Shown: positions 1 to 64,000, counted from the first letter of the stretch. The stretch: DNA of 64,000 nucleotides from an uncultured bacterium (GCA_937879955.1 CALFMK010000001.1:442356-506355), one strand, 5' to 3'. Numbers and translations are program-made. The notes: a model not told the origin generated them from the sequence alone.

Positions 1-653
1 CTGGAAGATGAATGAGTCGGCCACTCGATCGAACATGGCCTCCTGACCGCTCGCGGTCTCGAGGACGTACACCATATCGTCCTTCATGAAGACGGCCGCG
101 CGGGTAGACTCCTCCTCCCCGTCCGGATAGCCCGAAACCTTGAGTACCTGGGCCTCCTGGCCGCCGATGCGACGCGTGGATTCCGCTATCTTTCCTGCCC
201 TGAACTCGGTCTTGAGCTCCTCGAGGGAACGGTCCGCGCTCACGTTCACGCCCTCCTTCTGGAGAAGGAGCGAGATGAGGCAGTCGCCCGTGCCCCCTTC
301 GGTCTTCACGCAGACGCGCGTATTGCCGTTACTCTGGCTCTGGGAGAGGACCCAGTTGTCCGGATACGCGAAGCTGAACGAGAACTCCGTGTTCTCGAAC
401 GTGCGGTAGGTGGTCGACGGGACGGTCGGGGAGCCTTCCGTAGGGATGACAGCTCCCGGGGTGCCTGCAGCGGGCTTCGCCGGCTGCGGGCGGATCACGG
501 CATTCGAGGCGCTGTCTGAGGCGTCACGGACGAATGGGACAGTGTCGAAGACGCCGTGGTCCGGAGTCTTGCTCCACCAGTAGAGGTAGGCGTACGCACC
601 GATAGCTACCAGTACTAGCACGCCGAGCATTATCTTGGTTCGTTTGGTGATCA
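1..653 (-). CDS. Hypothetical membrane-anchored secreted protein, 3'-partial (ATG at 651-653, runs off the window start)
   Basis: Own translation of the minus strand: MITKRTKIMLGVLVLVAIGAYAYLYWW... with an N-terminal TM helix; high-GC3 codon use; no stop before position 1; not in the ORF track because it is truncated. Confidence 0.45.
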
Positions 654-991
654 TATGTACTGACCCTACCACGCACCTAAGCCCTTGTTTCTAACTTGTG
701 TGTACAACAGGAAAGGCGGCCGCAGGTAACGGCCGCCTCAGAACCTATGCGTCACCTGGCCGCTCCCGGCCATCCCGGACACGCTGATGATGCCGCCAGA
801 GAGAGTCTTCCGAGATGCGCCGTTCTTCGTCCTGATGACGCCGTGCGACCGCGGACTCAAGGTTATGCGAGTAGCGGGTATCGTCACGTATATGTGACCC
901 TTCCCGATGACTGAGAACGAGCATGGCTTCCTCCCTTCTCCTGAGAAAACGATAGCACTGGGAAGGCGTAGCCAGGTACTCTCGGGTGGAT

Positions 992-1025
992 AAGGAAAGG
1001 GCCGTCTTTTGACGGCCTTTTCCTT
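992..1025 (-). terminator. Stem-loop immediately 3' of fusA
   Basis: aaggaaagggccgtc-ttttg-acggccttttcctt hairpin, 15 bp stem with one G-U. Confidence 0.55.
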
Positions 1026-1039
1026 ATTGTCCGTATGGA

Positions 1040-3187
1040 CTACTTCCTGCTCGCGATGATCTCGGCAGCGACGTTCTGCGGCACGACCTCGTAGTGGTCG
1101 AACTCCATCGTCATCGATCCGCGCCCCTCGGTCATGGAACGGAGCGTCGTGGTGTAGCCGAACATCTCGGAGAGTGGCACCTTGGCGTGAACCGCCTTGT
1201 TCATGCCGCGATCCTCCATGCTCTCGATAGCGCCGCGCTTTCCGGAGAGGTTTCCGGTGATGTCGCCCATGAACTGCTCCGGGATGACGACCTCGACGTT
1301 CATGATCGGCTCGAGGATGACCGGCTTCGCCTTCTGGGCAGCCTCCTGGAATGCCTGGGACGCCGCGATCTTGAAGGCGATCTCGGACGAGTCGACCTCG
1401 TGGAAGGATCCGTCGTAGAGGTCCACGGAGACGTCCACCATCTGGAAGCCGGCGAGCACGCCGCGGTTCATAGCCTCGCGGATACCCTTCTCGATCGGGT
1501 TGAAGTACTCCTGCGGGATGACGCCTCCCTTGATGTTGTTGATGAACTCGAAGTGGTCCTCGCGGGTCACGTTCTTGAGCACCTTCGCCTCAGGATCCAC
1601 CGGCTCAAGGTGCTTGACCCTGATCTTCACGTGGCCGTACTGACCCTTGCCGCCCGTCTGCTTGATGTACTTGTTGTCGACGTCGGCGGTGCCCATGATC
1701 GTCTCGCGGTATGCCACCTGCGGCTTTCCGACGTTCGCCTCGACGTTGAACTCGCGCTTCATGCGGTCCACGAGGATCTCGAGATGAAGCTCGCCCATGC
1801 CGGCCATGATGGTCTCGGCGGTCTCCTCGTCGGTCGTGATCTTGAAGGTAGGGTCCTCGTCCGCGAGCTTGCGGAGCGCGAGGCCCATCTTCTCCTGGTC
1901 GGCCTTGGTCTTCGGCTCGATGCGGAGCGACACCACCGGCTCAGGGAACTTGATCTCCTCGAGCATGATCGGGTTCGCCTCGTCGCAGAGCGTGTGCGAG
2001 GTCTTCGTGTCCTTGAGGCCCACGAACGCCGCGATCTCTCCGGTGAAGACCTGCTCCACCTCCTCGCGCTTGTCAGCCTGGAGGCGCACGATGCGGCCGA
2101 CGCGCTCCTTGGTGCCCGTGTTCGCGTTGTAGATGTAGGAACCTGCCGTGACCGATCCTGCGTATACGCGGAAGAAGGTCAGCGCTCCCACGAACGGGTC
2201 GGTCTGAAGCTTGAAGGCGAGCGCCGTGAACGGCTCGCTGTCGGACGCCTTGCGCTCGATCTCCTCGCCGGTCTTCGGATTGGTTCCCTTCACTGGCGGA
2301 AGGTCGAGTGGCGACGGGAGGTAGTCCACGACGGCGTCGAGGACGAGCTGCACGCCCTTGTTCTTGAGCGCGGAACCGGTGTAGACCGGGAAGATCTCGT
2401 TCGCGATGACCGCCTTGCGGAGGGTCTTCTTGAGGTCCTCGAGCGATGGCTCGACACCCTCGAAGTACGCATTCATCATCGCCTCGTCGTGCTCGACGAT
2501 GCGCTCGATGAACTCAGCGCGGTACTTCTTCGCCTCCTCGACGTACTGCGCAGGCACTTCTCCCTCGATGACGTTCTCGCCCATCGAGCCCGAGAAGGTG
2601 TACGCCTTCATGGAGAGGAGATCGACGACGCCCTCGAAGTCATTCTCGGCGCCCATCGGGATCTGCGCGCGGACGGCCTTCTTGGAGAGGCGGTCGAGGA
2701 TCGACTGGTACGAGGTCTCGAAGTTCGCGCCGGTGCGGTCGAGCTTGTTGATGAAACAGACGCGCGGCACGCTTGCCTCGTCGGCGTAGCGCCAGTTCGT
2801 CTCGGACTGCGGCTCGACGCCGGCAACGCCGTCGAACACGACAACCGCGCCGTCGAGCACGCGCATGGAGCGCTTCACCTCGGCGGTGAAGTCGATGTGT
2901 CCCGGGGTGTCGATCACGTTGAAGCGGTACTTCTTCGAGACGTCCTTCTTGTCAGCCTCGCTCGAGCGGGTCCAGAAGCAGGTGATGGCAGCGGCCGTGA
3001 TGGTGATGCCGCGCTCGCGCTCCTGCTCCATCCAGTCGGTCGTGGTCTCGCCCTCGTGCACCTCGCCGATCTTGTGCTGGGAACCGGTGTAGTAGAGCAC
3101 GCGTTCGGACGTCGTCGTCTTGCCGGCGTCCACGTGGGCGATGATGCCGAAGTTGCGCACTTTCTCGAGAGGATAATCGCGATTCAT
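1040..3187 (-). CDS. fusA: Translation elongation factor G
   Basis: 715 aa; N-terminus FGIIAHVDAGKTTT (G1 motif), DTPGHIDF, full EF-G length. Confidence 0.97.
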   Translation of the reverse strand: MNRDYPLEKVRNFGIIAHVDAGKTTTSERVLYYTGSQHKIGEVHEGETTTDWMEQERERGITITAAAITCFWTRSSEADKKDVSKKYRFNVIDTPGHIDFTAEVKRSMRVLDGAVVVFDGVAGVEPQSETNWRYADEASVPRVCFINKLDRTGANFETSYQSILDRLSKKAVRAQIPMGAENDFEGVVDLLSMKAYTFSGSMGENVIEGEVPAQYVEEAKKYRAEFIERIVEHDEAMMNAYFEGVEPSLEDLKKTLRKAVIANEIFPVYTGSALKNKGVQLVLDAVVDYLPSPLDLPPVKGTNPKTGEEIERKASDSEPFTALAFKLQTDPFVGALTFFRVYAGSVTAGSYIYNANTGTKERVGRIVRLQADKREEVEQVFTGEIAAFVGLKDTKTSHTLCDEANPIMLEEIKFPEPVVSLRIEPKTKADQEKMGLALRKLADEDPTFKITTDEETAETIMAGMGELHLEILVDRMKREFNVEANVGKPQVAYRETIMGTADVDNKYIKQTGGKGQYGHVKIRVKHLEPVDPEAKVLKNVTREDHFEFINNIKGGVIPQEYFNPIEKGIREAMNRGVLAGFQMVDVSVDLYDGSFHEVDSSEIAFKIAASQAFQEAAQKAKPVILEPIMNVEVVIPEQFMGDITGNLSGKRGAIESMEDRGMNKAVHAKVPLSEMFGYTTTLRSMTEGRGSMTMEFDHYEVVPQNVAAEIIASRK

Positions 3188-3630
3188 AAGGTATATAGAT
3201 AAATAAAAGCCGCTCGGGCCGTTATCCTCAAGATACGTTTCTGGAGGCCAAAACGCAAGAAAATCGCCGGCAGCGGCACCACTTCGTTCATCCTACCTAC
3301 AACCGGTACCTGGTACCCTGTCTGTCAGATTCAGGTCTTTTCGGGAACAGGTACATGTCTGGCAGTAAGCACATATCCCACCTTAAGAAGCAGGGGTTCT
3401 CGCTTCTGGCCCCTGGCGACGCGCACGGCCTCGATATCCATGACGTACGGACCTTGGCAGGGTTCAAGAGCCTCTGCTTCATGCGATTCGAAGAGCTCGC
3501 CATGACTCTCGCGCTGGATGCAGGTCAAGAAGTATGGGTCGCGCAGAAAGCTGTTGATCTTTCGCGATACGGGTTCCAGGAAGTGAGGCGGCAGCGTGTC
3601 GAGAAGGGACCGTCTGTTCACTGAACAGAC

Positions 3631-3660
3631 AAAGGGCGCCACGATGTGGCGCCCTTTTAT
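3631..3660 (-). terminator. Rho-independent-type hairpin 3' of rpsG, bidirectional
   Basis: aaagggcgcca-cgatg-tggcgcccttt followed by a T-run; a second IR gtctgttca-gtg-aacagac lies just 5'. Confidence 0.6.
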
Positions 3661-3677
3661 CTTGTATTCTCTTGGTT

Positions 3678-4142
3678 TTACCAGGCGAAGTGTGCGAATG
3701 CCTTGTTGGCGTCTGCCATGCGGTGCATGTCGTCCTTCTTCTTGATAGCGGAACCCTCGTTCTTGGCTGCCATGAGGATCTCGGACGCGAGGCGCTGTGC
3801 CATCGGCTTGCCCTTCTGAGCGCGAGCCGCGTTGATGAGCCAGCGGTACGCGAGCGCGATGCGGCGCTGCTGAGGAACCTCGCGAGGGACCTGGTAGTTC
3901 GCGCCACCGACGCGACGGGAACGGACCTCCATGAGCGGAGCGACGTTGCGGATGGCCGTCTCGAAGGTCTCGAGCGGATCCATCTCCTGCTCCTTGATAA
4001 TGTCGAGCGCGCCGTAGACGAGCTTGCGGGCGGTGTCCTTCTTGCCGTCCCACATGACGGTGTTGATGAAACGGGAGATTGCCTCAGAGCCGTACACGAG
4101 GTCCGGGCGGCGAGGATACTTGTTCTTGAGGGGATGTCGCAT
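3678..4142 (-). CDS. rpsG: 30S ribosomal protein S7
   Basis: 154 aa; [19 protein letters not shown]... typical S7 sequence. Confidence 0.95.
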
Positions 4143-4160
4143 GATTTCTGTACGTAAATA

Positions 4161-4571
4161 CTACGCCTTAGGCTTCTTAGCACCGTACTTCGAGCGACCG
4201 CGGCGGCGCTTGTCGAGACCGGCGGTATCGAGGCGACCGCGGACGATGGTGTACTGGACGCCGATGTCCTTCACGCGGCCACCACGGAGCATGACCACCG
4301 AGTGCTCCTGGAGGTTGTGTCCCTCACCCGGGATGTAGGCCGTGACCTCCATCTGGTTGGTGAGCTTCACGCGGGCGATCTTACGGATAGCGGAGTTAGG
4401 CTTGCGGGGAGTCTTCGTCGTCACCTTGACGCATACGCCGCGCTTGAATGGCGCTGGGTAGAACGTCGGGCGGTTCTTCAGCGTGTTGAAGCCGCGTCCA
4501 AGAGCCACGACCTTCGTCTTGCGGCTGGTGGTCTTGCGGGACTTCTTCGTGAGCTGATTGATTGTGGACAT
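4161..4571 (-). CDS. rpsL: 30S ribosomal protein S12
   Basis: 136 aa; [10 protein letters not shown]...PKKPNSA.RK motif region. Confidence 0.95.
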
Positions 4572-4728
4572 GTGTGAAGTAAAAACTCCCCGTGGGAGTC
4601 AAAAGCACTATATAAGAACAGGCTTATAAATGCAAACCGGGCGCAGGAAAGACCATTATCCACCGTCTCCAGCTTTCCTTGTACTCTTCTGCGGATTTTC
4701 CCTATCCCTCGGCTGGTATGGTCCCGGC

Positions 4729-6714
4729 ATGCGTACAATCATCCTGCCCTGCATCCTATATATAGGTATAGCCCTCGCCCCGTTCCTGGCCAGGGGCGAG
4801 GAGGCCATTCCGGAGCCTGTCCCGGAAACACCGGTCATGGCGGAGCTGGAGCCGCAGGCAACCAGCACCCCTCCGGCCCCAGAGATTAGTAGTAGTGGCC
4901 AGGAATGCCTGGAACGGTGCGCGTCGAACGTGCTTTTCCTTCCAGGTATCAAGGGTAGCCGCCTGTATACGGGAGAAACCGGGCAAGTCTGGGAGCCGTT
5001 CGGGGACCACGACATCGAAGCGCTCATGCTGGACGAGGATGGCACGAGCGTCAGGGAGGACATCCATACCCGGCCCGGGAAGCTCGTCGATTACGTCGCC
5101 CTCGTCCAGGATATCTACGGATCGTTCCGCATATACATGAACGGCCTTGTCGAGGACGGCACGATCCAGGACTGGGAGGATTTCGTCTATGACTGGCGCC
5201 TCTCGTTGCCTGCCATCGTGGGGCACGCATCAGAGGAGGGCGGGATACCTGACCTCGAACGGACGCTCCGCTCTCTCGCATCCTCCTCGAGGAACGGTCG
5301 CGTATCGATCGTCGCTCACAGCAACGGCGGACTCGTCGCGAAGGAGCTTATCCGGTCGCTCGGAGATGCCGAAGCCGCGCGTCTCATAGACCGGGTGATA
5401 TTCGTCGGCGTGCCGCAGTCCGGGGCACCCCAGGCACTCGCTGCCCTCCTCTACGGATACAAGGAAGGGCTGCCGTGGTGGTTCCCAGGAATCGTTTCCA
5501 CCGGCACGGCGCGGGCATTCGCGGAGAATGCCCCCATGAGCTATCACCTCCTCCCGTCCGACGCGTACTTCGCATCGGCAGGTGCGAGCGGACAGCCTGT
5601 CGCGAGCTTTGCCGGGACCTCCGGATACGCCGAGGAGCGGGGCGCCTACGGAGATATGCTCGACTCGTATGCCGAGCTGCGAGCGTTCGCGCTCGCGCAG
5701 GACGGCGGGCGCGAGAAGCCGCACATCAATCGCATCGACCTAGCGAATGTCCTGAACCCCGCACTCCTATCGTATGCATCGGACATGCACGCATCGCTCG
5801 ACGCGTGGACGCCGCCACTCGGTATCGATCTGTATCAGATCGCAGGATGGGGAGAAGAGACCGTGTCGGGTATCGAGTTCTACGAGCGCTGTGTCTTCTC
5901 TCTTTGCAAGGAGATGTATCGACCGACGTTCACCCAGGAAGGCGACGGGGTCGTACCCGTCTCGAGTGCACACCTGGTTCCTGAATTAGCTTCCACCACA
6001 AACCTATGGATTGATCTTCTTTCCTACAACGATCGATCACCCTTTAACAAGGATCATGGAAATCTTATGGCACTAACGGCAGTGAAGTCTCAAGTGAAAA
6101 ATATTCTTACCGGCGAGATATCGCTTCCTCAGTATTTCTTATCCGAGCCACCGGATATGAATTCACGGCCGAACATAATCCGCTACTTCCTCCACTCTCC
6201 TCTTACGCTCGAAATAATCGATGAGGAGAGCAGGCGGACAGGCGCAGATGAACTTGAGATACCCGGCGCCACTTACGGTGAGCTCGGAGAGACAAAGTAC
6301 ATATCCGCTCTTGAAGGCTCGCACGAGATCGTTGAGCTGCATGGATATGATTCGGGAACCTTCACACTCGAAATACAGAAAAGTGATTTGGATGGAGTTA
6401 CATCAGAAATGGCATTCGTAGACATTCCGGTCACACCTACGACGGTGGCAAAAATCAGTGTCGAAGATGTCGTGACCCTTGATTTAGATTCTGACGGAGA
6501 CGGTGAGATTGACCTCTCAATCGAAGCAGAGATTATTCAGATGATCGATTCGGAAATTCTCCCCGCCCAAGATACCGATTCGGCTCGAAAAAAATTATCG
6601 CAAAGACGTCAGGCAGTTTCGAAAACTCTCCATGACTTGTTTCTGGAGCTACGGCCGCTATTGTTGAGATTACTCCACCAGCTCGAAGCGGAAGCGCGTC
6701 TCGCAAGGCTATAG
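4729..6714 (+). CDS. Secreted alpha/beta-hydrolase-fold lipase/esterase (LCAT/PGAP1-like) with a low-GC C-terminal extension
   Basis: Signal-like MRTIILPCILYIGIALAPFLA; nucleophile elbow VAHSNGG (GxSxG), GDGVVP region; the ORF-track start at 4630 lies inside a TATAAA box, so 4729 is the preferred start. Confidence 0.7.
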   Translation: MRTIILPCILYIGIALAPFLARGEEAIPEPVPETPVMAELEPQATSTPPAPEISSSGQECLERCASNVLFLPGIKGSRLYTGETGQVWEPFGDHDIEALMLDEDGTSVREDIHTRPGKLVDYVALVQDIYGSFRIYMNGLVEDGTIQDWEDFVYDWRLSLPAIVGHASEEGGIPDLERTLRSLASSSRNGRVSIVAHSNGGLVAKELIRSLGDAEAARLIDRVIFVGVPQSGAPQALAALLYGYKEGLPWWFPGIVSTGTARAFAENAPMSYHLLPSDAYFASAGASGQPVASFAGTSGYAEERGAYGDMLDSYAELRAFALAQDGGREKPHINRIDLANVLNPALLSYASDMHASLDAWTPPLGIDLYQIAGWGEETVSGIEFYERCVFSLCKEMYRPTFTQEGDGVVPVSSAHLVPELASTTNLWIDLLSYNDRSPFNKDHGNLMALTAVKSQVKNILTGEISLPQYFLSEPPDMNSRPNIIRYFLHSPLTLEIIDEESRRTGADELEIPGATYGELGETKYISALEGSHEIVELHGYDSGTFTLEIQKSDLDGVTSEMAFVDIPVTPTTVAKISVEDVVTLDLDSDGDGEIDLSIEAEIIQMIDSEILPAQDTDSARKKLSQRRQAVSKTLHDLFLELRPLLLRLLHQLEAEARLARL

Positions 6715-6751
6715 TGGAACTAAGCATTGGCCGCCCCTCATCCGTCTTCTT

Positions 6752-7105
6752 ATGAAACTCTGGATCCTTACGCTCATCCTTGTGACATTCGCCCTGGGAG
6801 TTAGCCTCGACTATCTCAATTTCTTTGATCAAGAAATCGGCGAACCCCTCTACAGATTTTCCCTCTTCGCAGCTCTGCCCTTTTCCCTGATTCTCATATT
6901 ACGGAGTCCTGCGAAACTCCACTCATGGGTGAGATTCTCTGCCTGGTCTATTCCGCTGGCATTCTTTCTAATTGCAATCTCGCCATCGACGAACGGCACC
7001 TGGCTTCCCCTATTAAGCGTGACCAAAGAATCCATGACACTGATCACCGGAGGGCTTTTCACGGTTACCAGTATCCTGATTATTGTCCGTTCGAATCGGA
7101 CATAA
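6752..7105 (+). CDS. Small polytopic membrane protein, hypothetical
   Basis: 117 aa, about four hydrophobic helices; located in the low-GC segment. Confidence 0.45.
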   Translation: MKLWILTLILVTFALGVSLDYLNFFDQEIGEPLYRFSLFAALPFSLILILRSPAKLHSWVRFSAWSIPLAFFLIAISPSTNGTWLPLLSVTKESMTLITGGLFTVTSILIIVRSNRT

Positions 7106-7120
7106 CGGACAGAAGCGGAC

Positions 7121-8092
7121 CTAACGGACAAAGAGGCTCCGCGCGCCGAGCAGCACGTTCTCGACGAACATCCTCAGTTCCATGCTCCAGGTGGAACCTG
7201 CCTGCACAGGAAGCGCTCGTGCCTCTAACTGGGAAACCATCGCGAGCTGGATAGGTACCGACGTGTTGAGAGAGAAGGAAGGGACCGAAAATGTCGATGT
7301 CGCCATGGTCGAAGTGCTTCCTACAGACGTCGCTATCGTCGATTCGATCAGAGGCTTTATAACTTCTTTAACTTTTTCCTGTATAGAATCTGGCTTTTCG
7401 AAAGCGATTGGAACCGTTTCCCGGCCTGACGCTGCCTCTGGGGTGCTGGATGCGCGTGGAACGCTAGGCGCTACCTTGGTCTTTGCCGGAGCAGGGGTCT
7501 GCACAGGCCTCGTGGCACTTGAACTTTGTTTCACATTCTCTTTAGAACTTTGAGAGACTGCTGCTATAGCACGTGGATAGGGCGCCGCGAATATCTGTAC
7601 CGTAAAGGTCGCGTCCTTTCCCTTATAGACCCCGTTCGCGACGCCGACGCCGATCTCCGTAAAGTCCTTACGGAGGATGTTCGCTTTATGACCGGGAGAG
7701 CCCATGAACGCGTCGACGACCTGCTCGGCATCGGTGCGATTTACGACGAGGTTCTCGCCGATGATGAGGTACTTGTACCCGGCCTTCTCGACCCAGTACA
7801 TCGGAGTGACTCCGTCCGGAGAGACGTGTGCGTAGTACCCCTTCGCTGCCATGTCCTGCGCTTTCATCTGCGCAGCCTCATCGAGGAGCGCATTCCGCTG
7901 GAGCACCGGGACGCTCTCGTGCGCACGTTCCTCATTCGTGAGCGCAACGACCTCGGCCGCGTTCACCGCGGCGAGATTCTTTCCCGAATCGAGGAGCGGT
8001 TCGGTGACAATAGCGAGCACCACAAGCCCGCCCACGAGGATCGCGAGTCCGAAGAATGGGAATGCCTGGTCAGCGAGCTTCCTGAAATCCAT
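7121..8092 (-). CDS. CAP/SCP (PR-1-like, YkwD-type) domain protein with a C-terminal Ser/Thr/Pro-rich tail
   Basis: N-terminal TM anchor; HESVPVLQRN...YYAHVSPDG...GSPGHKANIL...IGVGVA motifs; start moved to MDFRKL. Confidence 0.75.
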   Translation of the reverse strand: MDFRKLADQAFPFFGLAILVGGLVVLAIVTEPLLDSGKNLAAVNAAEVVALTNEERAHESVPVLQRNALLDEAAQMKAQDMAAKGYYAHVSPDGVTPMYWVEKAGYKYLIIGENLVVNRTDAEQVVDAFMGSPGHKANILRKDFTEIGVGVANGVYKGKDATFTVQIFAAPYPRAIAAVSQSSKENVKQSSSATRPVQTPAPAKTKVAPSVPRASSTPEAASGRETVPIAFEKPDSIQEKVKEVIKPLIESTIATSVGSTSTMATSTFSVPSFSLNTSVPIQLAMVSQLEARALPVQAGSTWSMELRMFVENVLLGARSLFVR

Positions 8093-8214
8093 GGCTTGAA
8101 TACTACAACACAAAACATAAAAAGCAATAGTCAAGTTGTATATTGCGCGTGGGGTAAATACGTCGATACTTATGATAGACGTCCGACATGGAGTCAGATG
8201 TATAGGAGGACAGG

Positions 8215-8478
8215 ATGTCTATTCCGACAGGCACGAGCGACGACGAGCTTATCATCGAAGTCGCACTCAGGCTTCCGGAAGACGGAGACCCGAACCAGGA
8301 CTTTCTCTTCGACCTCGCACACGGCATGTCGCTCGAAGAGCTCGCCTCACGATATGCTTCCGGGAACATCACGAGTGTCCGGAGCCGGATAGCGATCCAA
8401 TACGAGAAGCTCGGCATACCCCTTCCTTTCACCGACCCGCGTGCGATGCACATTCTCAGAAGCGCGTTCGATCTCTAG
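8215..8478 (+). CDS. Small hypothetical protein (87 aa)
   Basis: Non-R-rich composition; followed directly by a hairpin plus T-run terminator. Confidence 0.5.
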   Translation: MSIPTGTSDDELIIEVALRLPEDGDPNQDFLFDLAHGMSLEELASRYASGNITSVRSRIAIQYEKLGIPLPFTDPRAMHILRSAFDL

Positions 8479-8512
8479 GGAGGTGTCTTAATTGCACCTC
8501 TCTTTTTTCTTT
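8478..8512 (+). terminator. Rho-independent terminator after the 8215 ORF, shared with the dinB 3' end
   Basis: gggaggtg-tcttaattg-cacctc then tcttttttcttt. Confidence 0.65.
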
Positions 8513-9806
8513 ATCGTGCGATCCCGAGGTATGGGATGTTGAGCGACTTCTTCCCATCCGCCGTCGCCGGTATGAATCCGCGTGTCATCCTTTTTCCATA
8601 TCCCGCTCCCGCGGCGTTCAGCGCCGTCATGCTCGAACCGAGGTACACGGTATTGCGTCCGTACTTCTTGTTCACCGAGTCGAGCGCGCGAAACGTCTCG
8701 CCCTTCTCATGCTCTATCTCATACGCTCCGAATATATCGGGTGTCACGAACGCGGAGTGGTTCAACGCACGGAGCGTGACCCCTGACGCGCGATACGGGA
8801 TCTCGGTCGCGTACACCTCATCGAAGCGATCGCGGATCCGCGCGAGCATCTCGACCGGCGTATCGATCGCGACCGGGAGGTCGAGCTGCACGCCGTGGTA
8901 CGTGAACTCCTGCGTCTTGAGATAGAAGCTTAGGGCGCTCGCTTTCATGCCTGCACGCCTGAGCTTCGCGCACGCGGCTTCAACATTCTTCGAGAGCTGA
9001 GAAAAGATGAACTCGCGATCGGTCGACGGCGGCGTGAACGTACGCGTCACCATCACGGAGTGCGGCTTGCTGTGCGAACCGGACGACACCCTCATCGCGG
9101 GATATCCCTGGAGCTCGAGCCACACGTCCCGCACGGCCTTCCCGAAGCCATGCTCCTTCAGCCAGGGGTCGGGCTTCCGTATGAAGTCGAGCGCCGACAT
9201 CACGCCGAGTCCCCGGAGCCTCGTCGAGAGCGCTCCCCCGAGTCCCCATATGTCGTATATCTCCGTGTCCGCGAGTATCTCCTCGATGGATTCCTTCGGG
9301 AGCAGGTTGAAGCTATCGGGCTTGTTACGCTTCGATGCGACCTTCGCGAGCGTCTTCGTCGGTGCGAGCCCGACGCCGAACGTGATACCGAGACTCTCCT
9401 GGAGCTTCCGCTTGATAGCGAGCGCGATCTCCTCGTAGGTAGTGCTACGGCTCTCGTCGAGGCCGGTGATGTCGGCGAAACACTCGTCGATACTGTACTC
9501 CTCGACCCTGGAGGTGAACCCTCTCGCGATCGCGTACATGCGCTGCGCGTAGATCGAGTACGCGGTATAGTCGCCAGCCACGATCACGGCCTCTGGACAG
9601 ACCCTGCGCACTTCCTGCATCGGCATCGCTCGATGGAGACCGAGCCTCTTTGCCTCTATGGAAAGCGACGTCGCCGCGCCACGCTCCCCGCCCGTCACGA
9701 CCGGCCTGCCGCGCAAGGTCCAATCCTTCGCCTGCTCCACGGAGGCGAAGAACGAATCGCCATCGAAGTGAACGATCGCCTGAGGATACGAGCTCTTCCT
9801 ATCCAT
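8511..9806 (-). CDS. dinB: Y-family DNA polymerase (DinB/UmuC/ImpB family)
   Basis: 431 aa; IVHFDGDSFFASVE, CPEAVIVAGDY, EEYSIDECFADITG motifs. Confidence 0.9.
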   Translation of the reverse strand: MDRKSSYPQAIVHFDGDSFFASVEQAKDWTLRGRPVVTGGERGAATSLSIEAKRLGLHRAMPMQEVRRVCPEAVIVAGDYTAYSIYAQRMYAIARGFTSRVEEYSIDECFADITGLDESRSTTYEEIALAIKRKLQESLGITFGVGLAPTKTLAKVASKRNKPDSFNLLPKESIEEILADTEIYDIWGLGGALSTRLRGLGVMSALDFIRKPDPWLKEHGFGKAVRDVWLELQGYPAMRVSSGSHSKPHSVMVTRTFTPPSTDREFIFSQLSKNVEAACAKLRRAGMKASALSFYLKTQEFTYHGVQLDLPVAIDTPVEMLARIRDRFDEVYATEIPYRASGVTLRALNHSAFVTPDIFGAYEIEHEKGETFRALDSVNKKYGRNTVYLGSSMTALNAAGAGYGKRMTRGFIPATADGKKSLNIPYLGIAR

Positions 9807-9809
9807 AGG

Positions 9810-10409
9810 CTAGTACTTCCGGAACGTGGAGGTAACCCTCCCAAGAATCTCGCCTTCTTTCGGATGGATGTCGGGATACCGGTCGTTGGCCGCCTCGAGG
9901 AAGAACGTCTGTCCCTTCTTACGAAGGTACTTGAGCGTATAGCCGTCCTCGGTGAGCGCGACCACAATGTCTCCCGGCTTGAAGCGCTGTGAGCGTTCGA
10001 ACACCACCATGTCCCCGCTCTGGATACCGGCGTCCTGCATGGAGTCGCCCTCGACCTGGAGCAGATAGCTCGCATTCGGGTCATCGATCAGATAGTCTCC
10101 GATCGTCACCGTGTCCGCGAGCTCCTCCTCGGCAGGCGCCGCGAAGCCGGCACGTATGTGCCCAAGGAGCGGGACCCTGAAGAGTCCCGGGGCCGGGACG
10201 AGCTTCCCGGTCCGATCCTTGTTCGCGTATCCTTCCTCTATGAGACGCTCTGACGCGTAGAACGCGGAGCTGCGGGATGAGAGACCGAACAGGTCCATCA
10301 TCTCGGTTATGTTCGGCATGCGCCGGTTCTTCCTATAGAAGGAGAGGAGCTTCCCGCGCCTCGACTCCGTTACGGCTTTCGATTCCATACTTGAAGCATA
10401 AACGAACAA
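9810..10409 (-). CDS. lexA: LexA-type SOS repressor (wHTH plus S24 peptidase domain)
   Basis: 199 aa; N-terminal HTH, C-terminal ...GDSMQDAGI..GD.VV (Ser-Lys dyad region); 4 nt upstream of dinB. Confidence 0.85.
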   Translation of the reverse strand: MFVYASSMESKAVTESRRGKLLSFYRKNRRMPNITEMMDLFGLSSRSSAFYASERLIEEGYANKDRTGKLVPAPGLFRVPLLGHIRAGFAAPAEEELADTVTIGDYLIDDPNASYLLQVEGDSMQDAGIQSGDMVVFERSQRFKPGDIVVALTEDGYTLKYLRKKGQTFFLEAANDRYPDIHPKEGEILGRVTSTFRKY

Positions 10410-10416
10410 TTGTTCG
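10403..10416 (-). promoter_or_regulatory. SOS (Cheo-type) box CGAACAATTGTTCG directly upstream of lexA
   Basis: Perfect palindrome matching the CGAAC-N4-GTTCG LexA operator consensus of Gram-positive-type LexA. Confidence 0.7.
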
Positions 10417-10458
10417 AATGCTACCGAACACTATCTAAACGTGTGTAGGTACGGTGGA

Positions 10459-11094
10459 TTACTCCGGGAATATGGCAGACATCATCTCCTCGCCCACCCT
10501 CTCCAGGAGCGTCATGGCGGCGGCCTGATCGCTTCCGTACCCCTCGCGGATCTTCGCGTGCTGATGATCGAGGAAGGCCTGTCCGCTCGTCCGGTCGTTG
10601 CCTTGTCGCCTGAACGTGACGCCGTCGTTGAATATGTTCACCATCTTCGGCAGCGTCTTATCCATGACCTTCACGAACCGCGCCTCGGGTGTCGCGAGGC
10701 TTTCATACGCGTCGATCGTCTCACCAATCCATGGGAGCTCCGTATCAAACTCGGCTCGTATGCGCGCGAGCGCAGCCGCCTCCCGCTCCTCCTTACCAGC
10801 ATGATCGGCAGCGGTCATGATGTGCGCCGTCGGGGTGTCTCCGGCATACGTTTCGACGAGATCATGCACGAGCGCGAACTGCGCGACCAGCCCTCGGTCG
10901 AGCTCGGGCACGAAGCGCTCCGCGAACGCGCAGGCCACGAGTCCGAGCATCACCGTATGGTCCGTATCGGACTCCGGCGTCATGCCGTCCGGGTGGCAGG
11001 TGACACGATCCACCCTCCCGAACGCGAGCGAGAGGTTCGCCAGATCCATGAGTGCCTTCACGGACGATGGCTCGAGTTCGGGCGTCTGTTCCAT
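10459..11094 (-). CDS. HD-domain phosphohydrolase (YfbR-like 5'-nucleotidase family)
   Basis: 211 aa; HTVMLG...LVHDLVETYAGD metal-binding motif. Confidence 0.8.
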   Translation of the reverse strand: MEQTPELEPSSVKALMDLANLSLAFGRVDRVTCHPDGMTPESDTDHTVMLGLVACAFAERFVPELDRGLVAQFALVHDLVETYAGDTPTAHIMTAADHAGKEEREAAALARIRAEFDTELPWIGETIDAYESLATPEARFVKVMDKTLPKMVNIFNDGVTFRRQGNDRTSGQAFLDHQHAKIREGYGSDQAAAMTLLERVGEEMMSAIFPE

Positions 11095-11101
11095 GTCGAG
11101 A

Positions 11102-11731
11102 CTAGACCCCTACGAGAACCTGGAACACGTATCGGATAAGGAGCCCGAACGGCGCCGAGAGGAAGTAGGAGAACAGGAAGAGCACGAGGACGAGCGAGAG
11201 GATGCCGCCAGCCTGGATCTTGTACTCGAGGTCGCGGAGCGCGAGCGATGCGCGGTACGGCAGTATCCCGCGAAGCACCGTGAACCCGTCGAGCGGCGGG
11301 ATCGGAACGAGGTTGAAGAGGCCGAGCGAGAGGTTCACGAGCACCACGAGCGACGCGAGGCTGCCGAAAGCGTCCATGCCCTCCGCGAACGCGAGGCGTG
11401 CAAGAACGGCGAAGATGACGGCGACGAGAAGATTCGTGGCGACGCCCGCAGCCCCGACGATGGCCTCGCCCCACCGCTGGTTCTTCAAATTGTACGGATT
11501 GTACGGAACCGGCTTAGCCCAGCCGAACAGGAAGCCAGAATTCGTGAGGACGAGGACTGCCGGGATGAGGATGGAGCCTACCGGATCCACGTGCTTTATA
11601 GGGTTCAGGGTCAAGCGGCCCTGCAGCTTTGCCGTAGGATCGCCGAGCGCGTTAGCAGCCCATCCGTGGGCTACTTCATGCAGGATGACCGAGATAATGA
11701 GCACTATGACGGTAAAAATAGTGGTTTCCAT
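11102..11731 (-). CDS. Site-2 protease family (M50) membrane metalloprotease
   Basis: 209 aa polytopic; HEVAH zinc motif at the N-terminus; LDG motif downstream. Confidence 0.8.
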   Translation of the reverse strand: METTIFTVIVLIISVILHEVAHGWAANALGDPTAKLQGRLTLNPIKHVDPVGSILIPAVLVLTNSGFLFGWAKPVPYNPYNLKNQRWGEAIVGAAGVATNLLVAVIFAVLARLAFAEGMDAFGSLASLVVLVNLSLGLFNLVPIPPLDGFTVLRGILPYRASLALRDLEYKIQAGGILSLVLVLFLFSYFLSAPFGLLIRYVFQVLVGV

Positions 11732-11777
11732 GGAGAAGTTGCTTAAAAACGCCCGTTTATGCTAGCATGCAGGAACT

Positions 11778-12023
11778 ATGGCACGCGAATGCGCAGTAAC
11801 AGGAAAGTCGACCCAGATTGGAGGGCGGTACTCTAACCGTACCCGCGCTACCCAGTTCAACCCTACCGGGAAGGTACGCCGCCAGGCGAACCTCACGAAG
11901 CGCCGCGTCTTCGTCGCAGAGCTCGGCAAGGCACTCCTCATCGACGTGAGCGCCAAGGGCATGCGCCACATCAAGAAGAACGGCGCCTTCGCCACCCTCA
12001 AGAAGGCAGGGGTCATCAAGTAA
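11778..12023 (+). CDS. rpmB: 50S ribosomal protein L28
   Basis: 81 aa; MARECAVTGKSTQIGG..SN..TQFNP. Confidence 0.9.
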   Translation: MARECAVTGKSTQIGGRYSNRTRATQFNPTGKVRRQANLTKRRVFVAELGKALLIDVSAKGMRHIKKNGAFATLKKAGVIK

Positions 12024-12055
12024 AAAGAGCCGGCTCGTCCGGCTCTTTTCTTTTA
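12023..12055 (+). terminator. Rho-independent terminator after rpmB, bidirectional
   Basis: aaaagagccgg-ctcgt-ccggctctttt plus ttttt. Confidence 0.75.
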
Positions 12056-12063
12056 TATCCGTA

Positions 12064-12957
12064 TTACTTGCGCGAGACCGTCTTCCCGTCCGAGACGAAG
12101 ATGATCGTGCCACTCTCTATCGTCGAGATGGCTGCCGCCCCCGAATCCCTGATTCGCTCGAGCACATCCGCGCTCGGATGACCGTACGAATTGTCCTTGC
12201 CTGCCGATATGACGACCGTATCCGGATCGACCGCACCGAGGAAGAGCGCGCCGGTCGAGGTCTTCGAGCCGTGATGCCCGGCCTTGAGCACATCGCTCCT
12301 CAGACCATCTCCGTATCCCTTCACGAGACGGTCCTCTACCCAGGACGGCGCGTCGCCCGTGAGCATGAACTCGGTATCGCCGTATACCAGCCGCATCACC
12401 ACCGACGCATCGTTCGTATCAGGAAGCTTCGCGACGTTGTCCTCGGGGTGAAGTACGTCCGCATAGGCCCCGCCGCCCAGATGGATGCGCATACCCTTCC
12501 GCGCGACTCCCCGCGCCATCCCGCGCTCACCTGTGGACGCTGCCTCGAGGCGATCGACGAATGAAGAGTCGGTCTCGCGTCCGGATGAGAGGAGGTGCGC
12601 TACCTGGTAGCGCGCGAGCACGTCCGGGAGCCCTCCGATATGATCCGCATCAGGGTGCGTCGCCACCATCAGGTCGATCGTGCGGTCGAGCGGACCCATG
12701 ACCTTAGGCAGCGCGCGTATGACCGAACGATCCTTCCCGCCGTCGATGAGTACCTGTATACCGGTCGGTCCTTTCACGAGGATGCTGTCTCCTTGCCCGA
12801 CATCGAGGAACGAGACCGTGAGGGTCGGCGCCGCATCATGCCTCAACGCGAGCGCATACGCCGCCGCGTTCCCTGCGAGCAGCAGGAACGTGAGCAGCGC
12901 GAGCACCGGATACGGGATGCGGGTCTTCATGAGCCAGGGACATAATCGCATGCTCAC
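12064..12957 (-). CDS. ComEC-type metallo-beta-lactamase-fold domain protein (stand-alone)
   Basis: 297 aa; TM anchor then VSFLDVGQGDSILV...ATHPDADHIGG...GDTEFMLTGD...AGHHGS motifs; alternative start at 12930. Confidence 0.8.
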   Translation of the reverse strand: MSMRLCPWLMKTRIPYPVLALLTFLLLAGNAAAYALALRHDAAPTLTVSFLDVGQGDSILVKGPTGIQVLIDGGKDRSVIRALPKVMGPLDRTIDLMVATHPDADHIGGLPDVLARYQVAHLLSSGRETDSSFVDRLEAASTGERGMARGVARKGMRIHLGGGAYADVLHPEDNVAKLPDTNDASVVMRLVYGDTEFMLTGDAPSWVEDRLVKGYGDGLRSDVLKAGHHGSKTSTGALFLGAVDPDTVVISAGKDNSYGHPSADVLERIRDSGAAAISTIESGTIIFVSDGKTVSRK

Positions 12958-13013
12958 GCGCTCCTCATGCCCTGAGGCGGTATACTCTGCCCAGGAACTA
13001 ACACCTCGAACCT

Positions 13014-13610
13014 ATGTCATACACCGCCCGCACGTTTGATCTCCCTACCTTGAAGGGCCTCTCCCCCGAGCAAATCGCCGTACACCTCGCGCTCTACGAG
13101 GGCTACGTGAAGCACACGAACCTCATCCTCGACACCATAAAGAGACTGCGCGACGCGGATGCCGAAGGCAACGCGTTCGTCATCAACGAGCTTCGCCGCC
13201 GCCTCGGGTTCGAGTTCGACGGGATGCGCATGCATGAGTACTACTTCGAGCAGTTCGAGGGCGGAGGCGCGGTCGCATCCGCCGAGGACAGCCTCCGGAA
13301 GGTCGCCATCGAGAAGTACGGCAGCTGGGACGGGTTCATCGCGCATATAAAAGAGGTTGCCGGGACCCGCGGCATCGGCTGGGTCGTCGTGTACTACGAC
13401 GCACGCACCGCGACGCTGCACACGGCGTTCGTGAACGATCACGAGCTCGGACAGCTCGCCGGACTCCCGATCATGCTCGCGATCGACCTCTGGGAGCACG
13501 CGTACATGGTCGACTACAGGCCGGCCGAGAAGAAGACCTACGTGGAAGCATTCCTCGAGAACGTGCACTGGCCGGTCGTCGAAGAACGCCTGAGAAAAGC
13601 GCTCGCATAG
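13014..13610 (+). CDS. sodA: Fe/Mn superoxide dismutase
   Basis: 198 aa; DLWEHAY motif and conserved N-terminal helix residues. Confidence 0.92.
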   Translation: MSYTARTFDLPTLKGLSPEQIAVHLALYEGYVKHTNLILDTIKRLRDADAEGNAFVINELRRRLGFEFDGMRMHEYYFEQFEGGGAVASAEDSLRKVAIEKYGSWDGFIAHIKEVAGTRGIGWVVVYYDARTATLHTAFVNDHELGQLAGLPIMLAIDLWEHAYMVDYRPAEKKTYVEAFLENVHWPVVEERLRKALA

Positions 13611-13612
13611 CG

Positions 13613-15094
13613 CTAGGCACGAAGCGCCCGGGAGGCCTCTGGCTTCCCGGGCGCTTTCGCTATGACCCATCCGAGAATGACATACGAAAGAATGGTGATT
13701 GCGAACGGGAACTGCGGAACCGCGAAGGACGCAAGCGGAAGCGTCGCTGTGAATCGCGCGGTCTCGATGACATACGAGAGAAGCACGTGCGCCGGGAACC
13801 CGAAGAGCGGCGCGGCAGCAGGCATGAGCATGCTCAGCACGCCCGCGAGCGCGGAGAGCGCCATTGCGAGCGGCACCACCGGGAGCACGAGCAGGTTCGC
13901 CGGGAGCGAGACCACGGAGAAGAGGCCGGTCTGATACAGGAGGAGCGGGAGCACGGCGACCTGGGCAGCGAGCGTCGCCGCGAGGAGATCGCGCCAGAAC
14001 GCGCTCGCGATCCACATGAAGCGAGCCTCGATGATCGGCGAGAGAAGGATGAGGCCGAGCGTGGCCAGGAAGGACAGCTGGAATCCAGGATCGTACGCGA
14101 GAAGGAGCGGATTCGCGACGAGCATCAGGAACGCGACGAACAGGAGCGCCCGGACGACCGCATACGTGCGGCCGGTTGCCCGAGCGAAGAGCGCGAGCCC
14201 TGCCATGAGTCCCGCGCGTATGCTCGCGCTTCCGGCTCCTGCGGCGAGCACGAAGAATCCTATGATGACGCCGGCCACCGATGCCGCCACCCGCTTCGGA
14301 AGGAAGCCGAGCGCGCGAAGCACGCTCTCCGCGACGATCATCACGTTATAACCGGACAGCACGACGATATGCACGAGCCCGGCGATGACGAACATTGCGA
14401 GGAGCTCCTCCCCGAGCCCCTGCTTCCCGCCCGTGATGAGCCCTGATGCGAGGGATGCGCCCGGCTCGGGTATGCCCGCGGCAAGCGCGTCCTGGAATGC
14501 GTGCTTCCCTTCGATCAGAAGCGCCATGGCATGCGCGGATATGCCGCGCGCGGAATCGATAGGATCGATATGCGCCTTGCTCACGAGCGCGAAGATACCG
14601 TCCTTCGAGAGGAAGCGGTCATAGCGGAAGGTGCGCCCCGTATCGGTCTCGAACGGCTCAGGGCGCTCGAGCCTTCCCTGGACCTCTACATGGTCCCCGT
14701 ACCTTACTTCAGGATAGAGCGGTGCCACCGCGAGCACCTTCGTCCTCTCACCGTCCTTCTCGACCTGGATGGTGACGCGTTGCGTCGTCTCGCGGATATC
14801 GGGCTCGGCGACCACGACGCCTTCGAACGACACCGTCGCGTCGAGGAGCGGGACGAACGGTTCGGGAAGATGCGCAGGCGCGAGCATCACGCGTCCGGCA
14901 CCGAGCACGCCTCCCATGAGCGCGACCGCGATGATGAGGTACCCGGTCCGTCTCTCGCGCTTCCATGCGAAAAGCGTGAGCGCAGCTATGAGAGATATGA
15001 ATACGAGATAGTGCCACGGTAAAACGAGAAGCGAGCGGCATAGTGTGCCGCTCGCGAATCCTGCGAACCCTGCAAGGAGGATCCTGTCCCTCAT
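13613..15094 (-). CDS. comEC: ComEC/Rec2 competence membrane channel domain protein (lacks the lactamase domain)
   Basis: Polytopic protein; start set at MRDRILLAG (15092-15094), which overlaps the rnhA stop (ATGA); the upstream R-rich ORF extension was rejected. Confidence 0.85.
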   Translation of the reverse strand: MRDRILLAGFAGFASGTLCRSLLVLPWHYLVFISLIAALTLFAWKRERRTGYLIIAVALMGGVLGAGRVMLAPAHLPEPFVPLLDATVSFEGVVVAEPDIRETTQRVTIQVEKDGERTKVLAVAPLYPEVRYGDHVEVQGRLERPEPFETDTGRTFRYDRFLSKDGIFALVSKAHIDPIDSARGISAHAMALLIEGKHAFQDALAAGIPEPGASLASGLITGGKQGLGEELLAMFVIAGLVHIVVLSGYNVMIVAESVLRALGFLPKRVAASVAGVIIGFFVLAAGAGSASIRAGLMAGLALFARATGRTYAVVRALLFVAFLMLVANPLLLAYDPGFQLSFLATLGLILLSPIIEARFMWIASAFWRDLLAATLAAQVAVLPLLLYQTGLFSVVSLPANLLVLPVVPLAMALSALAGVLSMLMPAAAPLFGFPAHVLLSYVIETARFTATLPLASFAVPQFPFAITILSYVILGWVIAKAPGKPEASRALRA

Positions 15095-15507
15095 GCCCCG
15101 CGATCCATCGCCTCGTTCGCGAGACGGTCCGCGTCCTTGTTGTGCTCGCGATACACGTGCTCGAACGATACCGATCCGAACAAGCGAACGAGCTCGCTGA
15201 CCTTCTCTGCCAGCGGCCTCATGTTCGGATGCTTGATCTTCCACTCGCCTTTCATCTGCCGTATCACGAGCATGCTGTCCATGCGGACGTGGACTTCCGC
15301 GTCTTTCGCCTTCTGTCCGAGCATGGTCGCGAGCATGGCGAGCCCGCGTAGCACGGCCGTATACTCGGCGACATTGTTGGTCGTGGTACCGAGGAACTCG
15401 GAGACCGTGCCCACGACCTCTCCCGCCTCGTTCCTTATGATCGCCCCGCTGCCCGCAGGCCCCGGATTCCCGCGCGAACCGCCGTCTCCGTATATCGTAA
15501 AGCGCAT
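15091..15507 (-). CDS. rnhA: Ribonuclease HI
   Basis: 138 aa; MRFTIYGDGGSRGNPGPAG...EYTAVLRGL...HNKDADRLAN. Confidence 0.9.
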   Translation of the reverse strand: MRFTIYGDGGSRGNPGPAGSGAIIRNEAGEVVGTVSEFLGTTTNNVAEYTAVLRGLAMLATMLGQKAKDAEVHVRMDSMLVIRQMKGEWKIKHPNMRPLAEKVSELVRLFGSVSFEHVYREHNKDADRLANEAMDRGA

Positions 15508-15524
15508 AGGAATCAGTATAGCAA

Positions 15525-17267
15525 TCAGCGGATCTCAACGATGCGCAGCCGGAGCGGCTGCCCGCGCGTGAACGTGTCCTCCTCGAGATGCGCGAGGAGC
15601 GCGACGACCTGCCCCTTCGCGAGCCTCTCCGCACGATTCCCGAGCTGGCGCTTCGCGTAGAAGGTCATGGCCTCAATCGGCGGCTCCGGGAACTCCTCAT
15701 GCCCGCGCCGTATCGCGAGGCGCAGATGCTCGTCCGCCTTCCCGAACCACGAGACGTGCTCGATGTACGCCTCATTGAACGCGATGGCCGGCTTCGGATT
15801 CATCATGCCGAACGGCGCGAGCCTCTCGATCCTCTTGAGGAGATCCTTCGAGACCTGGTCCGTATCCATGGCGAGGTCCGCACGCACGGCCTCGCGCTCG
15901 TCTTCCTTCGGAAGCGATGCGAGCGCGGCAGCGAGCCGCTCCTCGAGATCGAAGACCGCGTGAGGCGCGACGGAGAAGCCGCCGGAGGCCTTGTGCCCGC
16001 CGAAGCCGAGGAACGTATCCCCGGCCGCCTGCATGAGCTCGACCACGTTCGCGTTCCCCGGGCCCGAACGGCACGATCCCTTCATGGTGTCGTTCCCCTC
16101 GCGTCCCCAGAGGAAGACCGGCCGCCCGTACTCCTCGGCGATGCCGTTCGCCACGAGCCCGAGGAGCCCCGGACGCCAGTCCGGATCCCCCATCGCGATG
16201 ACCGAGGAGAGCTCCTTCCCTTCGCTCTTACGTTCCATGAGCCGGTCATGGACCGCGCGCGTTATGGCACCCGCCGTCGCGCGTCGGGAACGGTTGAGCG
16301 ACTCGAGCTTCTTCGCGAGCTCGTCTGCCTGCGACTCGTCGGTCGTCGAGAGCAGGAGGAATGCGTCTCTCGGATCGCCCATGCGCGACGCCGCATTGAT
16401 CCTTGGCGCGATCATGAAGCCGACATCGTCCTCGACGATCTTCCTCTGGTCGACCCGCGCGACCTTGCAGAGCTTCTGGAGGCCGAGACGCGGAGACTTC
16501 CGCATCACCATGAGCCCGTACGTCGCGATGACGCGGTTCTCGCCGGTAAGCGGGACCATGTCGGCGATAGTGGACATGCCTGCCATATCGAGAAGCCACT
16601 TCTCCCACCCCTCCGGTATCAGCTCGCGTCCCGGGAAACCGGCCGCAAGCGTTCCGCACACGAGCTTCCATGCGACACCAGCACCGCACAGTCCCTTATA
16701 GGGATAGGTCTCGTCTTCCCGCGCGTTCGGGTTGAGGACCGCGAACGCAGGAGGAAGGCCGTCAGCGCTCGGGAGGTGATGGTCGGTAACGATCACGTCC
16801 ATGCCGAGCTCGTTCGCCCGTGCCACCGCGACAGTGTCCGTGATACCGGAGTCGACCGTGATGACGAGCGTGACGCCTTCGCGCGCGAGCTTCTCGAGCC
16901 CTGGGATATTCACGCCGTACCCCTCGTTATGGCGGTGCGGGATGTAGTTCACGAAATTCGCCCCGGCCTTCTTGAGGAAATCGTGCATGAGCACGCCGCC
17001 AGGTATGCCGTCGCAGTCATAATCGCTCCAGACCGCGACCTTCTCGCTCGTTCCGATCGCCTGTGCAAGGCGCTCCGCCGCCTTCGGCATGTCGATCATC
17101 AGCATCGGGTCGTGTATGTGCTCGTCGTACGAGGGCGAGAGGAATGCCTCCGCCTCCGCGAGCGTCGTCACGCCGCGCCTCGCGAGGAGCGATGCCGTCA
17201 TGTCGTCATAAGCCTCGAGCGCTTTCCGCACGGTCTCGTCTATCGGGTCATGGAGGAGAAAGGCCAT
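15525..17267 (-). CDS. recJ: Single-stranded-DNA-specific exonuclease RecJ
   Basis: 580 aa; DHH motifs (SDYDCDG...TDHH) and DHHA1 region. Confidence 0.92.
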   Translation of the reverse strand: MAFLLHDPIDETVRKALEAYDDMTASLLARRGVTTLAEAEAFLSPSYDEHIHDPMLMIDMPKAAERLAQAIGTSEKVAVWSDYDCDGIPGGVLMHDFLKKAGANFVNYIPHRHNEGYGVNIPGLEKLAREGVTLVITVDSGITDTVAVARANELGMDVIVTDHHLPSADGLPPAFAVLNPNAREDETYPYKGLCGAGVAWKLVCGTLAAGFPGRELIPEGWEKWLLDMAGMSTIADMVPLTGENRVIATYGLMVMRKSPRLGLQKLCKVARVDQRKIVEDDVGFMIAPRINAASRMGDPRDAFLLLSTTDESQADELAKKLESLNRSRRATAGAITRAVHDRLMERKSEGKELSSVIAMGDPDWRPGLLGLVANGIAEEYGRPVFLWGREGNDTMKGSCRSGPGNANVVELMQAAGDTFLGFGGHKASGGFSVAPHAVFDLEERLAAALASLPKEDEREAVRADLAMDTDQVSKDLLKRIERLAPFGMMNPKPAIAFNEAYIEHVSWFGKADEHLRLAIRRGHEEFPEPPIEAMTFYAKRQLGNRAERLAKGQVVALLAHLEEDTFTRGQPLRLRIVEIR

Positions 17268-17313
17268 CGTCCGTGCATTGTATCAAAATCGGCTCGCGGG
17301 GTATCCTCTGCGT

Positions 17314-17727
17314 ATGGAGGACACCATTTTCATGAAGATCATCCGCCGGGAGGTTCCCGCGGACATCGTGTACGAGGACGACGAGACGCTCGCGTTCCTC
17401 GACATCGCCCCGAACGCGCCCGGCCACACGCTCGTGATCCCGAAGAGGCCGTTCCGGAACATCTTCGATGTCGACCAGGAGACCTTCGCCGCGGTCATGG
17501 AGACGGTGCGCAAGATCGCCCCGGCGGTCCGCGACGCGGTAGGCGCGTCGGGTGTGCACATAAACTCGAACCATGAGCCTGAGGCAGGACAGGAGGTGCC
17601 TCATCTCCATATGCATATCATCCCCCGCCACGACCGGAGCTATTTCGAGTTCCCGTGGCCGAAGCTTCCGTACGTCGAGCGCGAAGCTAAAGATATCGCG
17701 GAGAAGATCCGCAGCAGGATCGGCTAG
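17314..17727 (+). CDS. HIT-family (histidine triad) nucleotide hydrolase
   Basis: HLHMHIIPR triad; start at MEDTIFMKII. Confidence 0.85.
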   Translation: MEDTIFMKIIRREVPADIVYEDDETLAFLDIAPNAPGHTLVIPKRPFRNIFDVDQETFAAVMETVRKIAPAVRDAVGASGVHINSNHEPEAGQEVPHLHMHIIPRHDRSYFEFPWPKLPYVEREAKDIAEKIRSRIG

Positions 17728-18857
17728 TCGAGCGCCTTCAGGCCCGGCAGCGTCCCTTTCGCGAGATAGTCGAGCATCGCGCCGCCGCCGGTCGAGATGA
17801 ACGAGAAGTCATCGTTCAGCCTGAGCGACTCTATGGCCGCGACCGTATCGCCGCCACCGACGATCGATCGGGCATCGACATCCGCGATTACCCTCGCGAG
17901 CGCGATCGTCCCCTGCACGAATCCGTTCTCGTAGTTTCCGAGCGGCCCGTTCCAGAGGATGGTCTTCGCCTTCGACGCGTATCCCGCGAGCAGCGCGACC
18001 GTCTCCGGCCCGTTATCGAGGATCGCCTCGTCCGGCCTCACGTCGTTCACGTCGCAGACGCGTCCCGCGCTCACGTCCTTCCCTGCCGGCGCGACGACGT
18101 AGTCGACCGGGAGCAGGAGCTTCTTGCTCTTGGCCAGCACGCGCAGCTCATTCGCATCCGCCCCAGACACGAGCGATCTCCCGACCGGGAATCCTTTCGC
18201 CTGCATGAAATCGTTCGCGAGCGCGCCCCCAACGAACACCGCCTTATATGACTTCAGAAGCTTCTTCAGCACCGGCTCCTTCGTGGCAAACTTCGCGCCA
18301 CCGATGATCGCGAGCGACGGATGCTTCGGTCGCAGCGCCTTCGACAGCTGTCGCACCTCCTCCTGCACGAGGAAGCCTGCGTAGCTCGGGAGAAGCGCCG
18401 GCACGCCGACTACCGAGGCGTGCGCCCTATGGCACACGTCGAAGGAATCCTCGACGAACACGTCCGCGAGCGCGGCCAGGCTCGCCGCGAAGGCAGGGTC
18501 GTTCCCCTGCTCTCCCTTGTCGCGCCGCAGGTTCTCGAGCATGAGCACGCCGCCCGGCGGGAGCGCTTCGACGGCAGCGTGCGCCGCAGCATCGACCGTT
18601 GTCGGACAGAACGCGAGGTCTCGCACGAACCCCTTCATGGCTCGATAGACCGGCTCGAGCGTCTCCGTGCCCTTGTCGCCGATATGCCCGATGAGTATCA
18701 CGCGCGCATGGCGCTTCCGGAGGTATTCGATCGTCGGGAGCGCCTGGCGGAGACGGAAGGCGCCTGAGACCTCCCCGTCCTTCACGGGCACGTTGAGCGC
18801 GGCACGTACCAGGACCGGCACGTTCTCGAGCTTCTTTATTTTCTCGACGCTCCGCAT
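17724..18857 (-). CDS. pgk: Phosphoglycerate kinase
   Basis: 377 aa; LVRAALNVP, ILIGHIG, GGGA..LD motifs. Confidence 0.95.
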   Translation of the reverse strand: MRSVEKIKKLENVPVLVRAALNVPVKDGEVSGAFRLRQALPTIEYLRKRHARVILIGHIGDKGTETLEPVYRAMKGFVRDLAFCPTTVDAAAHAAVEALPPGGVLMLENLRRDKGEQGNDPAFAASLAALADVFVEDSFDVCHRAHASVVGVPALLPSYAGFLVQEEVRQLSKALRPKHPSLAIIGGAKFATKEPVLKKLLKSYKAVFVGGALANDFMQAKGFPVGRSLVSGADANELRVLAKSKKLLLPVDYVVAPAGKDVSAGRVCDVNDVRPDEAILDNGPETVALLAGYASKAKTILWNGPLGNYENGFVQGTIALARVIADVDARSIVGGGDTVAAIESLRLNDDFSFISTGGGAMLDYLAKGTLPGLKALD

Positions 18858-18859
18858 TG

Positions 18860-19609
18860 CTAGGAGACCACCTTCACGAGCGCGGAGAATCCGGCGACGT
18901 CGGTAGATGCGCGGCCGACGAGGAACCCGTCGATGCCGGTACCTGCCGCGAGCGCGCGAGCGTCGTCAGCGTCGACCGACCCGCCGTAGAGGATGCGGAC
19001 CTTCTGGTTCGCGCGCCCCGGCATGAAATCGGCGAGCACCTTCCGTATGTAGAGGACCATCTCGCTCAGGTCGGACGGCTGGATCGCCTCCGCATCCGTC
19101 TTCCCGATCGCCCAGATGGGCTCGTACGCGATGACCGCCGACAGGCGTTCCTTGGTCGAGAAGGACACGAACGCGGCGCTCACCTGCTGCCGGACCTTCT
19201 TGAGGTACTGTGCCTCGGGATCACGCTCGGCCTCGCCGACGCATATGATCGGCGTCATGCCGTGCGCGAGCGCATGACGCGCCTTCTCGACGACGATCTC
19301 ATCCGTCTCCCCGCGCGCCCTGCGCTCGGAATGCCCTACGATGACGTACGAGACGCCGAGCTCCTTCAGGAGCCCTGCCGTGACCTCGCCGGTTTGTGCC
19401 CCGCCGACCGTTATCGATACGTCCTGGGCGGCGAGCCAGGGCCCGTTCGCCGCAGGCTTCGAAGGCGCGAGCAGTCCGAGATACGGGAGCGGCGGCGCGA
19501 CCACGATCTCATGGTCGCCCTTCGCTGCAAGGCGCTTCGCGCCCGCGTAGAGCGCCATCGCCTTCGCCTTCGATTCCACGTACGCCTTCCAGTTTCCGAC
19601 GATGAGCAT
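18860..19609 (-). CDS. tpiA: Triosephosphate isomerase
   Basis: 249 aa; GNWKA, IVGHSERR, AYEPIWAIGTG motifs. Confidence 0.95.
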   Translation of the reverse strand: MLIVGNWKAYVESKAKAMALYAGAKRLAAKGDHEIVVAPPLPYLGLLAPSKPAANGPWLAAQDVSITVGGAQTGEVTAGLLKELGVSYVIVGHSERRARGETDEIVVEKARHALAHGMTPIICVGEAERDPEAQYLKKVRQQVSAAFVSFSTKERLSAVIAYEPIWAIGKTDAEAIQPSDLSEMVLYIRKVLADFMPGRANQKVRILYGGSVDADDARALAAGTGIDGFLVGRASTDVAGFSALVKVVS

Positions 19610-19649
19610 GCCTCTATAGTAGCAGGTAGGAATCGGCCCGGGAGCGATA

Positions 19650-20207
19650 TCAGGGCCGCTCGTGCCTCAGGATGGCATCGAGCGCTTCCGGGAACGCCGC
19701 CATGGGCGTGGGGTAGCCGAAATGCTGCCTGTCCGGAAATTCGGCATACTCGCTCCCGAGCTTCTCATGCACGAAACGGCTTTCTTTGATCGGTATCACC
19801 GGATCGTCCACGGAGCCGAACTGCGCGATCCATCCCTGGTTTTCTTTGATGGCGTCCCACTGCCACGGGTCCTTGTAGTAGCCGGAGACCTTCTCGAGCA
19901 GCGAGCCGAGGTCGGTATGGCAGGCACCGACGAGCACCGAACCCCTTATCTTATGGGTCTCCGCGTACCGCATCGCGGCGACAGCTCCGGACGAGTAGCC
20001 CACGAGTATCGTATGCTCGTCCGCACCGAGCTTCTCGATGTACGGGAGCCAGACCGACCTCCTCGCCATGAAGTTGTCGGGGAACGTAGGGCTCACCGCA
20101 GGGATGCCGCGCTTCCCGAGCTCTTCGGCGAGCCACCCGAGCCACTGCGTGTTGCCGGTGCCGCCGGCGTTCCCGTGGATGATGATGGCCTTGATGGAGG
20201 GTTCCAT
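19650..20207 (-). CDS. Small alpha/beta hydrolase (YdeN/RBBP9-like serine hydrolase)
   Basis: 185 aa; GYSSG nucleophile elbow. Confidence 0.7.
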   Translation of the reverse strand: MEPSIKAIIIHGNAGGTGNTQWLGWLAEELGKRGIPAVSPTFPDNFMARRSVWLPYIEKLGADEHTILVGYSSGAVAAMRYAETHKIRGSVLVGACHTDLGSLLEKVSGYYKDPWQWDAIKENQGWIAQFGSVDDPVIPIKESRFVHEKLGSEYAEFPDRQHFGYPTPMAAFPEALDAILRHERP

Positions 20208-20253
20208 CGCTCCATTCTACTGGCGAAGGCGCTCGCGTCCTGTGCATAGAGAA

Positions 20254-20281
20254 AGCCGCGCGACCACATGGTCGCGCGGCT
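20254..20281 (-). terminator. Perfect 11/12-bp-stem hairpin 3' of the DUF4406-like gene
   Basis: agccgcgcgacc-acat-ggtcgcgcggct followed by a U-rich tract on the minus transcript. Confidence 0.65.
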
Positions 20282-20288
20282 CTTACGC

Positions 20289-20810
20289 CTACGCAGCGCA
20301 CGGAGACAGCCAGGCCTCGGGATAGAGCTCGGCCGGAATGCCGCACGAACGGACGAACTCCCATTCCCAGCGCGCGCCGCGGGACGACTCCCATCCGGGC
20401 AGGAAGAGCGCCCGTGACACATGGCCGCATCCGAGGATCCTCCGATAGAAGACTTCCAGGATATCGGTGCAGTATGCGCCGCCATCATGGTGATCGGTCA
20501 CTCTGATGATCGCCTGCTGGAACGGGATCTGGTCGAACACCAGGAGGCCCTGTCCTCGCGCACGCTCTATGGCGAGCGCGAAGCGCTCCATGTTCTTCGG
20601 AAGCGTCCCGAGCCCTCCGGTCGTCATGGGCCCGCAGATCTGGATTATCTCCCGTCCCGTCACGCGCATGCGCTCGAGGATCGTCACGCCGACATGGCCT
20701 GCCTCTTCGAGCGTCCTTGCGGCTCGAAGAGATTCGATATGCGCTTCGGTCCAGTGCTCGTCGAACGATGTCACCGTCCTCTCCTTATTGTTATTGGTCC
20801 GTAGGGACAA
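20289..20810 (-). CDS. Hypothetical protein with a DUF4406-like (nucleoside 2-deoxyribosyltransferase-like) core
   Basis: IQICGPMTTGG..N...F motif reminiscent of DUF4406; a possible shorter start at 20669; 30 bp downstream of pilB. Confidence 0.4.
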   Translation of the reverse strand: MSLRTNNNKERTVTSFDEHWTEAHIESLRAARTLEEAGHVGVTILERMRVTGREIIQICGPMTTGGLGTLPKNMERFALAIERARGQGLLVFDQIPFQQAIIRVTDHHDGGAYCTDILEVFYRRILGCGHVSRALFLPGWESSRGARWEWEFVRSCGIPAELYPEAWLSPCAA

Positions 20811-20841
20811 TACGCGCGCGCAGGCGCGCTGTCGAGCGGAG

Positions 20842-22557
20842 CTACACGGCCCTGAGGACCTCCTCGATCGAAGTCATGCCTTGTGCGGACTTGTAGAGCC
20901 CGTCCTCGAGCATCGTCAGCATGCCCTCTTTCCGGGCCTGAGCCTCGAGCGCTTCCGGCGTGCCGCCATGCAGGATCAGCTCTCGGATCGCCGACGAGAC
21001 CGCGAGCACCTCGTGGATGCCGATGCGTCCGGCGTAGCCGTCCTCGCATGCAGGGGACGGGACCGGCCTATAGAACGGCATCGCATCGAGCGACATGCCT
21101 TCCTTGATGAGCTTCTCTTCCGAGAGCGCCGCGAGCACGCGGTCGAACCGGTCAGCGTCCGCGATCTCTGCCCGCTCCGTCCTGTCGAGCGCGTACTGCT
21201 CCTTATCGTCGCAGAGGCGACGGACCAGCCGCTGTCCCACCACCAGGCGCAGCGTGGAAGCGAGCAGGAACGGCTCGACGCCCATGTCGATGAGCCGCGC
21301 TATCGCGCCTGCGGCCGAGTCCGTATGGATCGCCGAGAGGACGAGATGGCCCGTGAGCGCCGCGTTGACCGCGAGCGACGCGGTCTCCGCATCGCGGATC
21401 TCCCCCACCATGATGATGTTCGGATCCTGCCGCAGGAGCGCGCGGAGCCCGTTCGCGAACGTGAGGCCGGCGGCCGGATTGACCTGCGTCTGGTTAACGC
21501 GCTTCATCTGGTACTCGATCGGATACTCGATGGTCGATATGTCGACGTCCGGCGTATTGAGTATGTCGAGGAGCGTATAGAGCGTCGTGGTCTTGCCCGC
21601 GTCGGTCGGCCCGGCGACGAGGATGATGCCTCCGGCCTGCTTCATCGCCGCATGCACGCGCTCGAGCCCGGCCCCGTGGAATCCGAGCGTATCGAGCGTG
21701 AAGCCCTCGCCGGTCTCGCGCAGGAGCCGCATCACGATCTTCTCCCCGAAGTAGGTCGGCAGCGTCGATACGCGGAATGAGACTTTTTCCGTCTCAGTCT
21801 CCATCTTGAAGCGCCCGTCCTGCGGCAGACGCACCTCGCCCACCTTCAGGTCAGCGAGCCCCTTTACGCGCGCCGCGATGCTCGGAGCGGCTGCGCGCGG
21901 GAGCGTCATGGCATCATGCAGCGCGCCGTCGATGCGATAGCGCACGAGCATCTCGCTTTCCATGGGCTCGAGATGGATGTCGGACGCCTTCTGGATGATG
22001 GCGTGACGCAGGAGCGTATCCACGATACGCACGGTCGGCAGGTCCTCGCGAACGGTATCCTTCTCGTCCATGAGATTGATGCGGCCGACCTCGGCCGAAA
22101 TGAGGTCGCCGAACTCATCCTTGAGGGACTTCTGATACTGCACGAGCGCGCCCTTGAGCGAGCTCTCGTCAGTGAGGCGCGGAAGGATGCGCAGGCCGGT
22201 CTTCTTCCGTACGGAATCGATCGCCGGAAGGTCCTCGGTATCGAGCATGGCGACTTCGAGCTCTTCTCCGTCCCTCTTATAGGCGACGATGCTGTGCGTG
22301 CGCGCGATAGGTTCCGGGATGAGCGAGAGGACATCGAGTCCTATCTTCCGTTCCTTGAGGCTCACGAACGGTATGCCGAGGACATAGGACTTTATGCGGC
22401 GGAGCGAATCGCTCGAGAGGAGGCCCTGCGCGATGAGTACGTCGCCCACCGATTGCTGCTTCTGCTTCGCGTCGATGTCCGCAGCGTCGACGTCCTTCCG
22501 GGACACGAGCCCAGAGTCGAGTATGAATGCCTTGAGTTCGCTTTCAGGGACTTGCAT
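20842..22557 (-). CDS. pilB: Type IV pilus / type II secretion assembly ATPase (PilB/GspE family)
   Basis: 571 aa; Walker A GPTDAGKTTT, GEIRD, His-box region. Confidence 0.9.
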   Translation of the reverse strand: MQVPESELKAFILDSGLVSRKDVDAADIDAKQKQQSVGDVLIAQGLLSSDSLRRIKSYVLGIPFVSLKERKIGLDVLSLIPEPIARTHSIVAYKRDGEELEVAMLDTEDLPAIDSVRKKTGLRILPRLTDESSLKGALVQYQKSLKDEFGDLISAEVGRINLMDEKDTVREDLPTVRIVDTLLRHAIIQKASDIHLEPMESEMLVRYRIDGALHDAMTLPRAAAPSIAARVKGLADLKVGEVRLPQDGRFKMETETEKVSFRVSTLPTYFGEKIVMRLLRETGEGFTLDTLGFHGAGLERVHAAMKQAGGIILVAGPTDAGKTTTLYTLLDILNTPDVDISTIEYPIEYQMKRVNQTQVNPAAGLTFANGLRALLRQDPNIIMVGEIRDAETASLAVNAALTGHLVLSAIHTDSAAGAIARLIDMGVEPFLLASTLRLVVGQRLVRRLCDDKEQYALDRTERAEIADADRFDRVLAALSEEKLIKEGMSLDAMPFYRPVPSPACEDGYAGRIGIHEVLAVSSAIRELILHGGTPEALEAQARKEGMLTMLEDGLYKSAQGMTSIEEVLRAV

Positions 22558-22675
22558 GCTGCGTAGTATCTAAAGTATAGCGTGTCGATGCGTCGCATCG
22601 TCTCACGTAACGGACCCGCGACGGGGAAAAGGCTCTTTCGTTCTCTAGCGATGCTGCATGCCGTAGAATGAAGAC

Positions 22676-23407
22676 ATGCACCGTCGCGCTTCGGAGAAAG
22701 GCTTCACGCTCATCGAGCTCCTCGTCGTGATCGCCATCATCGGCATCCTCTCGACCGTCGTGCTCGCGAGCCTCGCCACCGCGCGCGAGCGGGCGCGTAT
22801 CGCCGCGGCGAAGCAGCAGGATGCGTCCCTGTATCACGCGCTCGGGTCCGATCTCGTGGCGGCGTGGGATTTCGACGAGGGCAGCGGCACCGCCGTCTCC
22901 GACAGCTCCGGGGGCGGCAACAACGGCACGTATCCGACCCCGACATGGACGACCGCCTCGCCATATCCCTCCGGAAACGCGGCATCGTTCAACAACGGCA
23001 CGTACGCGACCTTTCCAGCGGTCCAGGGCCTTCCTTCGAATACCGTCACCGTGAGCGCGTGGGTATACCTAACGAATCATCGGAATTGGAACAATATCGT
23101 AAGAAACAACTGGATCGGTAATGGCTGGCTTCTCTTTACGGATGTGAACGGGAGTGCAATATTCGGCGTCGGACAGGGCAACACCCAATACACGACCAAG
23201 GGAAGGACCCAGATGTCACTGAATGCCTGGCATTTCATCGTCGGCACCTATGACGGCACGAAGGTCTCTATCTACGTAGACGGCGTGCTCGACGGCACCC
23301 CAACAACGATCACAGGCGCCGCACTTACTAATACCGGGTCCATAGAGGTGGGTCAGGGCACCATCGGATACGTCGATCGTGTACGCATCTACACCGGAAC
23401 TCCCTGA
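22676..23407 (+). CDS. Type IV pilin-like protein with a C-terminal LamG/concanavalin-like domain
   Basis: Prepilin N-methylation motif KGFTLIELLVVIAIIGIL; C-terminal LamG-like region (WHFIVGTYDG...IYVDG). Confidence 0.75.
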   Translation: MHRRASEKGFTLIELLVVIAIIGILSTVVLASLATARERARIAAAKQQDASLYHALGSDLVAAWDFDEGSGTAVSDSSGGGNNGTYPTPTWTTASPYPSGNAASFNNGTYATFPAVQGLPSNTVTVSAWVYLTNHRNWNNIVRNNWIGNGWLLFTDVNGSAIFGVGQGNTQYTTKGRTQMSLNAWHFIVGTYDGTKVSIYVDGVLDGTPTTITGAALTNTGSIEVGQGTIGYVDRVRIYTGTP

Positions 23408-23417
23408 TGCGCGAACA

Positions 23418-23446
23418 TTGACGCAATACCTATATATGGTAGATTC
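23418..23446 (+). promoter_or_regulatory. Candidate sigma70-type promoter for nusA (TTGACG-N16/17-TAGATT)
   Basis: Good -35/-10 match about 120 nt upstream of the nusA ATG. Confidence 0.45.
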
Positions 23447-23568
23447 TATCTAACTGGAATGTCCGCACCCGCGGGCATTTCCTTTTAGGGAGAGCCCTCC
23501 GCGTGCGAGAATGAGCAGGCAACCGGGCGAACAATTACATACTGTGCGGACAACTAAATACAGGACCT

Positions 23569-24960
23569 ATGTTGGATCTCAAGACAATCAATTCAGTGCT
23601 CACCGAGTTCGAGGAACGCGGCATCACCAAGGAGACCATGGTGGACGCGATCGAGCAGGCGATGGCCACCGCCTATAAGAAGGAATACGGCAAGCGCGGC
23701 CAGGTGGTGCGCGGCATGCTCGACATGAACACCGGCACCGTCTCCTTCGAGCAGGTGAAGACGATCGTCGACGAGACGATGGTCCGGTTCCCTGAGGAGG
23801 GCGAGGAGGTCGCAGAGCTCCCGTCCCACCATCCGCATTTCGACCGCGAGGAGGAGGTCGCCGAGGGCGAGCTCCCGCGCTATGACGCCGAGAAGCACAT
23901 CCTCCTCGAGGACGCGAAGCGCATGAAGCGCACCGCGGAGCTCGGCGAGGAGATCATCTTCCCGCTCGAGCCGCAGGACGACTTCGGCCGCATCGCCGCG
24001 CAGACCGCGAAGCAGGTCGTCATCCAGAAGATCCGCGAGGCAGAGAAGCTCTCCATCCTCGACGAGTTCGGCCACAAGAAGGGCGAGATCGTCACGGGTA
24101 TCGTGCAGCGCGCTGAGCGCGGCGCAATCTTCGTCGACCTCGGCCGCGCGACCGGTATCATCCCGTACGAGGAGCAGATCCCGGGCGAGCGCTACCGTCC
24201 AGGAGAGCGCATCAGCGCGTACCTCTACGCCGTCGATGAGGGCTTCCGCGGCGTCTACCTCCGCCTCTCCCGCAGCCATCCTCGCTTCCTCACTCGTCTC
24301 TTCGAGATGGAGGTACCGGAGCTCGCTTCCGGATCCATCGAGATCAAGGGCCTCGCGCGCGAGCCAGGAAGCCGCACGAAGATCGCTATCGCGTCGAACG
24401 ACCCGCATGTGGACCCGGTCGGATCCCTCGTGGGCCAGCGCGGCGTGCGCGTCTCGACCGTGATGGCGGCCCTCGGCGGCGAGCGCATCGACATCATCGA
24501 ATGGTCCGAGGACCAGGCGGCATACATCAAGGAGTCCCTCTCCCCTGCCACCGTCGTCGAGGTCGAGCTCGATGAGGAAGGTCATCGCGCGGCGGTGACC
24601 GTCACCGAGGACCAGCAGTCGCTCGCGATCGGCCGCGGTGGACAGAACGTCCGCCTCGCCGCAAAGCTCACTGGCTGGAACATCGACATCATGGCGATCG
24701 GCGGCGAGAGCGTCGCCGAGACCGAAGCGCCTGTCGAGGCCGCAGAAGGCGCATCCGACGAGTCCGTCGCCGCGCTCGAGGAGGCAGAGGATCTCGACCC
24801 AGCGGTCGCCGCAGGCATCGACCCGACCGAGTCCGAGTCCGTTATCACGGAGGACGACCAGGCGGACGGCGCCCTCACCGTCGAGGACGAGACCGCGTTC
24901 GACGATAACGGCCCGGTCGCGGACGCCGAAGAGGCGCGCGACGAGAAGGAATCCGCGTAA
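23569..24960 (+). CDS. nusA: Transcription termination/antitermination factor NusA with an acidic C-terminal tail
   Basis: 463 aa; N-terminal NusA domain, S1 and KH regions. Confidence 0.93.
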   Translation: MLDLKTINSVLTEFEERGITKETMVDAIEQAMATAYKKEYGKRGQVVRGMLDMNTGTVSFEQVKTIVDETMVRFPEEGEEVAELPSHHPHFDREEEVAEGELPRYDAEKHILLEDAKRMKRTAELGEEIIFPLEPQDDFGRIAAQTAKQVVIQKIREAEKLSILDEFGHKKGEIVTGIVQRAERGAIFVDLGRATGIIPYEEQIPGERYRPGERISAYLYAVDEGFRGVYLRLSRSHPRFLTRLFEMEVPELASGSIEIKGLAREPGSRTKIAIASNDPHVDPVGSLVGQRGVRVSTVMAALGGERIDIIEWSEDQAAYIKESLSPATVVEVELDEEGHRAAVTVTEDQQSLAIGRGGQNVRLAAKLTGWNIDIMAIGGESVAETEAPVEAAEGASDESVAALEEAEDLDPAVAAGIDPTESESVITEDDQADGALTVEDETAFDDNGPVADAEEARDEKESA

Positions 24961-24978
24961 GCTAACCTTGTACGAACC

Positions 24979-25500
24979 ATGAACCTCCTGCACGACATCA
25001 ATCCGGGCTCCAGGGACGAGATGAACGTTATCATCGAGATCCCGCGCGGCTCGCACAACAAGTACGAGATCGACAAGGAGACCGGCATCATCGCGCTTGA
25101 CCGCGTCCTGCACACCGCACAGACCTATCCGTTCGACTATGGCTTCGTGCCGCAGACGCTCTGGGACGACGGTGACGCGCTCGACGTAGTGCTGCTCACG
25201 ACCAACCCGCTCATGCCGGGCATCCTCGTGCGTGCACGCCCTATCGCGACGCTCCCGATGGTGGACGGCGGCGATTCCGACGAGAAGATCCTCGCGGTGC
25301 CGGTCGCCGACCCGCGCTTCGACGACATCAAGGACCTCGCAGACGTGAACAAGCACACGCTCAAGGAGATCGCGCACTTCTTCGAGACCTACAAGAAGAT
25401 CCAGAACAAGGAGGTCACGCTCTCCGCATGGGCCGACAAGGCCGCGGCGCAGTCAGCGTTCGACCGTTCCGTATCGCTGTACCAGGAGAAGAAGGCGTAA
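24979..25500 (+). CDS. ppa: Inorganic pyrophosphatase
   Basis: 173 aa; DGDPLDVL-type motifs (DGDALDVVLL). Confidence 0.93.
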   Translation: MNLLHDINPGSRDEMNVIIEIPRGSHNKYEIDKETGIIALDRVLHTAQTYPFDYGFVPQTLWDDGDALDVVLLTTNPLMPGILVRARPIATLPMVDGGDSDEKILAVPVADPRFDDIKDLADVNKHTLKEIAHFFETYKKIQNKEVTLSAWADKAAAQSAFDRSVSLYQEKKA

Positions 25501-25512
25501 GCCGCAGGCCTG

Positions 25513-25548
25513 AAAGCGCCTGGCTCCCAGGGAGCCAGGCGCTTTGCG
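25513..25548 (+). terminator. Hairpin terminator after ppa
   Basis: aaagcgcctggctcc-cag-ggagccaggcgcttt. Confidence 0.65.
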
Positions 25549-25618
25549 TATCCCCACGGAACGGGCGGCTTTCGCGTGCGTCGCCTATACTTGAGAGTAT
25601 TAGCTAACCCGACCATCC

Positions 25619-25900
25619 ATGGACAACGCACCAGACCAGACCGTTGAAAATTCCGCACCAGAATCGCAGGCGCCTTTCGCCGTAGAACCGAAGAAGGGGC
25701 CAGCATACGGCGCGATCCTCGGCATCATCCTCATCGTAGCCGTGCTCGTGGTCGGCGCGTTCTATGTCTGGGGCGAGCGCTTGAAGCAGAACGATGTCAC
25801 GATCCCGGAGGAGGGCGTCCCGTCCGAAGGCACGATGCCTCGCGGGGGCTCGGTGGATGGCAGCATCCAGATCGAGGCAGACGGCACAGAGGCGCAGTAG
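25619..25900 (+). CDS. Small single-pass membrane protein, hypothetical
   Basis: 93 aa; one TM helix; has its own downstream terminator. Confidence 0.5.
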
Positions 25901-25917
25901 CACAGGCCATTCATGGA

Positions 25918-25946
25918 AACGCCCCGCATGCGCGGGGCGTTTTTCG
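25918..25946 (+). terminator. Rho-independent terminator
   Basis: aaacgccccgc-atg-cgcggggcgttttt. Confidence 0.75.
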
Positions 25947-25979
25947 CATATCCCAGGTCTTTGGTACTATGACCTGACT

Positions 25980-26588
25980 ATGGAACACACACATACCAAT
26001 CCTCGTGCGACGCTCGTGCCGATGGTCGTCGAGAAGACGCAGTTCGGAGAGCGCGGCTATGACATCTACTCCCGCCTCCTCAAGGACCGCATCGTGTTCC
26101 TTACCGGAGGTATCGATGACGATATGGCGAACCTCGTGATCGCGCAGCTCCTCTTCCTCGAGTCCGAGGACCCGAAGAAGGACATCTCGCTCTACGTGAA
26201 CAGTCCGGGCGGCTCGGTGACGGCCGGCCTCGCCATCCTCGACACCATGAACCACGTGAAGCCGGACGTCTCTACGGTCGTGGTCGGCATGGCAGCGTCC
26301 GCGGCGGCGGTCATCCTCGCCGCAGGCGCCAAGGGCAAGCGCTACGCGCTCCCGAACTCAGAGGTGATGATCCATCAGCCATGGGGCGGCGCACAGGGCC
26401 AGGCGACCGATATCGAGATCACGGCGAAACACATCCTCGCGACGCGTGACCGCCTTAACAAGATCCTCGCGAAGGCGACCGGCCAGGAGCTCTCGAAGAT
26501 CGAGAAGGACGTCGAGCGCGATTACTTCATGATGGCGGACGAGGCGAAGAAGTACGGCCTCGTCGACCAGGTCTACAAGTCGAAATAG
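25980..26588 (+). CDS. clpP: ATP-dependent Clp protease proteolytic subunit
   Basis: Start at MEHTHTNP; GxS(A)AS region [11 protein letters not shown] and His/Asp triad region; the ORF-track N-terminal extension was rejected. Confidence 0.93.
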
Positions 26589-26602
26589 CCGCATCCTGAC
26601 GC

Positions 26603-26640
26603 GAAACGCCCCGGCCCAGCGTCCGGGGCGTTTCGTTTGC
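26603..26640 (+). terminator. Hairpin terminator after clpP
   Basis: gaaacgccccgg-cccagcgt-ccggggcgtttc then gttt. Confidence 0.7.
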
Positions 26641-26772
26641 GAAATAGCGAAAAAGTGTTATTTTATAAGGGTTCTGGGGCATCTGCACCTGCTGAAACGG
26701 CTGAAAATCTGAGCCCCGAGCCTAACCTGTCCATACCCCTTCCCGTACGCGGGAAGGTTCACCACCTGTTTT

Positions 26773-28302
26773 ATGTCCATAAAGATCGTACTGAGCCTCC
26801 TTGCCCTCTCGGGCCTCGCCGGCATCGCCCTGGGCTACGTGCTCCGTCTCTTGATCGCGCTCGGCCAGCGCGGCTCCCTCGAGCTCGAGGTCAAGCAGAA
26901 GATGCTCGAGGCGAAGGAGCGCGCGAGCCGCGTGCTCGAAGAGGCTGAGGAGCGCGCCAAGCGCCAGGAGGAGGAGCGCATCCTCCCGCTCAAGGAGCGC
27001 GAGGAGAAGGTTGCCAAGGCTGCCGAGCGCATCGCCAAGCGCGAAGAGTTCCTCGACGAGCGCGAGCGAGCGCTCGCGCTCGAGCTCGACGACGTGAAGA
27101 ATCGCGAGAACGAGGCCGCGAACATGAGACGCGAGGCTGAGAAGCTCCGCGAGGAGCGCAGGCACGAGCTCGCGCGCGTAAGCCGCCTCTCTGAGAAGGA
27201 CGCGAAGACGCTTCTCATCCGCGATCTCGAGGATTCACACGAAGAAAGCGTCCTTGCACGCCTCCAGAAGCTCGCCGCCAACGGACGCGAGCAGCTCGAG
27301 GACAAGGCCCGTTCCATACTCCTCGCGAGCATCCACCGCATGGCAGCGAACGTGAACAGCGAAGTCATGACGCTCTCCGTCACGATCCCGTCCGAGGAGA
27401 TGAAGGGGAAGATCATCGGCAAGGAAGGCCGCAACATAAAGGCCTTCGAGCGCGCGACCGGCGTCGATGTCATCATCGATGACGCGCCTGACAAGATAAC
27501 CCTGTCCTCGTTCGATCCGCTCCGCCGCCACACCGCGAAGATCGCGCTCGAGAACCTCATCGAGGACGGAAGGATCCAGCCGGCGAAGATCGAGGAGGCG
27601 GTCGAGAAGGCACGGGCCGACGTCCAGCAGTCCATCCAGCAGAAGGGCGAGGCGGCAGCGTACGAGGCCGGTGTCATCGGACTCGACCCGAGGCTCGTCG
27701 CGCTCCTCGGCCGCCTGCATTTCCGCACGAGCTACGGCCAGAACGTGCTCCAGCACTCGGTGGAGATGGCGCATATCGCCGGCATGCTCGCATCAGAGCT
27801 CGGCGCGAATGCGGACATCGCCAGGGCCGGCGCGCTCCTGCACGACATCGGGAAGGCCGTGGACCATGAGGTAGAGGGGACGCATGTCGAGATCGGGCGC
27901 CGCATCCTCGAGAAGTTCGGGGTCGAAAAGGCGGTCATCCAGGCCATGCAGTCGCATCACGAGGAATATCCGTACGAGACCCCTGAGTCCATGATCGTCC
28001 AAGCGGCTGACGCGCTCTCGGCAGGAAGGCCCGGCGCCCGGCGCGATACCGTAGAGCGCTACCTCGAGCGCCTTACGGATCTCGAGCGCATCGCGCGCGG
28101 GTACGAGGGCGTCGAGAAGGTTCATGCCATCTCTGCCGGCCGTGAGATCCGCATATTCGTGAACCCGGGGAAGGTCTCGGACCTCGCGATGCACCGCATG
28201 GCACGCGATATCGCCGAGCGCGTACAGCAGGAACTGAAATACCCGGGAGAGATTAAGGTGAACGTGATTCGCGAGAATCGCGTCGTCGAGTTCGCCCGCT
28301 AA
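26773..28302 (+). CDS. rny: Ribonuclease Y
   Basis: 509 aa; N-terminal TM helix, coiled coil, KH and HD (HSVEMAHIAGMLA...LLHDIGK) domains. Confidence 0.93.
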   Translation: MSIKIVLSLLALSGLAGIALGYVLRLLIALGQRGSLELEVKQKMLEAKERASRVLEEAEERAKRQEEERILPLKEREEKVAKAAERIAKREEFLDERERALALELDDVKNRENEAANMRREAEKLREERRHELARVSRLSEKDAKTLLIRDLEDSHEESVLARLQKLAANGREQLEDKARSILLASIHRMAANVNSEVMTLSVTIPSEEMKGKIIGKEGRNIKAFERATGVDVIIDDAPDKITLSSFDPLRRHTAKIALENLIEDGRIQPAKIEEAVEKARADVQQSIQQKGEAAAYEAGVIGLDPRLVALLGRLHFRTSYGQNVLQHSVEMAHIAGMLASELGANADIARAGALLHDIGKAVDHEVEGTHVEIGRRILEKFGVEKAVIQAMQSHHEEYPYETPESMIVQAADALSAGRPGARRDTVERYLERLTDLERIARGYEGVEKVHAISAGREIRIFVNPGKVSDLAMHRMARDIAERVQQELKYPGEIKVNVIRENRVVEFAR

Positions 28303-28317
28303 CCAGAATACTAATAC

Positions 28318-28350
28318 ACAAAGGCCCCGCACCTGCGGGGCCTTTGTGTA
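28318..28350 (+). terminator. Hairpin terminator after rny
   Basis: caaaggccccgc-acct-gcggggcctttg. Confidence 0.7.
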
Positions 28351-28351
28351 T

Positions 28352-28633
28352 CTAGCTATATTCTAGGCCGCGTCTTCGTACAGCTGGCCGTTTATGCGTT
28401 CCGCGCGCATGATACGTCGCTGCCTGCTCGCTTTTGAGCAGATTCTTCTCTTCCAGATGAAGAAGCTTGTCGTACGCGAACGTGAGCAGGAATTTCTGGG
28501 CACTGCGGCCCGTCTCTCCGCTCGCGAGACGGCTCTCGAGGTCGGCGAATTGCTGCTCGAGATCTCGCAGCTCATCCTTCTCATGCTCTTCTCGCGTCGG
28601 GTGCTTGCTCTGGAATGACGCTTCGAGACTCAT
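28352..28633 (-). CDS. Small charged hypothetical protein (93 aa)
   Basis: Non-R-rich coiled-coil-like composition; TATACT -10 box 6-7 nt before its ATG suggests a leaderless transcript; the opposite-strand ORF is the alternative. Confidence 0.4.
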   Translation of the reverse strand: MSLEASFQSKHPTREEHEKDELRDLEQQFADLESRLASGETGRSAQKFLLTFAYDKLLHLEEKNLLKSEQAATYHARGTHKRPAVRRRGLEYS

Positions 28634-28743
28634 GAGGATAGTATACCGAGACCGGAATGCGTGATTTCACCTTATCCACGTACTTTTTCAAGACCTATTG
28701 CACAAAACGGCTCATTTCCTATACTTCTTCACGTAGCCCTTAT

Positions 28744-28767
28744 GTAGGGCTTTACAAAAAGCCCTAC
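28744..28767 (+). promoter_or_regulatory. Perfect 10-bp inverted repeat gtagggcttt-acaa-aaagccctac in the hup 5' region
   Basis: Embedded in a patch of alternating TAGGGC/GCCCTA half-sites 25-60 nt upstream of the hup ATG. Confidence 0.4.
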
Positions 28768-28792
28768 TAGGGAATAACCCTCATTTACGATC

Positions 28793-29065
28793 ATGAACAA
28801 AGCAAACATCGCGGAGAAGGTGCAGGAGGTGCTCGGCGGCACGAAGGCTGACGCAGAGCGCGCAGTCGAGTGCGTCATCAGCAGCATCACCGACGGCCTC
28901 AAGAGCGGCGACGAGGTTTCGATCGCAGGGCTCGGCATCTTCAGCGCGAAGGCTCGCCCAGCACGCACCGGACGCAACCCACGCACCGGCGAGACCATCA
29001 AGATCGCCGCTACCCGCACACCGAAGTTCCGCGCTGCTAAGGCGCTCAAGGACGCGGTTAAGTAG
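28793..29065 (+). CDS. hup: Histone-like DNA-binding protein HU
   Basis: 90 aa; MNKANIAEKV...GLGIFSAKARPARTGRNPRTGETIKIAA. Confidence 0.9.
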   Translation: MNKANIAEKVQEVLGGTKADAERAVECVISSITDGLKSGDEVSIAGLGIFSAKARPARTGRNPRTGETIKIAATRTPKFRAAKALKDAVK

Positions 29066-29083
29066 TTTGAAGCGTTCCTAAGA

Positions 29084-29113
29084 AAAAGCCCCGCATCTGC
29101 GGGGCTTTTCCTT
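29084..29113. terminator. Bidirectional terminator between hup and rarA
   Basis: aaaaagccccgc-atct-gcggggctttt. Confidence 0.7.
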
Positions 29114-30323
29114 ATCCCTTCGGTGTCTCCGGGAAATACCGCTTCTTCTTGAGCTTCTCCGGCAAGTAGCTCTCTTCCGTGTACATCTCGTAGCCCTTCC
29201 CGTATCCCATCTCCTTCATGAGCTTCGTCGGCGCATTACGGATATGCTTCGGCACGGACAGGTTTCCGGTCTTACGGACGTCCTCCTGGGCACTCCGCAG
29301 CGCGTCGTACGCGGAACGGTCCTTCTTCGCGCTCGCGAGGTACGCGACGCCATGCGCAAGGCTTATGGCGCATTCCGGATACCCTATCGTCTCGCAGGCA
29401 CGGAATACTGCGTTTGCGACGACCAGTGCCGTGGGCTGGGCGAGGCCCACGTCCTCCGACGCGAATATGACCATCCTGCGCGCGATGAACAGCGGATCCT
29501 CACCTCCCTCGACCATCCGGGCGAGATAGTACATGGCCGCGTCCGGCTGGGATGCACGCATGCTCTTTATGAACGCGCTCACGGTATCGTAATGCTCCTC
29601 GCCCTTCTTGTCGTAGCGGAGGTGCGGGTCCTCGAGCGCCTTATTCAGGTTCGCGACGCTTATCTTCTTCCCGTAGAGCGCCATCACCCCGTCGAGCATC
29701 GTGAGCGCCTTCCTTGCGTCCCCATTGGCATAGCCCATGAGCCACTCGAACGCATCCTTCCCGAAGGTGGCCCCTGCGCGCTTCGTTATGGCACGGAGCG
29801 CCTCTTCCGATACGGGCTCGAGTACGAAGACCCGGGAGCGCGATAGGAGCGCCGGGATAACCTCGAAGGAGGGGTTCTCGGTGGTAGCACCGATGAGAGT
29901 CAGGTCCCCGCTCTCAACGTACGGTAAGAGAAAGTCTTGCTGCGCCTTATTGAAACGATGGATCTCATCGAGAAACAGGACCTTCGGCCGAAGTCCGAGC
30001 GTCCTCCCCTGCCCTACTGAGCCGACGATCTTCCTGATATCCTCCTTCCCTGCTGAGACCGCGGACAGCTCGTGCAGCTCAGCGTCGAGCGCCCGGGCAT
30101 AGATGCGGGCTATCGTCGTCTTCCCTGTCCCCGGAGGACCCCACAGGATGAATGAGAACAGGTGCTTCTTCTCTATCGCTACCCGAAGCGGCTTGCCCTC
30201 CCCCACCAGGTGCTCCTGCCCCACCACCTCTTCGAGGGTTTGAGGGCGTATGCGGTTCGCGAGCGGTTCCATGCCTGCATGGTACTCCTCTTTCCTATCC
30301 TCCGCATGAACGAAGAAAGGCAC
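29112..30323 (-). CDS. rarA: Replication-associated recombination protein A (MgsA/RarA AAA+ ATPase)
   Basis: Walker [19 protein letters not shown]; likely start at [10 protein letters not shown] (30272). Confidence 0.9.
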
Positions 30324-30358
30324 GGACCCGGGGTCCGTGCCTTTCCGCTCCCCCTTTT

Positions 30359-31564
30359 CTAGAGGGCGTCTATCGCGTCATCTGCGTAATCCTGCGCCTC
30401 ATCGGCAAAATCGACTGCGTCGCCATAGTCTCCGTCGTCATAGGCATCCTCGGCATCATCGAGGGCGTCGTAGGCCTTGTCGAGGAGGTCCTCCGCCTTG
30501 CTGATCTTCGAACTCGAGCTGTCTGAGTCGTCGATCTCATCCTCGGCGTCCTGAATGGCATCCTTCGCGTCTGCTATCGCCTCCTTGGCGTCGGCCTTAT
30601 CGCCACCCTTGCTGCTACTCTCACCAATATCGTCGAGCGCCTCATCTATCGCATCCATGGCCTCGTCGACGTAATCGACCGCATCGTCGTAGTCTCCGTC
30701 GTCATAGGCATCTTTCGCGTCGTTCAAGGCATCTTTCGCGTCAGAGAGGAGGTCGTCCGCCTTCCCGGCATCCTCACCGTCGTCATACGCCTCATCGACC
30801 TTATCCTTCGCGTCGTCATAGGCATCCTCGGCATCATCGATGGCATCCTTCGCATCCGTCTTATTTCCGCTGCTATGGCTGCTTCCCCCGAACTCATCGT
30901 ACGCGTCGTCGATCGAGGACTTCGCGTCATCCGCGAGGTCCTGTGCCTCGCTGTAATCCTCCTCCACGAAAGCATAGAGCGCGTCGATGATGCTCTCCTG
31001 CGCTTCAGCAAGGTAGGTCTTGGACTTTCCGAGACCATCGCCGTCATCCTTGGCTTCCTCGTAATCATCCATCGCGTCCTCGTACGCGTCGCGTACGTCG
31101 AGAATCGCGTTACGGGCGTTCTTCTGTGCCGTTGATTCAACAGGAGTCGTTGGAGTCGGTGTGGGGGTCGGTGTTGGCGCTGGGGTGGGCGTAGGGGTTG
31201 GTACGGACGTCCCGGACGTGAGCACGATGTACTTCGCGCGTGAGATAGGTCCAAACGTTCCTGTCGCCGGCGTGATACCGTTCGCGACCTGCCATTTCTT
31301 TACAGCGGCAGCTGTCTTCTCCTTATACTGCGTAGTTTCATGACCAGCCGATCCGACACCTGATGTCGAGACCGTGAACCCCTTTGAGTTCAGGTACTGC
31401 TGCAGGCAGCGCACCGCTTCGTTTTCTGTACCAATCTCGAGATTGGTCGTGAACGTGCAGGTCGCTGCGCGAGCACCGACGGGAATAAGAAGTGCGCCTG
31501 CCGCAAGGAGCAAGACGAGCGCAAGGAACGCAGCATTCGAGCGCTCGAGAGTAGTGGTATTCAT
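30359..31564 (-). CDS. Secreted protein: peptidoglycan-binding domain, (PT)n linker and a long acidic D/A/E/Y-rich imperfect-repeat region
   Basis: Signal peptide; PG_binding_1-like motif (CLQQYLNSKGF...AVKKWQVANGI..TG.FGP); PTPTPAPTPTPTPTPT; repeated DDAKDAxDDAEDAYDDGDYDDAVD units, mirrored by DNA-level repeats at 30436 and 30810. Confidence 0.7.
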   Translation of the reverse strand: MNTTTLERSNAAFLALVLLLAAGALLIPVGARAATCTFTTNLEIGTENEAVRCLQQYLNSKGFTVSTSGVGSAGHETTQYKEKTAAAVKKWQVANGITPATGTFGPISRAKYIVLTSGTSVPTPTPTPAPTPTPTPTPTTPVESTAQKNARNAILDVRDAYEDAMDDYEEAKDDGDGLGKSKTYLAEAQESIIDALYAFVEEDYSEAQDLADDAKSSIDDAYDEFGGSSHSSGNKTDAKDAIDDAEDAYDDAKDKVDEAYDDGEDAGKADDLLSDAKDALNDAKDAYDDGDYDDAVDYVDEAMDAIDEALDDIGESSSKGGDKADAKEAIADAKDAIQDAEDEIDDSDSSSSKISKAEDLLDKAYDALDDAEDAYDDGDYGDAVDFADEAQDYADDAIDAL

Positions 31565-31707
31565 ACGCGAGATGATCATGAGTAAACGTTCCGGACTCGT
31601 ACGCAGGTACGGTGGATATACATGAAAGGATAGCACGCACGCCAACATGAATTTCTTGAAGCAATCGCCCTTACAAGAAAGAGCCTTGTTTCAAGTATCA
31701 GTAAAAA

Positions 31708-31731
31708 GAAAAGCGCCATTCGGGCGCTTTT
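31708..31731 (-). terminator. Bidirectional hairpin 3' of the tRNA-Gly(UCC)/tRNA-Pro transcript
   Basis: aaaagcgcc-attcg-ggcgctttt flanked by an A-run and a T-run. Confidence 0.7.
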
Positions 31732-31744
31732 CTTTTTATTTGAG

Positions 31745-31815
31745 TGCGGGATAGGAGAATCGGACTCCTGCTCTCAGTTTGGAAAACTGATGTTCTACCA
31801 TTAAACTAATCCCGC
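31745..31815 (-). tRNA. tRNA-Gly (anticodon UCC)
   Basis: Manual cloverleaf: GCGGGAT acceptor, anticodon loop TTTCCAA, T-arm AGGAG-TCCGATT-CTCCT (atypical C55), 71 nt, CCA not encoded. Confidence 0.7.
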
Positions 31816-31840
31816 TTTTGCGCAGAGATCAGGTATTCGG

Positions 31841-31911
31841 TCGGGGTGCGGAGAATTGAACTCCGTCTACTTGTTCCCAAAACAAGCGTACTACCGGTAT
31901 ACGACACCCCG
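31841..31911 (-). tRNA. tRNA-Pro (anticodon UGG)
   Basis: Manual cloverleaf: C1-G72, anticodon loop TTTGGGA, T-loop TTCAATT, discriminator A, CCA not encoded. Confidence 0.75.
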
Positions 31912-32108
31912 ACTCAATACCCGATCCTGCAGCCTGGAAGGCTCGGATGGCACAGGACACACCTTCTCACAAATCTCCTGTCTTCGCTATCCTAACAGAT
32001 TTATTGGATTTGTGTCAGGTGGTCATGAGACCAAGGCTATGTCCTTAGGATTGCCTTTTATACTGGCATTATTCACATGCCTTGGGCGGTCCTACTTCCT
32101 CAAGTTTC

Positions 32109-32195
32109 TTAGACACATACCCTTCCTCTCAGATAAGGCCTTAAGAAATACATTATAAAATATAGGTTATTTAGGAAATATGAAATTTTCTTCAT
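32109..32195 (-). CDS. Candidate 28-aa hydrophobic/aromatic micro-ORF (MKKISYFLNNLYFIMYFLRPYLRGRVCV) with a perfect AGGAGG RBS
   Basis: AGGAGG 5 nt upstream of the ATG on the minus strand, in the low-GC spacer between tRNAs; not in the ORF track (<60 aa). Confidence 0.25.
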   Translation of the reverse strand: MKKISYFLNNLYFIMYFLRPYLRGRVCV

Positions 32196-32305
32196 AAAGA
32201 CCTCCTGTCCTTTATCCCCAATGTCCCCAAACTTATCCACTGTTTTCCACACGTGAAAGACACGGCAATTATGGGTGTCTTTTTATCCCTATTGCGAAGA
32301 TTTAT

Positions 32306-32338
32306 ATGACAAAGCGCCTCAGAAAGGCGCTTTGTCAT
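32306..32338 (-). terminator. Perfect 13-bp-stem hairpin 3' of the tRNA-Arg/tRNA-Gly(GCC) pair
   Basis: atgacaaagcgcc-tcagaaa-ggcgctttgtcat. Confidence 0.65.
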
Positions 32339-32350
32339 ATCTCATATCGG

Positions 32351-32421
32351 TGCGGATAGGGAGAATCGAACTCCCGACTCGTCCTTGGCAAGGACGCGTT
32401 TTACCACTAAACCATATCCGC
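32351..32421 (-). tRNA. tRNA-Gly (anticodon GCC)
   Basis: Manual cloverleaf: GCGGATA acceptor, anticodon loop TTGCCAA, T-loop TTCGATT, 71 nt, terminal CC encoded but not the A. Confidence 0.8.
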
Positions 32422-32461
32422 TTCGGGAGGATAATAGCATATCCTTTCCCTACTTTTCCAG

Positions 32462-32533
32462 TGCTCCCGCCAGGACTCGAACCTGGAACGACAGTTCCGA
32501 AGACTGTTGTGATATCCATTTCACCACAGGAGC
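32462..32533 (-). tRNA. tRNA-Arg (anticodon UCG)
   Basis: Manual cloverleaf: GCTCCTG acceptor (one G-U), anticodon loop CTTCGGA, T-loop TTCGAGT, 72 nt. Confidence 0.7.
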
Positions 32534-32635
32534 CCCATATCGGATCCGTACCCACGAAACATGGGTAAGCCGGCTCCTTACCCGATACTACGCCACCCCT
32601 AGGAGAATGGCCATCACCGTACTAGTATTTTCGCT

Positions 32636-34099
32636 ATGAGGTTCTCCATCCCCCTTGAGGTTTCCCGTGTAACCTCTGCCCTGCGTGAGGCTGGATTTGA
32701 GGCATATCTGGTCGGCGGATGCGTCCGCGACCTCTTTCTGAAGAGAACCCCGAAAGACTGGGATATCACCACGAATGCAAAGCCGGCCCAGATTCAGGCG
32801 GTATTCCCCGAATCCTTCTACGAGAACGACTTTGGGACCGTGGGAGTGAAGACCGGAAGCGAGGACCCTTCCCTTTCCATCATCGAGGTAACACCCTATC
32901 GCACGGAAACTGGGTATTCGGATAAGCGCCGCCCTGACGCAGTATCCTTTGGGGATAACCTTGAGGACGACCTTGCCCGTCGAGACTTCACGATCAATGC
33001 CATCGCGTTCGACGATTCTAAAGGACTTATTGTCGACCCATTTAAAGGACAAAAGGACATAGAATCTCGTGTATTAAGGACAGTCGGGATTGCAACTGAG
33101 CGCTTTGAGGAGGACGCGCTCCGCCTTATGCGTGCCGTACGACTTGTGGCCGAACTTGAATTCGCGCTCGATACCGATACGGCATCAGCAATCAAGGATA
33201 AGGGGCCTAATCTTGAGCACATTTCACGTGAAAGGATTCGGGACGAGTTCATTCGCATACTGAACTCAAGACAGCCAATGATGGCCCTTGTGCTCTCCCA
33301 TCAGCTTGGAATCCTTGGCTACATAGCCCCTGATCTCATCCGTGGAGTCGGTATTGAGCAGAACCAGGCGCACAGCTACGACGTTTTCGGTCATCTTATG
33401 CGCTCAATGCAGCACGCAGCGGATAAGGATTGGGATTTCGATATACGCCTTGCTGCGGTATTCCATGACGTATCAAAGCCAGAAACCCGCCGCTGGTCTG
33501 ATGAGAAACATGACTGGACATTCCACGGGCATGAAGTCGTTGGTTCACGTGTAACCAAGAGAGCCCTTGAAAACCTTAAGTTTCCACGTGAAACGATTGA
33601 TAGAGTGAGCAAGCTCGTGCGTTGGCACATGTTCTTCTCAGATCCAGACCAGATTACCCTTTCAGCGGTACGCCGTATGATTCGCAATGTCGGCGAAGAG
33701 AATATCTGGGACCTACTCAATCTGCGCATCTGCGATCGTATCGGCACAGGACGTCCAAAGGAGCAGCCATTCCGCTTCCGACGCTATAAGGCCATGGTGG
33801 AGGAGGCCCTCCGGGATCCGATATCCGTATCGATGCTTAAAACCGATGGTTCACGCATTATGACGAAGTTCCACGTGCAACCAGGACCGAAGATAGGATA
33901 TGCGCTCCACGCGTTGCTTGAGGAAGTGCTTGAGAACCCGAAACTTAACACGGAAACCTATCTAGACACTCGGACCGAAGAGCTTCTCTCCCTTCCTGAG
34001 AATGAACTCAAGGAGTTGGGTGAATCTGGAAAGAAAAGAAGGGAAGTCGAGGAAGAGCGCGAAATCAAAGAAATTCTCGAAAAACACCACGTTTGCTAG
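32636..34099 (+). CDS. cca: CCA-adding tRNA nucleotidyltransferase (class II head domain plus HD domain), compositionally atypical
   Basis: 487 aa; GGCVRDLFL...DWDITT nucleotidyltransferase motif; HD domain FHDVSK...GHE; GC near 50% against about 65% around it. Confidence 0.85.
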   Translation: MRFSIPLEVSRVTSALREAGFEAYLVGGCVRDLFLKRTPKDWDITTNAKPAQIQAVFPESFYENDFGTVGVKTGSEDPSLSIIEVTPYRTETGYSDKRRPDAVSFGDNLEDDLARRDFTINAIAFDDSKGLIVDPFKGQKDIESRVLRTVGIATERFEEDALRLMRAVRLVAELEFALDTDTASAIKDKGPNLEHISRERIRDEFIRILNSRQPMMALVLSHQLGILGYIAPDLIRGVGIEQNQAHSYDVFGHLMRSMQHAADKDWDFDIRLAAVFHDVSKPETRRWSDEKHDWTFHGHEVVGSRVTKRALENLKFPRETIDRVSKLVRWHMFFSDPDQITLSAVRRMIRNVGEENIWDLLNLRICDRIGTGRPKEQPFRFRRYKAMVEEALRDPISVSMLKTDGSRIMTKFHVQPGPKIGYALHALLEEVLENPKLNTETYLDTRTEELLSLPENELKELGESGKKRREVEEEREIKEILEKHHVC

Positions 34100-34127
34100 G
34101 TTTGTCGGCTGTGCGACCCTTTCACGT

Positions 34128-34161
34128 GTAACAAAAGGACCATTCAAGGTCCTTTTGTTAC
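34128..34161 (+). terminator. Perfect 14-bp-stem hairpin after cca
   Basis: gtaacaaaaggacc-attcaa-ggtccttttgttac. Confidence 0.7.
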
Positions 34162-34187
34162 ATTGAGACGTTACACGTGAAATACGA

Positions 34188-34210
34188 AAGGCCTGCGTAG
34201 CAGGCCTTTG
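34188..34210 (+). terminator. Second tandem hairpin after cca
   Basis: aaaggcctgc-gta-gcaggccttt. Confidence 0.55.
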
Positions 34211-34577
34211 GGTGTGGTCAGCGGTTCATCCAGAACAAGAGAGCAGGGGGATATGGGGAAGGGGGCTTGGGATGATTGCTCTCTAATAGAGTGGGAAGAA
34301 CTGAGCTGACGGAACTGATGATTGTGTGCTTTCACGTGGAACCGAGTCGGCTAGACCCAGTAGGTGTTAGGCAGATACGCTGCGATCCGTTGGACAGTCG
34401 GCGGTAACACGCTGATATGCACGTGATAGGGAACAAAGAGCTCGCAAAGAACATCGCCTCCTGAAAGGGAAGGCGCGTCTCTCACGAGCGTTGCCGACCC
34501 CCAGGTCTTCATAGATACTACGTGTCCTATAGGACAGAGTAAAGGACAACTCTGTGGATAGAGTGGATAAATGTCCT

Positions 34578-35372
34578 TTAAAGCGTTATGGACACCGGGC
34601 AGTGGTCAGAGCCGTATATATCGTCATGTATCTCGGCGTTCTTCACCTTGGACGCGAGCTTCTTCGATACGAAAATATAGTCGATACGCCATCCGACGTT
34701 CCTGTCGCGAGCCATCCGGAAAGGGCTCCACCATGAGTAGCGACCGCTTCCTTGAGTAAAGAGGCGGAACGTATCGATGAATCCAGCCTGTATCATCTGG
34801 TCGATTCCGCTGCGCTCCTCCTTCGTATACCCATGACCGCCCTCGTTCGCCTTCGGGTTCGCTAGGTCATCGGGGGTATGCGCCACGTTCAGATCCCCGC
34901 AGAATATTACCGGCTTTTCCTTCTCGAGCCGCTTCATATAGGCGAGGAAGGCCGGATCCCATTTGTCATGGCGAAGGCTGAGGCGAGAGAGGTCTTCTTT
35001 CGAATTCGGCGTATATACCGAAACGACCCAGAATGACCCCATGTCAGCCGCTATGATGCGACCCTCCTCGTTCGGATCGCCGTATCCATCATCAGATAGG
35101 CCGTATTCCTGAGCGATGTCCTCAGGCATGCCGAAGAGCACATCTTCAGGTACCTGCTTCGTGAAAATCGCGGTCCCGCTGTAGCCCTTCTTATTCCTTG
35201 CTGAATGCCAGTACTCCTCATAGCCCATAAGGTCGACAGGGGACTGGTGCTGCTCGGCCTTAGTCTCCTGCAGACAGATGATGTCTGGTTTCAGCTGCTT
35301 AACGAAGGGCTCGAACAGGCCCTTCTTATGCACAGCCCGAATGCCATTCACGTTCCAAGAGACGATCTTCAT
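34578..35372 (-). CDS. xth: Exodeoxyribonuclease III (AP endonuclease)
   Basis: 264 aa; MKIVSWNVNGIRA...CLQETK...GDLNVAH...SDHCPV. Confidence 0.92.
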   Translation of the reverse strand: MKIVSWNVNGIRAVHKKGLFEPFVKQLKPDIICLQETKAEQHQSPVDLMGYEEYWHSARNKKGYSGTAIFTKQVPEDVLFGMPEDIAQEYGLSDDGYGDPNEEGRIIAADMGSFWVVSVYTPNSKEDLSRLSLRHDKWDPAFLAYMKRLEKEKPVIFCGDLNVAHTPDDLANPKANEGGHGYTKEERSGIDQMIQAGFIDTFRLFTQGSGRYSWWSPFRMARDRNVGWRIDYIFVSKKLASKVKNAEIHDDIYGSDHCPVSITL

Positions 35373-35422
35373 TCCTCCATTCTATAGCAAAGCCTGAACG
35401 ATCCGATGCTAGCTGCTCAGGC

Positions 35423-36331
35423 CTATCCTCTCTTCGAATGAAACTTCTTATGCACGTCCCTCAGATGACTGTCCGTCACATGCGTATAGATCTGGGTCGT
35501 ATTTATGGAGGCATGGCCGAGGAGGGCCTGGACGGAGCGGATATCTGCGCCATTCGCCAGAAGGTCGGTAGCGAACGAGTGGCGCATGACGTGCGGCGTT
35601 ACCTTCTTCGTAATGCCGGCTTTCGCCGCGTAGGTCTTGATCAGGAGCTCGATGGAGCGCGGGGTGAGGCGGGTAGGGACGCGCTTCTTCGCCTCCTTCT
35701 TCCGCGCCACGCTCACGAAAAGCGCAGGCTCCATGTCCGTACGAACCTTTAAATAGGCCCTTACGGCATCCTTCGCGGCGTCCGAGAGGAATACCACGCG
35801 CACCTTCTCGCCCTTTCCACGTACGGAAAAGTCGTCACGCGAGAGATCGAGGTCGGAATCGAGGCTACAGAGCTCGGAAACGCGCAGGCCGGTCGAAAAA
35901 AGCAGCTCGAGGATCGCCTTATCGCGAAGCGAGCGCTCGTCGTTACCCTCGGTCGCCTTGAGCAGGCGATCGAGCTCTGCATTTGAGATGAGATCGAGAT
36001 GGCGCTCAGGAACCTTCGCGAGCTCTATCTTCTCCGGCGAAAGGGAAGGGATGTCGCGCTTCCTGAGGTATTTCAGATATGCCCGAAGCGCGATGAGGTA
36101 GTAGTTCTGAGTCCTGCGCTTCATCGAGTCCTTGTTCGTTCCGGGCTGACGGTTCAGCCACATGCGGAACTCGCGCACCTTCGTCTCGGTTATGTCTGAC
36201 GCGTCCTGTATCTCGGCCCAGTCGAGGAACCGCGTAAGGTAATGGTCATAGTTCTCGACCGTCTTAACGGCCCGTCCTCGTTCTATCTCTATATACTCGA
36301 GGAATTCACGCTTCATCTGCCCCGCATCCAT
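35423..36331 (-). CDS. Tyrosine site-specific recombinase (XerC/XerD-like)
   Basis: R..H..R..Y catalytic region (HVMRHSFAT...LLGHASINTTQIYTHV); N-terminal core-binding domain; start at MDAGQMKREF. Confidence 0.85.
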   Translation of the reverse strand: MDAGQMKREFLEYIEIERGRAVKTVENYDHYLTRFLDWAEIQDASDITETKVREFRMWLNRQPGTNKDSMKRRTQNYYLIALRAYLKYLRKRDIPSLSPEKIELAKVPERHLDLISNAELDRLLKATEGNDERSLRDKAILELLFSTGLRVSELCSLDSDLDLSRDDFSVRGKGEKVRVVFLSDAAKDAVRAYLKVRTDMEPALFVSVARKKEAKKRVPTRLTPRSIELLIKTYAAKAGITKKVTPHVMRHSFATDLLANGADIRSVQALLGHASINTTQIYTHVTDSHLRDVHKKFHSKRG

Positions 36332-36446
36332 GCAAAAAGGGTAGCATGCTGCTTCGCACAATATGCCAGGGCAGGTCCTCGGCCCTGAGGAAACGCCTAC
36401 TAGGAAACACTTGCGCTCTTAATCAAGGTGTGGTAAGGTGTGGCCA

Positions 36447-36713
36447 ATGCTTACGAAACGAGTAAAGACCGCCGTCATTAAGGATGCGGCACGCCATGAC
36501 ACCGACACCGGCTCTGCCGACGTCCAGGTCGCTATCCTTAGCCGCAAGATCGACGAGCTCACCAACCATCTCAAGAAGAACAAGAAGGATTTCCATTCCC
36601 GACGCGGACTTCTCCAGATGGTCGCTGACCGCCGCACGCACCTGCGCTACCTCGAGAAGAACGACAAGCGTCGCTACAGCGCGGTCGTGAAGAAGCTCGG
36701 ACTCAAGAAGTAG
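36447..36713 (+). CDS. rpsO: 30S ribosomal protein S15
   Basis: DTGSADVQVAILSRKI..L..HLK..KKDFHSRRGLL; AAGGTG SD 7 nt upstream of the ATG at 36447 (the track's GTG at 36438 is less likely). Confidence 0.9.
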   Translation: MLTKRVKTAVIKDAARHDTDTGSADVQVAILSRKIDELTNHLKKNKKDFHSRRGLLQMVADRRTHLRYLEKNDKRRYSAVVKKLGLKK

Positions 36714-36715
36714 GG

Positions 36716-36746
36716 AATCGCGGGGCACACAGCCCCGCGATTTTCG
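36716..36746 (+). terminator. Rho-independent terminator after rpsO
   Basis: aatcgcggggc-acaca-gccccgcgatttt. Confidence 0.75.
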
Positions 36747-36818
36747 TTCGTACGCAGGTGCTAGAATATCAAGACGGCTCCTCTGAGCCGCATTACACCC
36801 TTTTAATACAGAACCGCC

Positions 36819-37331
36819 ATGCCCGTGATCAAGCATCCGGCGCAGCGTGTGGGGGTTTTCATAGATACCCAGAACCTCTACCACAGCGCCAAGCATCTCT
36901 ATAAATCCCGCGTGAACTTCGCGAAGGTCCTCGAAGAGGCCGTCGGAGACCGCGTCCTCGTACGTGCTATCGCCTACGTCATCTCAACCGAAGGTGGTGA
37001 CGAGAGTGCCTTCTTCGACGCTCTCACCAAGATCGGCATCGAGACGAAGGTGAAGGGGCTCCAGATATTCTCTGACGGCGCCAAGAAGGCCGACTGGGAC
37101 GTCGGGCTCGCGATAGACGCCGTGAAGCTCGCACCGAAACTCGACACCGTCATCATCGCCTCGGGCGACGGGGATTTCGTTCCGCTCATCGAGTACCTGG
37201 ACATGAACCAGGGCTGCCAGGTAGAGGTCATATCCTTCGGCAAGTCGTCCTCCCAGAAGCTGAAGGAAGCCGCACATGCGTTCACCGACATGTGCGACAA
37301 CCCGAAGAAGTTCATCATCGGTCACCGATAG
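36819..37331 (+). CDS. NYN-domain (LabA-like) protein
   Basis: 170 aa; VGVFIDTQNLYHS...IIASGDGDFVPL. Confidence 0.8.
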   Translation: MPVIKHPAQRVGVFIDTQNLYHSAKHLYKSRVNFAKVLEEAVGDRVLVRAIAYVISTEGGDESAFFDALTKIGIETKVKGLQIFSDGAKKADWDVGLAIDAVKLAPKLDTVIIASGDGDFVPLIEYLDMNQGCQVEVISFGKSSSQKLKEAAHAFTDMCDNPKKFIIGHR

Positions 37332-37348
37332 AAATGATCGAAGGACTG

Positions 37349-37380
37349 TAAGAGCCGCACTCGCATGAGTGCGGCTCTTA
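37349..37380 (+). terminator. 14-bp-stem hairpin after the NYN gene (no U-run)
   Basis: taagagccgcactc-gcat-gagtgcggctctta. Confidence 0.45.
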
Positions 37381-37430
37381 CCCTATACACGGCCGCTTCG
37401 GTTCTTATGCCGTGCCCCGGGTATAATCGT

Positions 37431-39287
37431 ATGAGCGCTATGGCGAATACCATCGATCCTACGAAAGGGACTCTTCCACAGAAGACGACTCCCGAGCAGA
37501 CGGCCGCCGGGATGACGGCAGCATTGTCTGACCGCTCGCAGTACATCCGCACCATGGCGAAGGACATGGCCGCGCTCAGCGGTACGCAACCAGCACCCGC
37601 GCCCGCACGGCGTGAGGAGAAAAAGAAGAACGAGGAGACCTTCAGTGGCGTCACGACAGAGAAGCACGAAGAGCCGTTCTTCGAGCGCACGCGCCCGGCA
37701 TATGAAGACCGTCCGAAGGAATCCGTCGCGCTTCCAACGATGGAAGACGCCTCATCGATCGTGAGCAGCGAGTCCGCAACACCCACACCCCCTGCGCCTG
37801 CTACCTCCATGGCGCCGATAAAGCCCATCGCGCCGACAGCGAACGTCGAGGCGAGCAGGACCGCCATCCTCGAACGCCTGCGGCGGAAGGTCGAGGATAG
37901 TGCTCAGATATCGATCGAACGCACTCCCGAGCCGCTCAAGTCAGAGGTTCCGTCCGCAAGCGTTCCGGAAGAGCCGAAAGAGAAGCAGTGGCCGGATATT
38001 CCCACGCCGCCTCCGAGCTTCGCACCCATCGCTCCAAAGCAGAAGGCCGCGATTCCAGAGCCGATCGTGGCGGCGCCGGCCGCACCCAAGATTGTGGAGC
38101 CCGTTCCGGTTCCTCCGCCGATAGTTTCAGCTCCTGAACCGATTCCTGCGCAGCCCATGGCACCGAAGCCTGAGCCGCTTGCGCCACAGGCCGCACCCGA
38201 AGCAGCATGGCGTGACATCCCGTCGCCCGCACCTGCCTTCGCGCCGCTGTCCGAGCCTCAGCAGCCTGCGATTGCGACACCGAGAGAGACATACCGCGAA
38301 CCTATCGACGCATACGTCCCTGCGCGACCGATCCAGCCGCCAGCTGGCCCGACGCCATTCCATACCTATACCAGCGATTTCGCGAATCGCATCGACTCGC
38401 AAGGATCCTCGGCATTCTCCGTGCTCGCTGCCGAGCAGGATAGCGGCACCCCGGCCGCGCCCGTATCCAAGAGACGCGTCGCGCCCTCTCGCGCGGTCGT
38501 GATGGTCGCGACCGGCATCGTGCTCCTCGTGCTCGCCGGGGGCGGAGCGTTCGCGGCGTACCAGTTCGTGATGACGATGCGCAATACGCCGATCGCATCC
38601 ATAACCGTCCCCTCCATCGTCTTCGCAGACGAGTATCGCGAGCTCGAGGGGAGCGGAAACGCGCTCCTCGGGTCACTCGCCGCCGCGGGCAACGGCGCGC
38701 TCGTTCCCGGAAACGTGCTTGTCACGTACATGCTCGCGCCTGCCAGCGGCGAGGGCGAAGGGCTCATAACCGCGCCCGCAGGAGGGGACGTCTTCATGCG
38801 TGCGCTCCAGCTCCCGATGCCGGACATCCTGCTCCGGAATATCGCGAAGGAGAGCACGATAGGCGTCATCAACGCAGGCGACACGACCGCGCCATTCTTC
38901 GCGCTGCGCGTAGATTCCTACGAGCGCACCTACGCCGGCATGCTCACCTGGGAACCGCTCCTTGCGCGCGACCTCGCGCTCCTGTACCCGCTCTATCCGG
39001 TGATGGAGGCGCCTGTCCTTGACCCGACCCCGGCCGTCTCGACATCCACCGCGTCATCGACCCTCGCCGCGAGCCCGACCGTCCCTGCTGTAACATCAGC
39101 CCCCGTGCAGGCGACCGCCCGCACCCGCTTCGAAGACGCGATCGTCTCGAATCATGACGTGCGCGTCCTACGCGACACGGACGGACGATCGCTCATCCTC
39201 TACGGATATGCCGACAAGCGCACGCTCCTGATCGTCCGCGACGAGGCGAGCTTCGAGGCGCTCCTCGCACGCTTGAAAGCAGAGTAG
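37431..39287 (+). CDS. Pro/Ala-rich single-pass membrane protein, hypothetical
   Basis: Long PAP/PEP-rich low-complexity N-terminal half, TM helix VVMVATGIVLLVLAGGGAFAAYQFV, globular C-terminal half; the track start at 37365 lies inside the upstream hairpin; TATAAT at 37423. Confidence 0.55.
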   Translation: MSAMANTIDPTKGTLPQKTTPEQTAAGMTAALSDRSQYIRTMAKDMAALSGTQPAPAPARREEKKKNEETFSGVTTEKHEEPFFERTRPAYEDRPKESVALPTMEDASSIVSSESATPTPPAPATSMAPIKPIAPTANVEASRTAILERLRRKVEDSAQISIERTPEPLKSEVPSASVPEEPKEKQWPDIPTPPPSFAPIAPKQKAAIPEPIVAAPAAPKIVEPVPVPPPIVSAPEPIPAQPMAPKPEPLAPQAAPEAAWRDIPSPAPAFAPLSEPQQPAIATPRETYREPIDAYVPARPIQPPAGPTPFHTYTSDFANRIDSQGSSAFSVLAAEQDSGTPAAPVSKRRVAPSRAVVMVATGIVLLVLAGGGAFAAYQFVMTMRNTPIASITVPSIVFADEYRELEGSGNALLGSLAAAGNGALVPGNVLVTYMLAPASGEGEGLITAPAGGDVFMRALQLPMPDILLRNIAKESTIGVINAGDTTAPFFALRVDSYERTYAGMLTWEPLLARDLALLYPLYPVMEAPVLDPTPAVSTSTASSTLAASPTVPAVTSAPVQATARTRFEDAIVSNHDVRVLRDTDGRSLILYGYADKRTLLIVRDEASFEALLARLKAE

Positions 39288-39335
39288 GGGACAGGAAGGG
39301 CCTTTGGCGCCGGTATCCGTGGTACAGTACCGGCC

Positions 39336-39689
39336 ATGAATACTGACCATTTCCGCACCCGCCTTACCGAAGAGAAAGCGATGCTCGAAGCCGAGCTCGC
39401 GACGGTAGGTCGCAAGAATCCGAGCAACCCAGGAGACTGGGAGGCCGTGCCTGAAGACGCGAGCATGGAGGCCGACCCTAACGATCAGGCCGACCAGATG
39501 GAAGAGTTCGGCAACAACAACGCCATCCTCACGGATCTTGAGCTCAGGCTCGCAGACGTAAACGCCGCGCTCGCACGCCTCGATGAGGGTACGTATGGCA
39601 CCTGCATCGTATCGGGGGAGGAGATTGAGGAGGATCGCCTCGAGGCCGATCCTGCGGCGCCTACCTGCAAGGCTCACATGAACGGCTAG
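39336..39689 (+). CDS. DksA/TraR-family zinc-finger protein
   Basis: 117 aa; coiled-coil N-terminus with acidic tip (EADPNDQADQMEE), C-terminal C..I.GEEI...RL...P....C region. Confidence 0.75.
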   Translation: MNTDHFRTRLTEEKAMLEAELATVGRKNPSNPGDWEAVPEDASMEADPNDQADQMEEFGNNNAILTDLELRLADVNAALARLDEGTYGTCIVSGEEIEEDRLEADPAAPTCKAHMNG

Positions 39690-39690
39690 T

Positions 39691-40392
39691 ATGGAGAAGC
39701 TCTCGGTCAAATCCTGCATAGCGTACGGCTGGAAGACCTTTTGGTCCCGCCCATGGTTGTTCGTGCTCGCCGGCGCCATCACGTTCGCCGTGAACGCCAT
39801 CTTCTCGATCCCGGAAGAGATCCTAAACAGCGCATCGGAAGCGGCAGCTGGGGGCGCAGGCGCACAGCTCGCGCTGTTCTCCGTCGTCTTCAGCGTCATG
39901 AGCATCATCGTCTCCATCTATATACAGATAGGGACGACGAACTTCACGCTCAGGGCGCATGACGACGTCACGAACGCGCATGTGCGCGACCTGCTCATGC
40001 TCAAGGGATTCTGGCGCTATGTCGGCGCGAGCATCCTCGTCTTTCTCGCGGTGATCGCGGGCCTCATCCTGCTTATCGTGCCGGGCATCATTCTCGCGCT
40101 CGCGCTCTCGTTCGTGACGTACCTCGTCGTCGACAAGGGGCTCGGACCGGTCTCCGCATTCAAGGAGAGCATGGCTATCACGAAGGGGAACCGCTGGAGC
40201 CTCTTCGTCCTCGGGCTTGCGATCTTCGGCCTGAACCTGCTCGGCCTTCTCGCGCTCGTGATCGGACTCGTCGTTACGATCCCGGTCTCGATGCTCGCGA
40301 GCATCCATGCATATCGACTTCTCTCAGGAAGCCCGGTAGTGGCTGACACGGAAATCATCGTGGAGACTATTACCGAGACGGTTACCGCGTAG
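39691..40392 (+). CDS. Polytopic membrane protein, hypothetical
   Basis: 233 aa, 5-6 TM helices; start overlaps the preceding stop by 1 nt. Confidence 0.6.
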   Translation: MEKLSVKSCIAYGWKTFWSRPWLFVLAGAITFAVNAIFSIPEEILNSASEAAAGGAGAQLALFSVVFSVMSIIVSIYIQIGTTNFTLRAHDDVTNAHVRDLLMLKGFWRYVGASILVFLAVIAGLILLIVPGIILALALSFVTYLVVDKGLGPVSAFKESMAITKGNRWSLFVLGLAIFGLNLLGLLALVIGLVVTIPVSMLASIHAYRLLSGSPVVADTEIIVETITETVTA

Positions 40393-40409
40393 AACCGACA
40401 GTATCGAAT

Positions 40410-40439
40410 GAGAAAGGCCCGCATATGCGGGCCTTTCTC
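40410..40439. terminator. Perfect 30-nt palindromic bidirectional terminator
   Basis: gagaaaggcccgcatatgcgggcctttctc between convergent genes. Confidence 0.7.
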
Positions 40440-40456
40440 ATTCATATACCCGGCTT

Positions 40457-41629
40457 CTACGAGCCAAACGGGTTCTTCGCACCGCGGACCTCAAAATGGA
40501 GGTGGTAGCCGGTCGCCTGGCCGGTGTTCCCGACGGTACCGATGTTCTGGCCGCGCGAGACCGTCTCGCCGACCGATACGCCGTCGGTGCTCATGTGCGC
40601 GTAGAGCGTCTGGACGCCGTTGCCATGATCGATCACGACGTAGTTGCCGTATCCGCCGTTCCAGCCGCCGACGCGGGATACGATGACCGTACCAGCCGCC
40701 GCGGCATAGATAGGGGAGCCCTGCGGTGCCGCGAGATCGACGCCGTTCCAGCCATGGATGCTCTGGGAGAGGCGGCCTGCAGGCGCCGGGTTCGCGAACG
40801 AGCTCGAGAACGAGTCGTCAGACGTGTTGCCGGTAGCCTTTACCGCACCCATCGAGCCGCCTTGCTTGATCTTCGAGGCAGCAGCGCCCGTGGACTTGGC
40901 CTTCGCCGTGGTCTTTACAGGCGTTGCCGCGAGCTCGCCGCCCGGGATGATGACCGTCGCGCCCTTCACGAGGTCGTCCACGGAGCTCATGCCGTTATAG
41001 GAGGCGATCTCCTCGGCGTCGGAACCGTACTTCTTCGCGAGCGAGGCGAGCGTATCGCCGGAAGCCACGGTATGACGGATGCCGGACACCGGAAGGATGA
41101 TGAGGGTCATGCCCGGATGCACGGCTCCCTTGCTCGTGAGGTTGTTCGCCCAGAGGATCGTGTTCATCGAGACATCGAACATGTCCGCGATGCCAGAGAG
41201 GGAATCGCCCTCGCGCACGGTGTAGGTGGAAATGCGACCAGAACCGTTCGAGCGGTCGATATCGGCGATGGTGCCGTCAGGACCCGTGTAAGCGATGAGC
41301 GCAGAGCCGTCGGTAAGGCTGATGCCACCACGGCCCTTGGCAGGGTTCGGGTCAGGGTTAACCGCCGCCTGGAGGAGGTCCAGGCTGCTGTCATGAAGCA
41401 CAGGCACGGTCGAAGCGCCTTCCGAAGCGTTCGTTACGGAAAATGGCCAGAATGCGCCAGCGGCGCGTGGCATGAGGGTGATTCCTATCCCCAGAAGGAG
41501 GCTTGCGGCGATTAGAGCGCCAGGAATCCAGTATGCATTCCGGTCTGCTGCCGAGGCAGTTCGAACGGAAAGGTTCTGAGGGTCAATGATAGGGAACCAA
41601 GGGATCTTCAGCGTTTCTTCAGAATACAA
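40457..41629 (-). CDS. LysM-domain (x2) M23-family peptidoglycan endopeptidase
   Basis: Two LysM repeats (YTVREGDSLSGIA..., HTVASGDTLASLAKKYG); M23 motifs HxxxD...YAHMS...GYHLHFE. Confidence 0.88.
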   Translation of the reverse strand: MYSEETLKIPWFPIIDPQNLSVRTASAADRNAYWIPGALIAASLLLGIGITLMPRAAGAFWPFSVTNASEGASTVPVLHDSSLDLLQAAVNPDPNPAKGRGGISLTDGSALIAYTGPDGTIADIDRSNGSGRISTYTVREGDSLSGIADMFDVSMNTILWANNLTSKGAVHPGMTLIILPVSGIRHTVASGDTLASLAKKYGSDAEEIASYNGMSSVDDLVKGATVIIPGGELAATPVKTTAKAKSTGAAASKIKQGGSMGAVKATGNTSDDSFSSSFANPAPAGRLSQSIHGWNGVDLAAPQGSPIYAAAAGTVIVSRVGGWNGGYGNYVVIDHGNGVQTLYAHMSTDGVSVGETVSRGQNIGTVGNTGQATGYHLHFEVRGAKNPFGS

Positions 41630-41803
41630 AAATGGCTTACATAAGCCATTTCTTGAGTATCAGGCAATCAATCGATGAAGGTAGTATAAACGCTCCAGGG
41701 GCATGGTCAACCGCCCATTATGAAGACTGTTGAGAGTGCATTTTCAGAGTATTTTGGTCCGATTTCACGCATTTTAGGGGGACAGAAGGGTGCCGCGGTA
41801 TAG

Positions 41804-43720
41804 TTGCTTTCTATGCAGCACCTTGAAGGATTGAACCCGGCACAGAGAGAAGCGGTCCTCGCAACCTCAGGACCCGTATCGGTCCTCGCCGGCGCCGGAT
41901 CCGGCAAGACCCGGGTGCTCACGACCCGCATCTACCACCTCATCAAGGAAGGGGTGCCTGCCCACAAGATCCTGGCCGTCACCTTCACCAACAAGGCCGC
42001 CCGCGAGATGAAGGAGCGCCTCGCGCACCGCCTCGGGGACAGCCCGCTGCCGTTCGTCGCCACGTTCCACGGGCTCGGACGGGAGATCCTGCAGCGATAC
42101 GGCGAGCGCATCGGGATCCCGAAGTATTTCACGATATTCGACCGCGACGATTCGAAGGCGGCGATCCGCCAGGTTCTCAAGGAGATGGACATCGATCCGA
42201 AGGAGCTGAATCCGAACTTCGTGCTGTCCCGCATCTCGAAGGAGAAGGGGGAGGGGGGCACGCCGGCGAAGTTCCGCGAGCAGCACGCCCACAAGAGCTT
42301 CCAGTCCCGCGTCATCGCGGAGGTGTGGCCGCGCTACGAGGCGATCGTCCGGAAGGAGAAGGCACTCGACTTCGACGACCTCATATCGCTCCCCGTGCAT
42401 CTCCTGCGCGATCACGAGGACATCCGGAAGCAGGCGGAGCAGCTCTACAGCCACGTGCATGTCGACGAGTTCCAGGATACGAACGGGTTGCAGGGCAAGC
42501 TCGCCGGCTATCTCTCGAACGCGCACAAGAACCTCTTCGTCGTGGGCGACATCGACCAGACGATCTATACCTGGCGCGGCGCTACGATCGAGAACCTCCT
42601 CGATTTCGAGGAGACCTACCCTGACGCGAAGACCATCGTGCTCGCGCATAACTACCGCTCCACGAAGACCATCGTGGCGGCCGGGAACCAGATCATCGAG
42701 AAGAACCAGAACCGCAAGGCGAAGCACGCGATAACGGACAACCCGGACGGGGAGCCGATACGGCTGCATGTCGCGCGGAACGCGGAGAGCGAGGCGCGCT
42801 GGGTGGCGCGCGAGGCGAGGAAGGCCATGCGCGCGGGCGTCGCGCCCGAGGAAATCGCCGTGCTCTTCCGCACGAACTTCCAGTCGCGCGCGCTTGAGGA
42901 GGCGTTCCTTTCGGAAGGCATACCGTACAAGGTCCTCGGCACGCGCTTCCTCGACCGGAAAGAAGTGAAGGACGTGCTCGCATGGGTCAGGCTCGCGCTC
43001 GACCCGGAGCGGGAAGCGGACCGGGTGCGCGCGGTCCAGGCGCCGACCCGGGGCATCGGGAAAGTGACGCTCGGCAAGCTCGTAGAGGGACGCAGGGATG
43101 AGCTAAAGCCCGCAGAGCGTACGAAAGTAGCGGCTTTCGAGGCGATTGTCACCGAGCTCAACGAGCTCTCGAAGATCGCGATACCGTCCGAGTTCGTGAA
43201 GCTCGTGATCGAGAAATCCGGAATCGCGGCGAGCCTCCAGAAGGGCGGGGACGAGGACATGGAACGTCTTGAGAACGCGAAGGAGCTCGCCACCCTCGCG
43301 AGCCGCTATGACGGGCAGCCCGGGGAGGAGGGTATCGCCGCGTTCCTCGCGGAGTCCGCGCTCGCTGGCGACCAGGACGAGCTCGATGCGCCCGGGAAGA
43401 CGGGCGCGACGCTCATGACGGTCCACGCAGCTAAAGGGCTCGAGTTCGATACGGTCTTCGTGACCGGCATGGAGGAAGGGCTCTTCCCGCATCAGGGTCA
43501 CGAAGGAGAGAAGCGCGACGAGGAAGAGGAACGTCGCCTGTTCTACGTCGCCGTGACGCGCGCGAAACGGCGCCTCGCGCTCACCCTCGCGACGGTACGA
43601 CGCATCTACGGCACCGACTTCGTATCCGAGCCATCCTCGTTCATACGCGATATCGACGACGGCCTGATACAGTTCTCGGAAGGGGACGAGCTCTACGGAG
43701 AGCGGACCATCTACATATAG
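41804..43720 (+). CDS. pcrA: ATP-dependent DNA helicase PcrA/UvrD family
   Basis: 638 aa; Walker A GAGSGKT, DEFQDTN, remaining helicase motifs and 2B domain. Confidence 0.92.
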   Translation: MLSMQHLEGLNPAQREAVLATSGPVSVLAGAGSGKTRVLTTRIYHLIKEGVPAHKILAVTFTNKAAREMKERLAHRLGDSPLPFVATFHGLGREILQRYGERIGIPKYFTIFDRDDSKAAIRQVLKEMDIDPKELNPNFVLSRISKEKGEGGTPAKFREQHAHKSFQSRVIAEVWPRYEAIVRKEKALDFDDLISLPVHLLRDHEDIRKQAEQLYSHVHVDEFQDTNGLQGKLAGYLSNAHKNLFVVGDIDQTIYTWRGATIENLLDFEETYPDAKTIVLAHNYRSTKTIVAAGNQIIEKNQNRKAKHAITDNPDGEPIRLHVARNAESEARWVAREARKAMRAGVAPEEIAVLFRTNFQSRALEEAFLSEGIPYKVLGTRFLDRKEVKDVLAWVRLALDPEREADRVRAVQAPTRGIGKVTLGKLVEGRRDELKPAERTKVAAFEAIVTELNELSKIAIPSEFVKLVIEKSGIAASLQKGGDEDMERLENAKELATLASRYDGQPGEEGIAAFLAESALAGDQDELDAPGKTGATLMTVHAAKGLEFDTVFVTGMEEGLFPHQGHEGEKRDEEEERRLFYVAVTRAKRRLALTLATVRRIYGTDFVSEPSSFIRDIDDGLIQFSEGDELYGERTIYI

Positions 43721-43722
43721 CC

Positions 43723-44523
43723 ATGGCATTCGCCAAAAAATCCCTCGGACAGAACTTCCTCATGCATCGGCAGACCGCCGAGCGCATCGTGAAGGCAGCC
43801 GATCTTCCGGATGGCGCGCTCGTGCTCGAGGTGGGTCCCGGCACCGGCATGCTCACGAAGGAGCTGCTCGCTCTCGGCTATCGCGTGCTCGCGGTCGAGG
43901 CCGACTTCGCACTCATTCCTGAGCTCGAGAGCACGTTCGAGAAGGAGATAGGGGAGGGAAGAATCACCATCCTCGCCGCTGACATCCGCTCGTTCGATAC
44001 GGAGACGATACGGGAGCCGTACCATGTGGTAGCGAACATCCCGTACTACATCACCGGCGAGATCATCCGCCAGTTCCTCACCGCCCCGAACCAGCCAGCG
44101 TCCATGACCCTCCTCGTCCAGAAAGAAGTCGCCGAGCGCGTCGCTCGAGCGAACAAAGAGAGCCTGCTTTCACTGTCTGTGAAGGCCTATGGGACGCCGA
44201 AGTTCTGCTTCGTCGTGCCGCGCGGCGCCTTCGTACCAGCCCCGAACGTCGATTCGGCCGTACTCCGGATAAGTGCCATAAGCCGAACATCCTTCTCGGA
44301 CAAGGAAGAGGAGGACGCCTTCTTCGCCATGCTCCATGCCGGATTCGCCCATAAGAGGAAACGCCTGGCGAAAAATCTCGAGGAGTACGCACCAAAGGAG
44401 GAGATAGTGAGCGCGTTTTCCGAGATTGACCTCGACCAGAACGTGCGAGCCGAGGACCTCACGCTTCCGACCTGGTTCGCGCTTCTCGCACGGATCAGAC
44501 CCTCAGGAAAGAAAGGTATTTAA
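43723..44523 (+). CDS. rsmA: 16S rRNA (adenine1518/1519-N6)-dimethyltransferase
   Basis: 266 aa; LGQNFL...VLEVGPGTG...NIPY. Confidence 0.92.
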   Translation: MAFAKKSLGQNFLMHRQTAERIVKAADLPDGALVLEVGPGTGMLTKELLALGYRVLAVEADFALIPELESTFEKEIGEGRITILAADIRSFDTETIREPYHVVANIPYYITGEIIRQFLTAPNQPASMTLLVQKEVAERVARANKESLLSLSVKAYGTPKFCFVVPRGAFVPAPNVDSAVLRISAISRTSFSDKEEEDAFFAMLHAGFAHKRKRLAKNLEEYAPKEEIVSAFSEIDLDQNVRAEDLTLPTWFALLARIRPSGKKGI

Positions 44524-44527
44524 TGCA

Positions 44528-44549
44528 CACGTACCTATATAGGTACGTG
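44528..44549. promoter_or_regulatory. Perfect 22-bp palindrome cacgtacctatataggtacgtg in the leader of the T4SS-like operon
   Basis: Lies between the rsmA stop and the first operon gene; the centre is TATATA. Confidence 0.45.
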
Positions 44550-44591
44550 AAGGGGAGGTGAGCGTGCGTGCTATGATTTCGATACGAAACT

Positions 44592-45590
44592 ATGGCTCAT
44601 TCTACCCGCACACTCCGCATCGTCCTGGCATCGGTCATCGCCGTCCTCATGGTGGGGAGCGCATACGTGTTCTCCGGCCCGAACCCGTTCTTCGGGCTCG
44701 GCCGCATAGCCGAGGCGCAGTCTTCCGAGGAGCTCCTCAAGGAATACGCCGCGAAGGATAGCGATACGGACGGGCTTCCGGACTGGCAGGAGGCGCTCTA
44801 TGGCACCGATCCGCTCAATGCGGAATCGTTCAAGGCAGGAACCAAGGACGGGGACGCGGTAGCGCAGGGCCTCGTCGAGCCCAAGGTCGCCGTACGGCCT
44901 GAGGAAGAGCCGACCGACCTCAGCAGCATCCCGGGCACGCTCCCTGCAGCGAACTCCGTGACCGACCGGTTCGCCCAGACGCTCCTGAAGAAGTACCTGC
45001 TCGGCCGTGGCGAGACGCCGCCGACAAGCGCAGAGATAGTGGCATTCGTCACCGCAAGCATCGACGACCTCGCGAACGAGAGCACGTCTCCGGTCACGTT
45101 CAAGCCCTCGGACGTTCGCGCCGGATCCGGCACCGGCACCGCTGCCATGACTACCTATGCCGCTCAGATGGAGGCCGCGTTCGCCGCGAATACGGTGCCC
45201 GCGGACAGGAACGAGCTCTCGTACTTCGCGGACGCCGTGAAGGGCGATGATTCCGCACTGAAGAAGATCGGCGACATAAGCAAGGCATACAAGAACATTG
45301 CGAGCGCGATCATGAAGATCCAGGTCCCTGCGGAAGCGCGCCAGGCGCATCTCGCGATCGCGAACGCTCTCATGCACATGAGCGAGACCAGCGGAGACAT
45401 GTCGATGATGGAGACCGATCCGGTCCGTGCGCTCATGGGCATTGGGCTCTATGAGCGCTACGCGAACGAGGTGGTAGCGGCCTTCACGAACCTCAGCGGA
45501 ATCTTCGTCGCGCAGCAGGTATCGATCCCGAGCGGAACGGAGGGATACTTTATCGTAAAGACTGCAGCCGACGCAGCTGCTAGCAAATAA
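44592..45590 (+). CDS. Membrane-anchored hypothetical protein with a thrombospondin-type-3-like Ca-binding motif (DSDTDGLPDW)
   Basis: N-terminal TM helix; first gene of the co-directional cluster. Confidence 0.55.
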   Translation: MAHSTRTLRIVLASVIAVLMVGSAYVFSGPNPFFGLGRIAEAQSSEELLKEYAAKDSDTDGLPDWQEALYGTDPLNAESFKAGTKDGDAVAQGLVEPKVAVRPEEEPTDLSSIPGTLPAANSVTDRFAQTLLKKYLLGRGETPPTSAEIVAFVTASIDDLANESTSPVTFKPSDVRAGSGTGTAAMTTYAAQMEAAFAANTVPADRNELSYFADAVKGDDSALKKIGDISKAYKNIASAIMKIQVPAEARQAHLAIANALMHMSETSGDMSMMETDPVRALMGIGLYERYANEVVAAFTNLSGIFVAQQVSIPSGTEGYFIVKTAADAAASK

Positions 45591-45593
45591 GCC

Positions 45594-47105
45594 ATGGAAC
45601 ACGACTACAGGAGATTCTGGTTCCGCGCATCGAAGGCAATCATCGCGCTCGTACTCGCCGTATCCGTCGGCAGCACCGCGCTCCCGCAGCGCGCGCACGC
45701 CATTCTCGGCGTCGGAGACGTCGTTATCGACCCGACGAACCTCGTTCAGAACACGGTCAATGCCGTGTCTTCCGCGGCAACCCACGTTAAGGAATACGTC
45801 CTCGATACGCTCGCGTGGCAGGTCGGCAACCTCGCCATCCAGTCGATGACCAAGAGCCTCGTGAACTGGATCAATTCCGGCTTCAAGGGCTCTCCCGCAT
45901 TCGTCACCGACCTCAACAGGAATCTCCAGGGGGTAGGGGACAAGGTCGCATCCGAATTCTTCGAGTCGCTCTCGAGCAATCTCGACGGCATCACGACGAC
46001 GCCGTTCCAGGACAAGGTCATCGATGCCGTGCGTCTCGGCTACTATCTCCGCACGAGCCCGGAATCGTTCTATACGAAGTATCCGTACACGCTCAACCAG
46101 GTGAGCAGCAATGATAAGGAGTTCCTGAAGGGTAAGTTCACCGAGGGCGGCTTCAACGCGTGGTTCCAGGCTACGCTCGTGCCGCAGAACAACCCGTACG
46201 GCGCGCGCGAGCTCGCGGAGAAGGTACTCTCCGAGCAGGTCGGGACCCAGGTGCAGATCCGCACGCGTGAGCTCGACTGGGGCAAGGGGTTCCTCTCATG
46301 GAGAGGGGACTGCGTCGCGACGACGCGCTCCGTGAGCGCCGCGGCTGACGCCATGAACGCTACCGGCGACGAGGAGCCGGTCGACCTCAGCGGCGAGGAC
46401 GAGTGCCTCGGCTATGAGGTGAAGACCCCGGGCTCGGTCATCATGGAAGCGATCCCGAACAGCATGCAGGCGAATATGAACCGGCTCGTGTCGGCTGATG
46501 AGCTCAATGAGATCGTCGGCGCGCTCATGAACCAGCTCATCGGCCAGGTGCTCGGCAGCGGCAGCGGGGGAGGAGGGCTCAGCGGCCTATCGCGCCCTTC
46601 GGCAGGCGGCGGCGCATCCGTTCTCGATCAGGCCACTGATTCCTCTCAGGCAGGAAGCACCCAGGGTATCAGCAGTACTTTCGCCGCGACCCTCAGCAAC
46701 CAGCGCAAGTACGTCGCGGAGTATCAGGCAGGATGGGATACGATCCGCACGGCGGCCCAGGCCGTGCCGCAGCGCTGCTCGACGAGCGGTTCCCCGTCCC
46801 CGCAGGATCTCATAGCGCGCTCGGGAGAAGCGCTCGTGCAGGCCGCGAACGGACTCGCCGCGCTCGACGCGCTCCAGACTCGCCTTACTGCAGCCCTCGA
46901 CGCAGGCGGCAGCCAGACTACGACCCTCCTCGCGATATCGGAGGACTATAACGAGCTCACCAGTTCGGATACGCTCCCGAGCGCCGAGGCTATTGCCGAA
47001 GCGCAGACAGAATCGAAGGACAGCGGGCAAAGCGAGCAGGTATCCTTCTACACCCAGATGACGCGTCTCGCATCGAGCCGCACCTGCGACGTCTCGGACG
47101 AATAA
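45594..47105 (+). CDS. Secreted hypothetical protein (503 aa) with a Gly/Ser-rich segment
   Basis: Signal peptide ...ALPQRAHA; no recognisable motif; 3 nt after the upstream gene. Confidence 0.55.
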   Translation: MEHDYRRFWFRASKAIIALVLAVSVGSTALPQRAHAILGVGDVVIDPTNLVQNTVNAVSSAATHVKEYVLDTLAWQVGNLAIQSMTKSLVNWINSGFKGSPAFVTDLNRNLQGVGDKVASEFFESLSSNLDGITTTPFQDKVIDAVRLGYYLRTSPESFYTKYPYTLNQVSSNDKEFLKGKFTEGGFNAWFQATLVPQNNPYGARELAEKVLSEQVGTQVQIRTRELDWGKGFLSWRGDCVATTRSVSAAADAMNATGDEEPVDLSGEDECLGYEVKTPGSVIMEAIPNSMQANMNRLVSADELNEIVGALMNQLIGQVLGSGSGGGGLSGLSRPSAGGGASVLDQATDSSQAGSTQGISSTFAATLSNQRKYVAEYQAGWDTIRTAAQAVPQRCSTSGSPSPQDLIARSGEALVQAANGLAALDALQTRLTAALDAGGSQTTTLLAISEDYNELTSSDTLPSAEAIAEAQTESKDSGQSEQVSFYTQMTRLASSRTCDVSDE

Positions 47106-47109
47106 CGCC

Positions 47110-49371
47110 ATGAGGAGCCCTCTCTCATTCGTACGGACAGCGATCCTCTCGGCCGCCCTGGTCCTGACACTGTTCGTAGGCGCATTTCCTGCAAATGCTC
47201 AGGTAACATATACCGACAAGCGCGGAGCGTCCTGCACCAGCTCCAGCCGGACGGTGAGCACGACGAACATCTCTACGACTGTATGTACCTTCCCGGACGG
47301 CACGAAAGAGACATGCGAGGTATCAGGATCTTCTGAGATGGGACCGAGTCCCGCGACCTGCGAGACCGTCTATCCGGACGGAAGGACGGTCTCCGGAACC
47401 TATACCGGCATCGTCGATACGAGCTGCGAGAAGGACGCGGACGGGAAGTGCAAGGAGGGCACGACGCAGGTGAACTCTCCAGCCCTAGGAGCTGCCGTGA
47501 ATGCGGTCGTGGACACCGCGAGCGACATAGTCGTGAAGCCGGTTATCTCGTTCGTTCTCGGCTTCGCTACTTTCATGCTCGGTATCGCGGGCGTGTTCTT
47601 CAACCAGGTCATGATAAAGACGGTGTTCCAGTTCAGCACGTACTTCGGCTCCTCCGAAGGACTCCTGACCGCATGGGGCGTCATGCGCGACGTCGCGAAC
47701 ATCGGCCTCCTGTTCGGTTTCATATTCATGGGAGTCCTGCTAATACTCAATGTCGACGGGGGAGGGCATGGCCACGGGCATGGCGGCGGCATCAGCGCGA
47801 AGCGCGCCATCCCGCGCCTCATTATCTTCGCCGTCCTCCTGAACTTCAGTCTCTTCGCGTCCCAGGCGGTCATCGACGTCTCGAACGCGTTCGCGTCCAC
47901 CTTCACGACCCTCGCCGGCGCAGCCTGCGATGATAATGCATCCGCGACAGACGGGGACAACGCCTGCGCGAATGTCGGTATCGCAGGAAAGGTGATGCAG
48001 CTGGCCGGCATAGCCACCATCTGGAACCCTGACATCGATGCAAGCCCTACGGTACTTCTCGGGCTTACCATATTCGTCCTAATAACGATGGTCGTGCTCC
48101 TTGCGGCAGGTCTCATGCTCGTATTCCGCGTCGTGGTACTCACCATGCTCATGGTCACGTCTCCGATCGGCTTCGCCGGCATGGTCATACCGGGCCTACA
48201 AGGGCTCGCGAGCCGCTGGTGGCACATGCTCATATCGCAGTCCTTCTTCGCCCCGGTGATGCTCCTCCTCGTGTTCATAAGCCTCAAGATGGCAGAGTCC
48301 CTGAATCCGAACGGCGCGCCGCTCGTGGACGCGTTCGCCGGAGCGAACACCACCATGGCCGGGAACCTCGAGGTGCTCGTCGTATTCGCGGTCGTCATCG
48401 GTCTCATGATCAGCTCGCTCATCGTTGCCGCGAAGATGGGCGCGACAGGCGCATCGTTTGCGACCAATACGGCAAGCGCGGTCACGTTCGGCGCCCTTAC
48501 GCGCGTCACGAATGCCAGTGTCGGAGGCACCGCGCGCGGGCTGCGTGCAGCGCAGCAGAGCCAGTGGGCAAGCAGGGTAGGGACCCGCGTGCTCGGCGTA
48601 CGCGGCGCTGCCGTAGCGGGCAAGGTTGGCGAAGTCGCCGTGAACCGGGTGCTCCGTCCGGTCGAGAAGGCGAACATGGATGTGCGGCGCGCGCCTGGCA
48701 TGGGGGCGATCCTCGGCGCAGCCGGCGTTACCGCAGGCGCGAAGCCCGCAGAGCACGCGACATACGGCGACATGGCGCATCAGGTCACCGATATCCGCGG
48801 CGGCGCAGGCGGCAAGAAGCTTGAGGCCGAATACAAGAAGGAGGTCAAGTACGCATCGCTCGAGGGCCTCGCACACGATGACAAGCTCAATGAGGATACC
48901 GCAGAGGCGAAGGAGGCCCGGAAGCTCCTCACGTCGCTCTCGACGAAGGAGCTCGAGGCGCTCCACGGCATCCAGGAGGGTGTCTCTCAGATGGCACAGA
49001 ACCTCACGCCCGAGCAGCTCGAGAATCTCCAGAAGAGCGACAAGCTCGATGACGGACAGAAGCGTACGCTCAAGGAGAAGTACGAGGAGAAGTTCGCCGG
49101 CGACAACGCGAAGCGAACGATTCCAGGTATGAATGCCGAAGGTATCGCGAAGCTCGGCGGGGGTACCGTTTCGAAAACAGAGGTACTTGGGACCATGACT
49201 GGCCGTCAGCTCGCCGCGATCAATCCGGACAAGCTGAACGCTACTCAACTCGCGACTGTACAGGCATATATCAAGAGTCAGCGCACAGCGGGCACTCCTG
49301 CCGGGAAGGAATTCGAAATGCTCCTTATCGGGAACCCAAAGACGAAGGAGCGGTGGGGAGGCTTGGTATAA
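47110..49371 (+). CDS. VirB6/TrbL-like polytopic membrane protein with an N-terminal secreted Cys-containing domain, a GGGHGHGHGGG loop and a long charged cytoplasmic tail
   Basis: 753 aa; signal peptide, about 6-8 TM helices in the middle, K/E-rich C-terminal 250 aa. Confidence 0.5.
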   Translation: MRSPLSFVRTAILSAALVLTLFVGAFPANAQVTYTDKRGASCTSSSRTVSTTNISTTVCTFPDGTKETCEVSGSSEMGPSPATCETVYPDGRTVSGTYTGIVDTSCEKDADGKCKEGTTQVNSPALGAAVNAVVDTASDIVVKPVISFVLGFATFMLGIAGVFFNQVMIKTVFQFSTYFGSSEGLLTAWGVMRDVANIGLLFGFIFMGVLLILNVDGGGHGHGHGGGISAKRAIPRLIIFAVLLNFSLFASQAVIDVSNAFASTFTTLAGAACDDNASATDGDNACANVGIAGKVMQLAGIATIWNPDIDASPTVLLGLTIFVLITMVVLLAAGLMLVFRVVVLTMLMVTSPIGFAGMVIPGLQGLASRWWHMLISQSFFAPVMLLLVFISLKMAESLNPNGAPLVDAFAGANTTMAGNLEVLVVFAVVIGLMISSLIVAAKMGATGASFATNTASAVTFGALTRVTNASVGGTARGLRAAQQSQWASRVGTRVLGVRGAAVAGKVGEVAVNRVLRPVEKANMDVRRAPGMGAILGAAGVTAGAKPAEHATYGDMAHQVTDIRGGAGGKKLEAEYKKEVKYASLEGLAHDDKLNEDTAEAKEARKLLTSLSTKELEALHGIQEGVSQMAQNLTPEQLENLQKSDKLDDGQKRTLKEKYEEKFAGDNAKRTIPGMNAEGIAKLGGGTVSKTEVLGTMTGRQLAAINPDKLNATQLATVQAYIKSQRTAGTPAGKEFEMLLIGNPKTKERWGGLV

Positions 49372-49383
49372 TCGGTAGCATCC

Positions 49384-50214
49384 ATGCACACCGATCAGGA
49401 AGTCAGTAGAGCATATGATCTCGCGCCGAAGGCGATACAGGACGCATTGAGCGACGGGCCTGCCGTCGACTTCATGGTGAACCTGCAGTCGCGCTACGGT
49501 CTTCATGTCGATGTCGCAGGAAGCATCGTGAGCCGTATACGCGATCTGCTTCTCGGGCTCGCGAACCCTACGGAGTTCCTCGGCGAGCTCATACAGCTCG
49601 GTCTCACCGATACGGTCGCGCGCGCTATCGTAGCCGACCTGAACAAGGAGGTATTCGTCCCGCTTCGCGAGGCGATGCGGAATGCGCCCGAAGAGCCGAA
49701 GGCGGCGGTCGAGCCCATTTCCGTACCTCAGCAATCACTGAGCCCTAAGGAGACCGTTCCTGCACCGACGCTCGCGTACGAGCCTAGGCCTGCGCCCGTA
49801 ACGCTTCCAGGCTCTCCGGTAGAAGCGCCGATGCCTGCAGCTCCTGCGTCGTTGCCGACCTATTCAGTGCCGGAGTCCGCACCTGTCGCACCATCCGTGC
49901 CGCATCCTGCATATCCTGCGCCAAGTGCGCCGCAGCCAGGATGGCATTCCGCCGCTGCCGTCCATATCTACGTGCCGAGCCACGGCGTCCCGTTCGAGCA
50001 GATGCATACCCCAGTGCCTATCGAAGCGAAGGAAATAGCTCCTGTTACGGCTCCGCTGTCGTCTGCGCCTACACCCGTTCCCCAGGCCTACGTACCAGCT
50101 CCGGCCATAGCAGCGCCCGAGCCAGTATCTGCTCCCATACCTGCGGCAACTACGCTGGCTCCGGCTCCAATAACCAAGGATTACGCCGCCGATCCGTATC
50201 GCGAACCGATCTAG
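49384..50214 (+). CDS. Pro-rich hypothetical protein
   Basis: 276 aa; globular N-terminal 90 aa then PAP/PVP low-complexity. Confidence 0.45.
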   Translation: MHTDQEVSRAYDLAPKAIQDALSDGPAVDFMVNLQSRYGLHVDVAGSIVSRIRDLLLGLANPTEFLGELIQLGLTDTVARAIVADLNKEVFVPLREAMRNAPEEPKAAVEPISVPQQSLSPKETVPAPTLAYEPRPAPVTLPGSPVEAPMPAAPASLPTYSVPESAPVAPSVPHPAYPAPSAPQPGWHSAAAVHIYVPSHGVPFEQMHTPVPIEAKEIAPVTAPLSSAPTPVPQAYVPAPAIAAPEPVSAPIPAATTLAPAPITKDYAADPYREPI

Positions 50215-50277
50215 GGCGCGCTCGCGCCTGTCCACACGCCAGGTGCCCGCGATTGTCGGAGCTGCTATGCTTTCCGC

Positions 50278-50874
50278 ATGAACGGATACGAATCAGTAGC
50301 GAGGAGGGAGGAGCGCGAACCCTCCGAGAGGGAGGAAGAAGCGGTCGGAACGGGCTCGTTCGAGCCGGTATATCCGCCACCACCCACATCCGAGGAGATA
50401 GCGAGGAAGGAAGCGCTCATAGCCGGCATGCACAGGCCTGAGGCGGCTAACGACAACCAGTTCGCTGCGAATGATAACGAGACGGCGATACATCCGACAC
50501 AGGCGAGCGAGCGCGGACACGCGGAGATTCATGAGGAGCACGGGAAGCAGGAAACCGCCCATTCTCATGAGGCGGCCGGCGGGGGCGCGGGGGGCAGCGG
50601 AGGAGACCACGGAAGCGAGCACGGCGGTGATAATCACGGAGGGAATGAAGGTGGCGGCCACGGCGGGGACCATGGTCATCATGGCGGACATCACCACGAG
50701 AATCCGTGGATCAAATGGGGGGTGAAGCAGCCGATCGCGATCTTCGGCTTCCTCATCTCGCTCGTCGTCCAGGGCGTGAAGCGCTGGGGCGAGATGGCTG
50801 GGAAGGGCGGAGGTGGCGGAGGGGGTGGCCACGGTGGGGGAGGTGGTGGTCACGGAGGAGGTGGCCATCACTAG
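50278..50874 (+). CDS. Gly/His-rich (GGGHG)n protein with one TM helix
   Basis: 198 aa; acidic N-terminus, HGGDNHGGNEGGGHGGDHGHHGGHHHE, TM helix PIAIFGFLISLVVQGV, C-terminal GGGGGGGGHGGGGGGHGGGGHH. Confidence 0.5.
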   Translation: MNGYESVARREEREPSEREEEAVGTGSFEPVYPPPPTSEEIARKEALIAGMHRPEAANDNQFAANDNETAIHPTQASERGHAEIHEEHGKQETAHSHEAAGGGAGGSGGDHGSEHGGDNHGGNEGGGHGGDHGHHGGHHHENPWIKWGVKQPIAIFGFLISLVVQGVKRWGEMAGKGGGGGGGGHGGGGGGHGGGGHH

Positions 50875-50938
50875 CGTCCACACGATTCTCATATGCGAAC
50901 AGGCAGCCGGCATCCGCCGGCTGCTATACTTATAGGCA

Positions 50939-51349
50939 ATGGAGTACCAGGTACCGCAGTTCATCGAGGTTGAGGACAAGATCTTCGGGCCGTTCACGCT
51001 CAAGCAGTTCATCTATATCGCCGGCGGGGTAGGGCTCTGCGCCATCCTCCTCCTCTATCTTCCGCTCATTCTGGGCATCGTACTCGCCGTCCCGGTCGCC
51101 GTGCTCACTGCAGCGCTCGCGTTCTACAAGGTGAACAACAAGCCGTTCGTCGAGATAATCGAGGCCGCTTTCACCTATTACATCGGCGACCGCCTCTATC
51201 TCTGGAAGAAGGAGAAGAACGCTCCGTCCGCTCCTGCGCCCGTGACAAAGCCGGCCGATCCGACGAAGCTCGGTCTCACCCAGAGCAAGCTCAAGGACCT
51301 CGCCTGGTCCCTCGACATCAAGGACCGGGAAGGGAATAACACGCCGTAG
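50939..51349 (+). CDS. PrgI/VirB3-like small membrane protein
   Basis: 136 aa; MEYQVPQFIEVEDKIFGPFTLKQFIYI plus two TM helices; sits immediately 5' of the VirB4-like gene. Confidence 0.65.
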   Translation: MEYQVPQFIEVEDKIFGPFTLKQFIYIAGGVGLCAILLLYLPLILGIVLAVPVAVLTAALAFYKVNNKPFVEIIEAAFTYYIGDRLYLWKKEKNAPSAPAPVTKPADPTKLGLTQSKLKDLAWSLDIKDREGNNTP

Positions 51350-51352
51350 ACC

Positions 51353-51982
51353 ATGGCAGCCACCAAGACAACGCAATCGTTCGTACCCGTGAAGGAAGTC
51401 CGCAACGGCGTCATCGTCCTCAAGGATGACGGCTATCGCGGCGTCCTCATGTGCTCGTCCATAAACTTCGCGCTCAAGGGCGAGGACGAGCAGCGCGCGA
51501 TCATCGGCGGGTTCCAGAGCCTCCTGAACACGCTCGATTTCTCGATACAGATCGTGGTGCATTCCCGCAAGACCGACATCCGGCCGTATCTCGCCCTGCT
51601 CGAGACGCGCATGCAGGATCAGACCACCGAGCTCATGCGGCTCCAGCTGCGCGAGTACATCGCCTTCATCCGGAACTTCATCGACTCGAGCGACATCATG
51701 ACCAAGATGTTCTACGTCGTCGTGCCGTACGCGCCGAGCGCGGGAGTCTCGATAAAGAACGCACCCTTCCTTGGCGGACGCCCGTCGGGCGTCTCGAGCA
51801 CGAGCAGCGACCCGTTCGAGGAGCATCGCGTGCAGCTCGAGCAGCGCATGGCGCTCGTGGTGTCCGGACTCGCGTCAAGCGGCGTGCGCGCCGTGCCGCT
51901 CGGCACCGAGGAGGTCATCGAGCTCCTGTACCGCTCCTTCAACCTCTCGGAGCTCGAGAACCCTATCCACCTCAACGCATAA
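51353..51982 (+). CDS. virB4: VirB4/TrbE-like ATPase, N-terminal domain fragment (ends at an in-frame TAA)
   Basis: 209 aa; FVPVKEVRNGVIVLKDDGYRGVL...SSINFALKGEDEQ pattern typical of the VirB4 N-terminal domain; same reading frame as the next ORF. Confidence 0.65.
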   Translation: MAATKTTQSFVPVKEVRNGVIVLKDDGYRGVLMCSSINFALKGEDEQRAIIGGFQSLLNTLDFSIQIVVHSRKTDIRPYLALLETRMQDQTTELMRLQLREYIAFIRNFIDSSDIMTKMFYVVVPYAPSAGVSIKNAPFLGGRPSGVSSTSSDPFEEHRVQLEQRMALVVSGLASSGVRAVPLGTEEVIELLYRSFNLSELENPIHLNA

Positions 51983-51985
51983 CCT

Positions 51986-53812
51986 ATGGCGCTCCTCGAT
52001 TTCCTCGGAAAGAACAAGAAGGACGACGCGGCTCCGTCGGTGGCGCCCGTGCTGCCGAAGGACATCTACGCGGAAGGGGAGCTGCGTCTCGCGGACGCCA
52101 TCGCGCCGGCGGCGCTCAAGGTCGGCGCGCGCGAGCTCGAGCTGGGCGAGAAGGTCTCGCGCTCGTTCTACACGATCTCGTACCCGCGCTTCCTCGTGGA
52201 CAGCTGGTTCACCCCGATCATCAACCTCGACAAGGTCTTCGACGTCTCCATCTTCGTGCATCCGGTAGAGACCGGGTCCGCGCTCCGCGGCTTCCAGAAG
52301 AAGGTGGCCGAGATCGAGAGCCAGATAGCCGACAGGGAAGAGAAGGGGTTAGTGCGCGACCCGATGCTTGATACCGCGTACCGCGACCTCGAGCAGCTGC
52401 GCGACCAGCTCCAGCAAGCGGAGGAGCACATCTTCGAGGTAGGTCTCTACATAACCCTCTACGGGAACAATAAGGATGAGCTCGACAAGATCGAGGCGGA
52501 CGTGCGCGGCATCCTCGACTCGAAGCTCGTGTATACGAAGCCGGCCCTCTTCCAGCAGGAGCAGGGCTTCCGCTCCACGCTCCCGATCGCGACCGACGAG
52601 CTCCAGGTGACGAGCAAGCTCAATTCCTCGCCGCTCTCCTCCATATTCCCGTTCGTCTCCTTCGACCTCACGAGCGACCGCGGCATCCTCTACGGCATCA
52701 ACCGCCATAACGCGTCGCTTATCCTTTTCGACCGGTTCTCCCTCGAGAACTACAACTCCGTGGTCTTCGCGAAGTCCGGATCCGGAAAGTCCTACGCCGT
52801 GAAACTCGAGGTGCTCCGCTCGCTCATGTTCGGCACGGACGTGATCGTCATCGACCCTGAGCGCGAGTACGAGAACCTCGCTGCCGCCACCGGAGGCCGC
52901 ACCTTCAACATCTCGCTCTCATCCGAGCACCACATCAACCCGTTCGACCTGCCGCCGGTGAAGGAGGACGAGGAGCCGTCCGACATCCTCCGCTCGAGCA
53001 TTATCAACCTCGTCGGCCTCTTCCGCCTCATGCTCGGCGGGCTCACGCCCGAGGAGGACGCCATCATCGACCGCGCCATCACGGAGACCTACGCGCTCAA
53101 GGATATCACCGGAGACAGCGACTTCACCGGCATCGAGCCGCCGCTCCTCTCCGATTTCGAGAACGTGCTCTCGGGCATGGAGGGTTCCGAGTCGCTCGTC
53201 ATCCGCCTTTCCAAATACACGCACGGGACCTGGGCCGGATTCATAAACCAGCCGACCAACGTCGATATCAACAAGCAGTTCATCGTCTTCTCGGTGCGCG
53301 ACATGGAGGACGAGCTCAAGCCGATCGCGATGTACATCATCACGCACTACATCTGGAACGCGGTCCGCCACGAGCTCAGGAAGCGACTCCTCGTCATCGA
53401 CGAGGCATGGTGGATGATGAAGTCGGAGGACACCGCGTCCTTCCTCTACAGCCTCGCCAAGCGCGGCCGCAAGTACTATCTCGGCGTCGCGACCATCACC
53501 CAGGATGTGGAGGACTTCCTTCGCTCGCCGTACGGCCGTCCGATCCTCACGAACTCATCGATGCAGCTCCTCCTCAAGCAGTCCCCGACGACGATCAACG
53601 TCCTCAAGGAGACGTTCAACCTCACCGAGGAGGAGAAGTTCCTCCTGCTCGAGTCCGGGGTGGGGGAGGGTCTCTTCTTCGCGGGCCTCAAGCACGTCGC
53701 CATCAAGGTCGTCGCGTCCTATACCGAGGACCAGATCATCACGTCGGACCCGAGCCAGCTCCTGCAGATAAAGCGCGAGAAGGAGCGCAACGACGCAGGG
53801 CTCGCGGTCTAG
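51986..53812 (+). CDS. virB4: VirB4/TrbE/CagE-like T4SS ATPase, ATPase domain fragment
   Basis: 608 aa; Walker A AKSGSGKS, Walker B LLVIDEAW, conserved C-terminal region. Confidence 0.85.
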   Translation: MALLDFLGKNKKDDAAPSVAPVLPKDIYAEGELRLADAIAPAALKVGARELELGEKVSRSFYTISYPRFLVDSWFTPIINLDKVFDVSIFVHPVETGSALRGFQKKVAEIESQIADREEKGLVRDPMLDTAYRDLEQLRDQLQQAEEHIFEVGLYITLYGNNKDELDKIEADVRGILDSKLVYTKPALFQQEQGFRSTLPIATDELQVTSKLNSSPLSSIFPFVSFDLTSDRGILYGINRHNASLILFDRFSLENYNSVVFAKSGSGKSYAVKLEVLRSLMFGTDVIVIDPEREYENLAAATGGRTFNISLSSEHHINPFDLPPVKEDEEPSDILRSSIINLVGLFRLMLGGLTPEEDAIIDRAITETYALKDITGDSDFTGIEPPLLSDFENVLSGMEGSESLVIRLSKYTHGTWAGFINQPTNVDINKQFIVFSVRDMEDELKPIAMYIITHYIWNAVRHELRKRLLVIDEAWWMMKSEDTASFLYSLAKRGRKYYLGVATITQDVEDFLRSPYGRPILTNSSMQLLLKQSPTTINVLKETFNLTEEEKFLLLESGVGEGLFFAGLKHVAIKVVASYTEDQIITSDPSQLLQIKREKERNDAGLAV

Positions 53813-53815
53813 CGT

Positions 53816-54289
53816 ATGCAGCAGCGGATAGGGAACGTCACGGCAGGAGCGATCATCGCGATCGCCCTGATCATCGACGGCCTCCAGTTCCTGCTCACCC
53901 TCACGGTCGTAGGGTCCATCATCGCCGCGGCCATGACCTTCCTCGCCGGATTCGGCTTCTGGCTCTGGTTCTCCATCCTCGGCGTGAAGTACATGGGCAA
54001 GGAAGGGAACAAGAAGCTCCTCATAAGCCTCACGGCGTTCATCACGGAGCTTATTCCTATCGTGGACGCGCTCCCCGCGACCACGCTCGGCGTCGTACTG
54101 ATCATCATCCAGACGCGCATTGAGGACGCCCGGGCGAACGCTGGGAAGAAGGTGACGCAGCGGACCGCGCTCGCGGCGGTACGCAGCCAGAAGATGCAAG
54201 CCGCGAGGGCCCAGAGAGCGGACGCGGCACGCGCATCTAGGGAAGAGGCGCAGCAGGCGCGCCACGCGCCAGCGAACGAGACTGCGTAG
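53816..54289 (+). CDS. Small polytopic membrane protein, hypothetical
   Basis: 157 aa; 3-4 TM helices then an R/A/Q-rich tail. Confidence 0.5.
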   Translation: MQQRIGNVTAGAIIAIALIIDGLQFLLTLTVVGSIIAAAMTFLAGFGFWLWFSILGVKYMGKEGNKKLLISLTAFITELIPIVDALPATTLGVVLIIIQTRIEDARANAGKKVTQRTALAAVRSQKMQAARAQRADAARASREEAQQARHAPANETA

Positions 54290-54343
54290 CCATACCCACG
54301 CCCAGTGAGGGAAGTAGCGCATCGCACGGTATATACTGTGTCC

Positions 54344-55330
54344 ATGACACGTACCGTGCTTCTCATGCTGCTCCTGCTCGCGGGCTCCGTCGCGCCGGTC
54401 GCGCTCGCGCAGGGCCTCCCAAGCGACGACCCGCTCACGGTATCCATAGCCCCGTCGTATCCGCGCCCGTACCAGACCGTCACCGTGACCCCAGGAAGCA
54501 CGCTTCTCGATCTCTCGTCGAGCAAGGTGAAGGTGTCCGTGAACGGCACGAACGTGTATGAAGGGAGCGGCACCCAGCCGACGAACGTGCGGGCGGGCGG
54601 GCTCGGCGAGAAAACGACCGTCGTCGTGACGGTGACCGATCCTGCGGGCGGGACCTACACGAAGACGCAGGTCATCCGGCCTGCCGAGGTGTCCCTCGTC
54701 ATGGAACCGGCGTCGACCGTGCATCCCTTCTATCAGGGAGGGGCACTCGTCGCGTCCGAGGGCCGCGTGCGTCTCGTAGCGGTCGCGGACCTGAGGAGCG
54801 CGCCGGGTACCCGTCTCCCGGCTTCCTCGCTCGTCTATACCTGGCGACTCGGCGACCGCGTCCTTACGGATGCCTCGGGAATCGGGCGCACGACCCTCAT
54901 AGCGACTGCGCCCGTACGCTATCGCAACGCCGACATCACCGTGACCGTGACGAGTCCGGACAGCGCGCTCGTAGGAGAGGCCGTGACGCGCATCGCGGCC
55001 ACCGACCCGGTCGTACGCATCTACCGCAACGACCCGCTGCTCGGCCCGAACTTCGACGTCGCGCTCTCTAATCGATTCTCCATGCCTGATACCGAGGCCA
55101 CCTTCCGCGCCGTCGGCTACTTCTTCGCCGTGCCGCCCGCGTTCGCCTGGGCGGTGAACGGTACCCCGAACGGGACCGATAAGGACATCACGGTCCGCGC
55201 GACCGGAAGTGGGCAGGGGACCGCGCGTCTCGATCTCACGGCGACCGAGACGGCGAGCCGCCGTAACGCGGAGAGCCAGGTCACAATCGACTTCGGCTCC
55301 GCTACCGGCTTCGGGTTCTTCGGCCTCTAA
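54344..55330 (+). CDS. Secreted beta-rich hypothetical protein
   Basis: Signal peptide MTRTVLLMLLLLAGSVAPVALAQ (the track start at 54305 is the alternative); T/V-rich, probably beta-sandwich repeats. Confidence 0.5.
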   Translation: MTRTVLLMLLLLAGSVAPVALAQGLPSDDPLTVSIAPSYPRPYQTVTVTPGSTLLDLSSSKVKVSVNGTNVYEGSGTQPTNVRAGGLGEKTTVVVTVTDPAGGTYTKTQVIRPAEVSLVMEPASTVHPFYQGGALVASEGRVRLVAVADLRSAPGTRLPASSLVYTWRLGDRVLTDASGIGRTTLIATAPVRYRNADITVTVTSPDSALVGEAVTRIAATDPVVRIYRNDPLLGPNFDVALSNRFSMPDTEATFRAVGYFFAVPPAFAWAVNGTPNGTDKDITVRATGSGQGTARLDLTATETASRRNAESQVTIDFGSATGFGFFGL

Positions 55331-55335
55331 TACCT

Positions 55336-56250
55336 ATGAAATACCTCTCTTTCCTTACGCTCCTCATCCTGTTCCCGGCGCTCGCGCTCGCCGCGACGAC
55401 GACGGACACCTCCTTCGTACCGCTCACCAATATCCCGGCCCTATTCGAGACCGGCAACCAGTTCAATCTCCAGGATTTCCTCAACGGCCTGTACCGGATA
55501 TGCATCGGCGCAGCGGCCGTCATCGCGGTCCTCCAGATCATGCGCGCGGGCATCATGTACATGGGAGGGGACAGCGTCACCGAGAAGAAGGAGGCGCGCA
55601 ACCTCATCGGCCTCGCCATCGGCGGTCTCATCCTCGTGCTGTCGCCGGTTATCGTCTTCTCGATAATCAATCCTGAGATCCTGTCGCTTCAGATCGGCGG
55701 CATCGACAAGCTGCAGACCGCTGACGACATGGGTGGATCGAACGTCTGTACCCCCGCATGCACGGGAGGGAACAGGTGCATGAGCGGACAGTGCGTCCCG
55801 CCCAACGACGGGGACGGCACCTGCAAGGCGGACTGCGTCGCCGGACGGGTCTGCAAGGCAGGCGCCTGCGTCGCGGTATCCGCCGAGAGCTGCACGTCTA
55901 CCATAGCGAACGGCGCGCCGGTGAAGACCATAGCGCAGCAGAACTGCTGCGCTATACAGACCGGGTGCAAGGTAACCATAGGTACCGGAGGCGCGTTCGC
56001 GGATCCAGTATGCTCCTGCTCGCCGACCGGCGCGATAGAATACGGATGGAGGTACACCGCCTTGTATAACGATAATGGCAGCCTCAAGACGGGAACCTTC
56101 AAGAAGGGACCCTTCACGTCTAACGAGAGCTGCGTGGCGTCGCTCACCGCATTCAAGAAGGAATACGACCCGAAGACCGGGGATAATTACACGAGAGAGT
56201 GCGACTGCGGACGCCCGCTCTCCGACCAGCAAGGATGCAGTCCTTTCTAG
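55336..56250 (+). CDS. VirB2/TrbC-like pilin-architecture protein fused to a C-terminal Cys-rich domain
   Basis: Signal peptide plus two hydrophobic helices (ICIGAAAVIAVLQIM, LIGLAIGGLILVLSPVIVFSII), then about 20 Cys in 180 aa. Confidence 0.5.
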   Translation: MKYLSFLTLLILFPALALAATTTDTSFVPLTNIPALFETGNQFNLQDFLNGLYRICIGAAAVIAVLQIMRAGIMYMGGDSVTEKKEARNLIGLAIGGLILVLSPVIVFSIINPEILSLQIGGIDKLQTADDMGGSNVCTPACTGGNRCMSGQCVPPNDGDGTCKADCVAGRVCKAGACVAVSAESCTSTIANGAPVKTIAQQNCCAIQTGCKVTIGTGGAFADPVCSCSPTGAIEYGWRYTALYNDNGSLKTGTFKKGPFTSNESCVASLTAFKKEYDPKTGDNYTRECDCGRPLSDQQGCSPF

Positions 56251-56253
56251 ACC

Positions 56254-57474
56254 ATGAACCGACGCATACTCATCATCATCGCAAGCATCATCGTCGTCCT
56301 CGGACTCGTCGTTGGAGCGTACTACCTGTTCTTCAGCAAAGGCGCGACGCTCACGGTAGGGAACCCGGGAGACCTCTTCGGGGGAAGCGGGGACCGTCCG
56401 ACGACCCTCCTCGGCCCGGACGGCGCGCCGATACAGGGCGCAGGCACCGTCGTGGCGCCGAAGCTCATCCGCATCAGCGACGCGCCGGTGGCGAAGGGCG
56501 CCATCGCGCTCTTCATCCCGGCGACCGAGCCCGCTGCCTCCTCGACCGAGCTCGCCACGCCGGCAGATACCGAGATCCGCTTCATCGAGCGCCAGAGCGG
56601 CAACGTATACGCGTTCCGCCTCCATGACCGCGTCCTTACGCGCATCTCGAACCGCACGATCCCGGGTATACAGGAAGCGACTTGGACCCTGGACGGCACG
56701 CGCGCGTTCGTGCGGTATCTCACCCGAGCCACCGACGGCACCGAGCACATCGATACGTACATGCTCCCGGCGAACGGCGGGGAAGGGTACTTCCTCGAGC
56801 AGGGGCTCGAGCAGGTCGCCGTCCAAGGGACGAGCACCGTGCTTTCCGTGCTGCCGAACACCTCCGGCTCGATCGGCTCGCTCTCGAACCCTGACGGCAC
56901 GAACCTGCGCACGCTCTTCACGTCGCCGCTCTCGCGCCTGAGCGCCGACTTCTCCGGAAGCGACATCCTCGCGACCACCAAGGGCTCGGTGACGCTCGAC
57001 GGGTACGCATTCCTCGTCTCTCGCGCGACAGGCGCCTTCACGCGCATCCTGGGACCGTACAGGGGCCTCTCCGCGGTAGCGAACCCTGAAGGGACCTCCG
57101 TCCTCTACAGCTACGCGGATCGCGGCCGCATCTACCTGCAGGTGCTCGACCTCGCGACCAGGACCGCGACCGCGCTGCCGCTGTCGACGTTCGCGGAGAA
57201 GTGCGCGTGGGCGCCCGGAGGACGCGCCGTCTACTGCGGCGTCCCGACCGCGCTCGCGGGGAACATGCCGGACGACTGGTACCAGGGCGCGGCCACGTTC
57301 TCGGACCGCATCTGGCGCATCGACCTCGATACCCGCCTCGCGACGCTCGTGGTCGATCCGGGGCAGGTAGGGGACGTCGCCATCGACGCGGTCTCGCTCA
57401 CGGTAGACCCTATCTCCGACGCGCTCGTGTTCACCAACAAGAAGGACGGATCGCTCTGGGCGTACGATCTTTAG
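56254..57474 (+). CDS. N-terminally membrane-anchored hypothetical protein, probably beta-propeller-like
   Basis: 406 aa; TM helix IIIASIIVVLGLVVGAYYLFF; last gene of the cluster. Confidence 0.5.
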   Translation: MNRRILIIIASIIVVLGLVVGAYYLFFSKGATLTVGNPGDLFGGSGDRPTTLLGPDGAPIQGAGTVVAPKLIRISDAPVAKGAIALFIPATEPAASSTELATPADTEIRFIERQSGNVYAFRLHDRVLTRISNRTIPGIQEATWTLDGTRAFVRYLTRATDGTEHIDTYMLPANGGEGYFLEQGLEQVAVQGTSTVLSVLPNTSGSIGSLSNPDGTNLRTLFTSPLSRLSADFSGSDILATTKGSVTLDGYAFLVSRATGAFTRILGPYRGLSAVANPEGTSVLYSYADRGRIYLQVLDLATRTATALPLSTFAEKCAWAPGGRAVYCGVPTALAGNMPDDWYQGAATFSDRIWRIDLDTRLATLVVDPGQVGDVAIDAVSLTVDPISDALVFTNKKDGSLWAYDL

Positions 57475-57486
57475 TGAGTTATGGAT

Positions 57487-57520
57487 AAGAAAAGAGCCCG
57501 TATATACGGGCTCTTTTCTT
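57487..57520. terminator. Palindromic bidirectional terminator between the T4SS-like operon and yidC
   Basis: aagaaaagagcccgta-ta-tacgggctcttttctt. Confidence 0.7.
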
Positions 57521-57522
57521 AT

Positions 57523-58266
57523 CTAGGCCGAAGCCTCTGGAAGAGGGGTGACCTTCTTCCTCCGCACGATGTACTCCTGCAGTATCCCGACCAAATTGCT
57601 CGTTATGAAGTAGAGGGAGATGGCGACGGAGGTGTAGTACGCGGCGATGCCGATGAATACCGGGAGAATGAAGCGCATCTGGGTCGCCATGGCGCGACCA
57701 AAGTCGGCCTGCATGTCGGTCCCTTCCTTCTTCGTGCTCTTCTCAGGAACCGGTATCGCGTAGAGGCCGTACAGGAACTGGGTGAGGGCGGCAAGGAAGG
57801 CGAGCGTGATGCTCGCACCCAGGATAGCGAACGTGCCGAGGAAGAGAGGGGAGATGGCGTCAGGCACCGGCACGAACGAGTAGAGGACGGACGTGTCCAC
57901 GGTAAGGAGCGTCTTGCTCTTGAAGACCCAGTAGAGCGAGATGACGACCGGGAGCTGGATGAGGAGGGTGAGGATGCCGGCGAACGGATTCACGCCGTAC
58001 TTCTTGTAGAGCGCGAACATCTGCTTCGCCTGCTCCTCCTTGTCGTCCTTCAGCGTCTCGCGGATCTGCTTCATCTCGGGCTCGATGGCCTTGATGGCGC
58101 GCTGGGTGCGGAGCGCCGCGAAGGAGAGCGGCATGATGATGACCTTCACGATCAGGGTCGCCGCGATAACGGCGAGCCCGATATCCTGTCCGGGCAGGAT
58201 ATCCGTGAGGCCCATGAGAAGGTTATAGATCGGCGTATAGAGAACGGTATGGAAGAAGGACGTCAT
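57523..58266 (-). CDS. yidC: Membrane protein insertase YidC (short, Gram-positive/CPR type)
   Basis: 247 aa; 5 TM helices, conserved YidC/Oxa1 core. Confidence 0.88.
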   Translation of the reverse strand: MTSFFHTVLYTPIYNLLMGLTDILPGQDIGLAVIAATLIVKVIIMPLSFAALRTQRAIKAIEPEMKQIRETLKDDKEEQAKQMFALYKKYGVNPFAGILTLLIQLPVVISLYWVFKSKTLLTVDTSVLYSFVPVPDAISPLFLGTFAILGASITLAFLAALTQFLYGLYAIPVPEKSTKKEGTDMQADFGRAMATQMRFILPVFIGIAAYYTSVAISLYFITSNLVGILQEYIVRRKKVTPLPEASA

Positions 58267-58301
58267 GGAAGCCAGTCTACCGTATTTCGGCCGAACCTAC
58301 C

Positions 58302-58622
58302 TTACCGGGGAAGCGTGCGCTCGAGGAGCCCGGTGAGCTCCTTCGCGAGGGCAGGGTAGTCGAGCGAGGCCGCGCCGGGGCGAGCATAGACGATGAGGAC
58401 CCGGGTAGGGGAGCACCAGGGGGCGATGACCGAGAGGGCCCGGCGCTTCAAGAGATGACGCCCGACCGAGAGCTTCGAGACCTTCTTCGAGATGACCACG
58501 GCGCAGCCCCCTTTTTCAGGGGTTTCCCGTACGGACAAGGAGAAATGGGGGCTCGCAACCCGTTTTTCGGGCCCAGAAGGCGCAAAATGCGCCCGAGTGA
58601 GGCGCATTTTCCGGTTCAACAT
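58302..58622 (-). CDS. rnpA: RNase P protein component
   Basis: [13 protein letters not shown]...ISKKVSKLSVGRHLLKRRA; its ATG overlaps the rpmH stop (TAATG); only the last 106 codons of the 320-aa track ORF are real. Confidence 0.85.
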   Translation of the reverse strand: MLNRKMRLTRAHFAPSGPEKRVASPHFSLSVRETPEKGGCAVVISKKVSKLSVGRHLLKRRALSVIAPWCSPTRVLIVYARPGAASLDYPALAKELTGLLERTLPR

Positions 58623-58759
58623 TAGACGGTGAGCTTCGCGCGTCCCTTGCGGCGGCGGCGCAGGAGGACTGCACGGCCGGTCGGGGTAGCGGTGCGGGCA
58701 CGGAATCCGTGCGTACGCGCGCGCTTGCGCTTCTTCGGCTGGTAGGTGCGCTTTGGCAT
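58622..58759 (-). CDS. rpmH: 50S ribosomal protein L34
   Basis: Own translation: [45 protein letters not shown] (45 aa); not in the ORF track. Confidence 0.9.
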
Positions 58760-58859
58760 ATGCACAGGATACTAACAGGTTGACGGGAAGGTAGCAAGGA
58801 AACGCCTCACGAGGGGACCGGTCGCGCATTTTCGAAACGCCCGTATACTTACCCTCACG

Positions 58860-60209
58860 ATGAACCGTCTCGATGCGCGCGAACTCTGGGAATACACGCT
58901 CACGCAGGTAGAGCTCTCCATCTCTCCCGCGAATTTCAACACCTGGTTCCGCGACAGCTCCATCGTGAAGATCGAGGACGGGATCGTCTATATCGGCGTC
59001 CCGAGCCAGTTCTTCCGCGACTGGTACCTCAAGAAGTTCAATATGCTCCTCCTGAAGATAATCAGGGGCGTCTCCCACGAGTACCGCAACATCGAGTACA
59101 TGATCGTGAAGGACGACCGCCGCCGCCCGAAGGAGGTGCGCCGACAGCCTCAAGCCACGGTTGAGATGCCGCTCGACGAGTTCTACATAAACAAGAGCGA
59201 CGGCCTGAATCCTCGCTATACGTTCGACACGTTCGTCGTGGGTTCCTTCAACGAGCTCGCTCATACGGCGGCGCAGGCAGCCTTAAAGCGCCCCGGTATC
59301 ATGTACAACCCGCTCTTCATCTATGGGGACACCGGAAGAGGGAAGACTCACCTGATCCAGGCCATCGGCAACCAGTTCAAGAAGCTATACCCGGGCCGCA
59401 AGGTCTACTACCTCACGGCCGAGACGTTCGGCCAGGACTACACGAACGCCATCCAGGCGGGGACGATGAACCGGTTCAAGGACAAGTACCGCCAGTACGA
59501 CCTCCTGATCATGGACGACATCCAGTTCTTCGCGAAGAAGGAGAAGACCCAGGAGGAGCTCTTCCACCTCTTCAACGCGCTCTATGACAACAACAAGCAG
59601 ATCCTCTTCTCGTCCGATAGGGCGCCGGCGGCTATCCCGGACATCGCGGATAGGCTCCGCGGCCGCTTCTCGGCCGGCATGTCCATCGACATCGGCGAGC
59701 CGGATACCGAGAGCCGCATGGCCATCGTCCGCAAGAAGGCGGCGTCCCAGGGCGTCTATCTCTCGGAAGAGGTTATCGAGCATATCGCCACGTCCATCTC
59801 AGGCTCCATCCGCGAGCTCGAGGGCGTCATAAACAGCGTCGTCTGCCACACGCAGGTGAAGGGCGTCCCGCCGGACCTCGCGGAAGTACGCCATTCCCTG
59901 CGTTCCTTCGCCCGCCCGCAGAAGACCGTGTCCGTGAAGCACGTGGTCTCGAAGGTGGCCGAGTTCTATGGCATCGACGAGGAGAGCATCTACGAGAAGA
60001 CTCGCAGAAGGGAGGTGGTGCGCCCGCGCCAGGTCATCATGTACATCCTCAGGGAGGACTTCAGCGTCTCGTACCCGACCATCGGCTCGAAGCTCGGCGG
60101 CCGCGACCACACCACGGTTATTCACTCGTGCGAGAAGGTGAAGCGGGAAGTGCAGGCGGACCCTGACCTCGCGAAGGAGATTCAGGACATCCGCAGCCTG
60201 TTGGTATAG
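58860..60209 (+). CDS. dnaA: Chromosomal replication initiator DnaA
   Basis: 449 aa; Walker A GDTGRGKTHL, domain IV helix-turn-helix at the C-terminus. Confidence 0.95.
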   Translation: MNRLDARELWEYTLTQVELSISPANFNTWFRDSSIVKIEDGIVYIGVPSQFFRDWYLKKFNMLLLKIIRGVSHEYRNIEYMIVKDDRRRPKEVRRQPQATVEMPLDEFYINKSDGLNPRYTFDTFVVGSFNELAHTAAQAALKRPGIMYNPLFIYGDTGRGKTHLIQAIGNQFKKLYPGRKVYYLTAETFGQDYTNAIQAGTMNRFKDKYRQYDLLIMDDIQFFAKKEKTQEELFHLFNALYDNNKQILFSSDRAPAAIPDIADRLRGRFSAGMSIDIGEPDTESRMAIVRKKAASQGVYLSEEVIEHIATSISGSIRELEGVINSVVCHTQVKGVPPDLAEVRHSLRSFARPQKTVSVKHVVSKVAEFYGIDEESIYEKTRRREVVRPRQVIMYILREDFSVSYPTIGSKLGGRDHTTVIHSCEKVKREVQADPDLAKEIQDIRSLLV

Positions 60210-60421
60210 CTGGGGAAAACCTATGTATAACCTTCGAAGAACCGCGGGGATATGTAGGGGAAAGCTGGGTGTAAGAAGAACTCGATTTCCGCTATCCCCA
60301 GATCGTCTCGGTGAGACGAGACCGTCATCAACAGGATGTTTTCGGGTGAAGCGCCAGGAAGCATTGAAAACAGAGGGCGGGAGGGGTTGTCCCCGGTGTC
60401 CACACCCCTAATAATAAGGAC

Positions 60422-61522
60422 ATGATCATAACTTTAGATAAGAAAGAATTCTCAGAAGGGGTGCAGACCGTCGCACGCTTCGCGGAACGAAGGAGTGGTA
60501 CGCTCCCGGTGCTCGCCGGCATCGCGATCATCGCGGGGGACGACGGCATCAAGCTGCGCGCTACGAACCTCGAGACGGGGATCGACCTCAAGGTGGATGG
60601 AACCATCAAGAGCGACGGCGTCGTCGCGCTCCAGGCCTCCACGCTCCGTGACATCGCCTCCTCGTTGTCAGGCTCCGGCACGCTCACCCTCGAGCACTCG
60701 GGCGATACGGTCCTCGTCACGACCGGGAACGGCCGCAGTACGCTCAAGACCCTTCCGTACGAGGATTTCCCTACGCTCCCGCTCCCTGAGGCGCCACGGG
60801 CGAAATTCGAGCTTCCAGGAGCGCTCCTGCGCGGCCTCGTGAATGCGGTATCGCCCTATGCGTCGGTATCCACGGTCCGCCCCGAGCTCGCGTCCGTGCT
60901 CTTGAAGAGCGAAGGCAGCAACCTCACGGCCGTCGCGACCGACTCCTTCCGTCTCGCCGAGAAGAAGATATCCCTCTCGAAGTCGGTGGAGCCGTTCTCG
61001 ATGCTCATTCCGGCGAAGAACGCGATCGATATCATGCAGACCCTGCCTGACGAGTCGATCGAGATCTCCGTGGACGAGCACCAGTGCGCGTTCTTCTGGA
61101 AGAAGGGCGTCCTCACGACCCGTCTCGTGACGGCGAACTACCCGGACTACACCCAGATCATCCCGAAGAGCTTCGTATCCGAGGCTACGGTCCTCAAGAA
61201 GGACTTCGAGGCGGCGCTCCGCCGTACGGCCATCTTCTCGGACTCGTTCCAGAAGGTGCGTCTCGGGCTCGATGCGGGTGCGAAGTCAGTGGCGCTCTCG
61301 GCGCAGAACGCGGACGTGGGCGACTCGAACGAGTCCATCCCGGCTGCGATCACGGGCGACGCGGTGGAGCTCTCGTTCAACCACCGCTATCTCTCCGCTC
61401 CTATCGGAAGCATCGCAACCGAGAGCATCACGCTTTCCGCGAGCGGCATCGGCAGGGCCATGGTCATGCGGGGCGCAGGGGATACCTCGTTCCTGTACCT
61501 CGTGATGCCGATGAATCAGTAG
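60422..61522 (+). CDS. dnaN: DNA polymerase III beta sliding clamp
   Basis: 366 aa; three-domain clamp length, immediately after dnaA. Confidence 0.93.
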   Translation: MIITLDKKEFSEGVQTVARFAERRSGTLPVLAGIAIIAGDDGIKLRATNLETGIDLKVDGTIKSDGVVALQASTLRDIASSLSGSGTLTLEHSGDTVLVTTGNGRSTLKTLPYEDFPTLPLPEAPRAKFELPGALLRGLVNAVSPYASVSTVRPELASVLLKSEGSNLTAVATDSFRLAEKKISLSKSVEPFSMLIPAKNAIDIMQTLPDESIEISVDEHQCAFFWKKGVLTTRLVTANYPDYTQIIPKSFVSEATVLKKDFEAALRRTAIFSDSFQKVRLGLDAGAKSVALSAQNADVGDSNESIPAAITGDAVELSFNHRYLSAPIGSIATESITLSASGIGRAMVMRGAGDTSFLYLVMPMNQ

Positions 61523-61541
61523 GTTCGATTCCGGTATCATA

Positions 61542-61575
61542 CAGAAAAGCCGCACCAAAGGGTGCGGCTTTTCTG
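61542..61575. terminator. Bidirectional hairpin terminator between dnaN and the PBP gene
   Basis: cagaaaagccgcacc-aaag-ggtgcggcttttctg. Confidence 0.7.
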
Positions 61576-61587
61576 TGATTTGAGCGA

Positions 61588-63798
61588 CTAATTATTCTCC
61601 TCGCGCTGCCTCCGCCGCTCGTCGCGCTCGAGCTCGCGCAGCTCCCGTTCGGTGAGCTCGGCCTGTTCGCCGCCGGCAGAGGTAGGCGTCGTGGTCGATC
61701 CGAGGTTCTGGATGCCCTGGCCCCATGCGAGAATCGGCGTCTCCCAGTAATTGAGCTGAGGGTCGCTGTACGGGTTGAGCGGCGGGCCGCCTTGCGGATT
61801 GTCTTTGTTCGTGAGGAGGAGGAGCGAGTGGTAGATAACCTGGCCACGGAGCACCGCAGGGGCGCTGTCAGGTATCGCTGGCGGCTCGTCGAAGTACTCC
61901 TTCGGCATCTTCGCGAGCGCGACGTCCATGAACTCGCGCCACATAGGCGCCACGATGTAGCCGGCGATTTCCTTCACCATCGGGCTGTTGTCGTTGTTTC
62001 CGGCCCAGGCAGCGACCGAGATGGTAGGGGAGTAGCCGACGGTCCATGCGTCGCGCGACTCGTTCGTGGTACCGGTCTTCGCGGCCACGTCATAGTCGGT
62101 GAAGGCGAGCGGGTTTACGGGATTGTAGGACGGGATGCGCGCCTGATTGTCCGACATGATGTCTGCCATGGTGCGCGCGACCTCGGGGCTTATGGCCTGC
62201 TCGGGCTTCGCTTCGAACTTCTTTATGACCTTGCCCTTCATGTCGCGTATCTCGAGGATGCCGGTGGGCGGGTTGCGGACGCCGTCATTCGCGAAGACGC
62301 CCATCGCGCTCGCCATCTCGAGCGGCGAGACCTCGGCCGCGCCGAGCGCGAACGAGAGGCCGTAGTCCTTGGCGCTCCCGAGGGTCGTGAAGCCCATGCG
62401 GGTGGCGAGTCCGATCACGTTGTCGATGCCGGCGAGGTAGAGCACCTTCACGGCCGGGATGTTGATCGACTGCGCGAGCGCGGTGCGGAAGGTCATCGGT
62501 CCGCGGAACTTCAGGTCGTAGTTCTGCGGCGCGTAGCAGGGAGCCGTCGAATTCGTGACGTCAGACGGCGCGCAGGCGGTCGAGAACTGCGTCGGTACGT
62601 CGAAGATGACCGTCTCCGAGGTGTAGCCCTTCTCGATGGCGGTCGCGTATACGAACGGCTTGAACGAGGAGCCTGGCTGGCGGGGCGCGACGGCGACGTT
62701 GTAGCTGCCCGGGATCTCGGTGTCGAAGTAGTCGCGGGAACCGACCATCGCGAGGATCTGGCCTGTCTTCGGGTCGATCGCGACGAGCGCGGCATTCGAA
62801 GCGTTGAACTTGGAGGTGTTCACGATCGCGTTGTCATGCACGATGGTCTGCGCCGCGTTCTGGAGCTCGGTGTCGAGCGTCGTTATGACGGTGAGGCCCT
62901 GCGTCACCACCTCAGGCCCGTACATGTCCTCGAGCTGCTGCTCGATGTAGAAGACGAAGTGCGGCGCGATGATGGTGTTGTTCTGCTGGCGGCTGAAGGT
63001 CACCTTCGTCTTCTGTGCCGCTACCTTCTCCTCCTCGGTTATGTAGCCGAGGACCTGCATGCGCTCGAGCACGTAGTCCTTGCGGGCGTCGAGGTCCTCG
63101 CGGTTGTTGCCGTACGGGGAGTAGTAGGTAGGGAGCTGCGGGATCGCAGCGAGGTACGCGGCCTCGGGGAGCGTGAGGTCGCTCGCGTCCTTCCCGAAGA
63201 AGGCGCGGGATGCCACCTCGGCGCCATAGAGCGTGCCGCCGTAGGGCGTCACGTTGAAGTAGAACTCGAGGATCTGGTCCTTCGAGTACCGCTGCTCGAG
63301 CTTCCAGGAGAGCACCCATTCCTGGAACTTGCGGATAGGGCTCTTCTTGCCCGAGAGGATCGTGTTCTTCACGACCTGCTGGGTGATGGTTGAGCCGCCC
63401 TGCGCGAACGACATGGTCTTGATGTCGACGATGATGGCGCGCGCGATCGCGGTGAAGGAGACGCCGCCGTGCTTGTAGAAATCGGAGTCCTCGATCGCGA
63501 TGGCCGCCTTCTGGAGATTCGGAGAGATCTCAGAGAGCGGGACCACGTTCCGGCGGACGTCATGGTTGAGGTCGTAGAGGACCGTCTTCCCCTCGCGGTC
63601 GTAGATCTTCGTGGACTGGGCTACCTTCCGGGAGTCGAACGAGTTCAGGTCGGGAATAGGGGTCAGCGCCGCCCAGAGTATGCCGATGCCAGCGAGGAGC
63701 ATGCCTGCGCCGACGAGCAGGAACAGGGCGCGCAGGAACGGGTGCGGGTGCTCGAGATACGAGCTGAGGTCGACCTTCTTTTTATGTTTTTTCGGCAT
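61588..63798 (-). CDS. Class A penicillin-binding protein (bifunctional transglycosylase/transpeptidase, PBP1A-like)
   Basis: 736 aa; GT51 motifs EDSDFYKHGG, QGGSTITQQ; transpeptidase SxxK/SxN/KTG region; C-terminal Glu/Arg-rich tail. Confidence 0.9.
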   Translation of the reverse strand: MPKKHKKKVDLSSYLEHPHPFLRALFLLVGAGMLLAGIGILWAALTPIPDLNSFDSRKVAQSTKIYDREGKTVLYDLNHDVRRNVVPLSEISPNLQKAAIAIEDSDFYKHGGVSFTAIARAIIVDIKTMSFAQGGSTITQQVVKNTILSGKKSPIRKFQEWVLSWKLEQRYSKDQILEFYFNVTPYGGTLYGAEVASRAFFGKDASDLTLPEAAYLAAIPQLPTYYSPYGNNREDLDARKDYVLERMQVLGYITEEEKVAAQKTKVTFSRQQNNTIIAPHFVFYIEQQLEDMYGPEVVTQGLTVITTLDTELQNAAQTIVHDNAIVNTSKFNASNAALVAIDPKTGQILAMVGSRDYFDTEIPGSYNVAVAPRQPGSSFKPFVYATAIEKGYTSETVIFDVPTQFSTACAPSDVTNSTAPCYAPQNYDLKFRGPMTFRTALAQSINIPAVKVLYLAGIDNVIGLATRMGFTTLGSAKDYGLSFALGAAEVSPLEMASAMGVFANDGVRNPPTGILEIRDMKGKVIKKFEAKPEQAISPEVARTMADIMSDNQARIPSYNPVNPLAFTDYDVAAKTGTTNESRDAWTVGYSPTISVAAWAGNNDNSPMVKEIAGYIVAPMWREFMDVALAKMPKEYFDEPPAIPDSAPAVLRGQVIYHSLLLLTNKDNPQGGPPLNPYSDPQLNYWETPILAWGQGIQNLGSTTTPTSAGGEQAELTERELRELERDERRRQREENN

Positions 63799-63821
63799 GA
63801 TTTTTCCATGCTATCACGAAG

Positions 63822-63843
63822 AACGGCCCCGTACGGGGCCGTT
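63822..63843 (-). terminator. Hairpin between a small acidic ORF and the PBP gene
   Basis: aacggccccg-ta-cggggccgtt. Confidence 0.45.
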
Positions 63844-63846
63844 TCA

Positions 63847-63978
63847 TTAGATCATCGTAGGATCCTCTTCCTCTTCTTCGGAGTCCTCCTCGTCATCGAG
63901 GTCCTCGTCATCGAGCATATCCTCCTCATCCTCGTCTTCGAGAGGAAGGATCGCTTCTGGGTCCAGCTCGTCGTCCAT
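63847..63978 (-). CDS. Candidate 43-aa hyper-acidic peptide (MDDELDPEAILPLEDEDEEDMLDDEDLDDEEDSEEEEEDPTMI)
   Basis: Own translation; not in the track (<60 aa); strong composition bias could be real or an artefact of a GAG/GAC-rich stretch. Confidence 0.25.
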   Translation of the reverse strand: MDDELDPEAILPLEDEDEEDMLDDEDLDDEEDSEEEEEDPTMI

Positions 63979-64000
63979 AATTATGTACGGAAATTACGCG

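Follow-up and report, generated by a model that had tools for sequence, protein, structure and literature searches.

An earlier note on a 64,000-nucleotide stretch of DNA from an uncultured bacterium (GCA_937879955.1 CALFMK010000001.1:442356-506355; the whole stretch is referred to below as the window) drew attention to a TAA codon that appeared to split a VirB4-like ATPase of a type IV secretion system (T4SS) into a 209-aa N-terminal piece and a 608-aa ATPase piece, and listed as possible explanations a genuine two-piece VirB4, a recent nonsense mutation, a sequencing or assembly error and programmed readthrough. The question raised by this locus is whether the TAA interrupts a single gene or is the stop codon of a separate one. 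Both open reading frames (ORFs), the TAA, the CCT-ATG that follows it and the shared frame (frame 2, coordinate mod 3) were found in the sequence exactly as described in that note, and the combined length of the two ORFs (~818 codons) is indeed that of a classical VirB4. The features on which the analysis draws are these:

50939..51349, + strand: VirB3-like small membrane protein of the PrgI family, 136 aa; positional equivalent of pSK41 TrsC
51353..51982, + strand: 209-aa ORF for a TrsD-like / TraC-like-domain protein, ending ...PIHLNA, then TAA
51980-51982 and 51983-51985, + strand: tightly coupled gene boundary, made up of the TAA and a 3-nt spacer, CCT
51986..53812, + strand: 608-aa ORF for a predicted VirB4-type T4SS ATPase, opening with the ATG at 51986
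58759..58622, - strand: rpmH
58860..60209: dnaA
60422..61522: dnaN

The two ORFs lie within a tightly packed string of plus-strand genes (45594..58359) that has 12 junctions, at four of which (51349/51353, 51982/51986, 53812/53816 and 56250/56254) a stop codon is followed by three nucleotides and an ATG. At the first of these, the PrgI-like gene ends in TAG, which is followed by ACC and then by the ATG of the 209-aa ORF. Junctions of the stop-NNN-ATG type are common in this operon and, since one third of adjacent gene pairs lie in frame, the shared frame of the two ORFs is not beyond chance.

The ATPase and the segment that it lacks

The 608-aa ORF matches Pfam P-loop_TraG over aa 253-555 (E 2.3e-24), carries a GSGKS (Walker A) motif and, when compared with the PDB, matches both the solved VirB4 C-terminal domain (4ag5, E 5.6e-46) and TrwK (7o41, E 2.8e-7). 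Its score for the NCBIfam VirB4 profile conju_CD1110, 371.2 bits, also exceeds the cut-off of 325, and aa 31-572 correspond to profile positions 183-733 of 752. On these sequence matches, we identify its product as a VirB4-type ATPase of a TrsE-like short form. Because the match to the CD1110 profile begins only at position ~183, the ATPase lacks the first ~180 positions of a single-chain VirB4, and, judged by profile matches, the missing segment is exactly the one that the 209-aa protein resembles. Thus, aa 8-110 of the small protein correspond to positions 2-104 of the same CD1110 profile (E 1.5e-5), and aa 5-124 to positions 102-233 of the Mbov_0397 VirB4 profile (VirB4_plasma; E 2.9e-8). 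Across 83 diverse relatives of the small protein, the N-terminal part of Mbov_0397 VirB4 was matched by all 83, CD1110 VirB4 by 72 and TIGR00929 VirB4_CagE by 36.

The small protein is conserved. A search for its homologues gave 4623 matches, the best 120 of which are 71-100% identical to it, are all 208-227 aa long and come from Patescibacteria/Paceibacterota/Parcubacteria assemblies; independent assemblies from different samples (P0001-P0004) encode this 209-aa product with 96-100% identity. When 1.84 billion cluster representatives (50% clustering) were searched with a profile, 3001 relatives were recovered, and the best 150 of these are nearly all stand-alone proteins of about 190-260 aa, with a single fused protein of 797 aa among them. 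The length of the C-terminus varies among relatives, a few of which have long low-complexity or disordered tails of 100-200 residues. Precomputed Pfam matches assign PF26593 (‘TraC-like’) to the 100%-identical homologue P0001 and to all of the best 120 of the 4623 homologues; a local Pfam-A scan of the ORF itself returned no family, the local copy probably lacking the PF26593 model. Taken at the sequence level, these matches identify the 209-aa product as a conserved stand-alone protein of Patescibacteria (Paceibacteria/Parcubacteria), and we interpret it as a homologue of the first ~180 residues (~180-200) of single-chain VirB4.

Sequence searches of the PDB were uninformative for the small protein, the single 209-aa sequence giving no match at E <= 10 and a profile of 83 sequences giving a chance match alone (E 0.62). 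The AlphaFold 2 model built from the 83-sequence alignment has a pLDDT of 89.5, and replaced an earlier, poor model (pLDDT 57) built from a shallow alignment of 29 sequences. When this model was used to search the PDB with Foldseek, the top 14 matches were all TrwK/VirB4 chains of the R388 T4SS (prob 0.98-1.00, TMq about 0.5, about 200 aligned columns), and the next matches had a prob of 0.3 or less. For the small protein, the N-terminal fold of TrwK/VirB4 is thus predicted with confidence.

The fused relative (P0194, 797 aa) corresponds to both pieces in a single chain. In another Patescibacteria genome, its gene follows a PrgI gene and is close to dnaA; residues 8-213 of the protein align with the 209-aa protein (39% identity) and residues 226-796 with the 608-aa ATPase (57% identity). 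In the fused protein, the small protein's last few residues and the ATPase's first 30 are missing, so that the window ATPase has an N-terminal stretch of ~30 residues (MALLDFLGKNKK...) with no counterpart in P0194. The comparison places the junction in a variable linker. We also considered whether the fused protein might stem from an alternative genetic code, and rejected this, as the linker DNA contains no in-frame stop and translates with table 11.

Together, then, the two window proteins are collinear with single-chain VirB4 proteins, including TrwK of R388, the CD1110 and Mbov_0397 families and P0194. The predicted fold of the small protein is that of part of TrwK, and for the ATPase domain there are matches to 4ag5 and 7o41. 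The difference is that the N-terminal segment of ~180 residues is a separate polypeptide in the window. The collinearity with NCBIfam profiles, the fusion in P0194, the matches of the 83 relatives and the Foldseek result all bear out the earlier suggestion that the upstream piece resembles the N-terminus of VirB4.

The gene boundary in related genomes

To compare the junction across species, 80 loci were fetched from species-representative genomes, and the junction was analysed in the 79 that hold both genes. A stop codon separates the small gene from virB4 in all 79. Its identity varies (TAA in 63, TAG in 13 and TGA in 3), as does the length of the spacer, which is 1 nt in 13 relatives, 2 nt in 12, 3 nt in 32, 4-14 nt in 16 and 19-552 nt in 6; in other words, the spacer is 1-3 nt long in 57/79 relatives, and in four other relatives 55-552 nt are inserted between the two genes. 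The genes are in frame in 42 relatives and out of frame in 37. The start of the downstream gene, an ATG with the motif MALLDF, is conserved in all, with minor variants such as MSLLDF. The closest relatives (L001-L012, 81-89% identity) have the same stop-NNN-ATG junction as the window.

A stop at the gene boundary in every relative, combined with variation in the stop codon, the spacer and the frame, rules out a nonsense mutation, a sequencing error and a conserved readthrough. We conclude with high confidence that this arrangement is an ordinary two-gene one, in which a conserved gene of its own ends normally at the TAA at 51980-51982. The first of the explanations originally listed, a genuine two-piece VirB4, was therefore the right one, since homologues are naturally split at the same point; the description of a gene split by a TAA is nevertheless misleading, as this is a known pair of genes, trsD and virB4.

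The modest excess of in-frame junctions is the sole residual oddity in these data. Compared with an expectation of one third, 42/79 gives a binomial p of 3e-4 if phylogeny is ignored, and p = 0.05 once the 12 closest relatives are dropped. Shared ancestry, together with a preference for coupled junctions of 1-3 nt, most likely explains it.

Several other readings of the locus were weighed against a two-gene VirB4. The least improbable of them, although still very unlikely, is that the 209-aa protein has become a diverged, paralogue-like accessory factor with an independent role, for example that of a regulator or of an adaptor for another component, and is no longer the N-terminal subdomain of VirB4. 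In line with this, TrsD homologues in Gracilibacteria are mostly not found beside virB4 (PMC12102498), and the disordered tails of 100-200 residues carried by some homologues would also suit such a role. Against it stand the strict adjacency of the gene to virB4, with tight spacing, in 73/79 relatives, the natural fusion of both pieces in P0194, and the fact that the part missing from the ATPase piece is precisely the one to which the small protein is similar.

A second possibility is programmed readthrough of the TAA, by which some ribosomes would make a covalent 818-aa TrsD-VirB4 fusion alongside the separate proteins. An in-frame spacer of 3 nt is the commonest single class (32/79), and in-frame junctions exceed the expected third. 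However, 37 of the 79 junctions are out of frame, four have long insertions between the genes, and the identity of the stop codon is not conserved. TAA is the strongest terminator. The RNA downstream has no unusual or stable structure 3' of the stop (fold of 51960-52080 compared with shuffled sequences, z = +0.53), the same stop-NNN-ATG spacing is found between unrelated gene pairs of the operon, and a conserved ATG start follows directly. We therefore regard programmed readthrough as very unlikely. A more limited version would confine a low level of TAA readthrough to the lineages with in-frame 3-nt spacers (the window and 32/79 relatives), where it could give a minor fused TrsD-VirB4 isoform; to this we attach an equally slight probability. 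If it were true, the minor isoform would mimic the naturally fused protein of 797 aa, and one role for it could be to seed the assembly of hexamers. The modest in-frame excess (42/79) is the only hint of such an isoform.

It is harder still to see the locus as a pseudogene, in which a point mutation to TAA recently inactivated a single virB4 of ~818 codons. In favour of such a mutation are the shared frame of the two ORFs, their summed length, which is that of a classical VirB4, and the existence of a fused relative of 797 aa. Yet the presence of the stop in all 79 related species, in 37 of them with the genes out of frame, makes it ancient and universal in the clade; the downstream ORF has its own conserved ATG and MALLDF motif in all relatives; the small protein is conserved as a stand-alone product of ~210 aa (71-100% identity in the best 120 of 4623 homologues); and in the fused form the first 30 residues of the ATPase piece are missing, not read through. 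We consider a recent nonsense mutation barely credible on this evidence. Least probable of all, with nothing specific in its favour, is a false stop created by a sequencing or assembly error, given that independent assemblies (P0001-P0004) yield the same product and that dozens of independent genomes, represented by the 79 loci with both genes, show the boundary. The comparison with 79 related genomes thus excludes all three of the explanations that had been set beside a two-piece VirB4.

Counterparts in staphylococcal plasmids and in Patescibacteria

Having a separate gene for this segment is not peculiar to the window. The Staphylococcus aureus plasmid pSK41 encodes trsC (135 aa), trsD (227 aa, ‘TrsD/TraD family conjugative transfer protein’) and trsE (672 aa) in the same order as the PrgI-like protein (136 aa), the 209-aa protein and VirB4 (608 aa) of the window. 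Common to both is a small VirB3-like membrane protein, a protein of ~210-230 aa and a VirB4 ATPase of 600-670 aa. pSK41/pGO1 represent the MPF_FATA subclass of Gram-positive conjugation systems, and there too TrsD is made as a polypeptide of its own. Residue 3 of the window ATPase aligns with residue 2 of pSK41 TrsE (E 6e-36); as the two ATPases align from their starts, the split point is homologous.

The product of 50939..51349 matches Pfam PrgI (E 2.5e-10, 41.2 bits against a cut-off of 27) and has a weak similarity to pSK41 TrsC (E 0.001). For the small protein, alignment of the 83-sequence profile to pSK41 TrsD with hhalign gave E 3.5e-5 over 172 columns, nearly the full length, at a moderate probability of 71.6%, which makes the homology to the staphylococcal prototype a remote one; with the shallow alignment the same comparison was not significant (E 0.095). 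The NCBIfam TrsD/TraD family (NF041427) was matched at E <= 0.01 by 79/83 diverse relatives (best E 8.5e-13). The 209-aa protein itself scores 16.4 bits (E 0.006; aa 6-124 on positions 14-142 of 201), and because this is far below the NF041427 cut-off of 200 bits we call it TrsD-like, that is, a remote homologue and not a member of the NCBIfam subfamily. Identity to pSK41 is low: the ATPases share 23% of their residues and the small proteins about 16%.

The two loci differ in their setting. As a conjugative plasmid, pSK41 encodes a relaxase and a coupling protein. The window locus lies on the chromosome, and neither a relaxase nor VirD4 was found among the roughly 20 ORFs scanned in the window. 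It adjoins dnaA and thus lies near the replication origin, as T4SS loci in Patescibacteria often do (PMC12102498). The PrgI family gene is located two genes upstream of the 608-aa ORF, so that the ATPase is encoded beside a VirB3-like gene, and further downstream 55336..56250 gives a weak match to TrbC/VirB2 that is below the cut-off (E 0.0013). The locus is the gene trio virB3-like (PrgI), trsD-like and virB4 of the Patescibacteria T4SS.

This arrangement is already known, having been published in 2025 (Microb Genom, ‘The type IV secretion system of Patescibacteria is homologous to the bacterial monoderm conjugation machinery’; PMC12102498). According to that study, TrsD is the most abundant T4SS component in Patescibacteria, with 2272 homologues, 1664 of them associated with virB4, and, among the MPF_FATA subclasses, occurs in only one, the prototype of which is pGO1. 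The TrsD copy of Ca. Southlakia epibionticum is listed there as essential, and the essentiality of virB4 in the same organism is cited. Compared with the Patescibacteria T4SS described in that work, the window is one more instance, with no difference of substance. VirB3-VirB4 fusion proteins, as seen in some conjugative systems, show that in evolution gene fusion and fission move the borders that separate VirB3, the N-terminus of VirB4 and its ATPase part (PMC12102498). Such a fusion is the opposite event to the fission found here; there is none in the window and none in the Patescibacteria dataset of PMC12102498.

A model for the split VirB4 and its implications

In this lineage, as in the pGO1/pSK41 class, the counterpart of the first ~180 residues of single-chain VirB4 is made as a TrsD-like polypeptide of ~210 aa, with the TrsE-like VirB4 (608 aa) starting just after it. 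These data suggest a model in which the trsD-like gene and virB4 would be co-transcribed on one mRNA and their translation tightly coupled, yielding the two proteins in matched amounts. We infer this coupling from the spacer of 1-3 nt in most relatives and from the lack of an evident Shine-Dalgarno sequence, none being visible before the ATG at 51986. The 209-aa protein would then bind the ATPase non-covalently, and probably the VirB3-like protein as well, and would in this way supply the N-terminal subdomain that anchors and organises the VirB4 hexamer at the membrane.

In practical terms, the apparent ‘broken VirB4’ calls for neither a pseudogene annotation nor an assembly-error flag, and there is no case for following it up as a site of recoding, since it is the standard pair of trsD-like gene and virB4 in the Patescibacteria T4SS. 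To the published record, the analysis adds two small points: the pair is split where staphylococcal TrsD and TrsE are split, and modelling confidently predicts a TrwK/VirB4 N-terminal fold for the small protein. The shared split point and the predicted fold lend support to the idea that TrsD is a detached subdomain of VirB4 and not an unrelated accessory protein, in a secretion system considered central to the way in which Patescibacteria live as epibionts.

Spacers, tails and insertions around the trsD-like and virB4 genes of relatives

Comparison of the junction where the trsD-like gene meets virB4 in loci from related genomes showed that four of them (L014, L020, L033 and L078) carry an extra 55-552 nt between the two genes, and some of these inserts contain an apparent small additional ORF whose start lies directly after the trsD stop. 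Three database relatives of the 209-aa protein (P0172, P0203 and P0230) possess low-complexity C-terminal tails of 150-230 residues, enriched in P, Q, A, G and E, which extend beyond the conserved domain. The presence of such free C-terminal tails in some TrsD-like proteins shows once more that the small protein exists as a polypeptide of its own.

The virB4 ORF itself was found to vary in length in two relatives. In L072 (JAJYJQ010000003.1; L072:4637-8455) it encodes 1272 aa and includes an intein that carries a homing endonuclease of the LAGLIDADG type, immediately C-terminal of the Walker A motif (GSGK|S...VHN|SYATKLE), with Pfam matches to Intein_splicing (E 3.2e-16) and LAGLIDADG_3 (E 3.6e-20). 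In L075 (L075:4630-6012) the ORF is only 460 aa long and the locus sequence runs on beyond it; this short form may reflect a frameshift, a pseudogene or a mistake in the assembly of that genome.

The remaining operon ORFs and the adjoining replication origin

Most of the other ORFs of the type IV secretion system (T4SS) operon (503, 753, 276, 198, 157, 341, 406 and 292 aa; window 45594-50874 and 53816-58359) were without a significant Pfam or NCBIfam match, and the only matches among them, both weak, were TrbJ-like (45594..47105, E 0.0019) and TrbC/VirB2-like (55336..56250, E 0.0013). The scanned ORFs included neither a recognizable relaxase nor a VirD4 coupling protein. The operon adjoins the replication-origin region (window 58622-61522), which contains the following features:

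58759..58622, minus strand, rpmH-like ORF of 45 aa
58860..60209, dnaA
60422..61522, dnaN

The fused homologue in L082, a single 797-aa TrsD-like and VirB4 chain, likewise adjoins rnpA, yidC and dnaA. A near-origin position has been reported for Patescibacteria T4SS loci (PMC12102498), and the positions in the window and in L082 agree with this.

A candidate promoter motif upstream of the PrgI-like gene

The motif GCTATRCTT lies 4-12 nt 5' of the ATG in two successive operon genes (window 50264-50280 and 50923-50941; 2 occurrences observed versus 0.07 expected), and the dnaA ATG in the window is preceded by a similar 'cgtatactt'. The motif resembles a -10-type promoter box and sits so near the start codon that transcripts may be leaderless or nearly leaderless. 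The PrgI-TrsD-VirB4 unit may thus have its own promoter, at ~50925.
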